Program-made: the position numbers and the translations under genes
Assembly: GCA_034226945.1 (NCBI GenBank)
Contig: CP120464.1
Coordinates: forward strand, 1 to 64,000
Origin: Picochlorum sp. SENEW3
Taxonomy: Eukaryota
Direction of reading: 5' to 3'
Length of the DNA: 64,000 nucleotides
Part shown: positions 1 through 64,000 of the stretch, one piece after another
Position numbering within the stretch: the stretch's first letter is position 1
Layout of the letters: the number at the start of each line of letters is the position of its first letter
The notes under the pieces: generated by a model
What the model saw: only the letters and a program-made list of their open reading frames with translations
The model's database searches: none
What the model was told of the DNA's origin: nothing

Positions 1-112
1 GTGAAAGAATTTCAAGCACATCCAGGTGTCCACAATTTGCAGTATCAATGTCATGGGACTCCCTGCTGGATCAATCTCGCCGCACTCCTCCTACTATTAT
101 TGTAGTAGTATA

Positions 113-1239
113 TTATTGTTGTTGTTGTTGTTGCCCGGTAAATCCAGGCATGGCTGGCCCAGGGTAGAGTGGTTGTGGAGCACTGGGAAATGCTGCTGGG
201 GCTGCCATGGGCGGCATGGCATATGCGGGAGCATATCCCGGATGGACCGCCATTCGTGCACCCACTGCCATATTACCATTCGATGGGATACGAGGACTCT
301 GCTTCTGCTTGTATCCGAATGGATTCTTGCTAAACTGAACTCTGATGGCACCCCGGTCAGAGGACTCGAGAACCAGCCCCTGATGCTGTTTATGGCACTC
401 GATAGCAGACTTTGTGTCTGCAAATTCAATAAAGGCTGATATGCCCTTCGATGTCCTTGCAATCTTGAGTTGCTGGAACCCTGGCTGCTTTCCAAACACG
501 TGGTTCAATTCATCTTCGCTGACACCTTCCGTCAAGTTGCCTATGAACAAGGTATTGCAAGGCGGATTATCCTTCTCTCCTTTGCTCCCACCCACTGGTC
601 GAAACTGCAACGGTGGGGCCACAACAGCGGCACCTGGTGCAAAGGCATACGCCGGTCCACCAGGAAAGATTGGAACCTGCTGTTGCTGCTGCTGCGCATC
701 CATCTGATCCATCACCACACCATTCCCATTCATAGCCACATTCACATCGTGCTGATGATTGTTATTCGGCTGCAAAGACGCTTCCCCTGGTTGTTCACCA
801 GTAGATTGATCCAGAGCTTCTTCTCCAACAACACGCGCTGTCAGGGTAACATTCTCGTCAAACTCGCACCCATATATGCATCGTACAGCATGTTTGGCAG
901 AGAAGACCTCGTTGAACACCAGTGTCCCTGTCACGTGGCTGTCCTTCCGTTCAACCTTGCAATCCTGTAGTAGCGTAAGACCACCGTCAGAAACCACGCA
1001 CGGGAACCCATCACATGCAATAAAAAACATGGTTGATATAGTAGTAGTACCTGAAAGCCAGGGAGAAAGCGAGCGAAATTTCGAATCTCCCGATCACGCA
1101 CATCCACAGGAAACCCCTCGACGACGACATCTACCGACTGTGCGAATCCTTGGTTGGGAGGATATACTGCATACGTTGCCAATGTCTCCTGAGGCAGTGC
1201 TGCAGTATACGCCACATCGTATGGCGTCGCTAGCATCAT
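113..1239 (-). CDS. Two-RRM RNA-binding protein (RBPMS/couch potato/U1A-like), 2 exons (1239-1051, 964-113)
   Basis: RRM1 'VVVEGFPVDVRDREIRNFARFLPGFQ|DCKV' joined by GT-AG intron 1050-965; RRM2 'NPPCNTLFIGNL...AFIEF...IRVQFSKNPFG'; Q/P/A-rich tails. Confidence 0.8.
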
Positions 1240-1530
1240 TGTCGTTTGGGCCCTCCGGGTTCCTTCTCGTCAAAGAATCTCTTGTTGGGTTGAATATGAC
1301 TCGTATAGTACAGATATATGACAAGAAAAACTAAAATCAATTTATATAATGGCCTTCCAAGGGGGAATTCGCGTGCAAGACCTCTGCACCTGCCATGGTG
1401 CCTAGAGATGGTGGGAACATCAGCTTTATTTCCCTCTGTGGAGTGGAGAGACAAGATATGAGCGAGTGATTGATAGTGCGACCATTTACACAGTAGAGTA
1501 GGGTAGAAGAATTCAACAACAGAGTCAATC

Positions 1531-2457
1531 TTACTTGGCTGAGAAGGCTGGATGTTCAAGGATGGCCTCAAAGAGTCGAGTGCCACGGAGCGCATTGGTC
1601 AATGGCAAATGTCCCTTTGGTGCATCAGCCTCGTACTTGAATTCCTGAGGCCATTTTCTGTAAACATCATTCTCTCCTTGCACCCAATCGATTGCTCTGA
1701 AGAAGCGGATCCACTGTCTCCTATTCTGAATCCACATCTGTCTCTGCACTTTGTATCCAAACTTTCCATTGCTTGCTGCCGACCAGAGGGCATCCATGGT
1801 GGTCATATCTTCGACTGGAATTTTTTTCACTTCTGACCAGTACACCCAGTTTCTCTCCTGTGCTCCAGGGCCAGCAGCTTCGATGAGCTTGGCACGGGTC
1901 TCATCTTCTGCCTCCCTCCACTTTTGCTCGGCGAGCAAATCTCTCAACGCAGTGTAGTCTACACCTACTCCGCTCTTCAGCTCCACATCCTTGATATCCA
2001 CTTTGGAGACGGAGCTCGAGGACGTGCGGGATGGCATGCCACCAAGCCCAGCTGGGGGAGCTGCTCCGAGGAGAGAAGATCCCGAAGCACTGCTGCTGCT
2101 ACCACTTTGTTTATTGCTATCGCTTTTAGCATCCTTTGTATTCGTTGATGAGGGCGTTGGTGTACCTCCTAACAATGAAGAACCACTACGTGGAGCACCA
2201 CCCAACAGGGAGGATCCAGACACACTGCTGCTGCTGCTGCTGCTTCCCGACGAGCCTTCTCCTTCTGCCCGCACGCACACTCGCGGATACCCAGAATATG
2301 TCCTCTGATATGTACTAATGGTCTTGGTTGAGGACCCATATCCCATACAGGTCGTACGGTGAGGCACTCTGCGTCCAACAAAGGGCGACGTGTTCCATCG
2401 AACACCTCCTGACTGTAATGCCTGCATTGATCGTGTATTGCCCTGTTTGGATGACAC
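1531..2457 (-). CDS. GUN4: Tetrapyrrole-binding protein GUN4, chloroplastic
   Basis: VDYTALRDLL...WSAASNGKFGYKVQ...PKGHLPLTNALRGTRL GUN4 core; Ser/Arg-rich transit peptide. Confidence 0.92.
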   Translation of the reverse strand: MSSKQGNTRSMQALQSGGVRWNTSPFVGRRVPHRTTCMGYGSSTKTISTYQRTYSGYPRVCVRAEGEGSSGSSSSSSSVSGSSLLGGAPRSGSSLLGGTPTPSSTNTKDAKSDSNKQSGSSSSASGSSLLGAAPPAGLGGMPSRTSSSSVSKVDIKDVELKSGVGVDYTALRDLLAEQKWREAEDETRAKLIEAAGPGAQERNWVYWSEVKKIPVEDMTTMDALWSAASNGKFGYKVQRQMWIQNRRQWIRFFRAIDWVQGENDVYRKWPQEFKYEADAPKGHLPLTNALRGTRLFEAILEHPAFSAK

Positions 2458-2787
2458 TAGATAATGTAGTTTTTATTTCTGTCTTCGGAAGCTGCGTTTA
2501 GGGTCTCAAATAGGTGCCATTACCCAGTCTTATCTTGGTAGGAGATCGGATACAGTCAGAGAGACAGACTTATTCGGTAAAATGCAAACTTGTTTCCTTT
2601 CTTGCTCCCTTTACTCCATGCTTCTTGCATTTTATATACAATTGATGTATATATTGGGTATTGGAGACCGTTAAGGGTAGGTTTGTTGGTAGACTGCCAC
2701 GATATACTTCAATCAATGTAAATCATGAAAAAGACATGATTCACGCGGCATAGTAGTACGATACAGTATCGTGTCGAGGATCCAAAC

Positions 2788-4251
2788 ATGTCCTTTAGTG
2801 GATATTATCCTTTGGGGTTGAGATCGAAGGATCAGGAGGCTGCTGTGGTTGTTCCGGACTCTATTGGCCCTGAAGGGGAGGAGGTTACCACGGGCTATAG
2901 GGAGGAGAATCAATGGGGGTTGTACCAGACATGCGACAAGGTTCGAGAAAGTCATAGGAAGAAGCGTTTGGGGGAGGAGGAGGAGGAGGAGCAGGAGGAG
3001 GAGGAGCAAGGCATGATGAGAAATCCCCAAAAGGTTATTGATGGTCTCATGGAGGTTCGGTCTGAGCTGGATATTGTGATGGATATTGTTCAGGTGGCAG
3101 AAGAGCAGCAGTTTTTGTCATTGACACATATACCTCACACGGTTGATGCGAGGGTTGCTGCGAGACAGGACATGGTGCGGCAAGGGCTCAAGAGGCAGCA
3201 ATTGAAAGCTATCGCACAGAGGTTGCAGGAAGCGTCGGGGGAATTGAAAAAGTCGTACATGGATATAAGATTTTTAGATGAGGTGAGGGAGCTGAGGAAG
3301 AGATGGCTGGTGAAGGAATATAGGGTTGCTGGGGGCAATGTGTTGAAGGAGGATTGTGTGTGTGTTGACATCTCCTTCAGCGTTGAGAGGGAGGATGAGT
3401 CAATGGTGGGCGATAGAGATTCTTTAGGAAAGCATAAATTTGTGATTGCGGCTGGACAGGATGGAGAGGCGTGTGCTCTGCTGCCACATGTTCAGGAGGA
3501 TGAGAAGGAAAATGTTGTTGTGGTTGGATGGCAACAGATCGACAAGGCGCTGCGCCGCCTACAGATGAGGAGGGCGTGGAAGTATATTAATGCGAGACTA
3601 GAATCAGAATCGGAGAGATTGTCTCAGTCGTTGGGGATACACCCTGAAGTCCATGCTGCTGTCATGCGACTGGCTGCACAGTCCAGCACCGATGACTGCC
3701 CCATGGACATGGAGCCGGACGGGTATCATGCGGTATCTGGGTATAAAGATGTGCACGAATTCTCCATGACTGATCTGTGCGCGTCTCTATTCAAGGAAAA
3801 GGCGCTGTCCATGTTGGCAGAAGCAATCACATGGCATAGAGTCCCTTTGATTGTTCGTCAGGCAACCCCCACGAAGCCGAAAAGCTTCCTCGAAGACATG
3901 TGTATATGGATTACAAATGTCTCTTTGTGGTATGATGTATCCAACCGTGTGGCAGCGGCAGGAAATCCGTCGGCGACGCTGGATGATTTTGTTCACAGAC
4001 TGTCTTCACTGTCCAAGGGCATTCGTGCTTCGGTGATGTTGTACAGTGGATCTGATCCAGAAGCGTTGGTTGGATCCATTCAAATGAAGGAAAATGGCTC
4101 AATGGTGTGGGAAGCTGCCGTGGATCAGGATAAAAGCATCACCGGCATGCACTCTGGAATGAACATGGGTCGACTGGAAGTGACACACATTGTCCGAGAG
4201 GTCATCAAGGATGGCCCCTGTCGAATCCAGATAAAATACGGCGAGGAATGA
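2788..4251 (+). CDS. MED17: Probable Mediator subunit 17
   Basis: 487-aa intronless ORF; 'EVRSELDIVMDIV...LKRQQLKAIAQRLQEAS...FLDEVRELRKRWLVK' resembles the MED17 N-terminal helices as I recall them. Confidence 0.55.
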   Translation: MSFSGYYPLGLRSKDQEAAVVVPDSIGPEGEEVTTGYREENQWGLYQTCDKVRESHRKKRLGEEEEEEQEEEEQGMMRNPQKVIDGLMEVRSELDIVMDIVQVAEEQQFLSLTHIPHTVDARVAARQDMVRQGLKRQQLKAIAQRLQEASGELKKSYMDIRFLDEVRELRKRWLVKEYRVAGGNVLKEDCVCVDISFSVEREDESMVGDRDSLGKHKFVIAAGQDGEACALLPHVQEDEKENVVVVGWQQIDKALRRLQMRRAWKYINARLESESERLSQSLGIHPEVHAAVMRLAAQSSTDDCPMDMEPDGYHAVSGYKDVHEFSMTDLCASLFKEKALSMLAEAITWHRVPLIVRQATPTKPKSFLEDMCIWITNVSLWYDVSNRVAAAGNPSATLDDFVHRLSSLSKGIRASVMLYSGSDPEALVGSIQMKENGSMVWEAAVDQDKSITGMHSGMNMGRLEVTHIVREVIKDGPCRIQIKYGEE

Positions 4252-4292
4252 TACCCCTCTATAACAGTAATAATATAATTATTTATTGTAAG

Positions 4293-5225
4293 ATGATGAA
4301 TCCAGGTTGTATGGCGGTTGGGTTTGCAGAAAGTGAGTTAACATGCAGACCAGAAAGTTCAACAACTCGCAAGGATCCTCGAGCTTTTATCCTGCTCCAT
4401 AGGAACAAAATAGTATCACATCCTTCTCAGAAATTGGAATTTTCAGCGGATGAGCTGGAAGGCCTCGGGAAGAGCAATCTTTGTGTCGAAGAAGGAGAAG
4501 AACACCACATGTATCTTGGTCATGACCATTCTGGAGTGGCGTACTTTGCCATCGACCTTGGAGATGATTATAATATCGATGAAGCGTTCGAGTTACATGA
4601 CGTGAGGTCGTTGATGAATGAATGCACGTCACGAGTGGCAATGTCTAGGGCTGGGCTTGCAGTGGCACTTGGTCGGTGGCACTCTAGGACGAGATTTTGT
4701 TCTCGCTGCGGCACAAAAACAATGCCTCACAAGCGAGGTACTCGTAGAATCTGCGAAAATGGCCACACGCAATATCCCAGGACGGATCCCGTCGCTATCG
4801 TTGCAGTAGAGCACCCTGAAGGCCACTCACTGTTGCTTGGTCGGAGCCAGAAAATTGTGAACAAGAATATGCTCACATGCTTGTCTGGTTTCGTCGATTT
4901 TGGTGAGACAGTTCAGCAAGCAGCTGCCAGAGAAGTTCGGGAGGAATCTGGAGTCCTTGTGGACAGAGTTGAAATGATCTGCTCACAGCCCTGGCCACTT
5001 GGTCGTGGGGGAAACCATGAGATTATGATTGGATGCTATGCCATTGCAACAACAACAGACATTTTCATGGATCCTGAAGAAATGGATATTGTACGTTGGG
5101 TCCACTTTCGAGACATTAAAAGGGCGATACAGGAGGAAACGACCGAGTTTCAAATTCCTCCTGCCTATGCACTAGCACACTCTCTTCTCACTTGGTGGGT
5201 CGAGAAAAAGTCCTTCAAGTTGTAG
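4293..5225 (+). CDS. NADH pyrophosphatase, NudC/NUDT12-type Nudix hydrolase (alternative in-frame ATG at 4248)
   Basis: Zn ribbon RFCSRCG...C...YPRTDP, Nudix box GFVDFGETVQQAAAREVREESG, SQPWP motif. Confidence 0.9.
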   Translation: MMNPGCMAVGFAESELTCRPESSTTRKDPRAFILLHRNKIVSHPSQKLEFSADELEGLGKSNLCVEEGEEHHMYLGHDHSGVAYFAIDLGDDYNIDEAFELHDVRSLMNECTSRVAMSRAGLAVALGRWHSRTRFCSRCGTKTMPHKRGTRRICENGHTQYPRTDPVAIVAVEHPEGHSLLLGRSQKIVNKNMLTCLSGFVDFGETVQQAAAREVREESGVLVDRVEMICSQPWPLGRGGNHEIMIGCYAIATTTDIFMDPEEMDIVRWVHFRDIKRAIQEETTEFQIPPAYALAHSLLTWWVEKKSFKL

Positions 5226-5238
5226 TCAATGTCAACGA

Positions 5239-5241
5239 AAA

Positions 5242-5274
<33 letters not shown>
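5239..5274. repeat. (AAAT)9 microsatellite between convergent genes
   Basis: Nine perfect AAAT units. Confidence 0.95.
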
Positions 5275-5277
<3 letters not shown>

Positions 5278-5290
5278 CAAGTACGCAAGA

Positions 5291-5815
5291 TCATTCGTGC
5301 AGCCACAAATGATCGTGTAATTGCTGTGCATTTGCTCCAAAAAACTGGTCCACCTTTTTTCCTCTTCTGTAGACAGCAAAGGTTGGCGTATATTCCACGC
5401 CCTGGGCACCTTCAGACAGGTAGTCAACCTGTGCAACACCATATTTCAGAGAGTCGAACAACTTTGACAGGGCAATCATGTGAGGGAACATTTCATGACA
5501 GTGGGTGCACCAAGATGACCCAAAGTTCACAACAGCAGTGTCTTTCCTCGTCTTGAACAGAAACTGTTCCATATCGTCGTCAGTCCGAATACCGGACATG
5601 TTTGGAAGAATCTTTTGCAATGGACAAGCCTTCTTAACAGGCTGCGTGATACACAAACGGTGTGTGAGAAGAGGTCAGTACCTACTCACGTTTTTTCCGC
5701 ACAGAGCAGCCCAGTACTGTATACTCACCTTTCTACGCGACCATGACACTGGTTTAAATCTTTTAGATGGCCGATCGGTCCTCGATGCCGCCAGCCAAGA
5801 CCAACTGTCGAGCAT
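5291..5815 (-). CDS. Thioredoxin-like protein (WCTHC), 2 exons (5815-5729, 5641-5291)
   Basis: VVNFGSSWCTHC active site, YTPTFAVYRRGKKVDQFFGAN; in-frame GTGAG...CAG intron 5728-5642. Confidence 0.85.
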
Positions 5816-6132
5816 TTCACCGTGTTGTTGGGTTCAGGGGAAAAGCAACAAAGGCCAAGCGTTTGCAATGATATCTCAATCACAGATGGATAGTAGTGTG
5901 AAGAGATACACTACATGTTCTTTTAATTCTTTCGAAATTCATAGGCAAAGATCGAGATGACAAAGATTTGGGAAGAACGCCATATCAGACATCATCGGTC
6001 AGTAAAGGGATTTGATGGGTTACGATGCTCAAACTATCCTCAGCCATTCGATGATGCATTCCGATTGATTGAATGGCCGATGTGAACAATGCGCCAGTAT
6101 ATTTTATCATACATACCAGATTCAACTTCAAA

Positions 6133-6804
6133 ATGAATTGCATCGGCGTGAGCAAGGCAACTCGTGGTGTTTCCGCAGCAGCCCAGTGTTGCCCAAGAGC
6201 AACCAGCGGTGCACTCCCAAGATCCCACAATGCGACTAGATCGTTGGTGGCGAAATCATCATTCATGTCTCATAATAGCAATAGAATGCTCCGGATGAGA
6301 AAGGTTGGTGGTCAGGCACGCCTCTCTGGCAGGCTAACAGCAGTGTCTCCAAGAGCTGAAATCTCCTACATTATGATCAAACCAGATGGAGTGCAGCGCG
6401 CACTTGTCGGGGAAATCATCTCTCGTTTTGAAAAGAAAGGATTCAAGCTTATTGGGTTGAAGATGATGCAGTGCACAAAGGAGATTGCAGAGGAGCATTA
6501 CAAGGACTTGAGCAGCAAGCCATTTTTCCCAGCCTTGGTCGAGTACATCTTGTCTGGGCCCGTGGTGTGCATGGTGTGGGAAGGTGATGGCGTGGTAAAA
6601 TCTGCTAGAAAGTTGATTGGAGCAACAAACCCTCTGGAATCCGAGCCAGGAACCATTAGAGGTGACTTTGCCATTCAGGTGGGCAGGAACGTGGTGCACG
6701 GATCTGACAGTCCAGAGAATGGAGAGCGCGAAACCGCAATTTGGTTTGGAAACGAAGGGCTTGTGTCCTGGGAGAGCACGTTGACTCCTTGGTTGATCGA
6801 GTAA
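6133..6804 (+). CDS. NDK: Nucleoside diphosphate kinase, organelle (probably chloroplast) targeted
   Basis: [28 protein letters not shown] catalytic His motif; N-terminal transit peptide; upstream ATG 6073 also possible. Confidence 0.95.
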
Positions 6805-6834
6805 TTTTGAAATTTTGTAACAACAAGAGCCAAA

Positions 6835-8472
6835 TCACAAAGGCACCGTTAGAGAGAGTAAGATCCATGCCAAGCTCCATCTGTAGAGCAATAGACATGC
6901 GGCTAATGATGATATAAATGCAGAGAAGGCAGCCTTGGTAGCACGAATGTCTCCAGCACGATGTCGCCTGGTGGTGGTTTTATCCTTCTGTGGAGCAGCC
7001 CACAACTCTGCCCAGTGTGCACAAAACTTCCACAACACAACCATGACGACAATCATCATGCATAGATTGCGAAAAACGCTCCACACTGTTCCGAAAGAGT
7101 ACAGTATTGTTTTCCCGTTCACAATGTACGAAACAGCCATGGCCTGTATTGCGCAATACAGGCCAAGAAGAGACATGAGAATCAGGACAGCTGCTCCTAC
7201 TGCCGAATCCCAGGCAATACTCTTGTTCTTCTCTGACATTACACGTGTCACTGAACGGTAGCTTTTCAGACACTGTGCCATGAATAGGAGTCCAGGGCAC
7301 ACCATGTACACTCCAATATCAATCACAGAGACTGGACCTGCCAAAGCATAGAGCGCTGTGGAGTGATGCAACCTCTCCTGAAGATTATTCAATGCTCGTA
7401 TCATGCCTTCACACGTTTGCAACATTGATTTCATTCCTTCTATTTCTGATGAGAATTTCTTCGACGCTGCTTTTCTGGAGGATGTAAATTCCACAGTCAG
7501 GGCATCAATGCTTCTCTCCAGCAACAGAGCATGGCCTCCATCAGACAGCCCGAACGCATGTTTCCCCACAAATCGAGCCAAAGATACAACCGAAGAATAA
7601 TATCGCGACAACTCAGTCTCTTTGCCACGTGAACCCTTTTTCTCGGACCACACTGCCAGTTTTGGAGCAAAGAGTTCAATGCTCCTTCGTGCCACTAAAA
7701 ACATGTCAAAATTGGGCACTTGCCCATTCCATCCGTGCATTTTAATCGAAGAAGAATCCATCCAATCCACAGAACCATCCTGTATATCAACAATAATTGA
7801 TTGTTGTATCTGTCCTACCCTCCTATCCTGAGGCATGATGGACAACAGGTCATCCATTGCCAGGTGGATACCTGCATACTTTGAAACATCCACATATGCA
7901 ACAATCACATTCTTCGCCAGCCATTCCTGATCTTGGAGATACCAAGAAAGGCCATGACCGACAGACATGGCCAGACTCGCCGCACTGGCTCCATCATCTG
8001 TACTGCACCTCATTGGGAACACGAGCAGAATGCTCTCCGTCCCATCAGACCGAGTCCCTTCCACGACATCATACACATATGCCGTACTATTATATCTACC
8101 ATCACGATTCCATGCCAAACGATGCTGCCGATTCCTCGCATCACTCTTCCAATGCATGCCATCCCACAACACCCTGGCCTCATGCCCCACATCCACCACC
8201 ATTCCTTCGTTCCGCCTCTGAGACAGCCTTGATGCCAACCGAGATCGCAATGCAACAACCTCTGATGCTCTTGTCACTCCACACTGAGGATATGCCACCC
8301 CTAGCTGCAACGCCTTCTCATCAATACGGCCAGGATGAGCAGCAAAAGGCATGCTCATCAGTCCAGGTACAGAGCCACCCATGTACAACAATCCAATCAC
8401 CAACAGCATATTCCTCTGCACCCAACCCCATATCCGATCCAATTTCTCACTCTTCATGGCCATTCTAAACAT
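6835..8472 (-). CDS. GAA1: GPI transamidase component GAA1
   Basis: N-terminal TM, RSDGTESILLV, WLAKNVI, GWNGQVPNFD, RALNNLQERLHHS, multiple C-terminal TMs. Confidence 0.85.
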   Translation of the reverse strand: MFRMAMKSEKLDRIWGWVQRNMLLVIGLLYMGGSVPGLMSMPFAAHPGRIDEKALQLGVAYPQCGVTRASEVVALRSRLASRLSQRRNEGMVVDVGHEARVLWDGMHWKSDARNRQHRLAWNRDGRYNSTAYVYDVVEGTRSDGTESILLVFPMRCSTDDGASAASLAMSVGHGLSWYLQDQEWLAKNVIVAYVDVSKYAGIHLAMDDLLSIMPQDRRVGQIQQSIIVDIQDGSVDWMDSSSIKMHGWNGQVPNFDMFLVARRSIELFAPKLAVWSEKKGSRGKETELSRYYSSVVSLARFVGKHAFGLSDGGHALLLERSIDALTVEFTSSRKAASKKFSSEIEGMKSMLQTCEGMIRALNNLQERLHHSTALYALAGPVSVIDIGVYMVCPGLLFMAQCLKSYRSVTRVMSEKNKSIAWDSAVGAAVLILMSLLGLYCAIQAMAVSYIVNGKTILYSFGTVWSVFRNLCMMIVVMVVLWKFCAHWAELWAAPQKDKTTTRRHRAGDIRATKAAFSAFISSLAACLLLYRWSLAWILLSLTVPL

Positions 8473-8818
8473 ACAAATGACTCATGAAATTCTTTGACGC
8501 ATGTGTGCCTAATTTTTTCAAAGAGTCAGAATGTCAGTCGCGACCATCTCAAGCCATATCGCGCATGGATCTACCACTCTGCTGCTCCCTTGTAAATCTC
8601 AATTTTAATACATACAGCATGCGCTGAGAGACCATGATCAACATGTGCAATGTGGCAGGTGAGATACCATCATCGGTCCTTTCAAAGGCCGTCTCCAACC
8701 GATGCCCTTGTTCACGTTGCATCTTCTGACCTTTTTTAGTCAACACGTGAATCGACAGTAGCCACAAAATCATTCATAATATTTATTATTTAAAATAAAA
8801 TTGCTACATGACAGCAGG

Positions 8819-9103
8819 ATGACGCTGCACGATGAGGTATGTGTGCCATGCATGATTGAACCAACAAACCACACAACGACCTCGTTGCAAACACAATGGG
8901 TACATATACAGGTTGATATTGAGGATATGGACTGGAATGAAGAGTTGCAGGCCTTCACCTACCAGTGTCCGTGCGGTGACCTCTTTCAAATCACACCGGC
9001 TGAGTTGGCAGCTGGGGAGGATATCGCCAGGTGCCCATCATGTTCTTTATTTGTTGCAGTTGTATACGATCCTGAGGATTTTAAACAGAATTTCGCTTTC
9101 TAG
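8819..9103 (+). CDS. DPH3: Diphthamide biosynthesis protein DPH3/KTI11 (CSL zinc finger), 2 exons (8819-8836, 8912-9103)
   Basis: MTLHDE|VDIEDM...YQCPCGDLF...CPSCSL; GTATGT...CAG intron 8837-8911. Confidence 0.92.
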   Translation: MTLHDEVCVPCMIEPTNHTTTSLQTQWVHIQVDIEDMDWNEELQAFTYQCPCGDLFQITPAELAAGEDIARCPSCSLFVAVVYDPEDFKQNFAF

Positions 9104-9154
9104 TAATACCACTCTTTTCATATGAATGAATATGCTTCGTGTAACATTTTGACA

Positions 9155-9754
9155 TCAATCATTCCCCAGCAGCATCTCCATGGCCTTGACCTCATTCCCA
9201 CCACACCTGGACAAGGCATCCATCACGACCCGCTTATCGAAACCCATATCCGTCAGCCTTTGTACTTTTGACACATTGGATACCACCTGATCCCTATGCG
9301 CATACTCTACCGTCCACTCCTTTGCTGTCCTATCGAATGCTGCTTTATCACTCAGATACTGCTTGGCCACCACAGCATCCTGTGGGTTGTTGGGCTCAGG
9401 CGTACTCAACAACGCCTGAAGACTCAGCAGAGCCGTCTTGATCGTCAGAGCAGGAGTCCACTGATCCTTTAAGATATCCAAGCAAATAGCCCCACTCGCA
9501 CTGCTAATATTAGGATGCCATACCTTGGTGATGAACTTCATCTTGGGTGGCACAAACGGATACTGATCGTCCAATTCTATATCAACGTAGAACAAACCAC
9601 CCTCATACGGCGTATCTGTAGGCCCCTCTAGACTCCCAATCATGTATTTAATGGACGAATCGCTCTTCAGCTCCACTGCCACCCCAGACACGCCCTTGTC
9701 CTTTTGTATATTCGAAATCTCCTTTTGCACTCTACCCTGATCCGCTGGCCTCAT
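9155..9754 (-). CDS. Ubiquitin-conjugating enzyme E2 with C-terminal UBA (UBC1/UBE2K/UBC27 type)
   Basis: FITKVWHPNISSASGAICLDILKDQW; UBA 'LTDMGF...AMEMLL'. Confidence 0.93.
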   Translation of the reverse strand: MRPADQGRVQKEISNIQKDKGVSGVAVELKSDSSIKYMIGSLEGPTDTPYEGGLFYVDIELDDQYPFVPPKMKFITKVWHPNISSASGAICLDILKDQWTPALTIKTALLSLQALLSTPEPNNPQDAVVAKQYLSDKAAFDRTAKEWTVEYAHRDQVVSNVSKVQRLTDMGFDKRVVMDALSRCGGNEVKAMEMLLGND

Positions 9755-9935
9755 GGTGATACTGCAGTAGTAAAAATAGAATACAATGTAATGCCTTTCG
9801 TGGCTCACCAGGCCAAGAAGGCTGTTTTTCTTCCTTGTCTTGTTCTCTTCGAGAACGAACAAGAGAAAGAGAGACTGAGCTCGTCAGATTGAAACCCCCT
9901 TGAATCGCTCTTCACGTATACATGACGCGTAGCAT

Positions 9936-9955
9936 TTCAATTCAATTCAATTCAA
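9936..9955. repeat. (TTCAA)4 tandem repeat in divergent intergenic region
   Basis: Four perfect TTCAA units. Confidence 0.85.
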
Positions 9956-10096
9956 CAGTAGTTGCAAGCAATGACATTATTGTTGTTGGGTCGTCCCTTT
10001 CCGTATATAGACAATTTTTTCTCTGCTTGTTGTACGTGAACTCGTGTCGACTTCAAACCATCCATCATACTCTGAAAACATTTTGATTGAGACATC

Positions 10097-10843
10097 ATGA
10101 TGCCCACCACCGTCTCACAGCGACCAAGTGTCGCCAAGACGGGCATCTCTTCCTCCACCACCACACGACATGTCTGTAGAAACTTGTGTGGCCATGGGAG
10201 ACCGAATACCACGATTGCCCTTTCTATAGGACACGATAGAGATGGATTGAAATTCAGCGACGGCACATTGGGATCAAAGCTCGCAAAAGCTTCCATCACA
10301 GCAGCGGCCCTTCTGGCCATACAGTTCTCAACCACAGGAGCAGAGGCCTTGGCCAGATGGGATGGCTCATCAGCAGCCATCGGATCCTGTCCCCTTGGAG
10401 AGGCAGGGGAGGAATGTAGGAAAGGAGAATTGGCCCAGGATGCCATGCTCAACTACTCTCAGGTCAGCGGAAAGGATGCCAACTCCACAAAGGTGGGTGG
10501 CAAAGCCACTGGGGTGCCTGTGTCAGACATGTCAACGTCCGCCTACGCCAAAGACACCAAAGCATTGGCCTCAGCGATCGAGTCGTATGTATCTCTCGAC
10601 CCATACGATGAGCAGCGCGTGGAATTGGTTAAAATGCTCAAGAAGGAAGGCCTGGAGTGGGTTTCCAAGTATGCCAGGGGTGGATCTGCTCGAAAAGTCT
10701 CCGCCAGAACGTTCTACATTGCAATTGATGCCATCCAGGGACACGTAGCATCTAATGGGTATGCTCCATTCCCACGATCGAAAGCCACCAAAGTGTTGGC
10801 CGATGTCAACAAGGCCATGGACTTGCTCGAGTCTGGAAAATAG
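10097..10843 (+). CDS. PSB27: Psb27-family thylakoid lumen photosystem II assembly protein
   Basis: Bipartite transit peptide ending AEALA; YAKDT...WVSKY...FYIAIDAIQGHVASNGYAPFP four-helix Psb27 pattern. Confidence 0.8.
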   Translation: MMPTTVSQRPSVAKTGISSSTTTRHVCRNLCGHGRPNTTIALSIGHDRDGLKFSDGTLGSKLAKASITAAALLAIQFSTTGAEALARWDGSSAAIGSCPLGEAGEECRKGELAQDAMLNYSQVSGKDANSTKVGGKATGVPVSDMSTSAYAKDTKALASAIESYVSLDPYDEQRVELVKMLKKEGLEWVSKYARGGSARKVSARTFYIAIDAIQGHVASNGYAPFPRSKATKVLADVNKAMDLLESGK

Positions 10844-11063
10844 ATGATGATCCGAAGAAAAGAAGAAACAATGCATTCATAAATATCCAATTATTAAAAA
10901 AAAAGAAAAAAGAAAGACCCAATACGCTGTGTGCGGAGAGAGAAACAGAGGGACAACAACGATACCGAATCGTGTCTTGTTTCATACTCCCACAGAGTCG
11001 ATCTGGTCGGTGGATAGAGTCTTTTGTATCTTATTATATTAATGTAGTGATATTGAGAGGAAT

Positions 11064-14000
11064 ATGGTACGTTTGCGCATGTGAGAGCGAGGGCGTTGGC
11101 CGTGATGAGTGATGGAGATCACCGCTCTGTTTGATACAATCTCACGGGGTGATGGTGACATGGTTGCAGTTGACTAAATTTGAAACAAAGAGTAACCGAG
11201 TGAAGGGACTCAGTTTCCATCCGAAGAGGCCATGGATATTGGCCTCTCTTCACAGCGGGGTGGTTCAGTTGTGGGACTACAGGATGGGGACGTTGATTGA
11301 TCGCTTCGATGAGCATGAAGGGCCTGTTCGAGGAGTGGATTTTCATCCATCTCAGCCTCTGTTTGTGTCTGGAGGAGATGATTACAAGATTAAGGTGTGG
11401 AACTATAAGCAGAGAAGGTGCTTGTTTACGCTGCTGGGGCATTTGGATTACATTCGCACGGTGCAGTTTCACAGCGAGTCTCCGTGGATTGTGAGTGCAT
11501 CTGATGATCAGACAATACGTGTTTGGAATTGGCAGTCGAGGACGTGTGCGGCTGTGTTGACGGGGCATAATCACTATGTGATGTGTGCTCAGTTCCACCC
11601 AAAGGAGGATTTGGTGGTTTCTGCCTCGCTGGATCAGACTGTGCGTGTGTGGGATATTAGCGCGTTGCGGAAGAAGAATGTGACCCCAGGTATGGGTCCG
11701 CGCGACGAGCTGTCAATGAGGGCGGCACAGGCGAATGCAGAATTGTTTGGAAGCGGGGATGCTGTTGTCAAGTATGTGCTGGAGGGGCATGACCGTGGTG
11801 TGAATTGGGCGTCTTTCCATCCGAGTCTTCCCCTGATTGTGTCAGGAGCTGATGATCGACAGGTCAAGTTGTGGCGAATGAATGACACAAAGGCGTGGGA
11901 GGTTGATACACTGCGGGGTCATGTGAATAATGTGTCGAGTGTACTGTTCCATCCAAAGCAGGATCTCATCATCTCGGATTCTGAGGATAAGTCTCTTCGC
12001 GTGTGGGATATGTCCAAGAGAGTCGGCGTGCAGACATTCAGACGTGAGCATGATCGGTTCTGGATCCTTGCGGCTCATCCCAATATTAATTTGTTGGCTG
12101 CCGGGCATGATTCTGGAATGGTGGTGTTCAAATTGGAGCGGGAAAGGCCAGCCTTTGCCTCGCATGGCACGACGCTGTTCTACATCAAAGACCGGTACAT
12201 CAGATCGTATGATTTTGCAACGGGAAGAGATGCGCCTTTGACGGCGTTGCGCCGCAACCCTGCTGCGCTGTACAACCAAGGTGCTCGGTCAATGTCCTAC
12301 AATCCAGCAGAGAACTCTGCCTTGGTGCAGTCTGATGCAGAGGGTGGTACCTGGGAGCTGTATCCACTGCCAAAAGATGGTTCATCTGTCAGAGATACTG
12401 GGGATGTCAAGCGCGGAGATGGATCTTCCACTGTCTTTATTGCTCGCAACAGATTTGCTTCCTTTGACAAGTCAAGCAACACGATTGTCGTGCGTGATCT
12501 GAGAGGGGACATTACGAAGAAGGTAGCATCTCCATTGCCAGCCACCGAAGGTATTTTTTATGCTGGTACAGGCATGCTGTTGCTGCGCTCGGAGGAAAAG
12601 GTGGCCTTGTTTGATGTGCAGCAGCGCAATGTTGCTGCCGACATTTCTGCTCCAATGGTCAAGTATGTGGTCTGGAGCGGGGACATGGAACGGGTTGCTT
12701 TGCTCTCAAAGCACTCAATCGTCATCGCTGATCGAAAGTTTCAGAATACAGTTACCATTCATGAGACGATCCGAATCAAGAGTGCAGCATGGGATGATGC
12801 AGGTGTGCTTGTCTACACCACGTTGAACCACATCAAGTACTGTCTGCCATCTGGGGACAGCGGAGTGGTGAGAACTCTCGAATCGCCTGTATACCTGACA
12901 AAAGTGCATAATGATATGGTATATTGCTTGGATAGAGAGGCCAAGCCGCGTGTGGTGCAGATTAACAGTGCAGAATACAAGTTCAAACTTGCCCTGTCAG
13001 AGAAGAAATACGATGTTGTTCTGGGAATGATTCGTGCTGGAAAGCTGTGTGGGGAAGCAATCATTGCCTTTTTGCAGGAAAAGGGTTATCCTGAAGTGGC
13101 ATTGCACTTTGTGAAGGACGAAAGGATGCGCTTCAATTTGGCCATTGAGTGTGGAAATATTGAAGTGGCTCTCGAAAGTGCCCAGGCCCTCGACACCAGG
13201 GTAATGTGGCAGCGCCTTGGTACAGAAGCTCTTCGCCAAGGAAATTTCAAGATTGTGGAGTTTGCGTATCAGAAAACAAAGGATTATGAACGGCTCTCAT
13301 TCCTGTATGCCATCACAGGAGACACTGACAAGCTTGCCAAGATGGGCAAGATTGCCGAAGTCCGTGGAGACATTGCTTCGGCATTCCACAATGCACTTTA
13401 TATTGGAGATGCAAAGGAACGTGTCCGCATCTTGAGGGAAGGTGGCCAGCCATCATTGGCATATTTGACAGCCTGCACCAATGGTCTTGCAGAGGAGGTG
13501 GCAGAGTTGGAGGCTGAGATTGGAGAGGAAAATTTGCCATCCCTCCCAAATCCTGCACACGTAAAGCAACTGAGAATTCCAGTCCCAATCACGAAGGAGG
13601 CGAACTGGCCTCTTCTCACAGTGTCAAAGGGATTCTTTGAGAGTCTTGCGACAAAGGATGCAGAGAAAGCCAAAGGTGTTGCACAAGCAGCAGCTGCTGT
13701 TGCAGATGAGGTTGACCTTTCGGCTGTGGCTGATGCATGGGGTGACGAAGACGACGTGCTGGCCATTGGAGACGGTGTCGAGGAAGAAGGAGAGGGTGAC
13801 ATGGGCTTGGGCGAGGAAGGATCTGATGGGTGGGAGATGGAAGATCTTGATTTGCCACCTGAGGCTCTGGCAGCTGCAGATGATATAGGTCTTGATGGCA
13901 CTGGGGAAGAGTTTGTGTCGCCAAATCCAGGGCCTACCATGGCAAACCAGTGGTCTACCAATTGCCATCTTCCAGCTGAACAGGTTGCGGCAGGAGCATT

Positions 14001-14862
14001 TGACACTGCCATGCGCTTGTTGCAGCGCCAGGCCGGTATTTCTCGCTTCGAGCCAATGAAAAAGCACTTCCTCGATGTGTTCAGATGCAGTCATGGGTGC
14101 CAGCCAGGTTTATCTGGGTTGCCATCCATGACGATTCCATTGAATAGAGGATGGGATCCAGAGGTAGATGCACAAAACTTGTGTGCACCAGCCCTCCCAC
14201 TGTCCCTCCCATTGCAGGAAGAGAGATTGGTCAAATCATACCGTTTGGTTACGGAGGGTAAATTCGCCGATGCATTGTCATCATTTGATGAAATCCTGCA
14301 CTCTATTCCATTGCTGGTGGTTGATTCCAGGAAGGAAGCAGATGAAGTCAAGGAGCTGCTGTCTATTGCTCGGGACTATAACATTGCATTGAGAGTAGAA
14401 TTAAAGCGCCGAGAAGTCAAGAGCGAGCCATCAAGGGCCGCAGAGCTGGCAGCTTACTTCACACACTGCAACCTCCAAAGGGTGCATGCTGCTCTGAGTT
14501 TGAGAAGTGCAATGACGACCTTCTTCAAGCTGAAGAACTACAACTCCTGTGCGACCTTCTGCAGACGGCTGTTGGAGTTACAGCCTGATGAAAAGATGGC
14601 CACACAGGCCAGACAAGTGCTGGCAGCATGTGAGAAGAATCCAGTGGATGAGGTTCAGCTGGACTATGATCCAAGGAATCCATTTGACATATGCTCGGTC
14701 ACATTCTCACCAATATACAAAGGCAATGCATTTGTAGAGGATCCATATACCAAAGCCAAGTTCAAGCCAGAATGTGAGGGTCAAGTTTCCCCAGTTGGCA
14801 ATGTTGCTGTAATTGGAGATCAATCCTCAGGACTGGTCTTGTGCAAAGCACAGTTGAAGTAA
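11064..14862 (+). CDS. COPA: Coatomer subunit alpha; first coding exon is ATG only (11064-11066), intron 11067-11169
   Basis: Splicing restores the canonical MLTKFETKSNRVKGLSFHPKRPW start; WD40 repeats and COPI C-terminal domain. Confidence 0.97.
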
Positions 14863-14890
14863 GTCGTTTACAATGTAAAATCTATTGCAA

Positions 14891-15895
14891 TCATTTTTTC
14901 TTTGCACCAATAAATTCCTTCTTTCTACCCTCGAACCCTGCGCGAAGAAGTTTCTTCTCTCGTCGTTCCTTCTTTGCAGCCTTTTTCGAGTCAATCCTTG
15001 CCTGAATATTATCTCGCCTCTTCTGCTGCCGCTGACTCTGCTTTTCCTTGACCTTTTCAGTCCTCTCTGCCCATGCCTGCGACTTTTTCTCTCGCAGCTT
15101 CTCGTCCTTTTTGATTGACTTCTTGAGCAACTTTGGATCATCCAGTACCTTTTCCCCATGTGCTCGTGCCAGAGCAGCTTTCCATGCCCTCTTCTTCTCC
15201 TCCTCTTTGCTCAAAACCTTTTCCTTATCCTTCTCCACCTTTTCCAAAATTTCTTGCTTCGACAGTTTGTTCTTCTTTTTGATACCATCCTCCTGACCAA
15301 AGTCTAATTTCCCAAAGGAAAACTCAGATCCTGTGGCCTTCTTGGGAGTATTCACCCCCTGTTGCTTCTTCTCTACCACTTTTTCTGACCCCTTCTTACT
15401 ACTCTTTGCTAGCCTATCTACCTTTGAAATCTTCTGCCGGGCCTGTTTCTGCTGGACCGCAGCCTTCTTCCTACCCACCTGAAGAGCCCCATCCTTCCAC
15501 TCCTTTGCCGATCTCACCTTTTCGCTATTTTCCTCCGCCTTACGCTGCATACGCATCTCTTCCAACTTTTTTTTCAATCGTTGTCGAAGATCCTCCTTGT
15601 CAGGAAACCCATTCTGATGATGTACAGGCACCCCATCATCACCTGCCAGAGCCTGCTTCCTCTCCATCTCCTGCTTCTTCAGGGCCTCCACAGTACCTCC
15701 AGCCTGATCAGGATCCAACTTTGCCCTCTTGTTATCCTTATGCTTTCTCTTAAACTCCTCCCGAATAGCTTCCCGCTTCGTCTTTTCCAGAAAGCGCATG
15801 GCTATGGGCCCCTCCTCAGGAACCAAATAGTGCTTCGCAGGAATGAGATCCACGAGGCGGTCAAAAAAGACCGCCCGTTGGCTATATACTTCCAT
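14891..15895 (-). CDS. SURF6: SURF6/RRP14 nucleolar ribosome biogenesis protein
   Basis: FFDRLVDLIPAKHY, KRAKLDPD, WKAALARAHGEKVLDDPKLLKKSIK, RAGFEGR. Confidence 0.88.
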   Translation of the reverse strand: MEVYSQRAVFFDRLVDLIPAKHYLVPEEGPIAMRFLEKTKREAIREEFKRKHKDNKRAKLDPDQAGGTVEALKKQEMERKQALAGDDGVPVHHQNGFPDKEDLRQRLKKKLEEMRMQRKAEENSEKVRSAKEWKDGALQVGRKKAAVQQKQARQKISKVDRLAKSSKKGSEKVVEKKQQGVNTPKKATGSEFSFGKLDFGQEDGIKKKNKLSKQEILEKVEKDKEKVLSKEEEKKRAWKAALARAHGEKVLDDPKLLKKSIKKDEKLREKKSQAWAERTEKVKEKQSQRQQKRRDNIQARIDSKKAAKKERREKKLLRAGFEGRKKEFIGAKKK

Positions 15896-16217
15896 CTATC
15901 TTCTATTCACGTTTTACAAACGCCTTGCACTCCAAGCTCGCTGACACGTTCCACAGAAGCGACACAATGTGGCATGCACTCTCGTCCAAAACCAAAAATA
16001 TGCCCGCCAAAAATATAATTCTATGAATCAATTCAATTGAAAATGATGCATCCATCGAATTTCCATAATGCATCAGGACATTGTCTCATATGGAAGATCT
16101 CTATATAGAGAGAGATCTTCTCTCAGGTAGCTGAGAGAAAGAAAGATGTGGCTACAGTAATGATACATTCCATGATTCTAAGCATTCTCTTCTACATACC
16201 GTAAATTTGGAAAATAC

Positions 16218-17320
16218 ATGACCACGCCTGCATCCATAATGCTGCAACAACGAGTCCTGTCCAGGCTCTTGTTGCTCCAACAACAGTCAGAAAGGACAAC
16301 TGGCTGTCACCCACGCCATTTGATGACTCTGCTTCGCCATGAACGGAGCACCATAGCGCATTCTAGAAAGAAGAATATATTCAGGGATCCAGGACGTGTG
16401 GACGATGAGCTCAAGGTACGCGAGTTTAGAATTCACGAGTTCAATGCATGTACACACATGTGGCATGTCACGAATTTGACCTACCCACGGGACGATAATG
16501 TCAATGTGGGTGCCTTCTTTTGCAGAATCTTTATAGTAGCAGTAGATTTAATGACGACGATGACGATGACGAGAGCATACACGGGACGCCTGTTCAACAG
16601 GAAGTGGATGAGAGTGCCTTGTTGCAATCAACGTCCATCAGTTCCGACAATGACGGCAGTCGAGGTGGAGCAGGAGGAGCAGGAAAGATGCCAAAACCGA
16701 AACAAACTAGGGTCAAATCTGCCGAGTTCATCAAGAGTAGCGTTCGAGTGGAGGATTGCCCACCTCCCACATACCCAGAATTTGCAGTGATAGGAAGGAG
16801 TAACGTGGGGAAATCGTCCCTCATCAATCTGTTGACTGGTAGGAATGCATTAGCCATGGTCTCAAAGACCCCTGGTAAAACAAAATGCATCAATCACTTT
16901 TTCATTAATAAATCATGGTACCTTGTTGATCTGCCAGGGTATGGGTATGCCCGCACCAGCAAAGAGAACATCATGGGGTGGAACAAGTTTACGCGCGATT
17001 ATTTTGCCAATAGAGACACATTGGTATCTGTTCTCCTGCTGATTGATGCTAGCATCCCTCCCATGGATATTGACATTCAGTGTGCATCCTGGTTTGGGGA
17101 GTCAGAGATTCCTTTCACAATTGTGTACACAAAGCTGGATAAGAAGAAGAAGGGGTGCCCACCCGCCGAAGAGAACATTCGAGAGTTTGAAGAGAGGCTC
17201 TTGGAACAGTGGGAATCGCTTCCAGTGACCCTCAGGACAAGTTCCAAAGCTGGACTAGGGAAGAATGGGGTGTTGCAGCACATTGCACAACTGAGAGCTC
17301 TATACCACCAGGAGGCGTAA
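16218..17320 (+). CDS. engB: EngB/YihA-family ribosome biogenesis GTPase, organellar; 2 exons (16218-16415, 16526-17320)
   Basis: PEFAVIGRSNVGKSSLIN, SKTPGKT, DLPGYGY, TKLD motifs; intron 16416-16525. Confidence 0.92.
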
Positions 17321-17350
17321 TGTAATATTTTTTAATCGTTTAATATCAAT

Positions 17351-18712
17351 ATGAGAGTAACAGTATCGACATTTGATGATCGTTTAGTCAACGTCGAGGT
17401 GAGGAGGAAAACTTGATTTTCAAACAATGTCACTGCATGGTACTAAGGTTGATCTGGTTCCTATAGATTGATCAAAATGAATCCCTGTCTACATTTAAAG
17501 CTATTTTGGAGGCAGAGACTGGGGTGCCGAGCGGTCAGCAGGTTTTATACTTGGGTGGCAAGGTGTTGGTGAGTGGTCCTAGCGATACCAAGACATTGGC
17601 GGACTTGGGGTTGGCGGATGATGATGTTGTGACGTTGGAAAAGGCATTGCCTGAGGGAGGAGGGCAGCGTTCTTCAGCGGCGGCTCCTAGGATGAATGCT
17701 GATGGTAGTTGTGAGAACCCTGAACAGCTCATGGCACTGTTGTCGCAAGATCCTGTGGGGTTACAAAGACTTCCGCCTTCTATTCGGGAGTCGATAGAAT
17801 CCAATAATGTAGAAGGTTTTCAGAAAGCATTGATCGAGTTGACAGGGGCGAGGAAAAAGGCTGCTGAAGAGGAGGCTCGATTTATGAGGTTGGCAGCAGA
17901 AGATCCCATGAACCCAGAGGTTCAGGCGAAATTAGAGGAGGCTATTCAGCAGAAGAATATCGCTGAGAATTTCGAAAATGCTATAGAGCATAATCCAGAG
18001 GCATTTGCGTCAGTAGTGATGCTGTATGTGAACATGGAGGTGAATGGATCTCCGTTAAAGGCATTTGTTGATAGTGGTGCTCAAATGACAATCATGTGCG
18101 TCAAAGTGATGATTCCGTCTTTATGTTTTCTTGTTCTAATGAAATGTGGTTGTGATATGTTCCAGGAGCAAGAGCTGTGCGGAGAAATGTGGGATTCTGA
18201 GGCTCATGGATACCAGGTTTCGAGGGACAGCTGTCGGTGTGGGCAAGGCTGAAATCTTGGGGAGAGTCCATATGGCTCCATTGAAAGCTGGAGGAGAGCA
18301 CATTCCGGTCTCTATTACGGTCCTTGACCAGGAAGGAATGGATTTTTTGTTTGGCCTGGACAATTTGAAACGACACCAGTGCAATATTGATTTGCAGGCC
18401 AATTGCCTCCGTTTCCCAGCGTTGAAGATTGAGCTACCATTCTTGTCGGAACATGAAATTCCAAAGAATATTTTTACAGAAGCACAGCAGCAAGCTCAGG
18501 CAGAACAGAGCGCCCAACCTGTTCCACCACCACAGCAGCAGCGGCAGCAGCAGCAAAGCACCCAACCTGCTGTGCCACAGCAACAGGAATTTAGTTCAGA
18601 AAAGATCAATGTATTGATGCAATTAGGATTTCCGAGAGAAAAATGCATTGCAGCTCTGAGAGCGGCGGGAGGAAACGAGGAAATGGCAGCCAGCTTGCTG
18701 TTTAGCATGTGA
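17351..18712 (+). CDS. DDI1: DNA damage-inducible protein 1 (UBL, retroviral-like aspartyl protease, UBA); 3 exons
   Basis: AFVDSGAQMTIM|SKSCAEKCG joined by intron 18096-18165; first intron 17399-17466; C-terminal UBA LMQLGF. Confidence 0.93.
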
Positions 18713-18886
18713 CAGCCTGTCACTGACAGGTCAGCCTGGCCTTGCTTGGCCAGTCCTAGAATTCTTCCTAGATTGCTCGCATCGTACGCATTTATCCATG
18801 GAGAACACCCATATGCCGTCACTCGACAGTCAAAAACATATATATTATATTATTGTAAGAGTCATACGTACAAAACAACAGCAGGG

Positions 18887-19588
18887 ATGTCGGAAGAGAA
18901 AGTGAGCCAAGGGTGTGGTGGGTTTGCCAAGAGGTTTTCTCCCAAAACCGAACCGGAAACCTCTTTAAAGCTTCGTGCGGGTGTCGCTCTCCCTCATGTT
19001 ACATTGCCAACTACCGAGGTATGATATATTTGATCCAGCAAATGCCTGCTGCTCCGTACCACCTAAGACAGATCACCTTGTTCACTGCAGGGAGGCAAAG
19101 TGGAGATTGGGGCACCCACGGGGCGATGGCAGCTTGTCATAGCGTACAGAGGCAAGCATGATTCTCTTGATCTGACATATCTCGCTGCACTTCAGCATTT
19201 GATGCCAGAGTTTGAGGAGTTGAGCGTTGATGTGGTTGCTGTGTCAGCTGATACAAGGAACAAGGCATGCTCCTTTGTGGATGACCTCCGTGGAGCCGTT
19301 CTTGCCGTGAGTCCAGATACCAAGGCGGCAAGAATCATGTTTAAAGTTGCATACGGAATGAGCGAGCAACAGATGAGGCGCTGGGGTCTCTACGTCTCTA
19401 GGCCATTAAGCCCTGATGAGACGGTGAACCTCTTCAGTGAACCAGCTGTGTTTCTTGTGAACCCTGCAGGTCTCATTCACGCCATGGTCTACTCGAATGC
19501 TACTTTTGCTAGGCCAGACCTGAAACAGATCATCCAGGGAATCAAAATGGTACAAGACCAAAAGATGCCAATCAGAGGAACATTTTGA
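18887..19588 (+). CDS. AhpC/TSA peroxiredoxin-like protein lacking the CxxC; 2 exons (18887-19018, 19091-19588)
   Basis: WQLVIAYRGKH, VVAVSADT, WGLYVS, FSEPAVFLVNP, FARPDL, PIRGTF match the PRX-like2 pattern; intron 19019-19090. Confidence 0.8.
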
Positions 19589-19613
19589 GCATTTCAAACA
19601 TTTACATGTACAT

Positions 19614-20468
19614 TCATGAGTGTGGAACAAATTCACTGGCTAAATGAGAGAGCTGGTTTTGATCTTCTTTTTCAAAAGACTCCATTGACTGAATCAAATG
19701 CTCTTTCAACTTGCTCACCTCCACGTGTATACTGTTTAGGATATTCCTCTTCTTTGCCAAATCTGATGCAATGGAATCCCGCTCAGATTTCAATGCAGCC
19801 AATTCCCCCAAGCACGTTTTCCTCCTCTCAACCTCATGCTTCAATCTATCAATCATCAATTGATGCGCAGCATCCTCTACACCACTTGCAACCTCCTCTA
19901 CATCCATCTCCTCCTTCCCACTCTCCCCACTCTTTCCCTCTACATCCATCACCTGTTCACCTTCCTCCACATCCTCCATCACCTTTTCTTCTTCCTTTAC
20001 CTCGGCCTCCTTCAACGTCAGATACTCTTCCTCTGACACCAATTCCAACTCCTCAGGGGTATACTGAGACGTGTATGATCTGCATGCCTGAATTTCCCTC
20101 TGATAATGCTGCTTCTCGTACAACAGATTTTGTAGATGTAGACTCGAGGTATCTAATTCAGACTTTACACCGGCAGTCTCCTCTCGAAGCCCCTCCACCA
20201 CCTCACACAGGGCCCTATGGTGTCGCTTGAGATTTAAAATCTGCACTATTCCCGCACTATACAACTCATCCGCTGACGTCGCCTGGTCAATATGAGATAT
20301 ATCTACTATTACTTTATTAATTTCCTCTACTGCAGTCCGAGCATGCTGGAACAGCTCCGCATGTTCAGTCTTCTTCAAGTCAGTCACGTCCCCCGCTCCC
20401 TCCTCCTTTTTCTGCCCCGCTTTTCTGCCTTTTGATTTCATGTTTTTCGTGATTATTTTATAATTCAT
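19614..20468 (-). CDS. THOC5: THO complex subunit 5-like (N-terminal FMIP region only)
   Basis: LHLQNLLYEKQHYQREIQACRSY, LELVSEEEY, HQLMIDRLKHEVERRK; start may be ATG 20441. Confidence 0.8.
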   Translation of the reverse strand: MNYKIITKNMKSKGRKAGQKKEEGAGDVTDLKKTEHAELFQHARTAVEEINKVIVDISHIDQATSADELYSAGIVQILNLKRHHRALCEVVEGLREETAGVKSELDTSSLHLQNLLYEKQHYQREIQACRSYTSQYTPEELELVSEEEYLTLKEAEVKEEEKVMEDVEEGEQVMDVEGKSGESGKEEMDVEEVASGVEDAAHQLMIDRLKHEVERRKTCLGELAALKSERDSIASDLAKKRNILNSIHVEVSKLKEHLIQSMESFEKEDQNQLSHLASEFVPHS

Positions 20469-20676
20469 CCGATCCTCGGGTCAAAGCTCCATGATTCATG
20501 GATTTCTCTAAACAAATTCCCACAATGTATCTTTTTAAGGAGGCCAAGAAGCAGATCCACACAAACAATCCATGATTCTTGCATGGAATCAGATGAATGA
20601 CTATTTTATAGTTGAGAAAAGAAACTAATGGGTGATAGAGATCGGTGTGTAACGCATTGACAGAATTCGTGTCAGG

Positions 20677-23210
20677 ATGAACAGACGAGCCACTGAGATT
20701 ACCCGTGCATTGGAGAGGAAGGACATTATTTATAATGTAATTCACTCAATAGGTGGTGTTCATGAGATTGGACGGTGTGGATCCAGGGGAGTGGAGAGAA
20801 TAGCGTCGATTACTGTGAATGGAAGTCATGCTGCAGGACGGGGATTCTCGTGCCTTGCCGTGGTTGATGAGCGATATATAGATTGTTCAGGTGGAAGAGT
20901 GGCACAGTGCTCAGGGGTGTGTTCCCCTTCATCATCAGTGTTTGGTGATGGAACCAGTGTCAGTAGCAGGAGGAGGGGAATACACTCAACAGAGCATGGG
21001 TATTCATTCGCGTCGCAGCCTTTTAGGATGATGCATTCATCCGCATGGAGCATGTATTCGAGTTCGTTAGAAGGCCAGCAACAGCAGCAGCAGGGTCAGC
21101 AGCAGACAACTGGGGTTCGTTCCAGTGTTCTGGGAAGCAGCCTTGATACATCTCGGAGCGTCGTGAAATCGAATGTTCCTGTAGAAGATATTTATGCGGA
21201 TGCTGAGGAGTGCGATGAAGCTATAGAGGATTTGGAAAATGTGCGAAGGAGGGTGCAGAGCTGGAAAAAGTTGCCTCCTGGACATGTTCCATTGACAGTC
21301 AGGGTGAAGAACATCACCTCTGCAGTGCTCCATGGAGCGAAGGTCGTCCTATCATTTACTATATCGATTCCTGGAAGAATATATCGCTTCTATAGTCTGC
21401 CGAGGGAGGAGCGAAAAGCGACGTATTCGAGGTGGTGGGGTGTTGTCAAGATGGAAGCCAAGCATTATTGGCTTGGACTGAAGCTGCTTGGGAAGGATAC
21501 AAAGATTGCTTCTCGTCTTTTGGGAAGGGTTCTGTCGGGGAAGACGCTGTCTCGAAGGGAGCGTCAACAGTTGACACGAACGACTGCCGATATATTCAGA
21601 TTGGTACCCATGATGGTGTTCTTGGTGGTGCCGTTTATGGAATTGCTGTTGCCTGTGGCTCTGAAGCTCTTCCCCAACATGCTTCCTTCAACTTTCGAGG
21701 ACAAGTTGAAGAAAGAGGAAGATATGAAAAAGCGTGTTGCTGCTAGATTAGAGATTGCAAGGTTCCTGCAGGACACAGTTGCAGAGATGGCTGGAGACAT
21801 GACTGCACACCGCAGCGGTGACACAAAGACTTCGGCAGCAGAGCTGTATGGTTTCATGCAGCGTGTGCGAGCTGGAGAGAATGTGGATACATCCGAGCTG
21901 CTCAAGTTCGCAAAGCTGTTCAATGATGAACTGACCTTGGATAATTTGGAGAGGGTGCAGCTGGTGAGTTTGTGCAGGTTTGTTGGCATCAGTCCGTTTG
22001 GCACAGATGCCTTCCTCAAAACAAGACTCCGCAGTCACTTGATTGAAATAAAATCAGATGATCAAGAGATCCAGGAGGAAGGTATAGAAAACTTGACAGA
22101 GGATGAACTCAGGCAGGCGTGTAGGGCTCGTGGCATGAGGGCTCCATTTGGGGAGGGAGCTGTGAAATTCATGCGCCAGCAGCTCGAGGAATGGCTTGAT
22201 TGGAGTTTGAACAGATCTCTTCCATCGTCACTATTGCTCTTATCGCGGGCATTCACGGTGACATCTCCAGTTGGTCAGCCTAGCTCGGTGGATGTGTCGT
22301 CCATCCGTGAAACCTTGTCAACCATGCCAGAGGAAGTGGTCGAGGATGTGGAGCTTTTCGCAACCAGTAGTGCTGATAAATCAGATGCGTACGAAAGAAA
22401 GCTGGAGCTCTTGGAGCGTGAGGAAGAACTTATTAGAGAGGAGCAGGAATGTGAAATGGATTTGAACCTCCCTGCCATGTCCACCACTGGCTCTGCTGCA
22501 GAAAAGGCAGCCACAGCCGCCGCTGCTGCCGTCGTCAAAGAAGCCGCAGCTTCGTCTCTGGCCGATGTTTTAGATAGGGAGTCTGCAGAGGAAAAGAGTT
22601 TCAAGGCAGCTGCAGCAAAGCAAGCAAAGATGCAAAAGATTCTGAATGCATTAGCAGCATTGGCATCATCAAGTGGCGTGATTTCAGAAAGAGAGGCCTT
22701 CATGGATCTTGTAGAAAATGAAATCTCACGTTTACAGGCCAGTATGGGAAATCAAGGAACCGGCATGGTGTTCACCAAGGGCCAGCTGAATGTCGACAGA
22801 AGCAGAATTGAGGAAGCACTTGGACAGCGACGGTTGGAGGATAGAGTCACAAACATCCTCAAGCGGGTGGAGAAAGAGTTGGATATGGTTGAATCAAAAA
22901 TTGGAAATAAATTCAGAGTGTTGGATGTTGATAACGATGGAGTGGTATGTTGCATTTGTTCAAATATACATGGAATTCACCTGTATCTTTTTCCCTCATA
23001 CATGTACACCTATGTATCCTGCAGATTTCCGAGGAAGAAATGAAGCTTGCTATGACATTTTTGAAAGAGCAGTTGGGCGAGGAAGAACTCAAAGCCATGC
23101 TTGAGCAGCTTCAAATGGAAGGATCTGGCGGTATTGATGTGAAAACTCTCATGAGGCATGGTCTTCCAGACGATGATGATGATGAGAGCAGCAAGAGTCA
23201 CCAGTCATGA
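20677..23210 (+). CDS. LETM1: LETM1/Mdm38 mitochondrial inner-membrane protein with EF-hand; intron 22945-23024
   Basis: HYWLGLKLL, LSRRERQQLTRTTADIFRLVP, LPVALKLFPNMLPSTF, ACRARGM; EF-hand DVDNDGV|ISEEE. Confidence 0.93.
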
Positions 23211-23219
23211 TGTAACCAA

Positions 23220-24066
23220 TTAACTATTATTATTCTTCCTCAAAAACAGAGAGGATATCAACGCGATACCCGTGGCAATGACAGCAATAGCAGCCTTGGG
23301 ATTCAACTTGCCAGCCCTCTTACAGACTAGAAACCCATGCGTCTTCCTTCCCCCATGCACACCTGCATCATGCTCCGCTACCGTTCCGTTTTGATGCAAT
23401 TCCATAAGCTGCATTTGGTGCATACCCATCGCAAAAGACAGTAACCTCGCGTCCACCTCGACACCTTCCCTGCGCTTCCTGTCCAACAACCACGGTAACA
23501 AATCATTCCACGGTGCAAATTCTACAGAAATAAACTCCCCATCGTGCAGCTCCTGACTCACATTCCTATTCTCCTCCGAATCCAGATCAATCTCAACCAC
23601 AGCCATCATCATATTCGCATTCGTTATCCCAGGATCATTGAAACACACTGGCGTCACTGTGAGAATTTTCCCATGATACCCAGTCTCCTCTTTTAATTCC
23701 CTGATCGCTGCAACCCCCGCATCCTCCCCTTCATCAATCAACCCCGCAGGCATTTCTAAACAATTGCTCCCCACCGCTGGCCGATACTGCGAGATCACCA
23801 ACGCCTGAGGCTCCTTGTTTTTCTGCACTGCTCTAGCAACCACAGCAACGGCGTCCACACCACTAGACGCCGTTGTTCGCCGCTCCACGCTCTCCCAAAA
23901 TCGACTTCGACCAACAGGATCAACCCACTACACACCAATCTCCCCAATAAGGCGCAATCACAAGGGTTTCGTTAAACAATTGTCGCACCTCGATCCGCTT
24001 CAGACTCAACCAACTGAACCCATGAGGTCCGAAATCTTGTTTCGTTTTAATATATGGTTTCGACAT
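23220..24066 (-). CDS. ADP-ribose pyrophosphatase (NUDT5/YSA1-type Nudix) with C-terminal hydrophobic tail; exons 24066-23989, 23927-23220
   Basis: QYRPAVG, EMPAGLIDEGE...AAIRELKEETGY Nudix box, DPGITNAN, QELHDGEFI; intron 23988-23928. Confidence 0.88.
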
Positions 24067-24238
24067 TGTGGTAGATTGACACGGTATTCCGAGAAAAAAA
24101 ATTACATTTCGGTATGTACAACACGAGTGGGTCGACTGGACTTGTTTCATTTTGAAAACAAAATTGGTTCTTGTCCATGCGTGAATCCATCACCTAGATC
24201 TGCCATGCAATAACAGAGAAATCATCAACGTAACAGAT

Positions 24239-25688
24239 ATGGCTCAAGTAATGCGCCAGGGGCTTGGCAGACAGTGGTGGTGGAAGAGAGTGTTGGGAAC
24301 ACAGAGTATATCTGGAGGTGGGATTCTTGCTCAAGAGGACGGAGATGGTGATCATCGCACGGTGTCCATTGATCGATCTGGGCTCATTCTACCGAATCGA
24401 TCGGAGGACAAGGACAGCAACGCTGGGCAACACAAGGTGGACAAGGAACAGGAGACTGAATTAGTCAAGCATCTCCAGTCTCTTATACAGGTAGGGCAAT
24501 GTGCTGTGTTATGTATGCATTGTCATCCTTTAGAGACAAAATATCTCCTCTCGTAATCCTGCGCAGTTTCGAGGAGGACCGCTCACCATTGCAGAATACA
24601 TGTCAGAGGTGTTGACACACCCCACAGAGGGATATTATACCACGAGAGAGCATGTGTTTGGGTCGTCTGGGGATTTTGTCACATCTCCAGATATTTCACA
24701 AATGTTTGGAGAAATGATTGGGATTTGGTGCGTGGCCATGTGGCAGCAGTTGGGGTGTCCCAAGAAGCTCATGCTTGCAGAGTTGGGCCCAGGGAAGGGA
24801 ACCTTGATGGCAGACGTCCTTCGTGGCACTGCTCCATTCAAGGATTTTAATAGAGCATTAGAAGTTCACCTTGTTGAGGTGAGCCCACGGTTGAGATCGC
24901 TGCAGGCTGAATCCCTGGGATGCCATGCCCCATCGTTCTCATCCTCCTATGGACCCACTGTGAGCTGGTGGAGTACTCTGGATGACGTGCCTTCGCCGCC
25001 TGATACACCCGTCTTATACATTGGCCATGAGTTTTTAGACGCTTTGCCCATCCATCAATTCGTCAAAAAGCCGAATGGGTCGTGGCATGAGGTTGTTGTG
25101 GATATATGCAAGGAAGCACACGATCCAAAGCACTTTCGCTTAGTCTTATCTCCCCATGACACGTTTGCATCCAAAACTGTTCTTCCATCACGACTTCAGG
25201 ACATTGATCGCGAGCGCATACAGCAATTAGACTCGATCGAAATCAGCCCAGCATGCATTGGCCTTGCTGATGGGTTGGCAACCAGAGTTGCACAGCAGGG
25301 CGGTGCCGCCCTCCTCATCGACTACGGACAAGACGGACCGTACGAAAATAGTATTGTAGCCATCAGGAACCACGAATTCGTAGACCTACTCTCCCATCCG
25401 GGCCAGGCAGATGTCAGTGCATATGTAGACTTTGATGCCATGAGGACTGCTGTGAAGAGCAACCCATACAATGCCATCGTCGACATGCATGGCCCCATCG
25501 ATCAATCTGTATTCTTAAAGTCCTTGGGTATAGACTCGAGGCTACAATCTCTGATGGAGGTGGCAGATGCCAAGCAACAACAGGCACTGCTGGATGGGTA
25601 TAAAAGGCTCATTGGCAGTCCTGGCATGGGAGATCGATACAAGGCTATCTGTATAGGCAGCAAAACCACCATTCCAATCACATTTTAA
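24239..25688 (+). CDS. NDUFAF7: NDUFAF7/MidA protein arginine methyltransferase, mitochondrial; intron 24491-24566
   Basis: GPLTIAEYM, GDFVTSPDISQMFGEMIG, ELGPGKGTLM, HEFLDALP, LLIDYG, PGQADVSAYVDF. Confidence 0.93.
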
Positions 25689-25748
25689 TTAAACCTCTGG
25701 AATGTAATTGAGGAGGATCGAGTCAGAACAGAAACGTAGGGAACAACA

Positions 25749-26709
25749 ATGTCGATACAGCACTGCTCTGCAACCACAGCAATAGATGCATGCCCTGCCA
25801 TCCTTACGACACATAGATTTTCAAAAAGATATCGATCGACATATGCTCGGGGGACACGGGCGATTGGAGGTGCAAGAGAAAACGTGTCACTTGTGGGTGC
25901 CCCTTCTAGCTCGAGACAGCGTCGCCGAGGTCACCAGGTACGACGATTTCACTGCCTCATATTGATCATTCATGGATTGAGGGTGGAATGAATGTGCCAT
26001 GTAGGGCAAGCTAGAGGCAAGGACACATTCTTCAGCTTTAGAGTCTACAGATTTTCCACTGGAGCCTTCTGACGACGAGGAAGACGAGCAACTCCAGATT
26101 CCGGATGTTGCGAGACAGAATTTGGAGAACGCATGGAGCATCTGCAAGCGCTATGGATGGATATCCTTTTGGTTTCAAATGGTGTTGACAGTTGTTGCTG
26201 GCGTCATCATTCTCTTCTCCATGGCATTCACATCCCAGCAGGGCCCTCAGGTGTCGCTCTACTTGACATTATTCGGTGTTGTGACCGGATTTCTGTCTAC
26301 ATTTTGGTCCTTTGGATACGTCCGACTGGCCAGGAAATTGCGAACCTTTCTTGATTCTGATGGTGCTGGGAATGCCCCTCGAGTCAGGCGTAGTGATGTC
26401 ATCAACATGCTAGAAAAGGGGGCTATTATCAACATACTTGGAGCGGGTGCGTCGGTGATTGGTCTCCAAGCGACTATTGGTCTCTTGGTGGCGAAAACCC
26501 TCACAACAGCCACAGTCAACCCATTCCTGGCCTCCAACACAAACACATGGAACCCAGTGTTGGCATTCGATGTATTCAATGTCCAAGCAACCACCAACAC
26601 CCTCCTCTCTCACTTCTTCTCGCTGATAGTGTCGCTATGGCTGCTTAGGAGAATAGTAAATCGGCCATCCGCAGCTCGTGTCGCCATCAAAAAGACCCCC
26701 TTGGTATGA
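25749..26709 (+). CDS. TIC21: TIC21/PIC1 (DUF3611) chloroplast envelope protein; intron 25938-26004
   Basis: FWSFGYVRLA, GLQATIGLLVAKTLT, PVLAFDVFNVQATTNTLLSHF. Confidence 0.85.
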
Positions 26710-26807
26710 CCTGTAGGTACTTTTTTTATTCTTTTTTTGGCATTGTCGTATTTGAATAGTAATATACAAGGATAATAGACATTTACATCGACACATATAT
26801 ATGTAAT

Positions 26808-27770
26808 ATGGTGAAAAACATACTGATCATCGGGGGAAGCGGATATTTGGGTCGATTTCTGGTGGGTCATTTTCAGAACAGTCCCTCAGTATGCGTCGGA
26901 TACACATCGCACTCGACTTCGCAGGTATTACATTTTGACAATCAAACAGTACGTCATCATAGGATTGATCTAGAGACTGGGGATGGACTAGAAGACTGTA
27001 TGACAACTGTCAAGCCAGTTGTTGTCATACATTGTGCTGCCATCTCGTCGCCAAAAGCCTGCGAGGAGAATCCAGAGCATGCTGAGGCGATCAATGTACC
27101 AACCCATCTGATATCATGCTTGAAATCGATGGATAGTACGCCCCTGCTGATTCATTTGTCGACAGATCAGGTGTATGGAGGGTCCCTGGCCAATTCTTCA
27201 GAGACGGATCCGATCGACCCAAAGAATACCTATGCTCTGTCGAAATACAAGGGTGAAGAGTATACTCGACAGAATTGGGACAATTACGTGATACTTCGAT
27301 CGAGCATCATATACGGTCCGGAGATTCCTCCTGGTGCATCTCATGGGGTGGGAAGGCCACTCTTTGTCCAATTCGTGCAACAATGCCTCGAGAAACGACA
27401 GTCTACCACATTTTTCACCGACGAATGGAGAAACCCTGTATATGTGGGAGATATTGTAGACGCTTGTGCCTATTTTGCGGGCAAGGCAGGGGAAGGGCAG
27501 AGGCAGGAGGTGTACAATTGTGGGGGCCCAGAAAGGCTATCCAGATTTGACATGGCCATGGCCATTGCAGAAAGGTATTGCAGCTCGACGGCAGTCGGAT
27601 CAGAGGAGGAAAAGGAGCGAATACAGCAATGTATTGTTCCTGCGTCTACAAAGGATGCCACAAATAGAGGATACACATCTCCACCTGATATCTCCATGGT
27701 GTCCACAAAGTTGGAACATGAACTTGGCAAATCCATGACCAGTTTCTGTGATGGCATCACACTGCTATGA
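26808..27770 (+). CDS. RmlD-like NAD(P)-binding protein (dTDP-4-dehydrorhamnose reductase/MAT2B-like)
   Basis: GGSGYLG, IHCAA, HLSTDQVY, YALSK, FFTDEWRNP. Confidence 0.85.
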   Translation: MVKNILIIGGSGYLGRFLVGHFQNSPSVCVGYTSHSTSQVLHFDNQTVRHHRIDLETGDGLEDCMTTVKPVVVIHCAAISSPKACEENPEHAEAINVPTHLISCLKSMDSTPLLIHLSTDQVYGGSLANSSETDPIDPKNTYALSKYKGEEYTRQNWDNYVILRSSIIYGPEIPPGASHGVGRPLFVQFVQQCLEKRQSTTFFTDEWRNPVYVGDIVDACAYFAGKAGEGQRQEVYNCGGPERLSRFDMAMAIAERYCSSTAVGSEEEKERIQQCIVPASTKDATNRGYTSPPDISMVSTKLEHELGKSMTSFCDGITLL

Positions 27771-27809
27771 GTATTTTCATTCATTCATGTAGTACATACA
27801 CCCCCCATT

Positions 27810-28265
27810 TCATGATGGCTTGCTTGCAGGAGCCATAGAAGAAGAAGAAGAAGGCAGTTTCAGTTTCAACTTCTTCTTGGCCATGGCACCCACCTTCAAA
27901 CTAATCTTCGTCTTGCTCTTCTCCCCCTCCTCCTTTATCTTCTGTCGTGTCCCTGTAGGAGGCTGCCCAAGCATGCTCGTATCCATGAGCACACCATCCC
28001 CTACCTCTGCCTGACCACCACCCCGCAGGGTGTTCAGCAGTGCAGCATCGTCAGACTCTGTCAACAAGGCAAAAGTTGGCGCAGCCTGAGAAGGAAACTT
28101 CTCAGCAAGAGGTCCAAGATCAAACCTACTCTTCTCTCTCCGAAGAGGTTCATAGAATGGTATGTTCTGCAAGTAATCTCCCCGAGTGAAATCCTCTCCA
28201 AGAACGTGACGCATTAACGACGTCAGTCCATGCGACTCTACTGGATCCATATGGATGGATGCCAT
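27810..28265 (-). CDS. Small protein with Lys-rich tail, possibly Mediator subunit 19
   Basis: 151-aa ORF; 'DYLQNIP...DLGPLAEKFP...FALLT' plus basic C-terminus loosely resemble MED19. Confidence 0.4.
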   Translation of the reverse strand: MASIHMDPVESHGLTSLMRHVLGEDFTRGDYLQNIPFYEPLRREKSRFDLGPLAEKFPSQAAPTFALLTESDDAALLNTLRGGGQAEVGDGVLMDTSMLGQPPTGTRQKIKEEGEKSKTKISLKVGAMAKKKLKLKLPSSSSSMAPASKPS

Positions 28266-28813
28266 ATATGAATGTAAATAATTATTCAGGAAGGGGTGGA
28301 AATCATGCGCATTGGATGTCAGGCAGGGAATGCCAATTAATTACAGTTGTGTGGGTTACAGCACCATGCTGTAATAATAATCCTCCTTCATTATGGAGGA
28401 TGAGATGTCGACATCTCCCCGTCGATCGACGGAGGCTGCAATTGGATATTGTATCATCCCCGGTGGAGGAGCAAACTGCAATTACCCCCAAGTATCCAAG
28501 CTATGTATGATCCTCCCCCTGGCATTGCCAGCCTGGCAATGGTGGAGGGTGCCAAGAAAATCAGTGCAATGCTTTGGCTGTAGAAAATGGCATGTCTGCT
28601 GCTTGTGCACAGTTGTTCGTACATAGAATTTACACATATCTCTTGAGATTATTTTGATAATCGCTTGGCCAGAGCAAGCTTGCTTAGCCTTAAGGGTTTG
28701 GGCAAAGTCGCTTTAGCTTGCAAGTGCCGTCCTTCATGTGACAACATCGCGAGAATCTTGTTTCATTTCTCATTGTGAAACCATCGTATCAGCTAATAAT
28801 AGGAGCTCAGAAG

Positions 28814-30637
28814 ATGGCCCTCCCTTTACACGAGCTGTACAAAGACAGAGATGTCTGGGAGTTTTGGAGGGAGACTGGGGCGTTTTCGGACGCTATTCCC
28901 CGTATATGTGACCACATAGAGACTTTAATTCTACGCTATGGGGCATTGTACGGCTTGGTGGTGTGGCTGGGGACCGATGGGAAGCTGTATATGGTTTCCA
29001 GCAGGAACTTGGGGCTTGCCTTTAGGCTCATACCCTTGAGGCTTTTGAAGCAAGGTCTGAGGCCCTATGTCGCTGAGATCCTCGGATATCGACCCCATTG
29101 GGTTGATTGCATCAAAGTGAAGAATATATATGGACGAGGGAGCCAGGATAAGAGGGGAAATAGCAAAGGATATCACAATAAGAAGGCTGCTTTCTCCCTG
29201 CTGCAGAAGAGGCTAGGAAAGTCGCAGGACTTGCCTGTTCTGGCCGTAGTATATGCAAACGATAAATATCTAACGCTTTGTCACCCTCAAAAAGACACTG
29301 CGATGCAGAATTTAATGGACAAGGTGATACATTACTACAAATCTTTGTCAACGCAAATCAAGCCTAATTTCTCCTTGTTCCCTCCCTCTTCACAGATTGA
29401 CAGCACTCAGGGCCCTAAAAGAGCACCAAATACATCTTGTGGTACGAGTTCATCGAAAAAGAAGCCCAAAACAGGGTGTGAGCAGCCTTCAGGAGATGAG
29501 GCTATGGAGTCTGTGCCTCCCTCAGGCTCGCTGGAGTGGTATTGCCGCGCGATCGAGAGTCCTAATGGTACAGGAGTTACTCCTCTAATCAAAAAAGGAA
29601 GGATCTATGAATGGGCGTTCGCAGATGCGCGAATTCACGGGACTGGGGTAGATATGAAGGTCCATCACAACATGCTCGTTGTGGTGGAGTCTGGACATAA
29701 CATTACGGAGCACATGCGCTGCTCTTGTGCTGTATTTCGTAATCAGTTTGAGCCTAAGCGATGTGTGCATACGTTGTATGTACGTGCGAACTGGGAACAT
29801 CTGCGCAGCATGGCATTTGCAAAGGAAGATGATGTGGTGACCATCAAACAAAATAACTCCAGCACTGTTTGCTATTATGTGGATGGCTGCTTCGTCAGAA
29901 CTCAAGGAAATAAGGGTCTGCGCTGTGACTCAGATAAATCATATAGTTGTCGCCATATCGCTCGAGTGCGGGAGGCATTGCACCTGGTGGTGGAGCCTGG
30001 AGAGGAAGAGAGTGCATGCACACCTGATTCCTATGCTTTCTCCTCTGATGATGACGGGGCAGAAGTCCTATCTCTGAATCCATGGATATCAAAGATAGCA
30101 AAAACGATTCAACAAATTCATTATCCCTATTGCGACGAAGTGAAGCGGGGAGTCATGGAACGGCTGCTGTTTGGCTTTTCAAGAGACAAGGAAGGAACTC
30201 CACTTGGGCCCCTGCAGCCACGTATTCCCATTTCGATCAAGTGCAAGTGTGGCCTTTCTTACAATAGGAGGGGCTATAAAGAGACAGATCCTGTCACGGT
30301 CTACATGAGAGCGCCGCACTGTGCCCAATCACTGCCTTGCATGGTGTTGAAGTGCCAGAGAGGTGAACCAGAATGCACGTTGCATTATACAGGGCCACAA
30401 GATGGCTTGTGGCGGGCCTCCAAGACAGTGGCGATAGAGCTAGACTTGCTAGTACGATGTGCAAAGGATTCTGTTAGATTTGATGGGCAGTCGCTTACGG
30501 CACACCGAGACAGCATCAGTGACCTGTATGATATGGTCTCTAACAGCATCCCTACTGTGAGTTTCCTGGAGGCCAGTGCGTTCAGAGAGGCAGTGTACGG
30601 CATTGATCGCTTTCTACATCATGATTGTTATTTCTAG
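28814..30637 (+). mobile_element. KDZ (Kyakuja-Dileera-Zisupton) transposon-derived ORF: SWIM-like zinc fingers plus CxC4-like cluster, no catalytic transposase domain visible
   Basis: CSC-x11-CVH (29714-29770), second C-x7-CRH (29924-29956), C-terminal 'CKCG...VTVY...C..C.LHYTGPQDGLW...ELDLL...FREAVYG...YF'; intronless; no TIR or TSD found. Confidence 0.6.
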
Positions 30638-30859
30638 GAGGGTGTGAGGACACTATATGCTGCAATTTCATCAAAAGCCCATGTTGTCTTGTGCTGTAAA
30701 AGAAAGAACTTCGATCGAATGGTCACGTTCATGGGACCATCACCTTCTTCTTCTTCATCGTCTTGGAGATCCCTTGGCTTGTATGACAAACCTGGTACGA
30801 TTCACTTCGAAACATTCCTATTTCACCAGGAATGGCCGATCAATCCATAGAGTTTCATT

Positions 30860-32239
30860 ATGGAAGGCTTTTATATTGTTTTATTCGTAGTCCAAGCTGT
30901 TTTGGCTGGATATTTGGAATCTCATAATGTAGCACGAAAGGAGAGCAAGCATGGGGATGCTCCGAAGGATTTTGTTCAATTTAAGAATAACTATTTACTC
31001 GTATATTCGATGATGATGGCAGGGGACTGGCTGCAGGGCCCCTACGTCTACGCCTTGTACGAGCATTACGGATTTGGTCGAGGAGACATTGGTCGCTTGT
31101 TTATTGCTGGGTTTGGCTCATCGATGATTTTTGGGACCATTGTGGGAAGTCTGGCAGACAATCATGGGAGGAAGAGGGCTGCGTTGACATATGTGGTGTC
31201 GTATATGCTTGGATGCTTTACCAAGCATGTCAATTCGTTCTGGGTGCTCTTCATGGGGCGCGTGTTTTGTGGTGTGGCCACGTCTCTGTTGTACTCTGCT
31301 TTCGAGTCATGGCTGGTTGGAGAACATTTCAAAAGAAACTACGAAGCTGATTGGCTGGGTGGTATTTTCTCTCAGGCAGTGTTCTTGGGAAATGGGTTGA
31401 TGGCCATTGTGAGCGGGCTGTTTGCCCACTCCCTTGTGGAGACCTTTGCGCTCGGCCCGGTGGCGCCGTTCGATGCTGCTGCTCTCGTGCTTGGTATCGG
31501 AGGAATCATCATTTTCAGCACATGGTCGGAGAATTATGGGGATGCTTCCCATAGGAACAAGAATCAGCAGGAAATTTTCAAAAAGGCTGCTGGGGTGATC
31601 ATGGCAGACCCCAAGATTGCGCTGCTGGGCGTTATGCAGGCCTTGTTCGAGGGTTCCATGTATACGTTTGTGTTTTTATGGACACCAGCGCTGAGCCCGA
31701 ATGGGGAGCATATCCCCCATGGCATGGTGTTTGCGTGCTTCATGGTGTCCTGCATGGTTGGATCGGCATTCACAGGAAAGCTCCTTTCCAAATCCAGCAC
31801 CATCCCTCCAGAGAAGTATATGCAGCTTGTGTTTGGGCTCGCATCCGCCTGCCTTGCGGTACCGGTTCTCTTCGCTGGATCCGACTCGAGCAACATGATG
31901 AGCGAGGGCATCTCTTGGAATGGGAAAATCCAACTGATTGCCTTTTGCTGTTTTGAAGGCCTTGTTGGTATCTTCTGGCCCTCCATGATGACCCTTCGAT
32001 CTCAGTACGTTCCAGAAGACCTCCGCTCTACCATTATCAACTTTTTTAGGATCCCATTGAATCTGTTTGTCTGCGTGGTTCTGTACAATGTCAGCAGCCT
32101 ACCATTGTCAGCCATGTTTGGCATGTGCTCCTTCTTCCTGCTGGTATGCATGGTGTGCCAAAACCGCTTTGCAAACATTGTTGCGCAGCATAAGAATGAT
32201 GAACCACAGTCAAAAGATCTCTTGGCAAATGCCACCTGA
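30860..32239 (+). CDS. MOT2: Molybdate-anion transporter MOT2/MFSD5 (MFS)
   Basis: YSMMMAGDWLQGPYVYALY, LFIAGFGSS, SLLYSAFESW, FEGSMYTFVFLWTP, NFFRIPLN. Confidence 0.92.
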   Translation: MEGFYIVLFVVQAVLAGYLESHNVARKESKHGDAPKDFVQFKNNYLLVYSMMMAGDWLQGPYVYALYEHYGFGRGDIGRLFIAGFGSSMIFGTIVGSLADNHGRKRAALTYVVSYMLGCFTKHVNSFWVLFMGRVFCGVATSLLYSAFESWLVGEHFKRNYEADWLGGIFSQAVFLGNGLMAIVSGLFAHSLVETFALGPVAPFDAAALVLGIGGIIIFSTWSENYGDASHRNKNQQEIFKKAAGVIMADPKIALLGVMQALFEGSMYTFVFLWTPALSPNGEHIPHGMVFACFMVSCMVGSAFTGKLLSKSSTIPPEKYMQLVFGLASACLAVPVLFAGSDSSNMMSEGISWNGKIQLIAFCCFEGLVGIFWPSMMTLRSQYVPEDLRSTIINFFRIPLNLFVCVVLYNVSSLPLSAMFGMCSFFLLVCMVCQNRFANIVAQHKNDEPQSKDLLANAT

Positions 32240-32505
32240 TCCCGTTGCATCATCAGACCACCTGATCTTGGATCTTGCAAGATCCAATTGGATCCAGACA
32301 GAGATGATTTTTGCTTTGACAACAACAAGGAGATGACTCGCGATGCAACCCAATAGCATGTCCATAGTTTTAGTGTACCATATATAAATTGAATACGATT
32401 GTCCATACGAATCCTTGTAACAGTTTGCCGACATGTTCCGAGACATGTCCCGAATTGTTGTAGTATAGTTTGCATCAGTCCGGGTGCACTCAATTGTCAT
32501 AGGGT

Positions 32506-32841
32506 ATGGTGTCAAGATCAATATCATCCCCCAATATGGGCGAGTTGATCCCCCAGCAAGGCGTATGCGGGGAAGATGACCATCTCATGGTCGAGTTGAT
32601 GGCTGCACAGAGGGATGCTGAGCGCATGGAAGAAGCCGTTGCACACAGAGATGTAGTCATATCGAAGATGTCTAGTCTGAGGAGGGCAGAGAAGGAAGGG
32701 TTTGAGGAAACCAAGCACAATCTCTTGGCTGAGGTGGCCCTCCTGCAAGGCACAATACACAAGTTGCGATTGAGATTACAAGAAGAGAAGAAAAAGAATC
32801 GAGAGTTACAAAGAAAATGCTCGAAACGATACCCGATGTGA
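32506..32841 (+). CDS. Hypothetical coiled-coil protein (may have an upstream exon)
   Basis: 111-aa ORF with E/K/R/L heptad-like composition; possible acceptor TCATAG just upstream. Confidence 0.45.
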   Translation: MVSRSISSPNMGELIPQQGVCGEDDHLMVELMAAQRDAERMEEAVAHRDVVISKMSSLRRAEKEGFEETKHNLLAEVALLQGTIHKLRLRLQEEKKKNRELQRKCSKRYPM

Positions 32842-32882
32842 TCCTGCAAGTGGATTCGATGTATAAATCCAATCAGGGGTAA

Positions 32883-33116
32883 TTACCCCTGCTTTTTTTC
32901 CTCTGCTTTTTTTTCCTGAGCCACAGCGGCATCATGTAAAGGTTTATCAAAGATGTACACTCCACTGACGACTCCTACCCTGCAGTATATTCAACAACAA
33001 TGACACATTACTACTGCACATGCATGAAATCCAATGCAAAGAAAGAAATGCACCTACACAGCTGCCAGTAGGTAGTGGGCAGGTCCAGTTCTTCGGAAAG
33101 ACCTCGCCAGTGACAT
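32883..33116 (-). CDS. 51-aa single-TM microprotein, PIGBOS1-like; exons 33116-33058 and 32979-32883
   Basis: GTAGGT...CTGCAG intron 33057-32980; spliced product MSLARSFRRTGPAHYLLAAVVGVVSGVYIFDKPLHDAAVAQEKKAEEKKQG. Confidence 0.78.
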
Positions 33117-33404
33117 GGATCCAGCCTCTTCTATTCGAATTCCTTCACCGAAAAGTCTGCCATGATTATTACTTGAGAATTTGATGTGGACGCAACTGTG
33201 ATGCTTCTTCTATTTCTGAGAGAAGGAAAAAAATTTCGAATTTGGGACATTTCAAATGTCTTGTCACGATTTGAGTTTGCGTTGAGGACGTGATCAAGAA
33301 TATTTTCATGTTTTTTTCTCCTTTCCAAAGATTAGTATTCATTTCATAGATTCAGTTGGTATGAGCAGGGCGGAATTTGAAAAGGGAATGGATGTAACAC
33401 TCCC

Positions 33405-35591
33405 ATGAAGCTTTTGAAGAAGAAAAAGAGCAAGGGCCGTCAGGAGCTCTTCTATTTTGATATAGATGAATTGTCTCCATGGCCTCCGTTGCATGGTCCG
33501 TTGATATTGCAGTGGCAGAGGGGGTCGAAGAGACGGGGCCAGAGTGGGGTGGTCCAGCCAGAGGGCGATGGGGATTCTGAGCCCACGTCATACAAATTTG
33601 GGACTCGGTTTGAGATCCCTGCGACCTTGTATGACAATGGGAAGAAGAGGAAGGATCTGAGTCTGTTTGTGTGCCAGTTGAATGAGAAGGGAAAGGTGGG
33701 GAATATGGTTGGTGCTGTCACCATTGATCTCGTTGGATTGGATTCTCTGACGAGTCAGCCTGCTCGACAAGAGTATATTGTCGAGTGTAGTGAGTCTATT
33801 GCGGAATTGGCTCAAGGTCGGCCTAAATTGAGGATTGGTTTGTCAAAGAGTGGGGGTGTGGAGGGTGATGCCGCAGTGGTTCATGATGAGGGGCAGGGGG
33901 TGAGCAATGATATTCCTATTCCTTCGACGCTGTCGACAGAGGTGAATTCCTCTCAGGCCTCAGGTGGGAATGTTGCGAGTTTGAGAACGATCACGAGTCC
34001 GAGGAGCAAGGTGGTTGTGCCAGAGATGGTGGAAGAGGAGTATGATGAGGACGGGTTTCTGGTGGACGGTAGCAAAGAGAAGAGCTTGTCTTTCATGCCT
34101 GAAGATCGTGAAGACCTCTTGTATTCATCAGGGACAGAGACACGAAAGAATTTGGAGGGTGATTTGGAAAAGGCTATGGATGAGGATACAGAGGATGATC
34201 GGTCTCCGTTCAGGGCGTCAAGGAGGAAACCGATACATGAGAGGCGATTTTCGAGGGATGTGAATTCTTTTGGATCGCTTCAACAGTTTAAAGGTGAGGA
34301 GGATGCCATGACAGGTTTGCCCTCCATGGTGGCAAGCTGCAACTCGACCATGCTGCATGCAAGGGAAAAGGATGAGTCAGGCTATCGCCAGAAGAGAGAT
34401 ATGCAAATTGCTGCTGCTGTAGAAATGTCAGTTTGGGCTGCTGGTGCGAGTTGGGGATCCGATCGGCCCGGAGAAATGCCGAGGGGCGACAGGATGCAGG
34501 CCCCGGCTCGAAGGCTTGCGCGCACAATCATCAGGCTTGGGGAAGAGGATGGTCCCAAATTTATGGATCAAGCCCTGCATATGATTAAAAAGTCCTGTGT
34601 AGCATCTCTTGGGGATGTTCATCGAGTGATGATGATGTGGTCATGCATGGTCACGCTGCGATGGTCATTTTGGACATTGGTGGACAAGAGCCGACCTGCT
34701 GAGACACTCATGGCTGGCTTCGAGTGGTTGCAAGAGATAATTTGCCCCCGAATAGAAGCCGTGGAATCGTGGCTTTTTGATACATTGTTATCATACCTGT
34801 GGACAGGAAAAATGATGAGAGATTTGCAGGAATGCAGAGACGCTGACAGCCTTGACCAACTTGTGACTGATTACATGGGCGTGCTACGCACGGCACTGGG
34901 CGTGCTTGAAGATAGAAGTCGACCTGCTCCGTGTTCGAAAACTTTGAAAATGGTATTGAAGAAACAGGTGTTACACGGTATTCGTGTGAAGCTGGATGCG
35001 TTCCTGCTGAGTGAGTTGCTGGAGCAGCGTGTGTCCTGCTTTCGTCCTGTCACCTCACCCTTGGGTCTCGAGCTCAAGATATTCATCGATAAAATATCGA
35101 CATGGTTTGAGAGCGATGCAACCAGTACGAGAGAATTTGGTCAAGAAGAATGGTACAATGCACAGCAGGACACCAAGATGGATAGTGCATTGCCACGCAT
35201 GGCAAGCGCAGCCAACGTGATTGTTGCTCAGAAATCCTCCCTCCTAGATGCTGAGGCTCGTGATCGGATTGCGCCCCACATATCCCTGGCGTCTGCATGC
35301 AAGATTTTAAAAAACTATGAATCCACAAAAGAGGATGCAGAGAATGTGGAGGAGATTGTTGCAGCTCTGAAATCTCAAGCAAGGAGCAAGATTGATCTGA
35401 AAGAATCCTCTGAAGCCATGGATTCGGTACAGTATGTTGTCCCGCCTGAAGACTGGCTATCGCAACAGGGCATTATCCAGCCTCTATCTCTGGAGATGAA
35501 TGCAGACTCTGACGAAGAATTGGAATCGTTTGAATCGGTCAGTTCTGGGGAGAGATTTACATATTTACGTGAATTATGGTCAGTTAATTGA
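33405..35591 (+). CDS. NT-type C2 domain protein (EEIG1/EHBP1 N-terminal) with helical, possibly DIL-like C-terminus
   Basis: LSPWP...LILQWQRG...FEIPATLY...VGAVTIDL; later APARRLAR and LDAFLLSELL...GLELKIFI. Confidence 0.7.
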   Translation: MKLLKKKKSKGRQELFYFDIDELSPWPPLHGPLILQWQRGSKRRGQSGVVQPEGDGDSEPTSYKFGTRFEIPATLYDNGKKRKDLSLFVCQLNEKGKVGNMVGAVTIDLVGLDSLTSQPARQEYIVECSESIAELAQGRPKLRIGLSKSGGVEGDAAVVHDEGQGVSNDIPIPSTLSTEVNSSQASGGNVASLRTITSPRSKVVVPEMVEEEYDEDGFLVDGSKEKSLSFMPEDREDLLYSSGTETRKNLEGDLEKAMDEDTEDDRSPFRASRRKPIHERRFSRDVNSFGSLQQFKGEEDAMTGLPSMVASCNSTMLHAREKDESGYRQKRDMQIAAAVEMSVWAAGASWGSDRPGEMPRGDRMQAPARRLARTIIRLGEEDGPKFMDQALHMIKKSCVASLGDVHRVMMMWSCMVTLRWSFWTLVDKSRPAETLMAGFEWLQEIICPRIEAVESWLFDTLLSYLWTGKMMRDLQECRDADSLDQLVTDYMGVLRTALGVLEDRSRPAPCSKTLKMVLKKQVLHGIRVKLDAFLLSELLEQRVSCFRPVTSPLGLELKIFIDKISTWFESDATSTREFGQEEWYNAQQDTKMDSALPRMASAANVIVAQKSSLLDAEARDRIAPHISLASACKILKNYESTKEDAENVEEIVAALKSQARSKIDLKESSEAMDSVQYVVPPEDWLSQQGIIQPLSLEMNADSDEELESFESVSSGERFTYLRELWSVN

Positions 35592-35611
35592 TTTTGGTTT
35601 AAAAACAAGTT

Positions 35612-36499
35612 TCAATTGGACTGCCCTGGGCTCTCGAACGCCCCCCACTCTTCTTCTGTAGAGTAGCTCTTCCCTGCTGTTGGTGACCCGCCTACCTTTG
35701 GAGAATTGCCCTGAGAGCTGGGTGCCAATGCTGCCTCCATACCTCCCTGAGGATCAAACATTAAACTAAACGTCTTTGCCAACTTTCCATGTTTATTCCT
35801 ACTCACAAATCCTCCTCCAGAATGAGATGCTGCGTGATTAGCATTCAATTTCAACTGCATCGTCTGCCCCGATTTCAGGGCCAAATCATCACTATGCTTT
35901 ATTGCACTGCCATGGTGGCCACCTGTCCCCTCACCCATTGCAGGCTCATGGGCCTGCGCCTGCATTTCTTCAGCTCTATGCTTCCTCTCCAAATACTGCT
36001 GATAATCAACCAAAGAGGTATAGAAATCCGCCGCAACGTCTCGCTCGGCGAATCCAAGACCAATAAAAGCATGCTTTCCGCTCTCTGGATCCACTACCCG
36101 AATCACAAAATACCTACTGCTATCAATCACCCGTTCCACACAGGTATGCAACGGCACAGATACCGGACACTCCGCCCACATATCCCCACTGGCAGGATCC
36201 TGCAACTGAATATATGCCAAATCTTCCGATCCTACCATCTTTTTCACAAACTTCACACTGACTTCAGCAAGCCAAGTGCCCACGTTCCAAGTCTCCGCCC
36301 GGTGACCACTCTGCGCGATAGGTATGATGTAAATAAGCATATATCTGATCACGGGACCAACACAATGAGGCCAACGCGGTACATAATACTCAGCAAGGCG
36401 ATCAGACGAATTTGGAAAACATACCGTGGTAGCAGGTGGAACTCTGTATACATAGCCCTGATCGGATGAGAAAAGATTGATTTCAATGGTATCCGACAT
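35612..36499 (-). CDS. NECAP: Adaptin ear-binding coat-associated protein (NECAP); intron 36424-36311
   Basis: YVYRVPP, GHRAETW, VERVIDSSRYFVIRV, HAFIGLGFAER, LALKSGQT, C-terminal WGAF. Confidence 0.9.
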   Translation of the reverse strand: MSDTIEINLFSSDQGYVYRVPPATTVCFPNSSDRLAEYYVPRWPHCVGPVIRYMLIYIIPIAQSGHRAETWNVGTWLAEVSVKFVKKMVGSEDLAYIQLQDPASGDMWAECPVSVPLHTCVERVIDSSRYFVIRVVDPESGKHAFIGLGFAERDVAADFYTSLVDYQQYLERKHRAEEMQAQAHEPAMGEGTGGHHGSAIKHSDDLALKSGQTMQLKLNANHAASHSGGGFVSRNKHGKLAKTFSLMFDPQGGMEAALAPSSQGNSPKVGGSPTAGKSYSTEEEWGAFESPGQSN

Positions 36500-36699
36500 T
36501 TTTACAAGATTATATAACTGAAATCGATGTGTTCCAGGGCAATTTGACGTGTCGGGAAATCCTGGACTTGCAAGCTTGCAATTGCGCCCTGCAGGGCCAG
36601 CTGGCCCGGGGATCTTTTCCATGCATTCATGCCACCCTGCGAGACTGAGAGATTACTAAAGAATAGTATTCCTTGCAATAATAGTAACGCGAGTGCAGT

Positions 36700-38534
36700 A
36701 TGGGTGCGCTGTATTGCAGACAGTTTGCAAGACAAATGACAAAATTATATTCCTTGAAGCACCGTGGACTGGTCAGACACCGTTGGGGCTATTCGAGCAC
36801 ATCAAGTCGCTCTGCCTTGAGTAATAGGTTGATATATTCTAGACTTAATGATCGAAACTCCTGTGGGAGGGAGGGAACGGGTTGGAATGCTGGGGTTATT
36901 GCTGCCCAGGGGAGGAGCATTCACTCAGGGTTTGTCGTGGCAGCAGGGTTGTCATTTGGGTCAGATGATATCACGGTGGATGTAGGATTGATGGTGGAAG
37001 GAACGGATGTCGGGAATGGTCTGGACATGGATGCTCTGGCGGAATCCTTGTCTGCTGATGCAGTGCGCATTACGCAGCAAGCTGCGGTTGTGTTGTCAAG
37101 GGCCAGAGTAGATGATGGGGAAGAAATCGTCGACGTTCCTGGTCCATTAGAAGTTTCTCTGGTGCTGTGTGACGATGAGTACATTCGTGCTCTGAATAGA
37201 GAGTGGCGAAATGTTGACAAGGCGACAGATGTATTGGCCTTTGAAATGGGTGATGATGGAGAGGATCTTTCGTGCGAGTCTGAGTGCCCGTTGCCGTTTA
37301 TTACTGACGAAGAATCTGATGATGTGCCTGTGATGAATGCATCCCTTCCTGTGGTGATGCTTGGGGACATTGTCATTTCAATAGATACTGCAAAGAGACA
37401 GGCAGAGGAGAGGGGGCATTCACTTTTGGATGAATGCAGGATTCTTTTGGTGCATGGTGTTTTGCACCTTCTTGGATATGATCATGAACATGGAATCGAA
37501 GAAGCGGAGGAAATGCATCAGGCGGAGACATTTATTTTGAAAGCATTGGGCTTTGACGTTGAAAGTGGTCTGATTGGGTTTGGTCAAGGTGGGAATTCCC
37601 CATGATGGATGGATGATTCTTTGGTCTAGACGCTAATGTTTTCTTACCTGCAGCGCAGGATCCCATCATGAGGAGAAATCGTAGCAATACAGAGATAAAA
37701 TTGATTACAATTGACATGGACGGGACCTTGTTAGATTCAAAAAGCCAGTGCTTGTCATCGTCTGTCGAGGCCATCAGATTGGCGCTTGATCGGGGAGTGC
37801 GTGTGATTTTAGCCACTGGAAAGGCACGGCCTGCCGCAGTAAAAGCTATGGAGAAGGTAGGATTGGCAGGAGATGATCTGGTTGTCAGTTCCCAGACTGC
37901 TGGAATTTTCTTGCAGGGTCTTCAAGTCTTTGGGGACAAAGGACAAGTGATTGGTGGCTCCACGTTAAACCAGTCTGTCTTGCAAACAGTACTGCAATAT
38001 TCCATTGATAACAACATTAGCGTGTGTGGATTTCAAGGCGATGCCTGCGTGACGCCGTTCATGACCTCTGACATTGAACTCCTTCATGAGAGGTATTACG
38101 AACCATTGGCTGCTGTCCAGCCATCTGTTGATCTCATTGCACGTGGCCCTCCGATTTATAAACTACTTCTGATGTCTGATAAAAAAACAATAGATGCCAT
38201 AAGACCTCACATGGACGAGGAAATTCTGCGTGGACATCACGCGACGACGATGCAAGCTGTGGAGACAATGTTGGAAATCGTTCCCCCAGGTATAAATAAA
38301 TGGACTGCTTTGAAAGTTGTGTCTAGTCATTTAGATACTCCTGTGGACTCCATTATGGCGATTGGAGATGGAGAAAATGATTTGGAAATGATTACTGGTG
38401 CGGGATTGGGCATCGCCATGGGCAATGCGGTCGACAAAGTCAAAATAGCTGCTGATCATGTTGTTGCATCCAATGATGAACATGGCGTCTTTGAGGCTAT
38501 AGAAAAATTTGTACTGTACAATGAAAGACACTAA
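36700..38534 (+). CDS. ybeY: Endoribonuclease YbeY fused to a Cof-type HAD hydrolase, organellar; intron 37589-37653
   Basis: LNREWRNVDKATDVLAF, LGDIVIS, HGVLHLLGYDH; then DMDGTLL, ATGK, GDGENDLEM. Confidence 0.93.
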
Positions 38535-39885
38535 CAAACCTTATGAATCCAACCAAATGTATCTGGAATTCTCTCTTGCTGCAATCCCGTGAGAGACTCA
38601 TACAATTCCAAGGCAGTAGCTGTTGGCTCTCCATTCTCCCCAAAATCTCTCCGAGTGCCTTTGTAGGTAAGGCTTCCTACTGCCGACAAGACCACCGCAG
38701 TTCCAGTCGTAAAGATTTCATCGGCCTCCATTGCTGACTCTATAGACACGGGTTCTTCTTTCACTTCATATCCTTTGCTTCTTGCTAGTTCAATCACCGA
38801 TCTTCTTGTCACTCCTGGCAAAATACTGCCACTGATGGGAGGCGTGGAAATCACATTTCCATGTTTGACAAAGATATTGCAGCTAGAGACTTCTTCGAGG
38901 TATTTGTCGTGCTTTGCATCCAGGTACACAACGTCAGAGTAACCCTCTTTTTTGGCAGCCAATTGCGTCACAAGCACGGGGGAGTAGTTCCCTGCAGCCT
39001 TGGTGCCACCCATGCCTCGTGGCGCAGACCTATGAAACTCGGTATCAACTTTCAAATGAATCGGACTCAGCTGCCCCCCTTTGAAATATGATCCTACAGC
39101 AGCACAATAAATACAAAACGTATACGATGGAGCAGGCCCAAGCCCAAGAATCGGCCCAGTCCCCATGAGCAAAGGACGGAGATACAGGGCCCCCTTCCCC
39201 AGCGGAGGCACCATGCTGGCGTTCGCCCTAACAACATCTTCTACTGCCGATACAAACTGTTCTGTCGATGGTGCAACCATAGATAGCCTTTTTGCCCCCT
39301 CTTGCATCCTCTCAGCATTACAATCAGGCCTGAAAAGCACAATGTGCCCCTCAGCAGTTCGCTGGGCCTTCATGCCCTCAAAGACAGACTGCCCATAATT
39401 CAGGACCTGCGCCGACGGATCCAACTGCAACGGACCATAAGGCTGAAGATTTCCGCTCCATTCCGTACCATCTGCCTCGATCGAAGCCACATACATCGTG
39501 TCCGCTACATTTGCCAAACCAAAACCAAGGGAATCCCAATCAATGTCCGGAGAAGGAGCGGTGCTTTGAGCGGCACTGCTCGCACGAGTACTCAAGTCAC
39601 ATGCGTCAGTATATTTTGAGATCAAATATCTGCAAGTACAGCCCATCCTATGAGCATATCAGCCATAAACAATTGATGCAAAGAGAATCGCACCTTTTCC
39701 TCCTCTGAAGTCCAGGAAGCCTGTGAGGGACATCATATCTACATTCACACAGATTTAAAGCATTCATACTGTCTACGGGGGTGCTCAGAGACTGAAATAG
39801 GCGATTCTTACCGAACTCTTTGAGCGGCGTCGCTGCTGGGCATAACAGCGCCGCTGGTCAATAAACTCAAACGACAGATACCCAT
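38531..39885 (-). CDS. BCAT: Branched-chain amino acid aminotransferase; exons 39885-39812, 39720-39694, 39629-38531
   Basis: LNYGQSVFEGMKA, LYLRPLL, GGTKAAGNY (PLP Lys), EEVSSCNIF, ILPGVTRRS. Confidence 0.93.
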
Positions 39886-40076
39886 CTTGAGAATTTAGTG
39901 TTAAAAGATGATGTAGAATATTGTTTTGGTTGAATCTGGTGGCGTCGTCTTCATTTTGTATGGTGGGTCATGACCCACATCATGGAATCCCCTGATCTGC
40001 ACATCTGGGACATTGTCATGGGCAGCGATGGCCTCCTATCTGGGTGTATAAAATAGATACGTATTTCAATACGACA

Positions 40077-41195
40077 ATGCACGTTATTTGCCAGCGATCT
40101 GTGGCAGGGAACCGCCTTGTGTCAGCCACACAGGGACAAGGTCTCAGGCCTGTGTTCGGTGGGCTTGGATGTTCCGGGAATCTGAGGGCTGATTTTCAAA
40201 AACAAAACCATACTAGACGTGAAAAGAAGGCTGCTGCGACATTCGTGCGGGCAGAGGCGGGGAAGGCTCTCTCTGTGCTCGCTTCCTCGTCTGTTGGAGG
40301 GAAGACTGTGGCTGTTACTGGAGCCACGGGGCTGATTGGGAGTCGATTGGTGGAGATATTGGTTCAACAAGGATATTCAGTCCGGGTTTTGACGAGAAAT
40401 CCAGCTGCAGCAAAGTCCAAGTTGAATATTGAGGGTCTTCAGTACGCTTCTCCAACGCAGTGGAAGGCTGCCATTGCTGGGTCGACTGCAGTCATTAATT
40501 TGGCCGGGGAGCCCATTGCGACAAGGTGGAGTGCAGAATTGAAAGGAGAAATCAAAAGATCGAGGGTGCAGGTCACCAAGAGGGTTGTGGATGCAATTAA
40601 CAGTCTCCCTGAGGGAGACAGACCAGAAGTTTTGATCAATGCATCTGCAGTGGGATTCTATGGAACGAGCGAGTCAGCGACGTTCAATGAGTCGTCTTCT
40701 TCCGGAAACGATTACCTTGCTGAGGTCTGCCGTGAATGGGAGGACGCAGCGCTGAAGGCATCGTGTAGAGTGGTGATACTCAGGACGGGCATTGTCCTTG
40801 CGCGAGAGGGGGGTGCCCTGGCAAAAATGGTCCCAGTCTTTTCCATGTTTGCGGGGGGTCCACTGGGTAGTGGGAAGCAATGGTTTTCCTGGATCCACAG
40901 AGACGATGTGGTGGGCATGATTATGAATGCAATTGGCGACTCATCATGGGAGGGTGTGTTCAACGCAACTGCTCCTAAACCAGTTCGCATGGGAGAGCTT
41001 TGCTCTGCCCTGGGGGAGGTGATGAGCCGCCCTTCCTTTGTCCCAGTCCCTGATTTTGCGTTGAAGACGCTGCTCGGTGAGGGGGCTCAGGTAGTGTTGG
41101 AGGGGCAACGAGTGTTGCCAAATAAAGCCCAGAGCTCTGGGTACCAATTCAAGTACACTGATGTGCAAGATGCTTTGAAAAACCTTTTAAATTAA
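40077..41195 (+). CDS. Epimerase family SDR39U1/TIGR01777 homolog, chloroplastic (GC1/SulA-like)
   Basis: VTGATGLIG, VINLAGEPI, ASAVGFYG, LRTGIVL, GSGKQWFSWIH, LEGQRVLP. Confidence 0.9.
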   Translation: MHVICQRSVAGNRLVSATQGQGLRPVFGGLGCSGNLRADFQKQNHTRREKKAAATFVRAEAGKALSVLASSSVGGKTVAVTGATGLIGSRLVEILVQQGYSVRVLTRNPAAAKSKLNIEGLQYASPTQWKAAIAGSTAVINLAGEPIATRWSAELKGEIKRSRVQVTKRVVDAINSLPEGDRPEVLINASAVGFYGTSESATFNESSSSGNDYLAEVCREWEDAALKASCRVVILRTGIVLAREGGALAKMVPVFSMFAGGPLGSGKQWFSWIHRDDVVGMIMNAIGDSSWEGVFNATAPKPVRMGELCSALGEVMSRPSFVPVPDFALKTLLGEGAQVVLEGQRVLPNKAQSSGYQFKYTDVQDALKNLLN

Positions 41196-42939
41196 TCAAT
41201 CACTTGTATTTTTGTCAACTCCATTTCCATTTTCTGTCTTTTGTTTCTTCTCTACAGGCTCTTTGATGATTCTTCCGTGCTTTGTTTTTGGACCCCAGCG
41301 TTCTGGATTTCCCACAAATCTAGCAATCTTGTTTTTCCCCTTCTTGTCTGGAATAATTGCAGCTGATACCCTAGAAAAGTCTGCAATATGTACAGGATCT
41401 TTCGACAGTATCGTATGGGCATGAGACCCCTCCTTGACATTGACTGGATGCTCCTTTACCCAGCATCTCAAAATATCCCAGATGAGGGCCCAAGGGGCAT
41501 CTGTCTTGATCCCTGTTCTCAGACAATGAGTTGGGGACGCCCTATATCCCGCATTGATGATTGCAGATTTGAAGGCTTCTTGTCGTGGAATGGAAGCCCG
41601 CAGGGTCTTGCATGCCTCGTGCAAATCCAGATACAGTGGCACATCGCTCAATTCCTCTGAGCAGTTGACCAAGATTCCACGGACCTTGTCGAATGATTTG
41701 AACTTCTCTTTGTTCTCTTGTAATACTTCCAAAACGCCTTCAATCCATTCTTTGTTGTGGATAGGCTCTGACCAAATGGGACCTCCGACAGTGTATGAGG
41801 CTCCAGTCTCTGGGCATTTCTGCTGCACTGGGGGACCAAAGCCAGCGCCATATTTCTTGCTGTTTCCTCTCTCAAACACTCTACCAACTTGCATCAGCTC
41901 GAATGAATCACATCCTTGGCTTTGGAATACATATGAGTGCTTGAGTGCTGTGTTTTTAGCCTCTGCCGGAGAGGTGTAAATTCTAACAAACACCCTCACA
42001 TAGAAATCAATGGACAGGGACAGCACCGGAACAATATGACGTTTATGCCTCGCAGCAGCTGTACTTATTGATGATAGCAGTATTCTAATCGCTTGTTCGT
42101 GGCAATACGGTTTGTGCAAAGGATATGCCCCATACTTTGCATACCCAGCTTCTCCATTGTTTCCGCACAGCACAGCCATATCGGTAGCTGTGCACAAAAG
42201 AATACCACCCTCGGAGACACAAGAAACTGCTGAATCCAGTAGAGTACAAGGCGAGCCGTACGGGTCCAGGTCAACCACATCAAACGCTCCAGGATTCTGC
42301 AACATGACCATCCTAGCATCTCCTACAGAAGGCTGCACCTTCTGGGCGACATCAGCCCCGTTAAATTCGATATTTTTCTTCATCATCTCGACCACCTCTG
42401 GGTCCAGATCATTCGCTGTAATGTGCTTCACATTGTTCACCTCCTTGGCATACCTGATGGACCGCAACCCACTGGCAGCCAACCCTTCCAAAATGCGCAG
42501 TCCCTCTTCTCTATTGGGCACCCCTTTGCTTCTCTGCAATCTACTAGGTTTGAAAGTTTCCGTCTTCCGAACCTTCTCAAAGTAATTGATGACCGCAATC
42601 GACAGGTCTCGGTTCACCACTTGCGCTGGGTTGTAAAACACCTCGTTGCCCTTTTGCAATATTGTCGCCTCTCCCTCTGATTGAGCAGCATATCCCTCTG
42701 GAATATCTCTAAATAAACCAAGAAATAAGCTTGATGAGTCGATGGCTCGGGAAAATCGACAGCGACCAGGACATGCAAGAAACGTACCCACGAGTCGCCA
42801 TATCGCCAGTACCCTCCAATACCGCCCAATCTGGTTTTAAAACGGTAGTTGATAAACTTGATCTGAGAAAATCAACCCAAACACGTGCTGTTGTCGCTGC
42901 TCTGATGCCCTGTCTTTTCCTGACACAAGACCCCAGCAT
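41196..42939 (-). CDS. TRM1: tRNA (guanine26-N2)-dimethyltransferase; exons 42939-42788, 42708-41196
   Basis: VFYNPAQVVNRDLS, LEGLAASGLRSIRY, VDLDPYGSP, LSIDFYVRVFV, GIKTDAP. Confidence 0.93.
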
Positions 42940-43134
42940 GCAACGTACAACTTGGCTTCTTCCACGCTTCCAACCCACAGAGACGTAACTTGTGCAAGCC
43001 AGAACAGTAAATTGTTCATTCAATATGAATGCAGCGGTACACGGTATTCAGGATAAGAGTATCTGTTTTTTTTTCCTTATTCAGGAATCTCCGCTGGGCA
43101 AATTTCCCCCAAAAGGTCCAGATCCGCATTATGT

Positions 43135-44353
43135 ATGCTCGGAAACAATTGCATAAAATGTCAGATCGGTGATATGATCAGTCTATGTCGTTCTAGACTG
43201 TTCAAGACAGTTGCTCAACATTCTCGTTCAGCATGTCTCTCCTCGACGCCGGGTTCTGTCGAATTAGGTCGAATTCAAGCTTCATCGAACCCTCAATTAC
43301 CTTTATGTGAGCGATCTGCAGAGTATATTGAAAGCGCTGCGACTGTGTCGAAGTGGTACCGCGAGGTTTCCAACAGTCTTGTCCAGGTTGGGGATGAACT
43401 GCAGAAAGACGGGGGGCCAATGTACGATGATCTGGTGACTGAGCTCGGATGGCTGATGGAAGATGCTGTGGTTGGATGGAAAGAATTTGCAGCGTCCCAG
43501 GAACGCAAGATGGCATGCGCAGGGAGCGGCAAGAGTAGAGAAGATGCCATGCTCAAGTTGCGGATATCAATTGTAGAATTACGTACGTGCGTGTGACTAT
43601 AATAGATGCAACAACGCTGCCTTTTTTTTGAGATTTCATGTTTCTACAGGTGAATTATGGGAGAAGAGGATCGTGGAGCGAGTGCCTTTGCAGTACCTCA
43701 CATGCAGTGCCTTTTGGAGAGATATGGTGCTCTCAGTGGGTCCAGGGGTTCTCATTCCTCGGCCTGAGACTGAGCTCATGATCGATTTTGTCCAGCATGT
43801 AGTTGAAAATCATCCTCACTTGGCGTCAGGAGAATGGGTCGATTTGGGGACGGGAAGTGGGGCACTGGCGGTGGGCATGGCCAGGGCCATGCCTGCTGCA
43901 CAGGTGATTGCTACTGACCTCGCTCCAGAGCCCTTGCGATATGCGTCTTTCAACGCCACGCGGTACAAAGTATTTGATAGGGTAGATGTAATAGAGAGCA
44001 ACTGGTTCGATGGGTTGCACGAGGCAGGGATTTCAAACGTGGCTGGTATTCTGAGCAATCCACCATACATTCCAGCACAGGACGTGCCTGCCCTCCAAGC
44101 AGAAGTTGCTCTGCACGAGCCTAGATTAGCATTAGACGGAGGTTCTGACTTGGCCATCGATAGTTTGATGCCTATTTGCCGGGGAGCGGCAGAAATACTA
44201 CAACCTGGCGGTTTTATTGGATTAGAAACAGGAGGTGGTGAACAGGCGCACTATGTCTCGCATGTGCTGGAGCATCTATCTGCCTTTCACCACATCACCA
44301 TACGTCGAGATTTGAGAGGTGTCGAGAGATTTATAAGTGCTTTTAAAAAGTGA
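43135..44353 (+). CDS. prmC: Release factor glutamine methyltransferase HemK/PrmC, organellar; intron 43583-43649
   Basis: RVPLQYL, VLIPRPETE, DLGTGSG, SNPPY, HEPRLALDGG; start could be ATG 43174. Confidence 0.92.
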
Positions 44354-44365
44354 AAAGGATATTCG

Positions 44366-45457
44366 TTACAGTTCTTCCTTGCTAGAAGACGAATTCATGG
44401 AGGCTGTGGTGTTCTCTGCTGCTGTCTCATTTCCTTTGGAAATCATATTCCGAGTATTATGTACATTCAAAAATTCAAACAGCTCGTCCCTGTATTTGAA
44501 TGCATTCCTCTTCACTGCTTCTTGTCCAGGAGAATGGGTGTACAATACCCACGTCAACGCCGCCACAGACCCAGCCACACTCACCCTCGTCACCCAATGC
44601 CATGCCAGCGCCCTCATTGTGCTTGTGTCGGGTTCCTCGATCGCAATCAACGGAAGGAACAACTCCGATACCGGTTTGTTATCATCTAATACATTTGGAA
44701 GCACCCATACCGTGTTTCCAGTGAAAATATAACTCGTGAGCGCAATAAAGGCCCTCACCAACAGGGCCCCAATCAACACCACCAGCAATCCAGACAACAT
44801 GTAGACCACACCAATCTTGATCCATGATGGCGCCACCGGGAACAGACACACCAAAATCACCCCAACAGCACACAACGCAGATACAATGTACACCCACGTC
44901 GGCGTAGGCTTGTCAAACGTCCAGCAGTAGAAGGCAGCCTCCTCAAACTTTTGGCTGTCCGGACCCTGCACCGGCAACACCTTTTTGGGAAACTTTATCA
45001 GCCTCTTCTGCCCAGGAGGAGGCTTCAGAAACTTCCTCTGACACTTCACCAGCAATCCCCGTCGAATGAGCAGCCCAGCTGCCTCCTCAATGCGCTTCTC
45101 AACCGATGAAGAATCTGCCATGACACGTTTTCCCCGTCAACCACCACCATATACTACGCAATTCCTAGGATTCACACACATACCTTTTCTGGATATCACA
45201 TTCGACACTGCTTCCGGGTTATCTCTGCACCAGCGAGCAAAATCCTTTCCCCGAAAGAGGTCCAACCGATCAGTCTGCAACACCGCGCTTCTGCTCTCTA
45301 TTCCATTCTTCCCCCTCAGAATTTCCGCAAACACATATAGAGATTCGTCCTGTAGCCAGAATCAGTCCATCGTTCATCACAAGCATTACACACAGAGACA
45401 CACAAGGCAAGGAGAGAAAGACGTTGACTCTCGACAAACGACACGCACATCTGCCAT
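44366..45457 (-). CDS. SEC62: Translocation protein SEC62; exons 45457-45449, 45349-45184, 45114-44366
   Basis: RLDLFRGKDFAR, KFPKKV, ILVCLFPVAP, two TMs, WVLPNVLDD; two GT-AG introns restore frame. Confidence 0.85.
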
Positions 45458-45492
45458 GCTATCTATCTTACAATTACAATTGCATTATTGGA

Positions 45493-64000: not shown

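What the first reader, a model, noticed from the sequence alone, without database searches (positions are those of the whole stretch)
28814..30637. Intact KDZ/Zisupton-type transposon-derived gene that stops just before the transposase core
Seen: a ~607-aa uninterrupted ORF among housekeeping genes, with a SWIM-type CxC-x11-CxH finger, a second partial finger and a C-terminal cysteine cluster ('CKCG...VTVY...KC...EC.LHYTG..DGLW...ELDLL...Y...F...AFREAVYG...DCYF*'). Known: CxC clusters and SWIM fingers precede the catalytic domain in KDZ transposases and in the domesticated HMGXB3 family. Inference: the stop falls where I would expect the CPxCG...DG start of the catalytic region, and a TGTAA signal follows near 30695. 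This could be a domesticated DNA/chromatin-binding protein or a recently truncated element. The N-terminal ~190 aa are unrecognised; 'DGKLYMV...YVAEILGY' is faintly Bro-N-like.
Basis: partly seen in the sequence, partly recalled or inferred. Interest (0 to 1): 0.75.

Follow-up and report, generated by a model that had tools for sequence, protein, structure and literature searches.

The report
Transposase-derived gene lacking its cutting domain
A green alga of the Picochlorum type carries a single-copy gene that is the front half of a Zisupton-type "jumping gene" enzyme without its DNA-cutting part, and it appears to be transcribed and kept intact, so it may have been recruited as a DNA-binding regulator.

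Summary
The 607-aa ORF at 28814-30637 (+) is real. It is the N-terminal ~57% of a KDZ/Zisupton-type transposase. Pfam does not hit it directly. Picochlorum renovo models, 71% identical over the whole ORF, and ~1000-1110-aa relatives at 30-36% identity run on into a CPxC...DG motif and the KDZ core, PF18758.

The window holds no KDZ core. Homology ends at 30625, and an MFS_5 transporter gene starts at 30860.

The retained parts are a basic family-specific N-domain with no known fold, a SWIM-like CxC-x11-CxH module and a CxC4-like cluster.

The truncated form looks retained, not freshly broken:
- A 607-aa ORF with the same end lies on an MMETSP transcript.
- The locus is syntenic and free of indels in three related organisms.
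- Substitutions avoid family-conserved positions, 0 of 36 (p=0.0017) and 2 of 71 (p=0.0023).
- A rough nonsynonymous/neutral rate ratio is ~0.44.

Evidence against: the evolutionary depth is shallow, one P. renovo model is frameshifted, and one relative lacks the SWIM module.

Most likely this is a non-catalytic DNA-binding derivative, possibly a repressor of the multicopy parent family. It is a new member of a known kind, of moderate interest.

The parts
28814..30637 (+). 607-aa ORF: truncated Zisupton/KDZ-type transposase-derived gene (with stop codon)
   Evidence: 71% identity over the whole length to P. renovo models P0003/P0004. A 607-aa ortholog, P0046, lies on an MMETSP transcript.
28886..29377 (+). 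N-terminal family-specific alpha/beta domain (residues 25-188), basic (pI 9.8), no Pfam family, no clear known fold
   Evidence: AF2 blocks mostly pLDDT 80-95. Conserved in ~1000-aa relatives. Best VIA Z 4.5. pI. Multicopy at >=85% nt identity in run X13.
29378..29506 (+). Disordered Ser/Lys-rich linker (residues 189-231) with a KKKPK stretch (NLS-like, inferred)
   Evidence: pLDDT <50 for residues 189-231. Sequence.
29507..30007 (+). Middle beta-rich module (residues 232-398) holding the two Cys/His clusters
   Evidence: Model of residues 225-400 alone, pLDDT 87.1, pTM 0.82. Weak likeness to SWIM proteins: ZSWIM8 9rwz_M Z 3.8 (rmsd 4.0, 83 aligned) and Shu2 6dex_B Z 3.2.
29720..29770 (+). SWIM-like finger C303-x-C305-x11-C317-x-H319
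   Evidence: Sequence. All four ligands nearly invariant in the family. Pfam SWIM not hit by the ORF; 1 of 40 members hits at E=0.085.
29924..29956 (+). Second cluster C371-x7-C379-x-H381
   Evidence: C371 and C379 nearly invariant.
30008..30064 (+). Acidic disordered linker (residues 399-417)
   Evidence: pLDDT <50. pI 4.05.
30065..30625 (+). C-terminal module (residues 418-604) with a CxC4-like cysteine cluster; last stretch homologous to full-length transposases
   Evidence: Residues 464-597 align to the CxC4 domains (PF18717, 36.5-46.9 bits) of P0023/P0024/P0027 at E 1e-9 to 7e-8. tblastn homology to P0003 ends at 30625.
30626..30637 (+). Three non-homologous codons (CYF) and the stop: the truncation point
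   Evidence: Alignment. The same ...HHDCYF end is in P0002, P0007 and P0046. P0005 ends right after the D.
30695..30699 (+). TGTAA, the usual green-algal polyadenylation signal (recalled knowledge)
   Evidence: Sequence. A contig of run X16 ends at 30703.
28266..28813 (.). Upstream intergenic region, not alignable to the family's own upstream sequence beyond ~30 nt, and rich in indels between strains
   Evidence: Indels of 1, 4 and 14 nt, 136 nt replaced by 1121 nt and 27 nt replaced by 234 nt. Alignment with L001 upstream. Paralog contigs become unlike exactly before 28814 (table 7).
30860..32239 (+). Downstream neighbour, MFS_5 (MOT2-type) transporter. It leaves no room for a catalytic exon.
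   Evidence: PF05631, E 6e-136. X13 record 6 covers 30166-32497.

Best explanation
The ORF is what remains of a Zisupton-type (KDZ superfamily) DNA-transposase gene after loss of everything from just before the CPxC...DG motif onward. That loss includes the whole catalytic core.

What remains encodes the non-catalytic front end:
- a basic family-specific N-domain;
- an NLS-like linker;
- a SWIM-like zinc module;
- a CxC4-like zinc cluster.

The copy is fixed at one locus between ordinary genes. It is transcribed in at least one related strain and has been kept open under purifying selection.

Most likely mechanism (inferred, not shown): the protein still enters the nucleus and recognises DNA through its zinc modules and basic N-domain, but cannot cut. 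In a genus whose genomes carry many copies of the parent family, the simplest role is a trans-acting repressor. It would occupy the element ends or poison transposase assemblies, as truncated transposases do in other systems.

My sub-odds:
- derived from a KDZ/Zisupton transposase and lacking the core: ~0.95;
- maintained by selection: ~0.6;
- specifically a repressor of the parent family: ~0.3.

The confidence figure given is for 'derived, core-less and maintained as a non-catalytic protein'.
For: Origin:
- 71% identity over the full ORF to P0003 (1046 aa) and P0004 (822 aa; KDZ 33.1 bits against cut-off 26.6).
- 40 relatives at E<=0.001 in 1.84 billion representatives, 12 of them at E<=1e-30.
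- 10 of the 17 scanned carry KDZ above cut-off, always C-terminal to the part that matches the ORF.
- 13 of 40 members match KDZ and 11 of 40 match CxC4.
- SWIM + CxC4 + KDZ is called the canonical Zisupton structure.

Loss of the core:
- No KDZ-like coding sequence anywhere in the 64 kb.
- The next gene starts 222 nt after the stop.

Retention:
- The same end occurs in P0002, P0007 and P0046.
- P0046 is a 607-aa ORF labelled as an MMETSP transcript.
- A 263-nt contig of an oligo-dT metatranscriptome covers 30247-30509 with 7 differences.
- Contigs of X13 and X16 carry the ORF in the same neighbourhood, with 0 gaps in the listed pieces that span it, while the upstream spacer has at least 5 indels. 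In X13, record 1 covers the upstream gene to 28843 and record 6 covers 30166 into the transporter gene. X9 contigs cover parts only.
- The 3' junction bin is at single-copy depth in X13 (10.4).
- The truncated forms form one clade (SH-aLRT 99 with P0005, 91 with P0007).

Constraint:
- 0 of 36 scored substitutions between the window and P0046/P0002 fall on the 88 positions that are >=70% conserved in distant full-length relatives (Fisher p=0.0017).
- For P0005 the count is 2 of 71 (p=0.0023).

Parent family:
- It is abundant in relatives. Summed depth is 120-350 against ~10 over 28840-29391, and 22 contigs cover one site in X13.
- The N-domain has pI 9.8.
Against: - The clear orthologs are only ~2-5% diverged, so the gene may simply be young.
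- The P. renovo model P0047 matches the ortholog for ~202 residues and then reads out of frame. This is either a real pseudogene or an assembly error.
- P0005 lacks residues ~230-391, the SWIM module, and its genomic place is unknown.
- P0007 looks like a mosaic of the full-length type and the truncated type (my reading; one search gives the differences). Gene conversion from selected transposon copies could therefore mimic constraint.
- The rate ratio assumes that the X16 allele encodes P0046. 8 of 8 listed nonsynonymous X16 variants agree, but only 40 of 287 variant rows were shown.
- Among the 12 X16 variants listed inside the ORF, 8 are nonsynonymous and 4 synonymous. Alone, that is not distinguishable from neutrality.
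- If 20 of the 33 other changes lie in the flanks, omega rises to 0.69.
- Expression in the window's own strain was not tested.
- DNA binding, nuclear import and any effect on transposition are inferred only.
Confidence: 0.55

Rival explanations
1. A young, non-functional relic. A Zisupton-type insertion lost its 3' half by deletion shortly before these strains split, and the remaining ORF has simply not yet decayed.
For: - Orthologs differ by only 30 of 607 residues.
- The P. renovo model P0047 is frameshifted.
- P0005 carries a large internal deletion.
- Decayed copies of the family exist: L001 has at least two frame breaks, and there are fragments P0016, P0017, P0021 and P0035.
- The listed X16 variants are 8 nonsynonymous to 4 synonymous.
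Against: - Substitutions avoid conserved positions (p=0.0017 and 0.0023).
- The rate ratio is 0.44-0.52.
- There are no indels in 1.8 kb while the 548-nt spacer has at least 5.
- A full 607-aa ORF lies on a transcript.
- The truncated clade includes an ~18% diverged member that still ends at the same point.
Confidence: 0.28
2. Classical domestication for a host function unrelated to transposon control. The zinc modules would serve as a transcription or chromatin factor, as in other transposase-derived regulators.
For: The retention evidence is the same as for the best explanation. GC3 of 0.515 lies inside the range of 22 other window ORFs, 0.43-0.60. The gene has its own, non-family upstream region.
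Against: The gene is seen only in close relatives so far. The parent family is still multicopy in relatives, which makes interaction with it the more economical role. No target or partner is known.
Confidence: 0.2
3. A non-autonomous, still mobile deletion derivative of the element, moved in trans by full-length copies.
For: Deletion derivatives are common among DNA transposons (general knowledge). Some KDZ lineages (Kyakuja) have no TIRs (PMC12730594, passages read), so missing TIRs do not exclude mobility.
Against: - The locus is the same in X13 and X16, and in the parts that X9 contigs cover.
- Depth at the 3' junction is single-copy.
- There are no convincing TIRs around the ORF. The best flanking pair is a GAA/CTT low-complexity run.
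- Similarity to family copies starts at the ATG and ends at codon 604, so no element termini are retained.
Confidence: 0.04
4. Assembly or annotation artefact. The catalytic half exists but was lost from the assembly, or is joined by splicing.
For: No whole genome is held to check.
Against: Independent contigs of other organisms bridge the ORF end to the transporter gene: X13 record 6 (30166-32497) and X9 records 26 and 27. Independent proteins and a transcript ORF end at the same residue.
Confidence: 0.02

Closest known systems
Zisupton-type KDZ transposases, e.g. the KDZ + CxC4 + SWIM protein CNA07690 of element KDZx1 in Cryptococcus deneoformans (bioRxiv 10.1101/2024.08.15.608186, passages read); KDZ elements are also active in green algae (Kyakuja-3_cRei in Chlamydomonas, PMC10828217, passages read)
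   Same: It has a SWIM-like finger followed by a CxC4-like cluster. Its full-length relatives then carry the KDZ domain.
   Different: This ORF has no KDZ core, no TIRs or TSDs, and is single-copy and syntenic. It carries an extra ~165-aa N-domain that Pfam does not know.
Picochlorum renovo gene models P0003 (1046 aa) and P0004 (822 aa, KDZ) and the unnamed ~1050-1114-aa single-ORF relatives (P0009, P0011, P0013, P0015 and their clusters)
   Same: They are colinear with the whole ORF, at 71% and 30-36% identity respectively. The Cys/His columns listed as nearly invariant are kept.
   Different: They continue for another ~450-500 residues through CPxC...DG and the KDZ core. The window gene stops three codons after the homology ends.
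Truncated-transposase repressors such as the P-element KP/66-kDa proteins and the Tn5 inhibitor (recalled knowledge, not checked here)
   Same: The N-terminal DNA-recognition part is retained, the catalytic part is missing, and full-length family copies coexist in the genus.
   Different: Those arise from internal deletions or alternative products of mobile copies. This one is a fixed single-copy locus, and repression is untested.
Transposase-derived host genes with SWIM fingers (FHY3/FAR1 from MULEs) and HMGXB3, said to derive from KDZ (both recalled; the KDZ source paper is not held)
   Same: It is a transposase-derived, immobile gene under constraint with zinc modules.
   Different: As I recall, those retain much of the transposase core and are conserved over deep time. 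This gene keeps only the pre-core half and is documented only within close Picochlorum relatives.

Membership tests
KDZ transposase (Pfam PF18758) | Presence of the KDZ catalytic domain | tested here: not met
   0 Pfam families for the ORF at E<=1 and E<=10. No tblastn match to residues beyond 645 of P0003 anywhere in the window.
KDZ/Zisupton transposase gene lineage (descent, not activity) | Colinear homology to the pre-core half of proteins that carry the KDZ domain | tested here: met
   P0004 at 71% identity with KDZ 33.1 bits. 10 of 17 scanned relatives have KDZ above cut-off downstream of the matched part. Alignment.
CxC4 cluster (Pfam PF18717) | Direct match of the profile | tested here: not met
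   No hit for the ORF.
CxC4 cluster (Pfam PF18717) | Homology to bona fide CxC4 domains | tested here: met
   ORF residues 464-597 align at E 1.2e-9, 2.3e-9 and 7.4e-8 to P0023, P0024 and P0027. Their aligned parts are CxC4 at 46.9, 36.5 and 39.2 bits against cut-off 26.9. 11 of 40 members match CxC4.
SWIM zinc finger (Pfam PF04434) | CxCxnCxH signature | tested here: met
   C303, C305, C317 and H319 are present and nearly invariant in the family.
SWIM zinc finger (Pfam PF04434) | Profile match / SWIM fold | tested here: inconclusive
   The ORF has no hit; 1 of 40 members hits at E=0.085. ZSWIM8 Z 3.8 (rmsd 4.0, 83 aligned) and Shu2 Z 3.2 are among noise-level rows. Foldseek places ZSWIM8 at rank 29, E 0.72.
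Intact Zisupton transposon | Terminal inverted repeats and 8-bp target-site duplications (PMC12730594) | tested here: not met
   No credible flanking inverted repeat in 27700-31000. Similarity to family copies is limited to the coding part.
Domesticated transposase gene | Single copy at an orthologous locus in several taxa | tested here: met
   X13 and X16 contigs cover the ORF and both neighbouring genes at 2-4% divergence; X9 covers parts. The 3' junction is at single-copy depth. This holds only for close relatives.
Domesticated transposase gene | Expression | tested here: inconclusive
   P0046 is labelled an MMETSP transcript ORF. One oligo-dT metatranscriptome contig covers 30247-30509 at 97%. 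The window's own strain was not tested, and X16's RNA status is a guess.
Domesticated transposase gene | Purifying selection | tested here: met
   0 of 36 and 2 of 71 substitutions fall at conserved positions (p=0.0017 and 0.0023). The rate ratio is 0.44-0.52. This is rough, because no orthologous CDS was in hand for a codon model.
Domesticated transposase gene | Conservation over deep evolutionary time | not testable with these tools
   No Pfam hit. The best fold rows for residues 16-186 are unrelated proteins at Z<=4.5. Nothing at E<=0.001 in the viral library.

The most novel reading that the evidence does not exclude
A compact, transposon-poor green alga has fixed the DNA-recognition half of a Zisupton transposase as a dedicated trans-repressor of that still-multicopy family. 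Its basic N-domain would be a previously undescribed DNA-binding fold that recognises the element ends. This would be the first KDZ-derived 'immunity' gene, and a handle on how Zisupton transposases find their ends.
Probability: 0.25. Interest if true: 0.65.

Novelty: new member of a known kind. Interest (0 to 1): 0.45.

Why it matters
KDZ/Zisupton transposases are poorly understood. No member surfaced in my sequence search of solved structures, and how they recognise their ends is unknown.

A naturally isolated, apparently selected, non-catalytic front half offers two things. It is a tractable protein for defining the DNA-binding modules: a new N-domain, a SWIM-like module and a CxC4 cluster. 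It is also a possible case of transposon control, or gene birth from a transposon, in a very compact algal genome of biotechnological interest.

If it is only a relic, it still documents the family and its full-length architecture in Picochlorum.

Tried and rejected
- **Direct Pfam scan of the ORF:** no hits.
- **Profile search of solved structures with the family alignment:** only chance rows, E 0.34-0.46.
- **Foldseek on the whole model,** against PDB and against viral models: nothing at E<=0.001.
- **VIA-align wide:** whole model best Z 4.5, middle module best Z 4.2, so no fold assignment. Foldseek on the middle module found nothing at E<=0.001.
- **ESM Atlas with residues 1-195:** no usable hit.
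- **Search for longer proteins (1064-3035 aa):** none at E<=0.001.
- **Whole-genome search:** no genome is held, so other copies, TIRs and TSDs could only be sought within the window, where no further copy exists.
- **Inverted and direct repeats around the ORF:** nothing credible.
- **Metagenome scan:** gave only one decayed, frameshifted copy, L001. It was not usable for dN/dS.
- **Homodimer prediction of the N-domain (residues 20-190, two copies):** no verdict, score 0.00; the alignment was not used by the tool.
- **The paper that defined KDZ** (PNAS 2014), and with it the HMGXB3 link: not held. It is cited from the reference list of PMC12730594 and from recall.
- **Parts of the ORF without cover in the metatranscriptome run X17** are not evidence of silence.
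- **Literature:** no paper in the held library joins Picochlorum with Zisupton (a search of 'picochlorum', 'transposase', 'zisupton').
Full report
**1. Observation**

The window has an uninterrupted 607-codon frame at 28814..30637 on the + strand.
- C303-x-C305-x11-C317-x-H319.
- C371-x7-C379-x-H381.
- A C-terminal cluster with C477-x-C479, C514 and C521.

TGTAA lies at 30695-30699.

The neighbours are ordinary genes:
- An RmlD/epimerase-like gene at 26808-27770.
- An ORF without any Pfam family at 27810-28265 (-).
- An MFS_5/MOT2-type transporter at 30860-32239 (E 6e-136).

Base composition and GC3 (0.515) of the ORF are like those of 22 other long ORFs of the window, which range 0.43-0.60.

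**2. What it is**

Pfam finds nothing in the ORF itself (0 families at E<=1; again at E<=10).

The word-indexed protein search found 5 proteins at E<=0.001 among 7642 candidates:
- P0003 (1046 aa) and P0004 (822 aa), two Picochlorum renovo gene models, are 71% identical over the whole ORF.
- P0004 carries the KDZ transposase domain, at 33.1 bits against a cut-off of 26.6. P0003 is cut short and scores 21 bits.

The exhaustive search of 1.84 billion representatives gave 40 proteins at E<=0.001, of which 17 were at <=1e-10 and 12 at <=1e-30. I scanned 17 of these 40 with Pfam:
- 10 have KDZ above the cut-off, always downstream of the part that matches the ORF.
- 3 (P0023, P0024, P0027) have CxC4 (PF18717) above the cut-off, exactly where they align to ORF residues 464-597.

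Over all 40 rows of alignment A2, 13 match KDZ, 11 match CxC4 and 1 matches SWIM at E 0.085.

The 14-row alignment shows a colinear architecture:
- N-domain.
- Linker.
- Beta-rich module with the SWIM-like finger and a second Cys/His cluster.
- Acidic linker.
- CxC4-like module.
- A variable stretch of 25-45 residues.
- The motif CPxCxxxPxVxIxDGT and about 400 further residues ending in the KDZ domain.

The window's ORF stops three codons after the last alignable residue, D604 at 30625.

A passage in bioRxiv 10.1101/2024.08.15.608186 calls 'KDZ + CxC4 + SWIM' the canonical domain structure of Zisupton. PMC10828217 (passages) reports an active KDZ element in Chlamydomonas, so the superfamily is known in green algae. 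The best named hits place the window in or near Picochlorum.

**3. The core is really missing**

tblastn with P0003 and P0004 finds nothing in the 64 kb beyond 30625 at E<=1e-3. The transporter gene begins 222 nt after the stop.

Contigs of other organisms bridge the ORF end into that gene: X13 record 6 (30166-32497) and X9 records 26 and 27.

No credible inverted repeats flank the ORF. Similarity to family copies begins at the ATG. Paralog contigs of X9 and X13 become unlike exactly before 28814, and carry the same upstream letters as the decayed copy L001.

**4. Structure**

With a 40-row alignment, AlphaFold2 gives mean pLDDT 81.1. There are three confident modules, residues ~25-188, 232-398 and 418-604, joined by disordered linkers at 189-231 and 399-417. 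The middle module alone gives pLDDT 87.1 and pTM 0.82.

No known fold stands out:
- Foldseek found nothing at E<=0.001.
- VIA-align wide gave a best Z of 4.5 for the N-domain and 4.2 for the middle module.
- Two SWIM proteins appear among the noise-level rows: ZSWIM8 at Z 3.8 (rmsd 4.0, 83 aligned) and Shu2 at Z 3.2. This is a hint, no more.

The N-domain is basic (pI 9.8; 25 K+R against 11 D+E). It has no Pfam family in any relative scanned. The Bro-N idea found no support.

**5. Relic or retained gene**

Evidence for retention:

- (a) *Same end in independent sequences.* The end ...HHDCYF is found in P0002 (444 aa, 96%), P0007 (273 aa) and P0046 (607 aa; 30 of 607 residues differ). P0005 (442 aa, ~81%) ends right after the same D.
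- (b) *Transcript evidence.* P0046 is labelled as an ORF of an MMETSP transcript of 3407 nt. A 263-nt contig of an oligo-dT metatranscriptome (X17) covers 30247-30509 with 7 differences.
- (c) *Synteny without indels.* All 4 of 4 chosen runs could be laid. X13 and X16 carry the locus in the same neighbourhood at about 2-4% nucleotide divergence, and X9 contigs cover parts. X16 records 11 and 12, which together span the ORF, have 0 gaps, as do X13 records 2, 4 and 5. The 548-nt upstream spacer has indels of 1, 4 and 14 nt and two replacements, 136 nt by 1121 and 27 nt by 234.
- (d) *One clade.* In a tree of 14 rows, the truncated forms form one clade, with SH-aLRT 99 including P0005 and 91 including P0007. 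The clade lies beside the P. renovo full-length and SENEW3 copies. I left out the short fragments P0006, P0014, P0016, P0017, P0021, P0035, P0047 and P0049.
- (e) *Substitutions avoid conserved positions.* Of 561 scored positions, 88 are >=70% conserved among ten distant relatives.
  - None of the 36 scored substitutions between the window and P0046/P0002 falls on them (Fisher one-sided p=0.0017). The rank test on conservation gives p=0.04.
  - For P0005 the count is 2 of 71 (p=0.0023).
- (f) *Rate ratio.* The 8 of 8 listed nonsynonymous variants of X16 are those of P0046. Taking the X16 allele as P0046 gives these figures:
  - At least 31 of the 64 differences over 28634-30703 are nonsynonymous.
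  - That gives a rate ratio of 0.44 against synonymous plus flanking sites (p=0.0007).
  - Omega lies between 0.27 and 0.69, depending on how many changes lie in the flanks.

Evidence against retention:
- Divergence among the clear orthologs is small.
- Only 40 of 287 variant rows were shown. The 18 inside the ORF split 10 nonsynonymous to 8 synonymous. The 12 of these seen in X16 split 8 to 4, which alone is not distinguishable from neutrality.
- The P. renovo model P0047 follows the ortholog for ~202 residues and then reads out of frame.
- P0005 lacks the SWIM module.
- P0007 looks mosaic, so gene conversion from selected mobile copies could contribute to the conservation.
- Whether X16 is RNA is a guess by the tool. 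Its depth is nearly flat over four genes, although its contigs break in both spacers and end in adapter letters at 28261 and 30703.

**6. The parent family is alive or recently alive in the genus**
- In X13 the summed depth over 28840-29391 is 120-350 against ~10 elsewhere, and 22 contigs cover one site. X9 shows the same pattern more weakly.
- Decayed copies and fragments exist: L001 with frame breaks; P0016, P0017, P0021 and P0035; and a fragment fused into a SENEW3 glycosyltransferase model, P0006.
- Unnamed relatives of 1049-1114 aa occur as single ORFs on many 3-8-kb contigs.

**7. Mechanism**

*Shown:* descent from a KDZ/Zisupton transposase gene; absence of the catalytic half; retention of all the Cys/His columns listed as nearly invariant; a fixed single-copy locus; signs of constraint; and a transcript in a relative.

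*Inferred:* the protein is nuclear (KKKPK linker) and binds DNA through the basic N-domain and the zinc modules, but cannot cut.

With the parent family multicopy in relatives, I consider a trans-repressor the most economical role. It would act by competing for the element ends or forming dead complexes. This is the way truncated transposases act in the P-element and Tn5 systems (recalled). A host regulatory role is the next best, and a young relic remains a serious rival.

A homodimer prediction for the N-domain gave no verdict and counts for nothing either way.

**8. Comparison and novelty**

It works like, and descends from, a Zisupton transposase front end. It is not a member of the KDZ transposase family in the sense of the defining domain, which was tested and is absent. 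Transposase-derived genes and truncated-transposase repressors are known kinds.

No paper in the held library links Picochlorum with Zisupton or KDZ. PMC6141220 (passages) mentions only 61 genes in putative transposable elements in P. costavermella.

I rate it a new member of a known kind, with a family-specific N-domain of unknown fold as the most original part.

**9. Verdict**

Its interpretation is supported, apart from the Bro-N hint and the unverifiable HMGXB3 analogy. Interest is moderate (0.45). It would rise if deep synteny, a codon-model omega below 1 and binding to the element ends were shown.

Noticed in passing
window 53135-59713: One complete rDNA unit on the - strand: 28S at 53880-57246, 5.8S at 57518-57671, 18S at 57922-59713. 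A 5S rRNA gene lies on the + strand at 53135-53253. Protein-coding ORFs flank it on both sides (51203-52848 and 61115-63115). This is either a single-copy or collapsed rDNA locus with a linked 5S.
   Followed up: partly
window 28313-28450 and 28606-28634: In X13 the spacer upstream of the ORF has 1121 letters in place of 136. In X13 and X16 it has 234 in place of 27. X16 also runs on unlike the window before 28450. The content of these insertions could not be read. They could hold the gene's promoter or a remnant of the element's 5' part.
   Followed up: no
window 28840-29391 and 30128-30311: These stretches (N-domain and the start of the CxC4-like module) have 8-35 times the single-copy depth in run X13 and 3-6 times in X9. 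Relatives therefore carry many family copies at least 85% identical in these parts.
   Followed up: partly
P0007 (273 aa, 1212-nt contig): Its first ~130 residues resemble the P. renovo full-length type, and its last ~140 the truncated type including the HHDCYF end. It could be gene conversion, an early branch of the truncated lineage, or an assembly chimera.
   Followed up: partly
P0006 (436 aa, Picochlorum sp. SENEW3 model): A glycosyltransferase (PF05686) gene model is fused to a fragment of this family (ORF residues ~64-272). A family fragment therefore sits next to, or inside, another gene in that genome.
   Followed up: no
L001 212-1418: A metagenome contig holds a copy of the family with at least two frame breaks, and the family-type upstream sequence. 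It is a decayed copy and the source of fragment P0014.
   Followed up: partly
A contig of X16 ends with adapter letters at 28261, four bases inside its first ATG codon region, so its true start may be the second Met.
   Followed up: no
window 33405-35591 (+): A 728-aa ORF has sub-threshold NT-C2 (23.0 bits against 25.2) and DIL (21.7 against 24) matches.
   Followed up: no

Follow-up and report, generated by a model that had tools for sequence, protein, structure and literature searches.

Within the 64,000-nt window analysed here (positions 1 to 64,000 of contig CP120464.1, Picochlorum sp. SENEW3), we identified a short minus-strand gene whose coding sequence is divided by a single intron and which encodes a membrane microprotein. 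The features at and around this locus are the following:

33116-33058, minus strand: coding exon 1, 59 nt from Met1, encoding the Arg-rich N-terminus (FRRTGP motif) and the first half of the predicted membrane helix; covered by spliced contigs
33057-32980, minus strand: intron, 78 nt, GT-AG, beginning GTAGGT and ending CTGCAG, with two in-frame stops; skipped in three of four sequencing runs
32979-32883, minus strand: coding exon 2, 97 nt including the TAA stop, encoding the GxxSGxYIFxxPL core and the charged tail
33052..33053, minus strand: minor alternative donor, 4 nt into the intron, giving a 74-nt skip; one contig in run X3, depth 5.4
33117..33166, minus strand: probable 5' leader; RNA contigs end at 33166, 33147 and 33137, short of an upstream Met at 33250, a weak hint, as contigs do not show true starts
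33131..33163, minus strand: upstream ORF of 10 codons, out of frame, ending 14 nt before the main ATG and with a stronger start context than the latter
33405..35591, plus strand: divergent NT-C2 and DIL gene (NT-C2 E 7e-5, DIL E 2.3e-4, both under cut-off); the first X3 RNA contig starts at 33304
32506..32841, plus strand: convergent coiled-coil-like ORF, 111 residues, no significant Pfam match, ending 41 nt from the microprotein stop
32810-32806 and 32780-32776, minus strand: two TGTAA elements, 72 and 102 nt past the microprotein stop, antisense inside the neighbouring plus-strand ORF
32935-32939, plus strand: TGTAA of the coiled-coil-like ORF, inside microprotein exon 2
30851-32239, plus strand: MFS_5 transporter (E 6e-136), an ordinary neighbour
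35612-36652, minus strand: DUF1681/NECAP-type protein (E 4e-36), an ordinary neighbour

Translation of both exons yields a joined minus-strand frame of 51 residues, identical to the product proposed in the initial annotation, and GC content is 0.37 in the 78-nt intron versus 0.49 in the exons. We looked for the splice joint in four of 19 sequencing runs, one of them (X1) marked as probably DNA and the other three only guessed to be RNA. The joint 32978->33057 (78 nt skipped, CT..AC) was present in three of the four runs (X3, X7 and X9), originating from three studies, and we take these runs as spliced RNA because the precise GT-AG skip itself marks RNA splicing. Run X1 did not contain the joint, and its contig continues into the intron. 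The two-exon structure, for which junction reads at 33058/32979 had been put forward as the check, is hence confirmed by a spliced minus-strand transcript. In X3, contig depth, a rough measure only, was 139.9 with the intron spliced out, against 5.6 with the intron retained and 5.4 with the minor 74-nt skip; as read from the sequence, the latter keeps an in-frame TAG and would give a 20-residue truncated product. Among 112 translated products, comprising alternative GT-AG joins and the two single exons, the claimed join ranked first against a profile made only from the 22 homologues described below (59.1 bits; next 39.7). Both DNA and protein searches found the region to be single-copy in this genome (13.85 Mb, 14 contigs). 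Together, these results demonstrate that the microprotein gene is a real, single-copy nuclear gene that is transcribed and spliced.

A phmmer search with exon 2 against 1.84 billion representatives returned one match, KAI8111079.1, a 96-aa hypothetical protein (M9434_004652) of the sister strain Picochlorum sp. BPE23, with PF23670 precomputed in its record and no name or function given. This protein is the product of the same gene with the same splice junction, identical to the window product at 50 of 51 residues (A13V), and differs from it in beginning at an upstream Met (33250 here), which adds 45 residues. The stretch matching this extension is frameshifted and interrupted by a TAG in the window, and on these grounds we excluded a 96-aa product in this strain. 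Because the upstream stretch is out of frame and carries this stop and, as a weak hint, because RNA contigs stop short of 33250, the 51-residue form is the likely product, and we infer translation from the Met at 33116. In 15 of the 22 homologues, a Met (sought only 14-30 residues upstream) places the motif Gly at position 17-23. In the window product this Gly is at position 22, whereas the BPE23 model, whose GenBank start is probably wrong, has it at 67. The main ATG has a weak context (T at -3). For the upstream 10-codon ORF to belong to the transcript, the leader must extend to 33163 (an X3 contig reaches 33166); if inside the leader, this ORF could dampen translation. The expectation that standard pipelines would probably miss the gene stood in part: searched in six frames without splicing, the genome yields no match to the Pfam model, which explains why the ORF track lacks the gene, whereas the splice-aware annotation of BPE23 did call it as KAI8111079.1.

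The 51-residue product presents a net charge of +3 over residues 1-9, a best 19-residue hydrophobic window at residues 12-30 (Kyte-Doolittle mean 1.70), a G22-x3-G26 motif in the predicted membrane helix and a tail (residues 31-51) with five Lys and five Asp/Glu and net charge 0, in agreement with the basic N-terminus, single transmembrane segment with GxxxG and charged tail first described. Single-sequence AlphaFold2 modelling of KAI8111079.1 predicted a helix over residues 57-93, with a pLDDT of 66-76 for this block and a whole-model mean of 61.8. Exon 2 alone matches the PIGBOS1-like family PF23670 with E 2.7e-5 and 24.6 bits, under the 27-bit cut-off, and exon 1 alone gives no match; because the helix is interrupted by the intron, the cut-off is not reached by either exon on its own. 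KAI8111079.1 does pass it (34.6 versus 27 bits, E 2.2e-8, profile positions 3-42 of 54), a score that belongs to the sister-strain protein, with one of 51 residues different, and not to the window's own spliced product. The top three Atlas clusters are likewise PF23670 (scores 0.83-0.90; two look-ups of one source), and their commonest taxa are Streptophyta, Ascomycota, Basidiomycota and Chordata; the next-nearest families, COX6C, MITRAC7/Phoenixin and DUF4516 (0.76-0.83), are leads only. On this evidence, which agrees with the PIGBOS1 likeness originally proposed, the gene almost certainly codes for a single-pass membrane protein of 51 residues belonging to the PF23670 family, and this family, as judged from its Atlas clusters in plants, fungi and chordates, is not animal-specific. 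Sequence searches of the PDB gave no significant match to any chain of a solved structure (best profile-search E 0.48). PARP16 matches (E 0.44-0.49) were set aside, as they depend on the spurious N-terminal extension of KAI8111079.1. As no solved-structure chain matched, the product does not correspond to a recognised stable subunit in the respiratory complexes with solved structures.

Word-indexed searches with residues 46-96 of KAI8111079.1 recovered only this protein itself among four candidates at 52-168 aa, no candidate at 30-51 aa and none of 236 candidates at 169-2000 aa, and a DNA search for related loci confirmed none of 599 stretches. These direct searches were too insensitive for so short a protein, as a motif scan later found homologues: scanning metagenome contigs with a degenerate motif for the helix core, built from exon 2, yielded 49 loci, 39 of which were family-like and gave 22 distinct proteins. 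All 22 match PF23670 (25.2-57.3 bits; 19 of 22 above the cut-off). The loci dropped as non-family (L008, L010, L013, L018, L025, L026, L032, L042, L045 and L052) were separated by our own judgement, and six distinct motif-only ORFs reached at most 15.9 bits for PF23670, with three of the six listed for this family. Three cluster members (P0005, P0010 and P0025) were ignored as unrelated sequences by inspection.

Since exon 2 supplied the motif, the match of the homologues over the core is circular, whereas their N-terminal match is not. When the 2292 window ORFs were scored with a profile restricted to homologue residues N-terminal to the motif, exon 1 came out on top (11.9 bits, E 0.024; next 6.1), the sequence FRRTGP is exactly common to exon 1 and several homologues, and an Arg occurs at offset -16 in 15 of 22. 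Conversely, the stretch that follows the conserved Pro-Leu is freely variable across the 22 homologues, at a position that, mapped through the Pfam profile, corresponds approximately to the CLCC1-binding segment 30-36 of human PIGBOS. All 16 close homologue pairs show pN < pS, a figure biased by the fixing of about 10 of 31 codons by the motif and obtained from pairs that are not independent. GC content and gene spacing suggest that many homologues come from picoeukaryotic green algae and others from diatom-like organisms; none of the homologues recovered was labelled Chlorella or Chlamydomonas, and BPE23 is the only named relative in which conservation is demonstrated. Most metagenome homologues carry the core in one open frame, whereas in the window gene the helix is split by the intron. 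Ten loci with 33-52% GC (L014, L016, L020, L024, L029, L030, L038, L044, L048 and L050) present no Met close upstream, and in several of them an AG acceptor-like site lies just before the FRR motif. This suggests an intron after a tiny first exon, placed differently from the window intron.

The divergent layout with the NT-C2 gene was as first reported, with 288 nt between the microprotein ATG and the NT-C2/DIL ATG at 33405 on the plus strand, and X3 RNA contigs leave 33167-33303 uncovered. A shared promoter, which had been read into this layout, is possible, but the 288-nt gap is typical: 4 of the 12 divergent long-ORF pairs in the window lie closer, by a rough count from ORFs with introns disregarded, and the 77 flanking ORFs at 19 homologous loci (600-nt flanks only) contained no NT-C2 domain. 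A bacterial promoter scan, which does not apply to a eukaryote, found nothing. On the convergent side, seven of ten strain substitutions in the coiled-coil-like ORF are synonymous, all at third positions, and the ORF is probably coding for this reason. We take TGTAA to be the chlorophyte polyadenylation signal, and the 3' ends of this ORF and of the microprotein gene probably overlap, each extending into the coding sequence of the other. Exon 2 has no listed substitutions in four runs versus 25 variable sites in the 683 nt downstream (naive P 0.03), a comparison limited as a sign of constraint by the 2-4 unlisted differences carried by contig pieces over exon 1 and by A13V in BPE23. Elsewhere on the plus strand, a 631-codon open frame (28742-30637) without a Pfam match contains Cys/His-rich SWIM-like motifs by eye; from this resemblance, we presume that it may be transposon-derived.

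Human PIGBOS1 (54 aa) and the 51-aa algal protein are alike in size, in their single membrane helix, short N-terminus and charged tail, and in Pfam family, a likeness judged from family and layout. They differ in gene organization: the human coding sequence lies in one exon (PMC6814811), whereas the algal one is split by an intron, and the human locus adjoins PIGB, whereas the algal gene is flanked by the NT-C2/DIL gene and the coiled-coil-like ORF, followed by MFS_5 and DUF1681, and is not opposite PIGB. The position opposite PIGB characterises the human locus and does not define the family. Human PIGBOS is a single-pass protein of the mitochondrial outer membrane with a cytosolic C-terminus that self-associates and binds CLCC1 through residues 30-36, and without this binding it does not exert its influence on the unfolded protein response (PMC6814811); the 2026 PIGBOS-CLCC1 preprint adds calcium signalling. 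PIGBOS has been listed as a verified mitochondrial peptide (PMC7066179), and human PIGBOS1 co-purified HIGD2A, subunits of complexes III and IV, and carriers (Morgenstern et al. 2021, PMC8664129).

As regards its distribution, the 2019 paper presents PIGBOS as lacking paralogs or homologs (Chu et al., PMC6814811), a term search of the available text of the 2026 PIGBOS-CLCC1 preprint found no conservation, plant or homologue terms, and 10.64898/2026.08.29.748005 cites the human PIGBOS protein. No plant, algal or fungal PIGBOS appeared in titles among the listed literature matches for PIGBOS, subscription journals and bioRxiv supplements lying outside the search; pairing PIGBOS with Chlamydomonas found nothing, and pairing it with Arabidopsis gave mostly reviews among the matches listed. 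Yeast Ecm19 is, we presume, a possible member of the PIGBOS1 family. PIGBOS goes unmentioned in the available text of the Ecm19 paper, according to which Ecm19 has no mammalian orthologue (PMC12642899).

We detected no match to CLCC1 (PF05934) or Brl1/Brr6 (PF10104) in this genome, in searches run with no positive control on families that diverge strongly. Two HIG_1_N matches above cut-off, corresponding to HIG1/Rcf genes, were found at C5:931201-931344 and C6:909301-909366. Plants are stated to have no clearly identifiable Brl1/Brr6/CLCC1 homologues, and diverged, undetectable equivalents are expected (10.1101/2025.07.21.665908).

The reading that we favour, to which we assign about an even chance, is an accessory role in mitochondria that does not depend on CLCC1 and is tied to the assembly of complexes III/IV. 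By analogy with the human member, the Arg-rich N-terminus and moderately hydrophobic helix would quite probably direct the protein to a mitochondrial membrane. The 51-residue protein has no room for a catalytic site and would most likely act as an accessory helix, with its GxxSGxYIFxxPL face packing against itself and against a membrane partner. In the alga this partner would probably not be CLCC1, and the protein would most likely contribute to the assembly or stability of respiratory complexes III/IV alongside HIG1/Rcf-type factors. We prefer this assembly role to the alternatives because of the co-purification of HIGD2A and complexes III-IV with human PIGBOS1, the lack of a CLCC1/Brl1 match, the two HIG_1_N genes, the variable segment after the Pro-Leu and the common N-terminal Arg. 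Several points weigh against it, however. The sole direct localisation of a family member is to the outer membrane with a cytosolic C-terminus, which misfits an inner-membrane job (PMC6814811), the HIGD2A link is one tagged pull-down in human cells (PMC8664129), any aerobic eukaryote would be expected to have HIG1 genes, which makes their presence of little weight, and no solved-structure chain matched. An outer-membrane location for the algal protein would itself be borrowed from human PIGBOS.

That location would suit a protein working as human PIGBOS does: signal-anchored in the outer membrane, it would modulate ER stress or calcium signalling through contact between its cytosolic tail and a protein of the ER membrane, either a diverged CLCC1/Brl1-like one or a different partner. 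We regard this as possible but clearly less probable than an assembly role. It draws on the outer-membrane position and CLCC1-dependent effect of human PIGBOS, the calcium signalling of the 2026 preprint and the same size and layout of the two proteins, and the genome's lack of a CLCC1 or Brl1/Brr6 match is a weak negative, and undetectably diverged equivalents are expected (10.1101/2025.07.21.665908). Nevertheless, that lack of a match counts against it, the juxtamembrane segment is not conserved among the 22 homologues, and the positive charge lies on the N-terminal side while the tail is net neutral. The product could also be a true family member with another location or job, be it the ER, the chloroplast envelope, the peroxisome or a non-respiratory mitochondrial role such as import or membrane shaping, since short single-helix proteins hold little targeting information and the PF23670 match spans only about 40 residues. 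We consider this unlikely, because three papers place the one member characterised so far in mitochondria (PMC6814811, PMC8664129, PMC7066179) and the Arg-rich N-terminus is kept, with the Arg at offset -16 in most homologues. It is highly improbable that the transcript is spliced and the ORF is an untranslated chance product: the weak start context, the upstream out-of-frame ATG and the failure of direct sequence searches to reach beyond the sister strain would agree with such a view, whereas the sister-strain protein passes the Pfam cut-off, exon 1 matches homologue N-termini that lay outside the search motif, and the dominant splice form is the best family fit.

The gene adds an ordinary and as yet uncharacterised member to a known pan-eukaryotic family, one that had already been deposited from a sister strain, and does not represent a new kind of system. 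The range of PF23670 in plants and fungi is known in Pfam and Atlas and has been little discussed in print, the literature covered by our search dealing with PIGBOS almost exclusively in animals; the present analysis contributes RNA data that prove how the gene is built in a green alga, together with a corrected start for the GenBank model and 22 further microbial-eukaryote-type sequences. The main value of the gene is as a handle on family function where CLCC1 is not detectable. We tentatively suggest, as a proposal that may well prove wrong, that PIGBOS1-like proteins are ancient and pan-eukaryotic, that their original job was the CLCC1-independent assembly or tuning of complexes III/IV via the invariant GxxSGxYIFxxPL helix, and that the human ER-stress role is a later animal addition. 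The algal gene would allow this ancestral respiratory role to be tested in a cell apparently without CLCC1.

Examination of the homologous loci also revealed recurrent tandem pairs. In 23 of 29 Met-start loci (GC 0.58-0.65), the microprotein stop is followed on the same strand, at a distance of 11-66 nt, by the start of a C-5 DNA methylase ORF; these loci are L004, L005, L006, L009, L011, L012, L015, L017, L019, L021, L022 and L027, and further L028, L033, L034, L036, L039, L040, L041, L043, L046, L049 and L051. PF00145 was confirmed for six representative methylase ORFs, which appear to be DNMT2-like, and no TGTAA occurs in the 150 nt after the microprotein stop at the paired loci. The arrangement would fit a conserved bicistronic locus, of a kind described for green algae (PMC7896298; PMC11291117); seven supplements of PMC7896298 contain no DNMT or PIGBOS term. 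The methylase pairing is absent from this genome, in which the only PF00145 matches lie on another contig. At a further locus with 28% GC (L031:553-762), only 8 nt separate the microprotein ORF from a GDSL lipase/esterase ORF downstream of it on the same strand, forming a very tight tandem pair.
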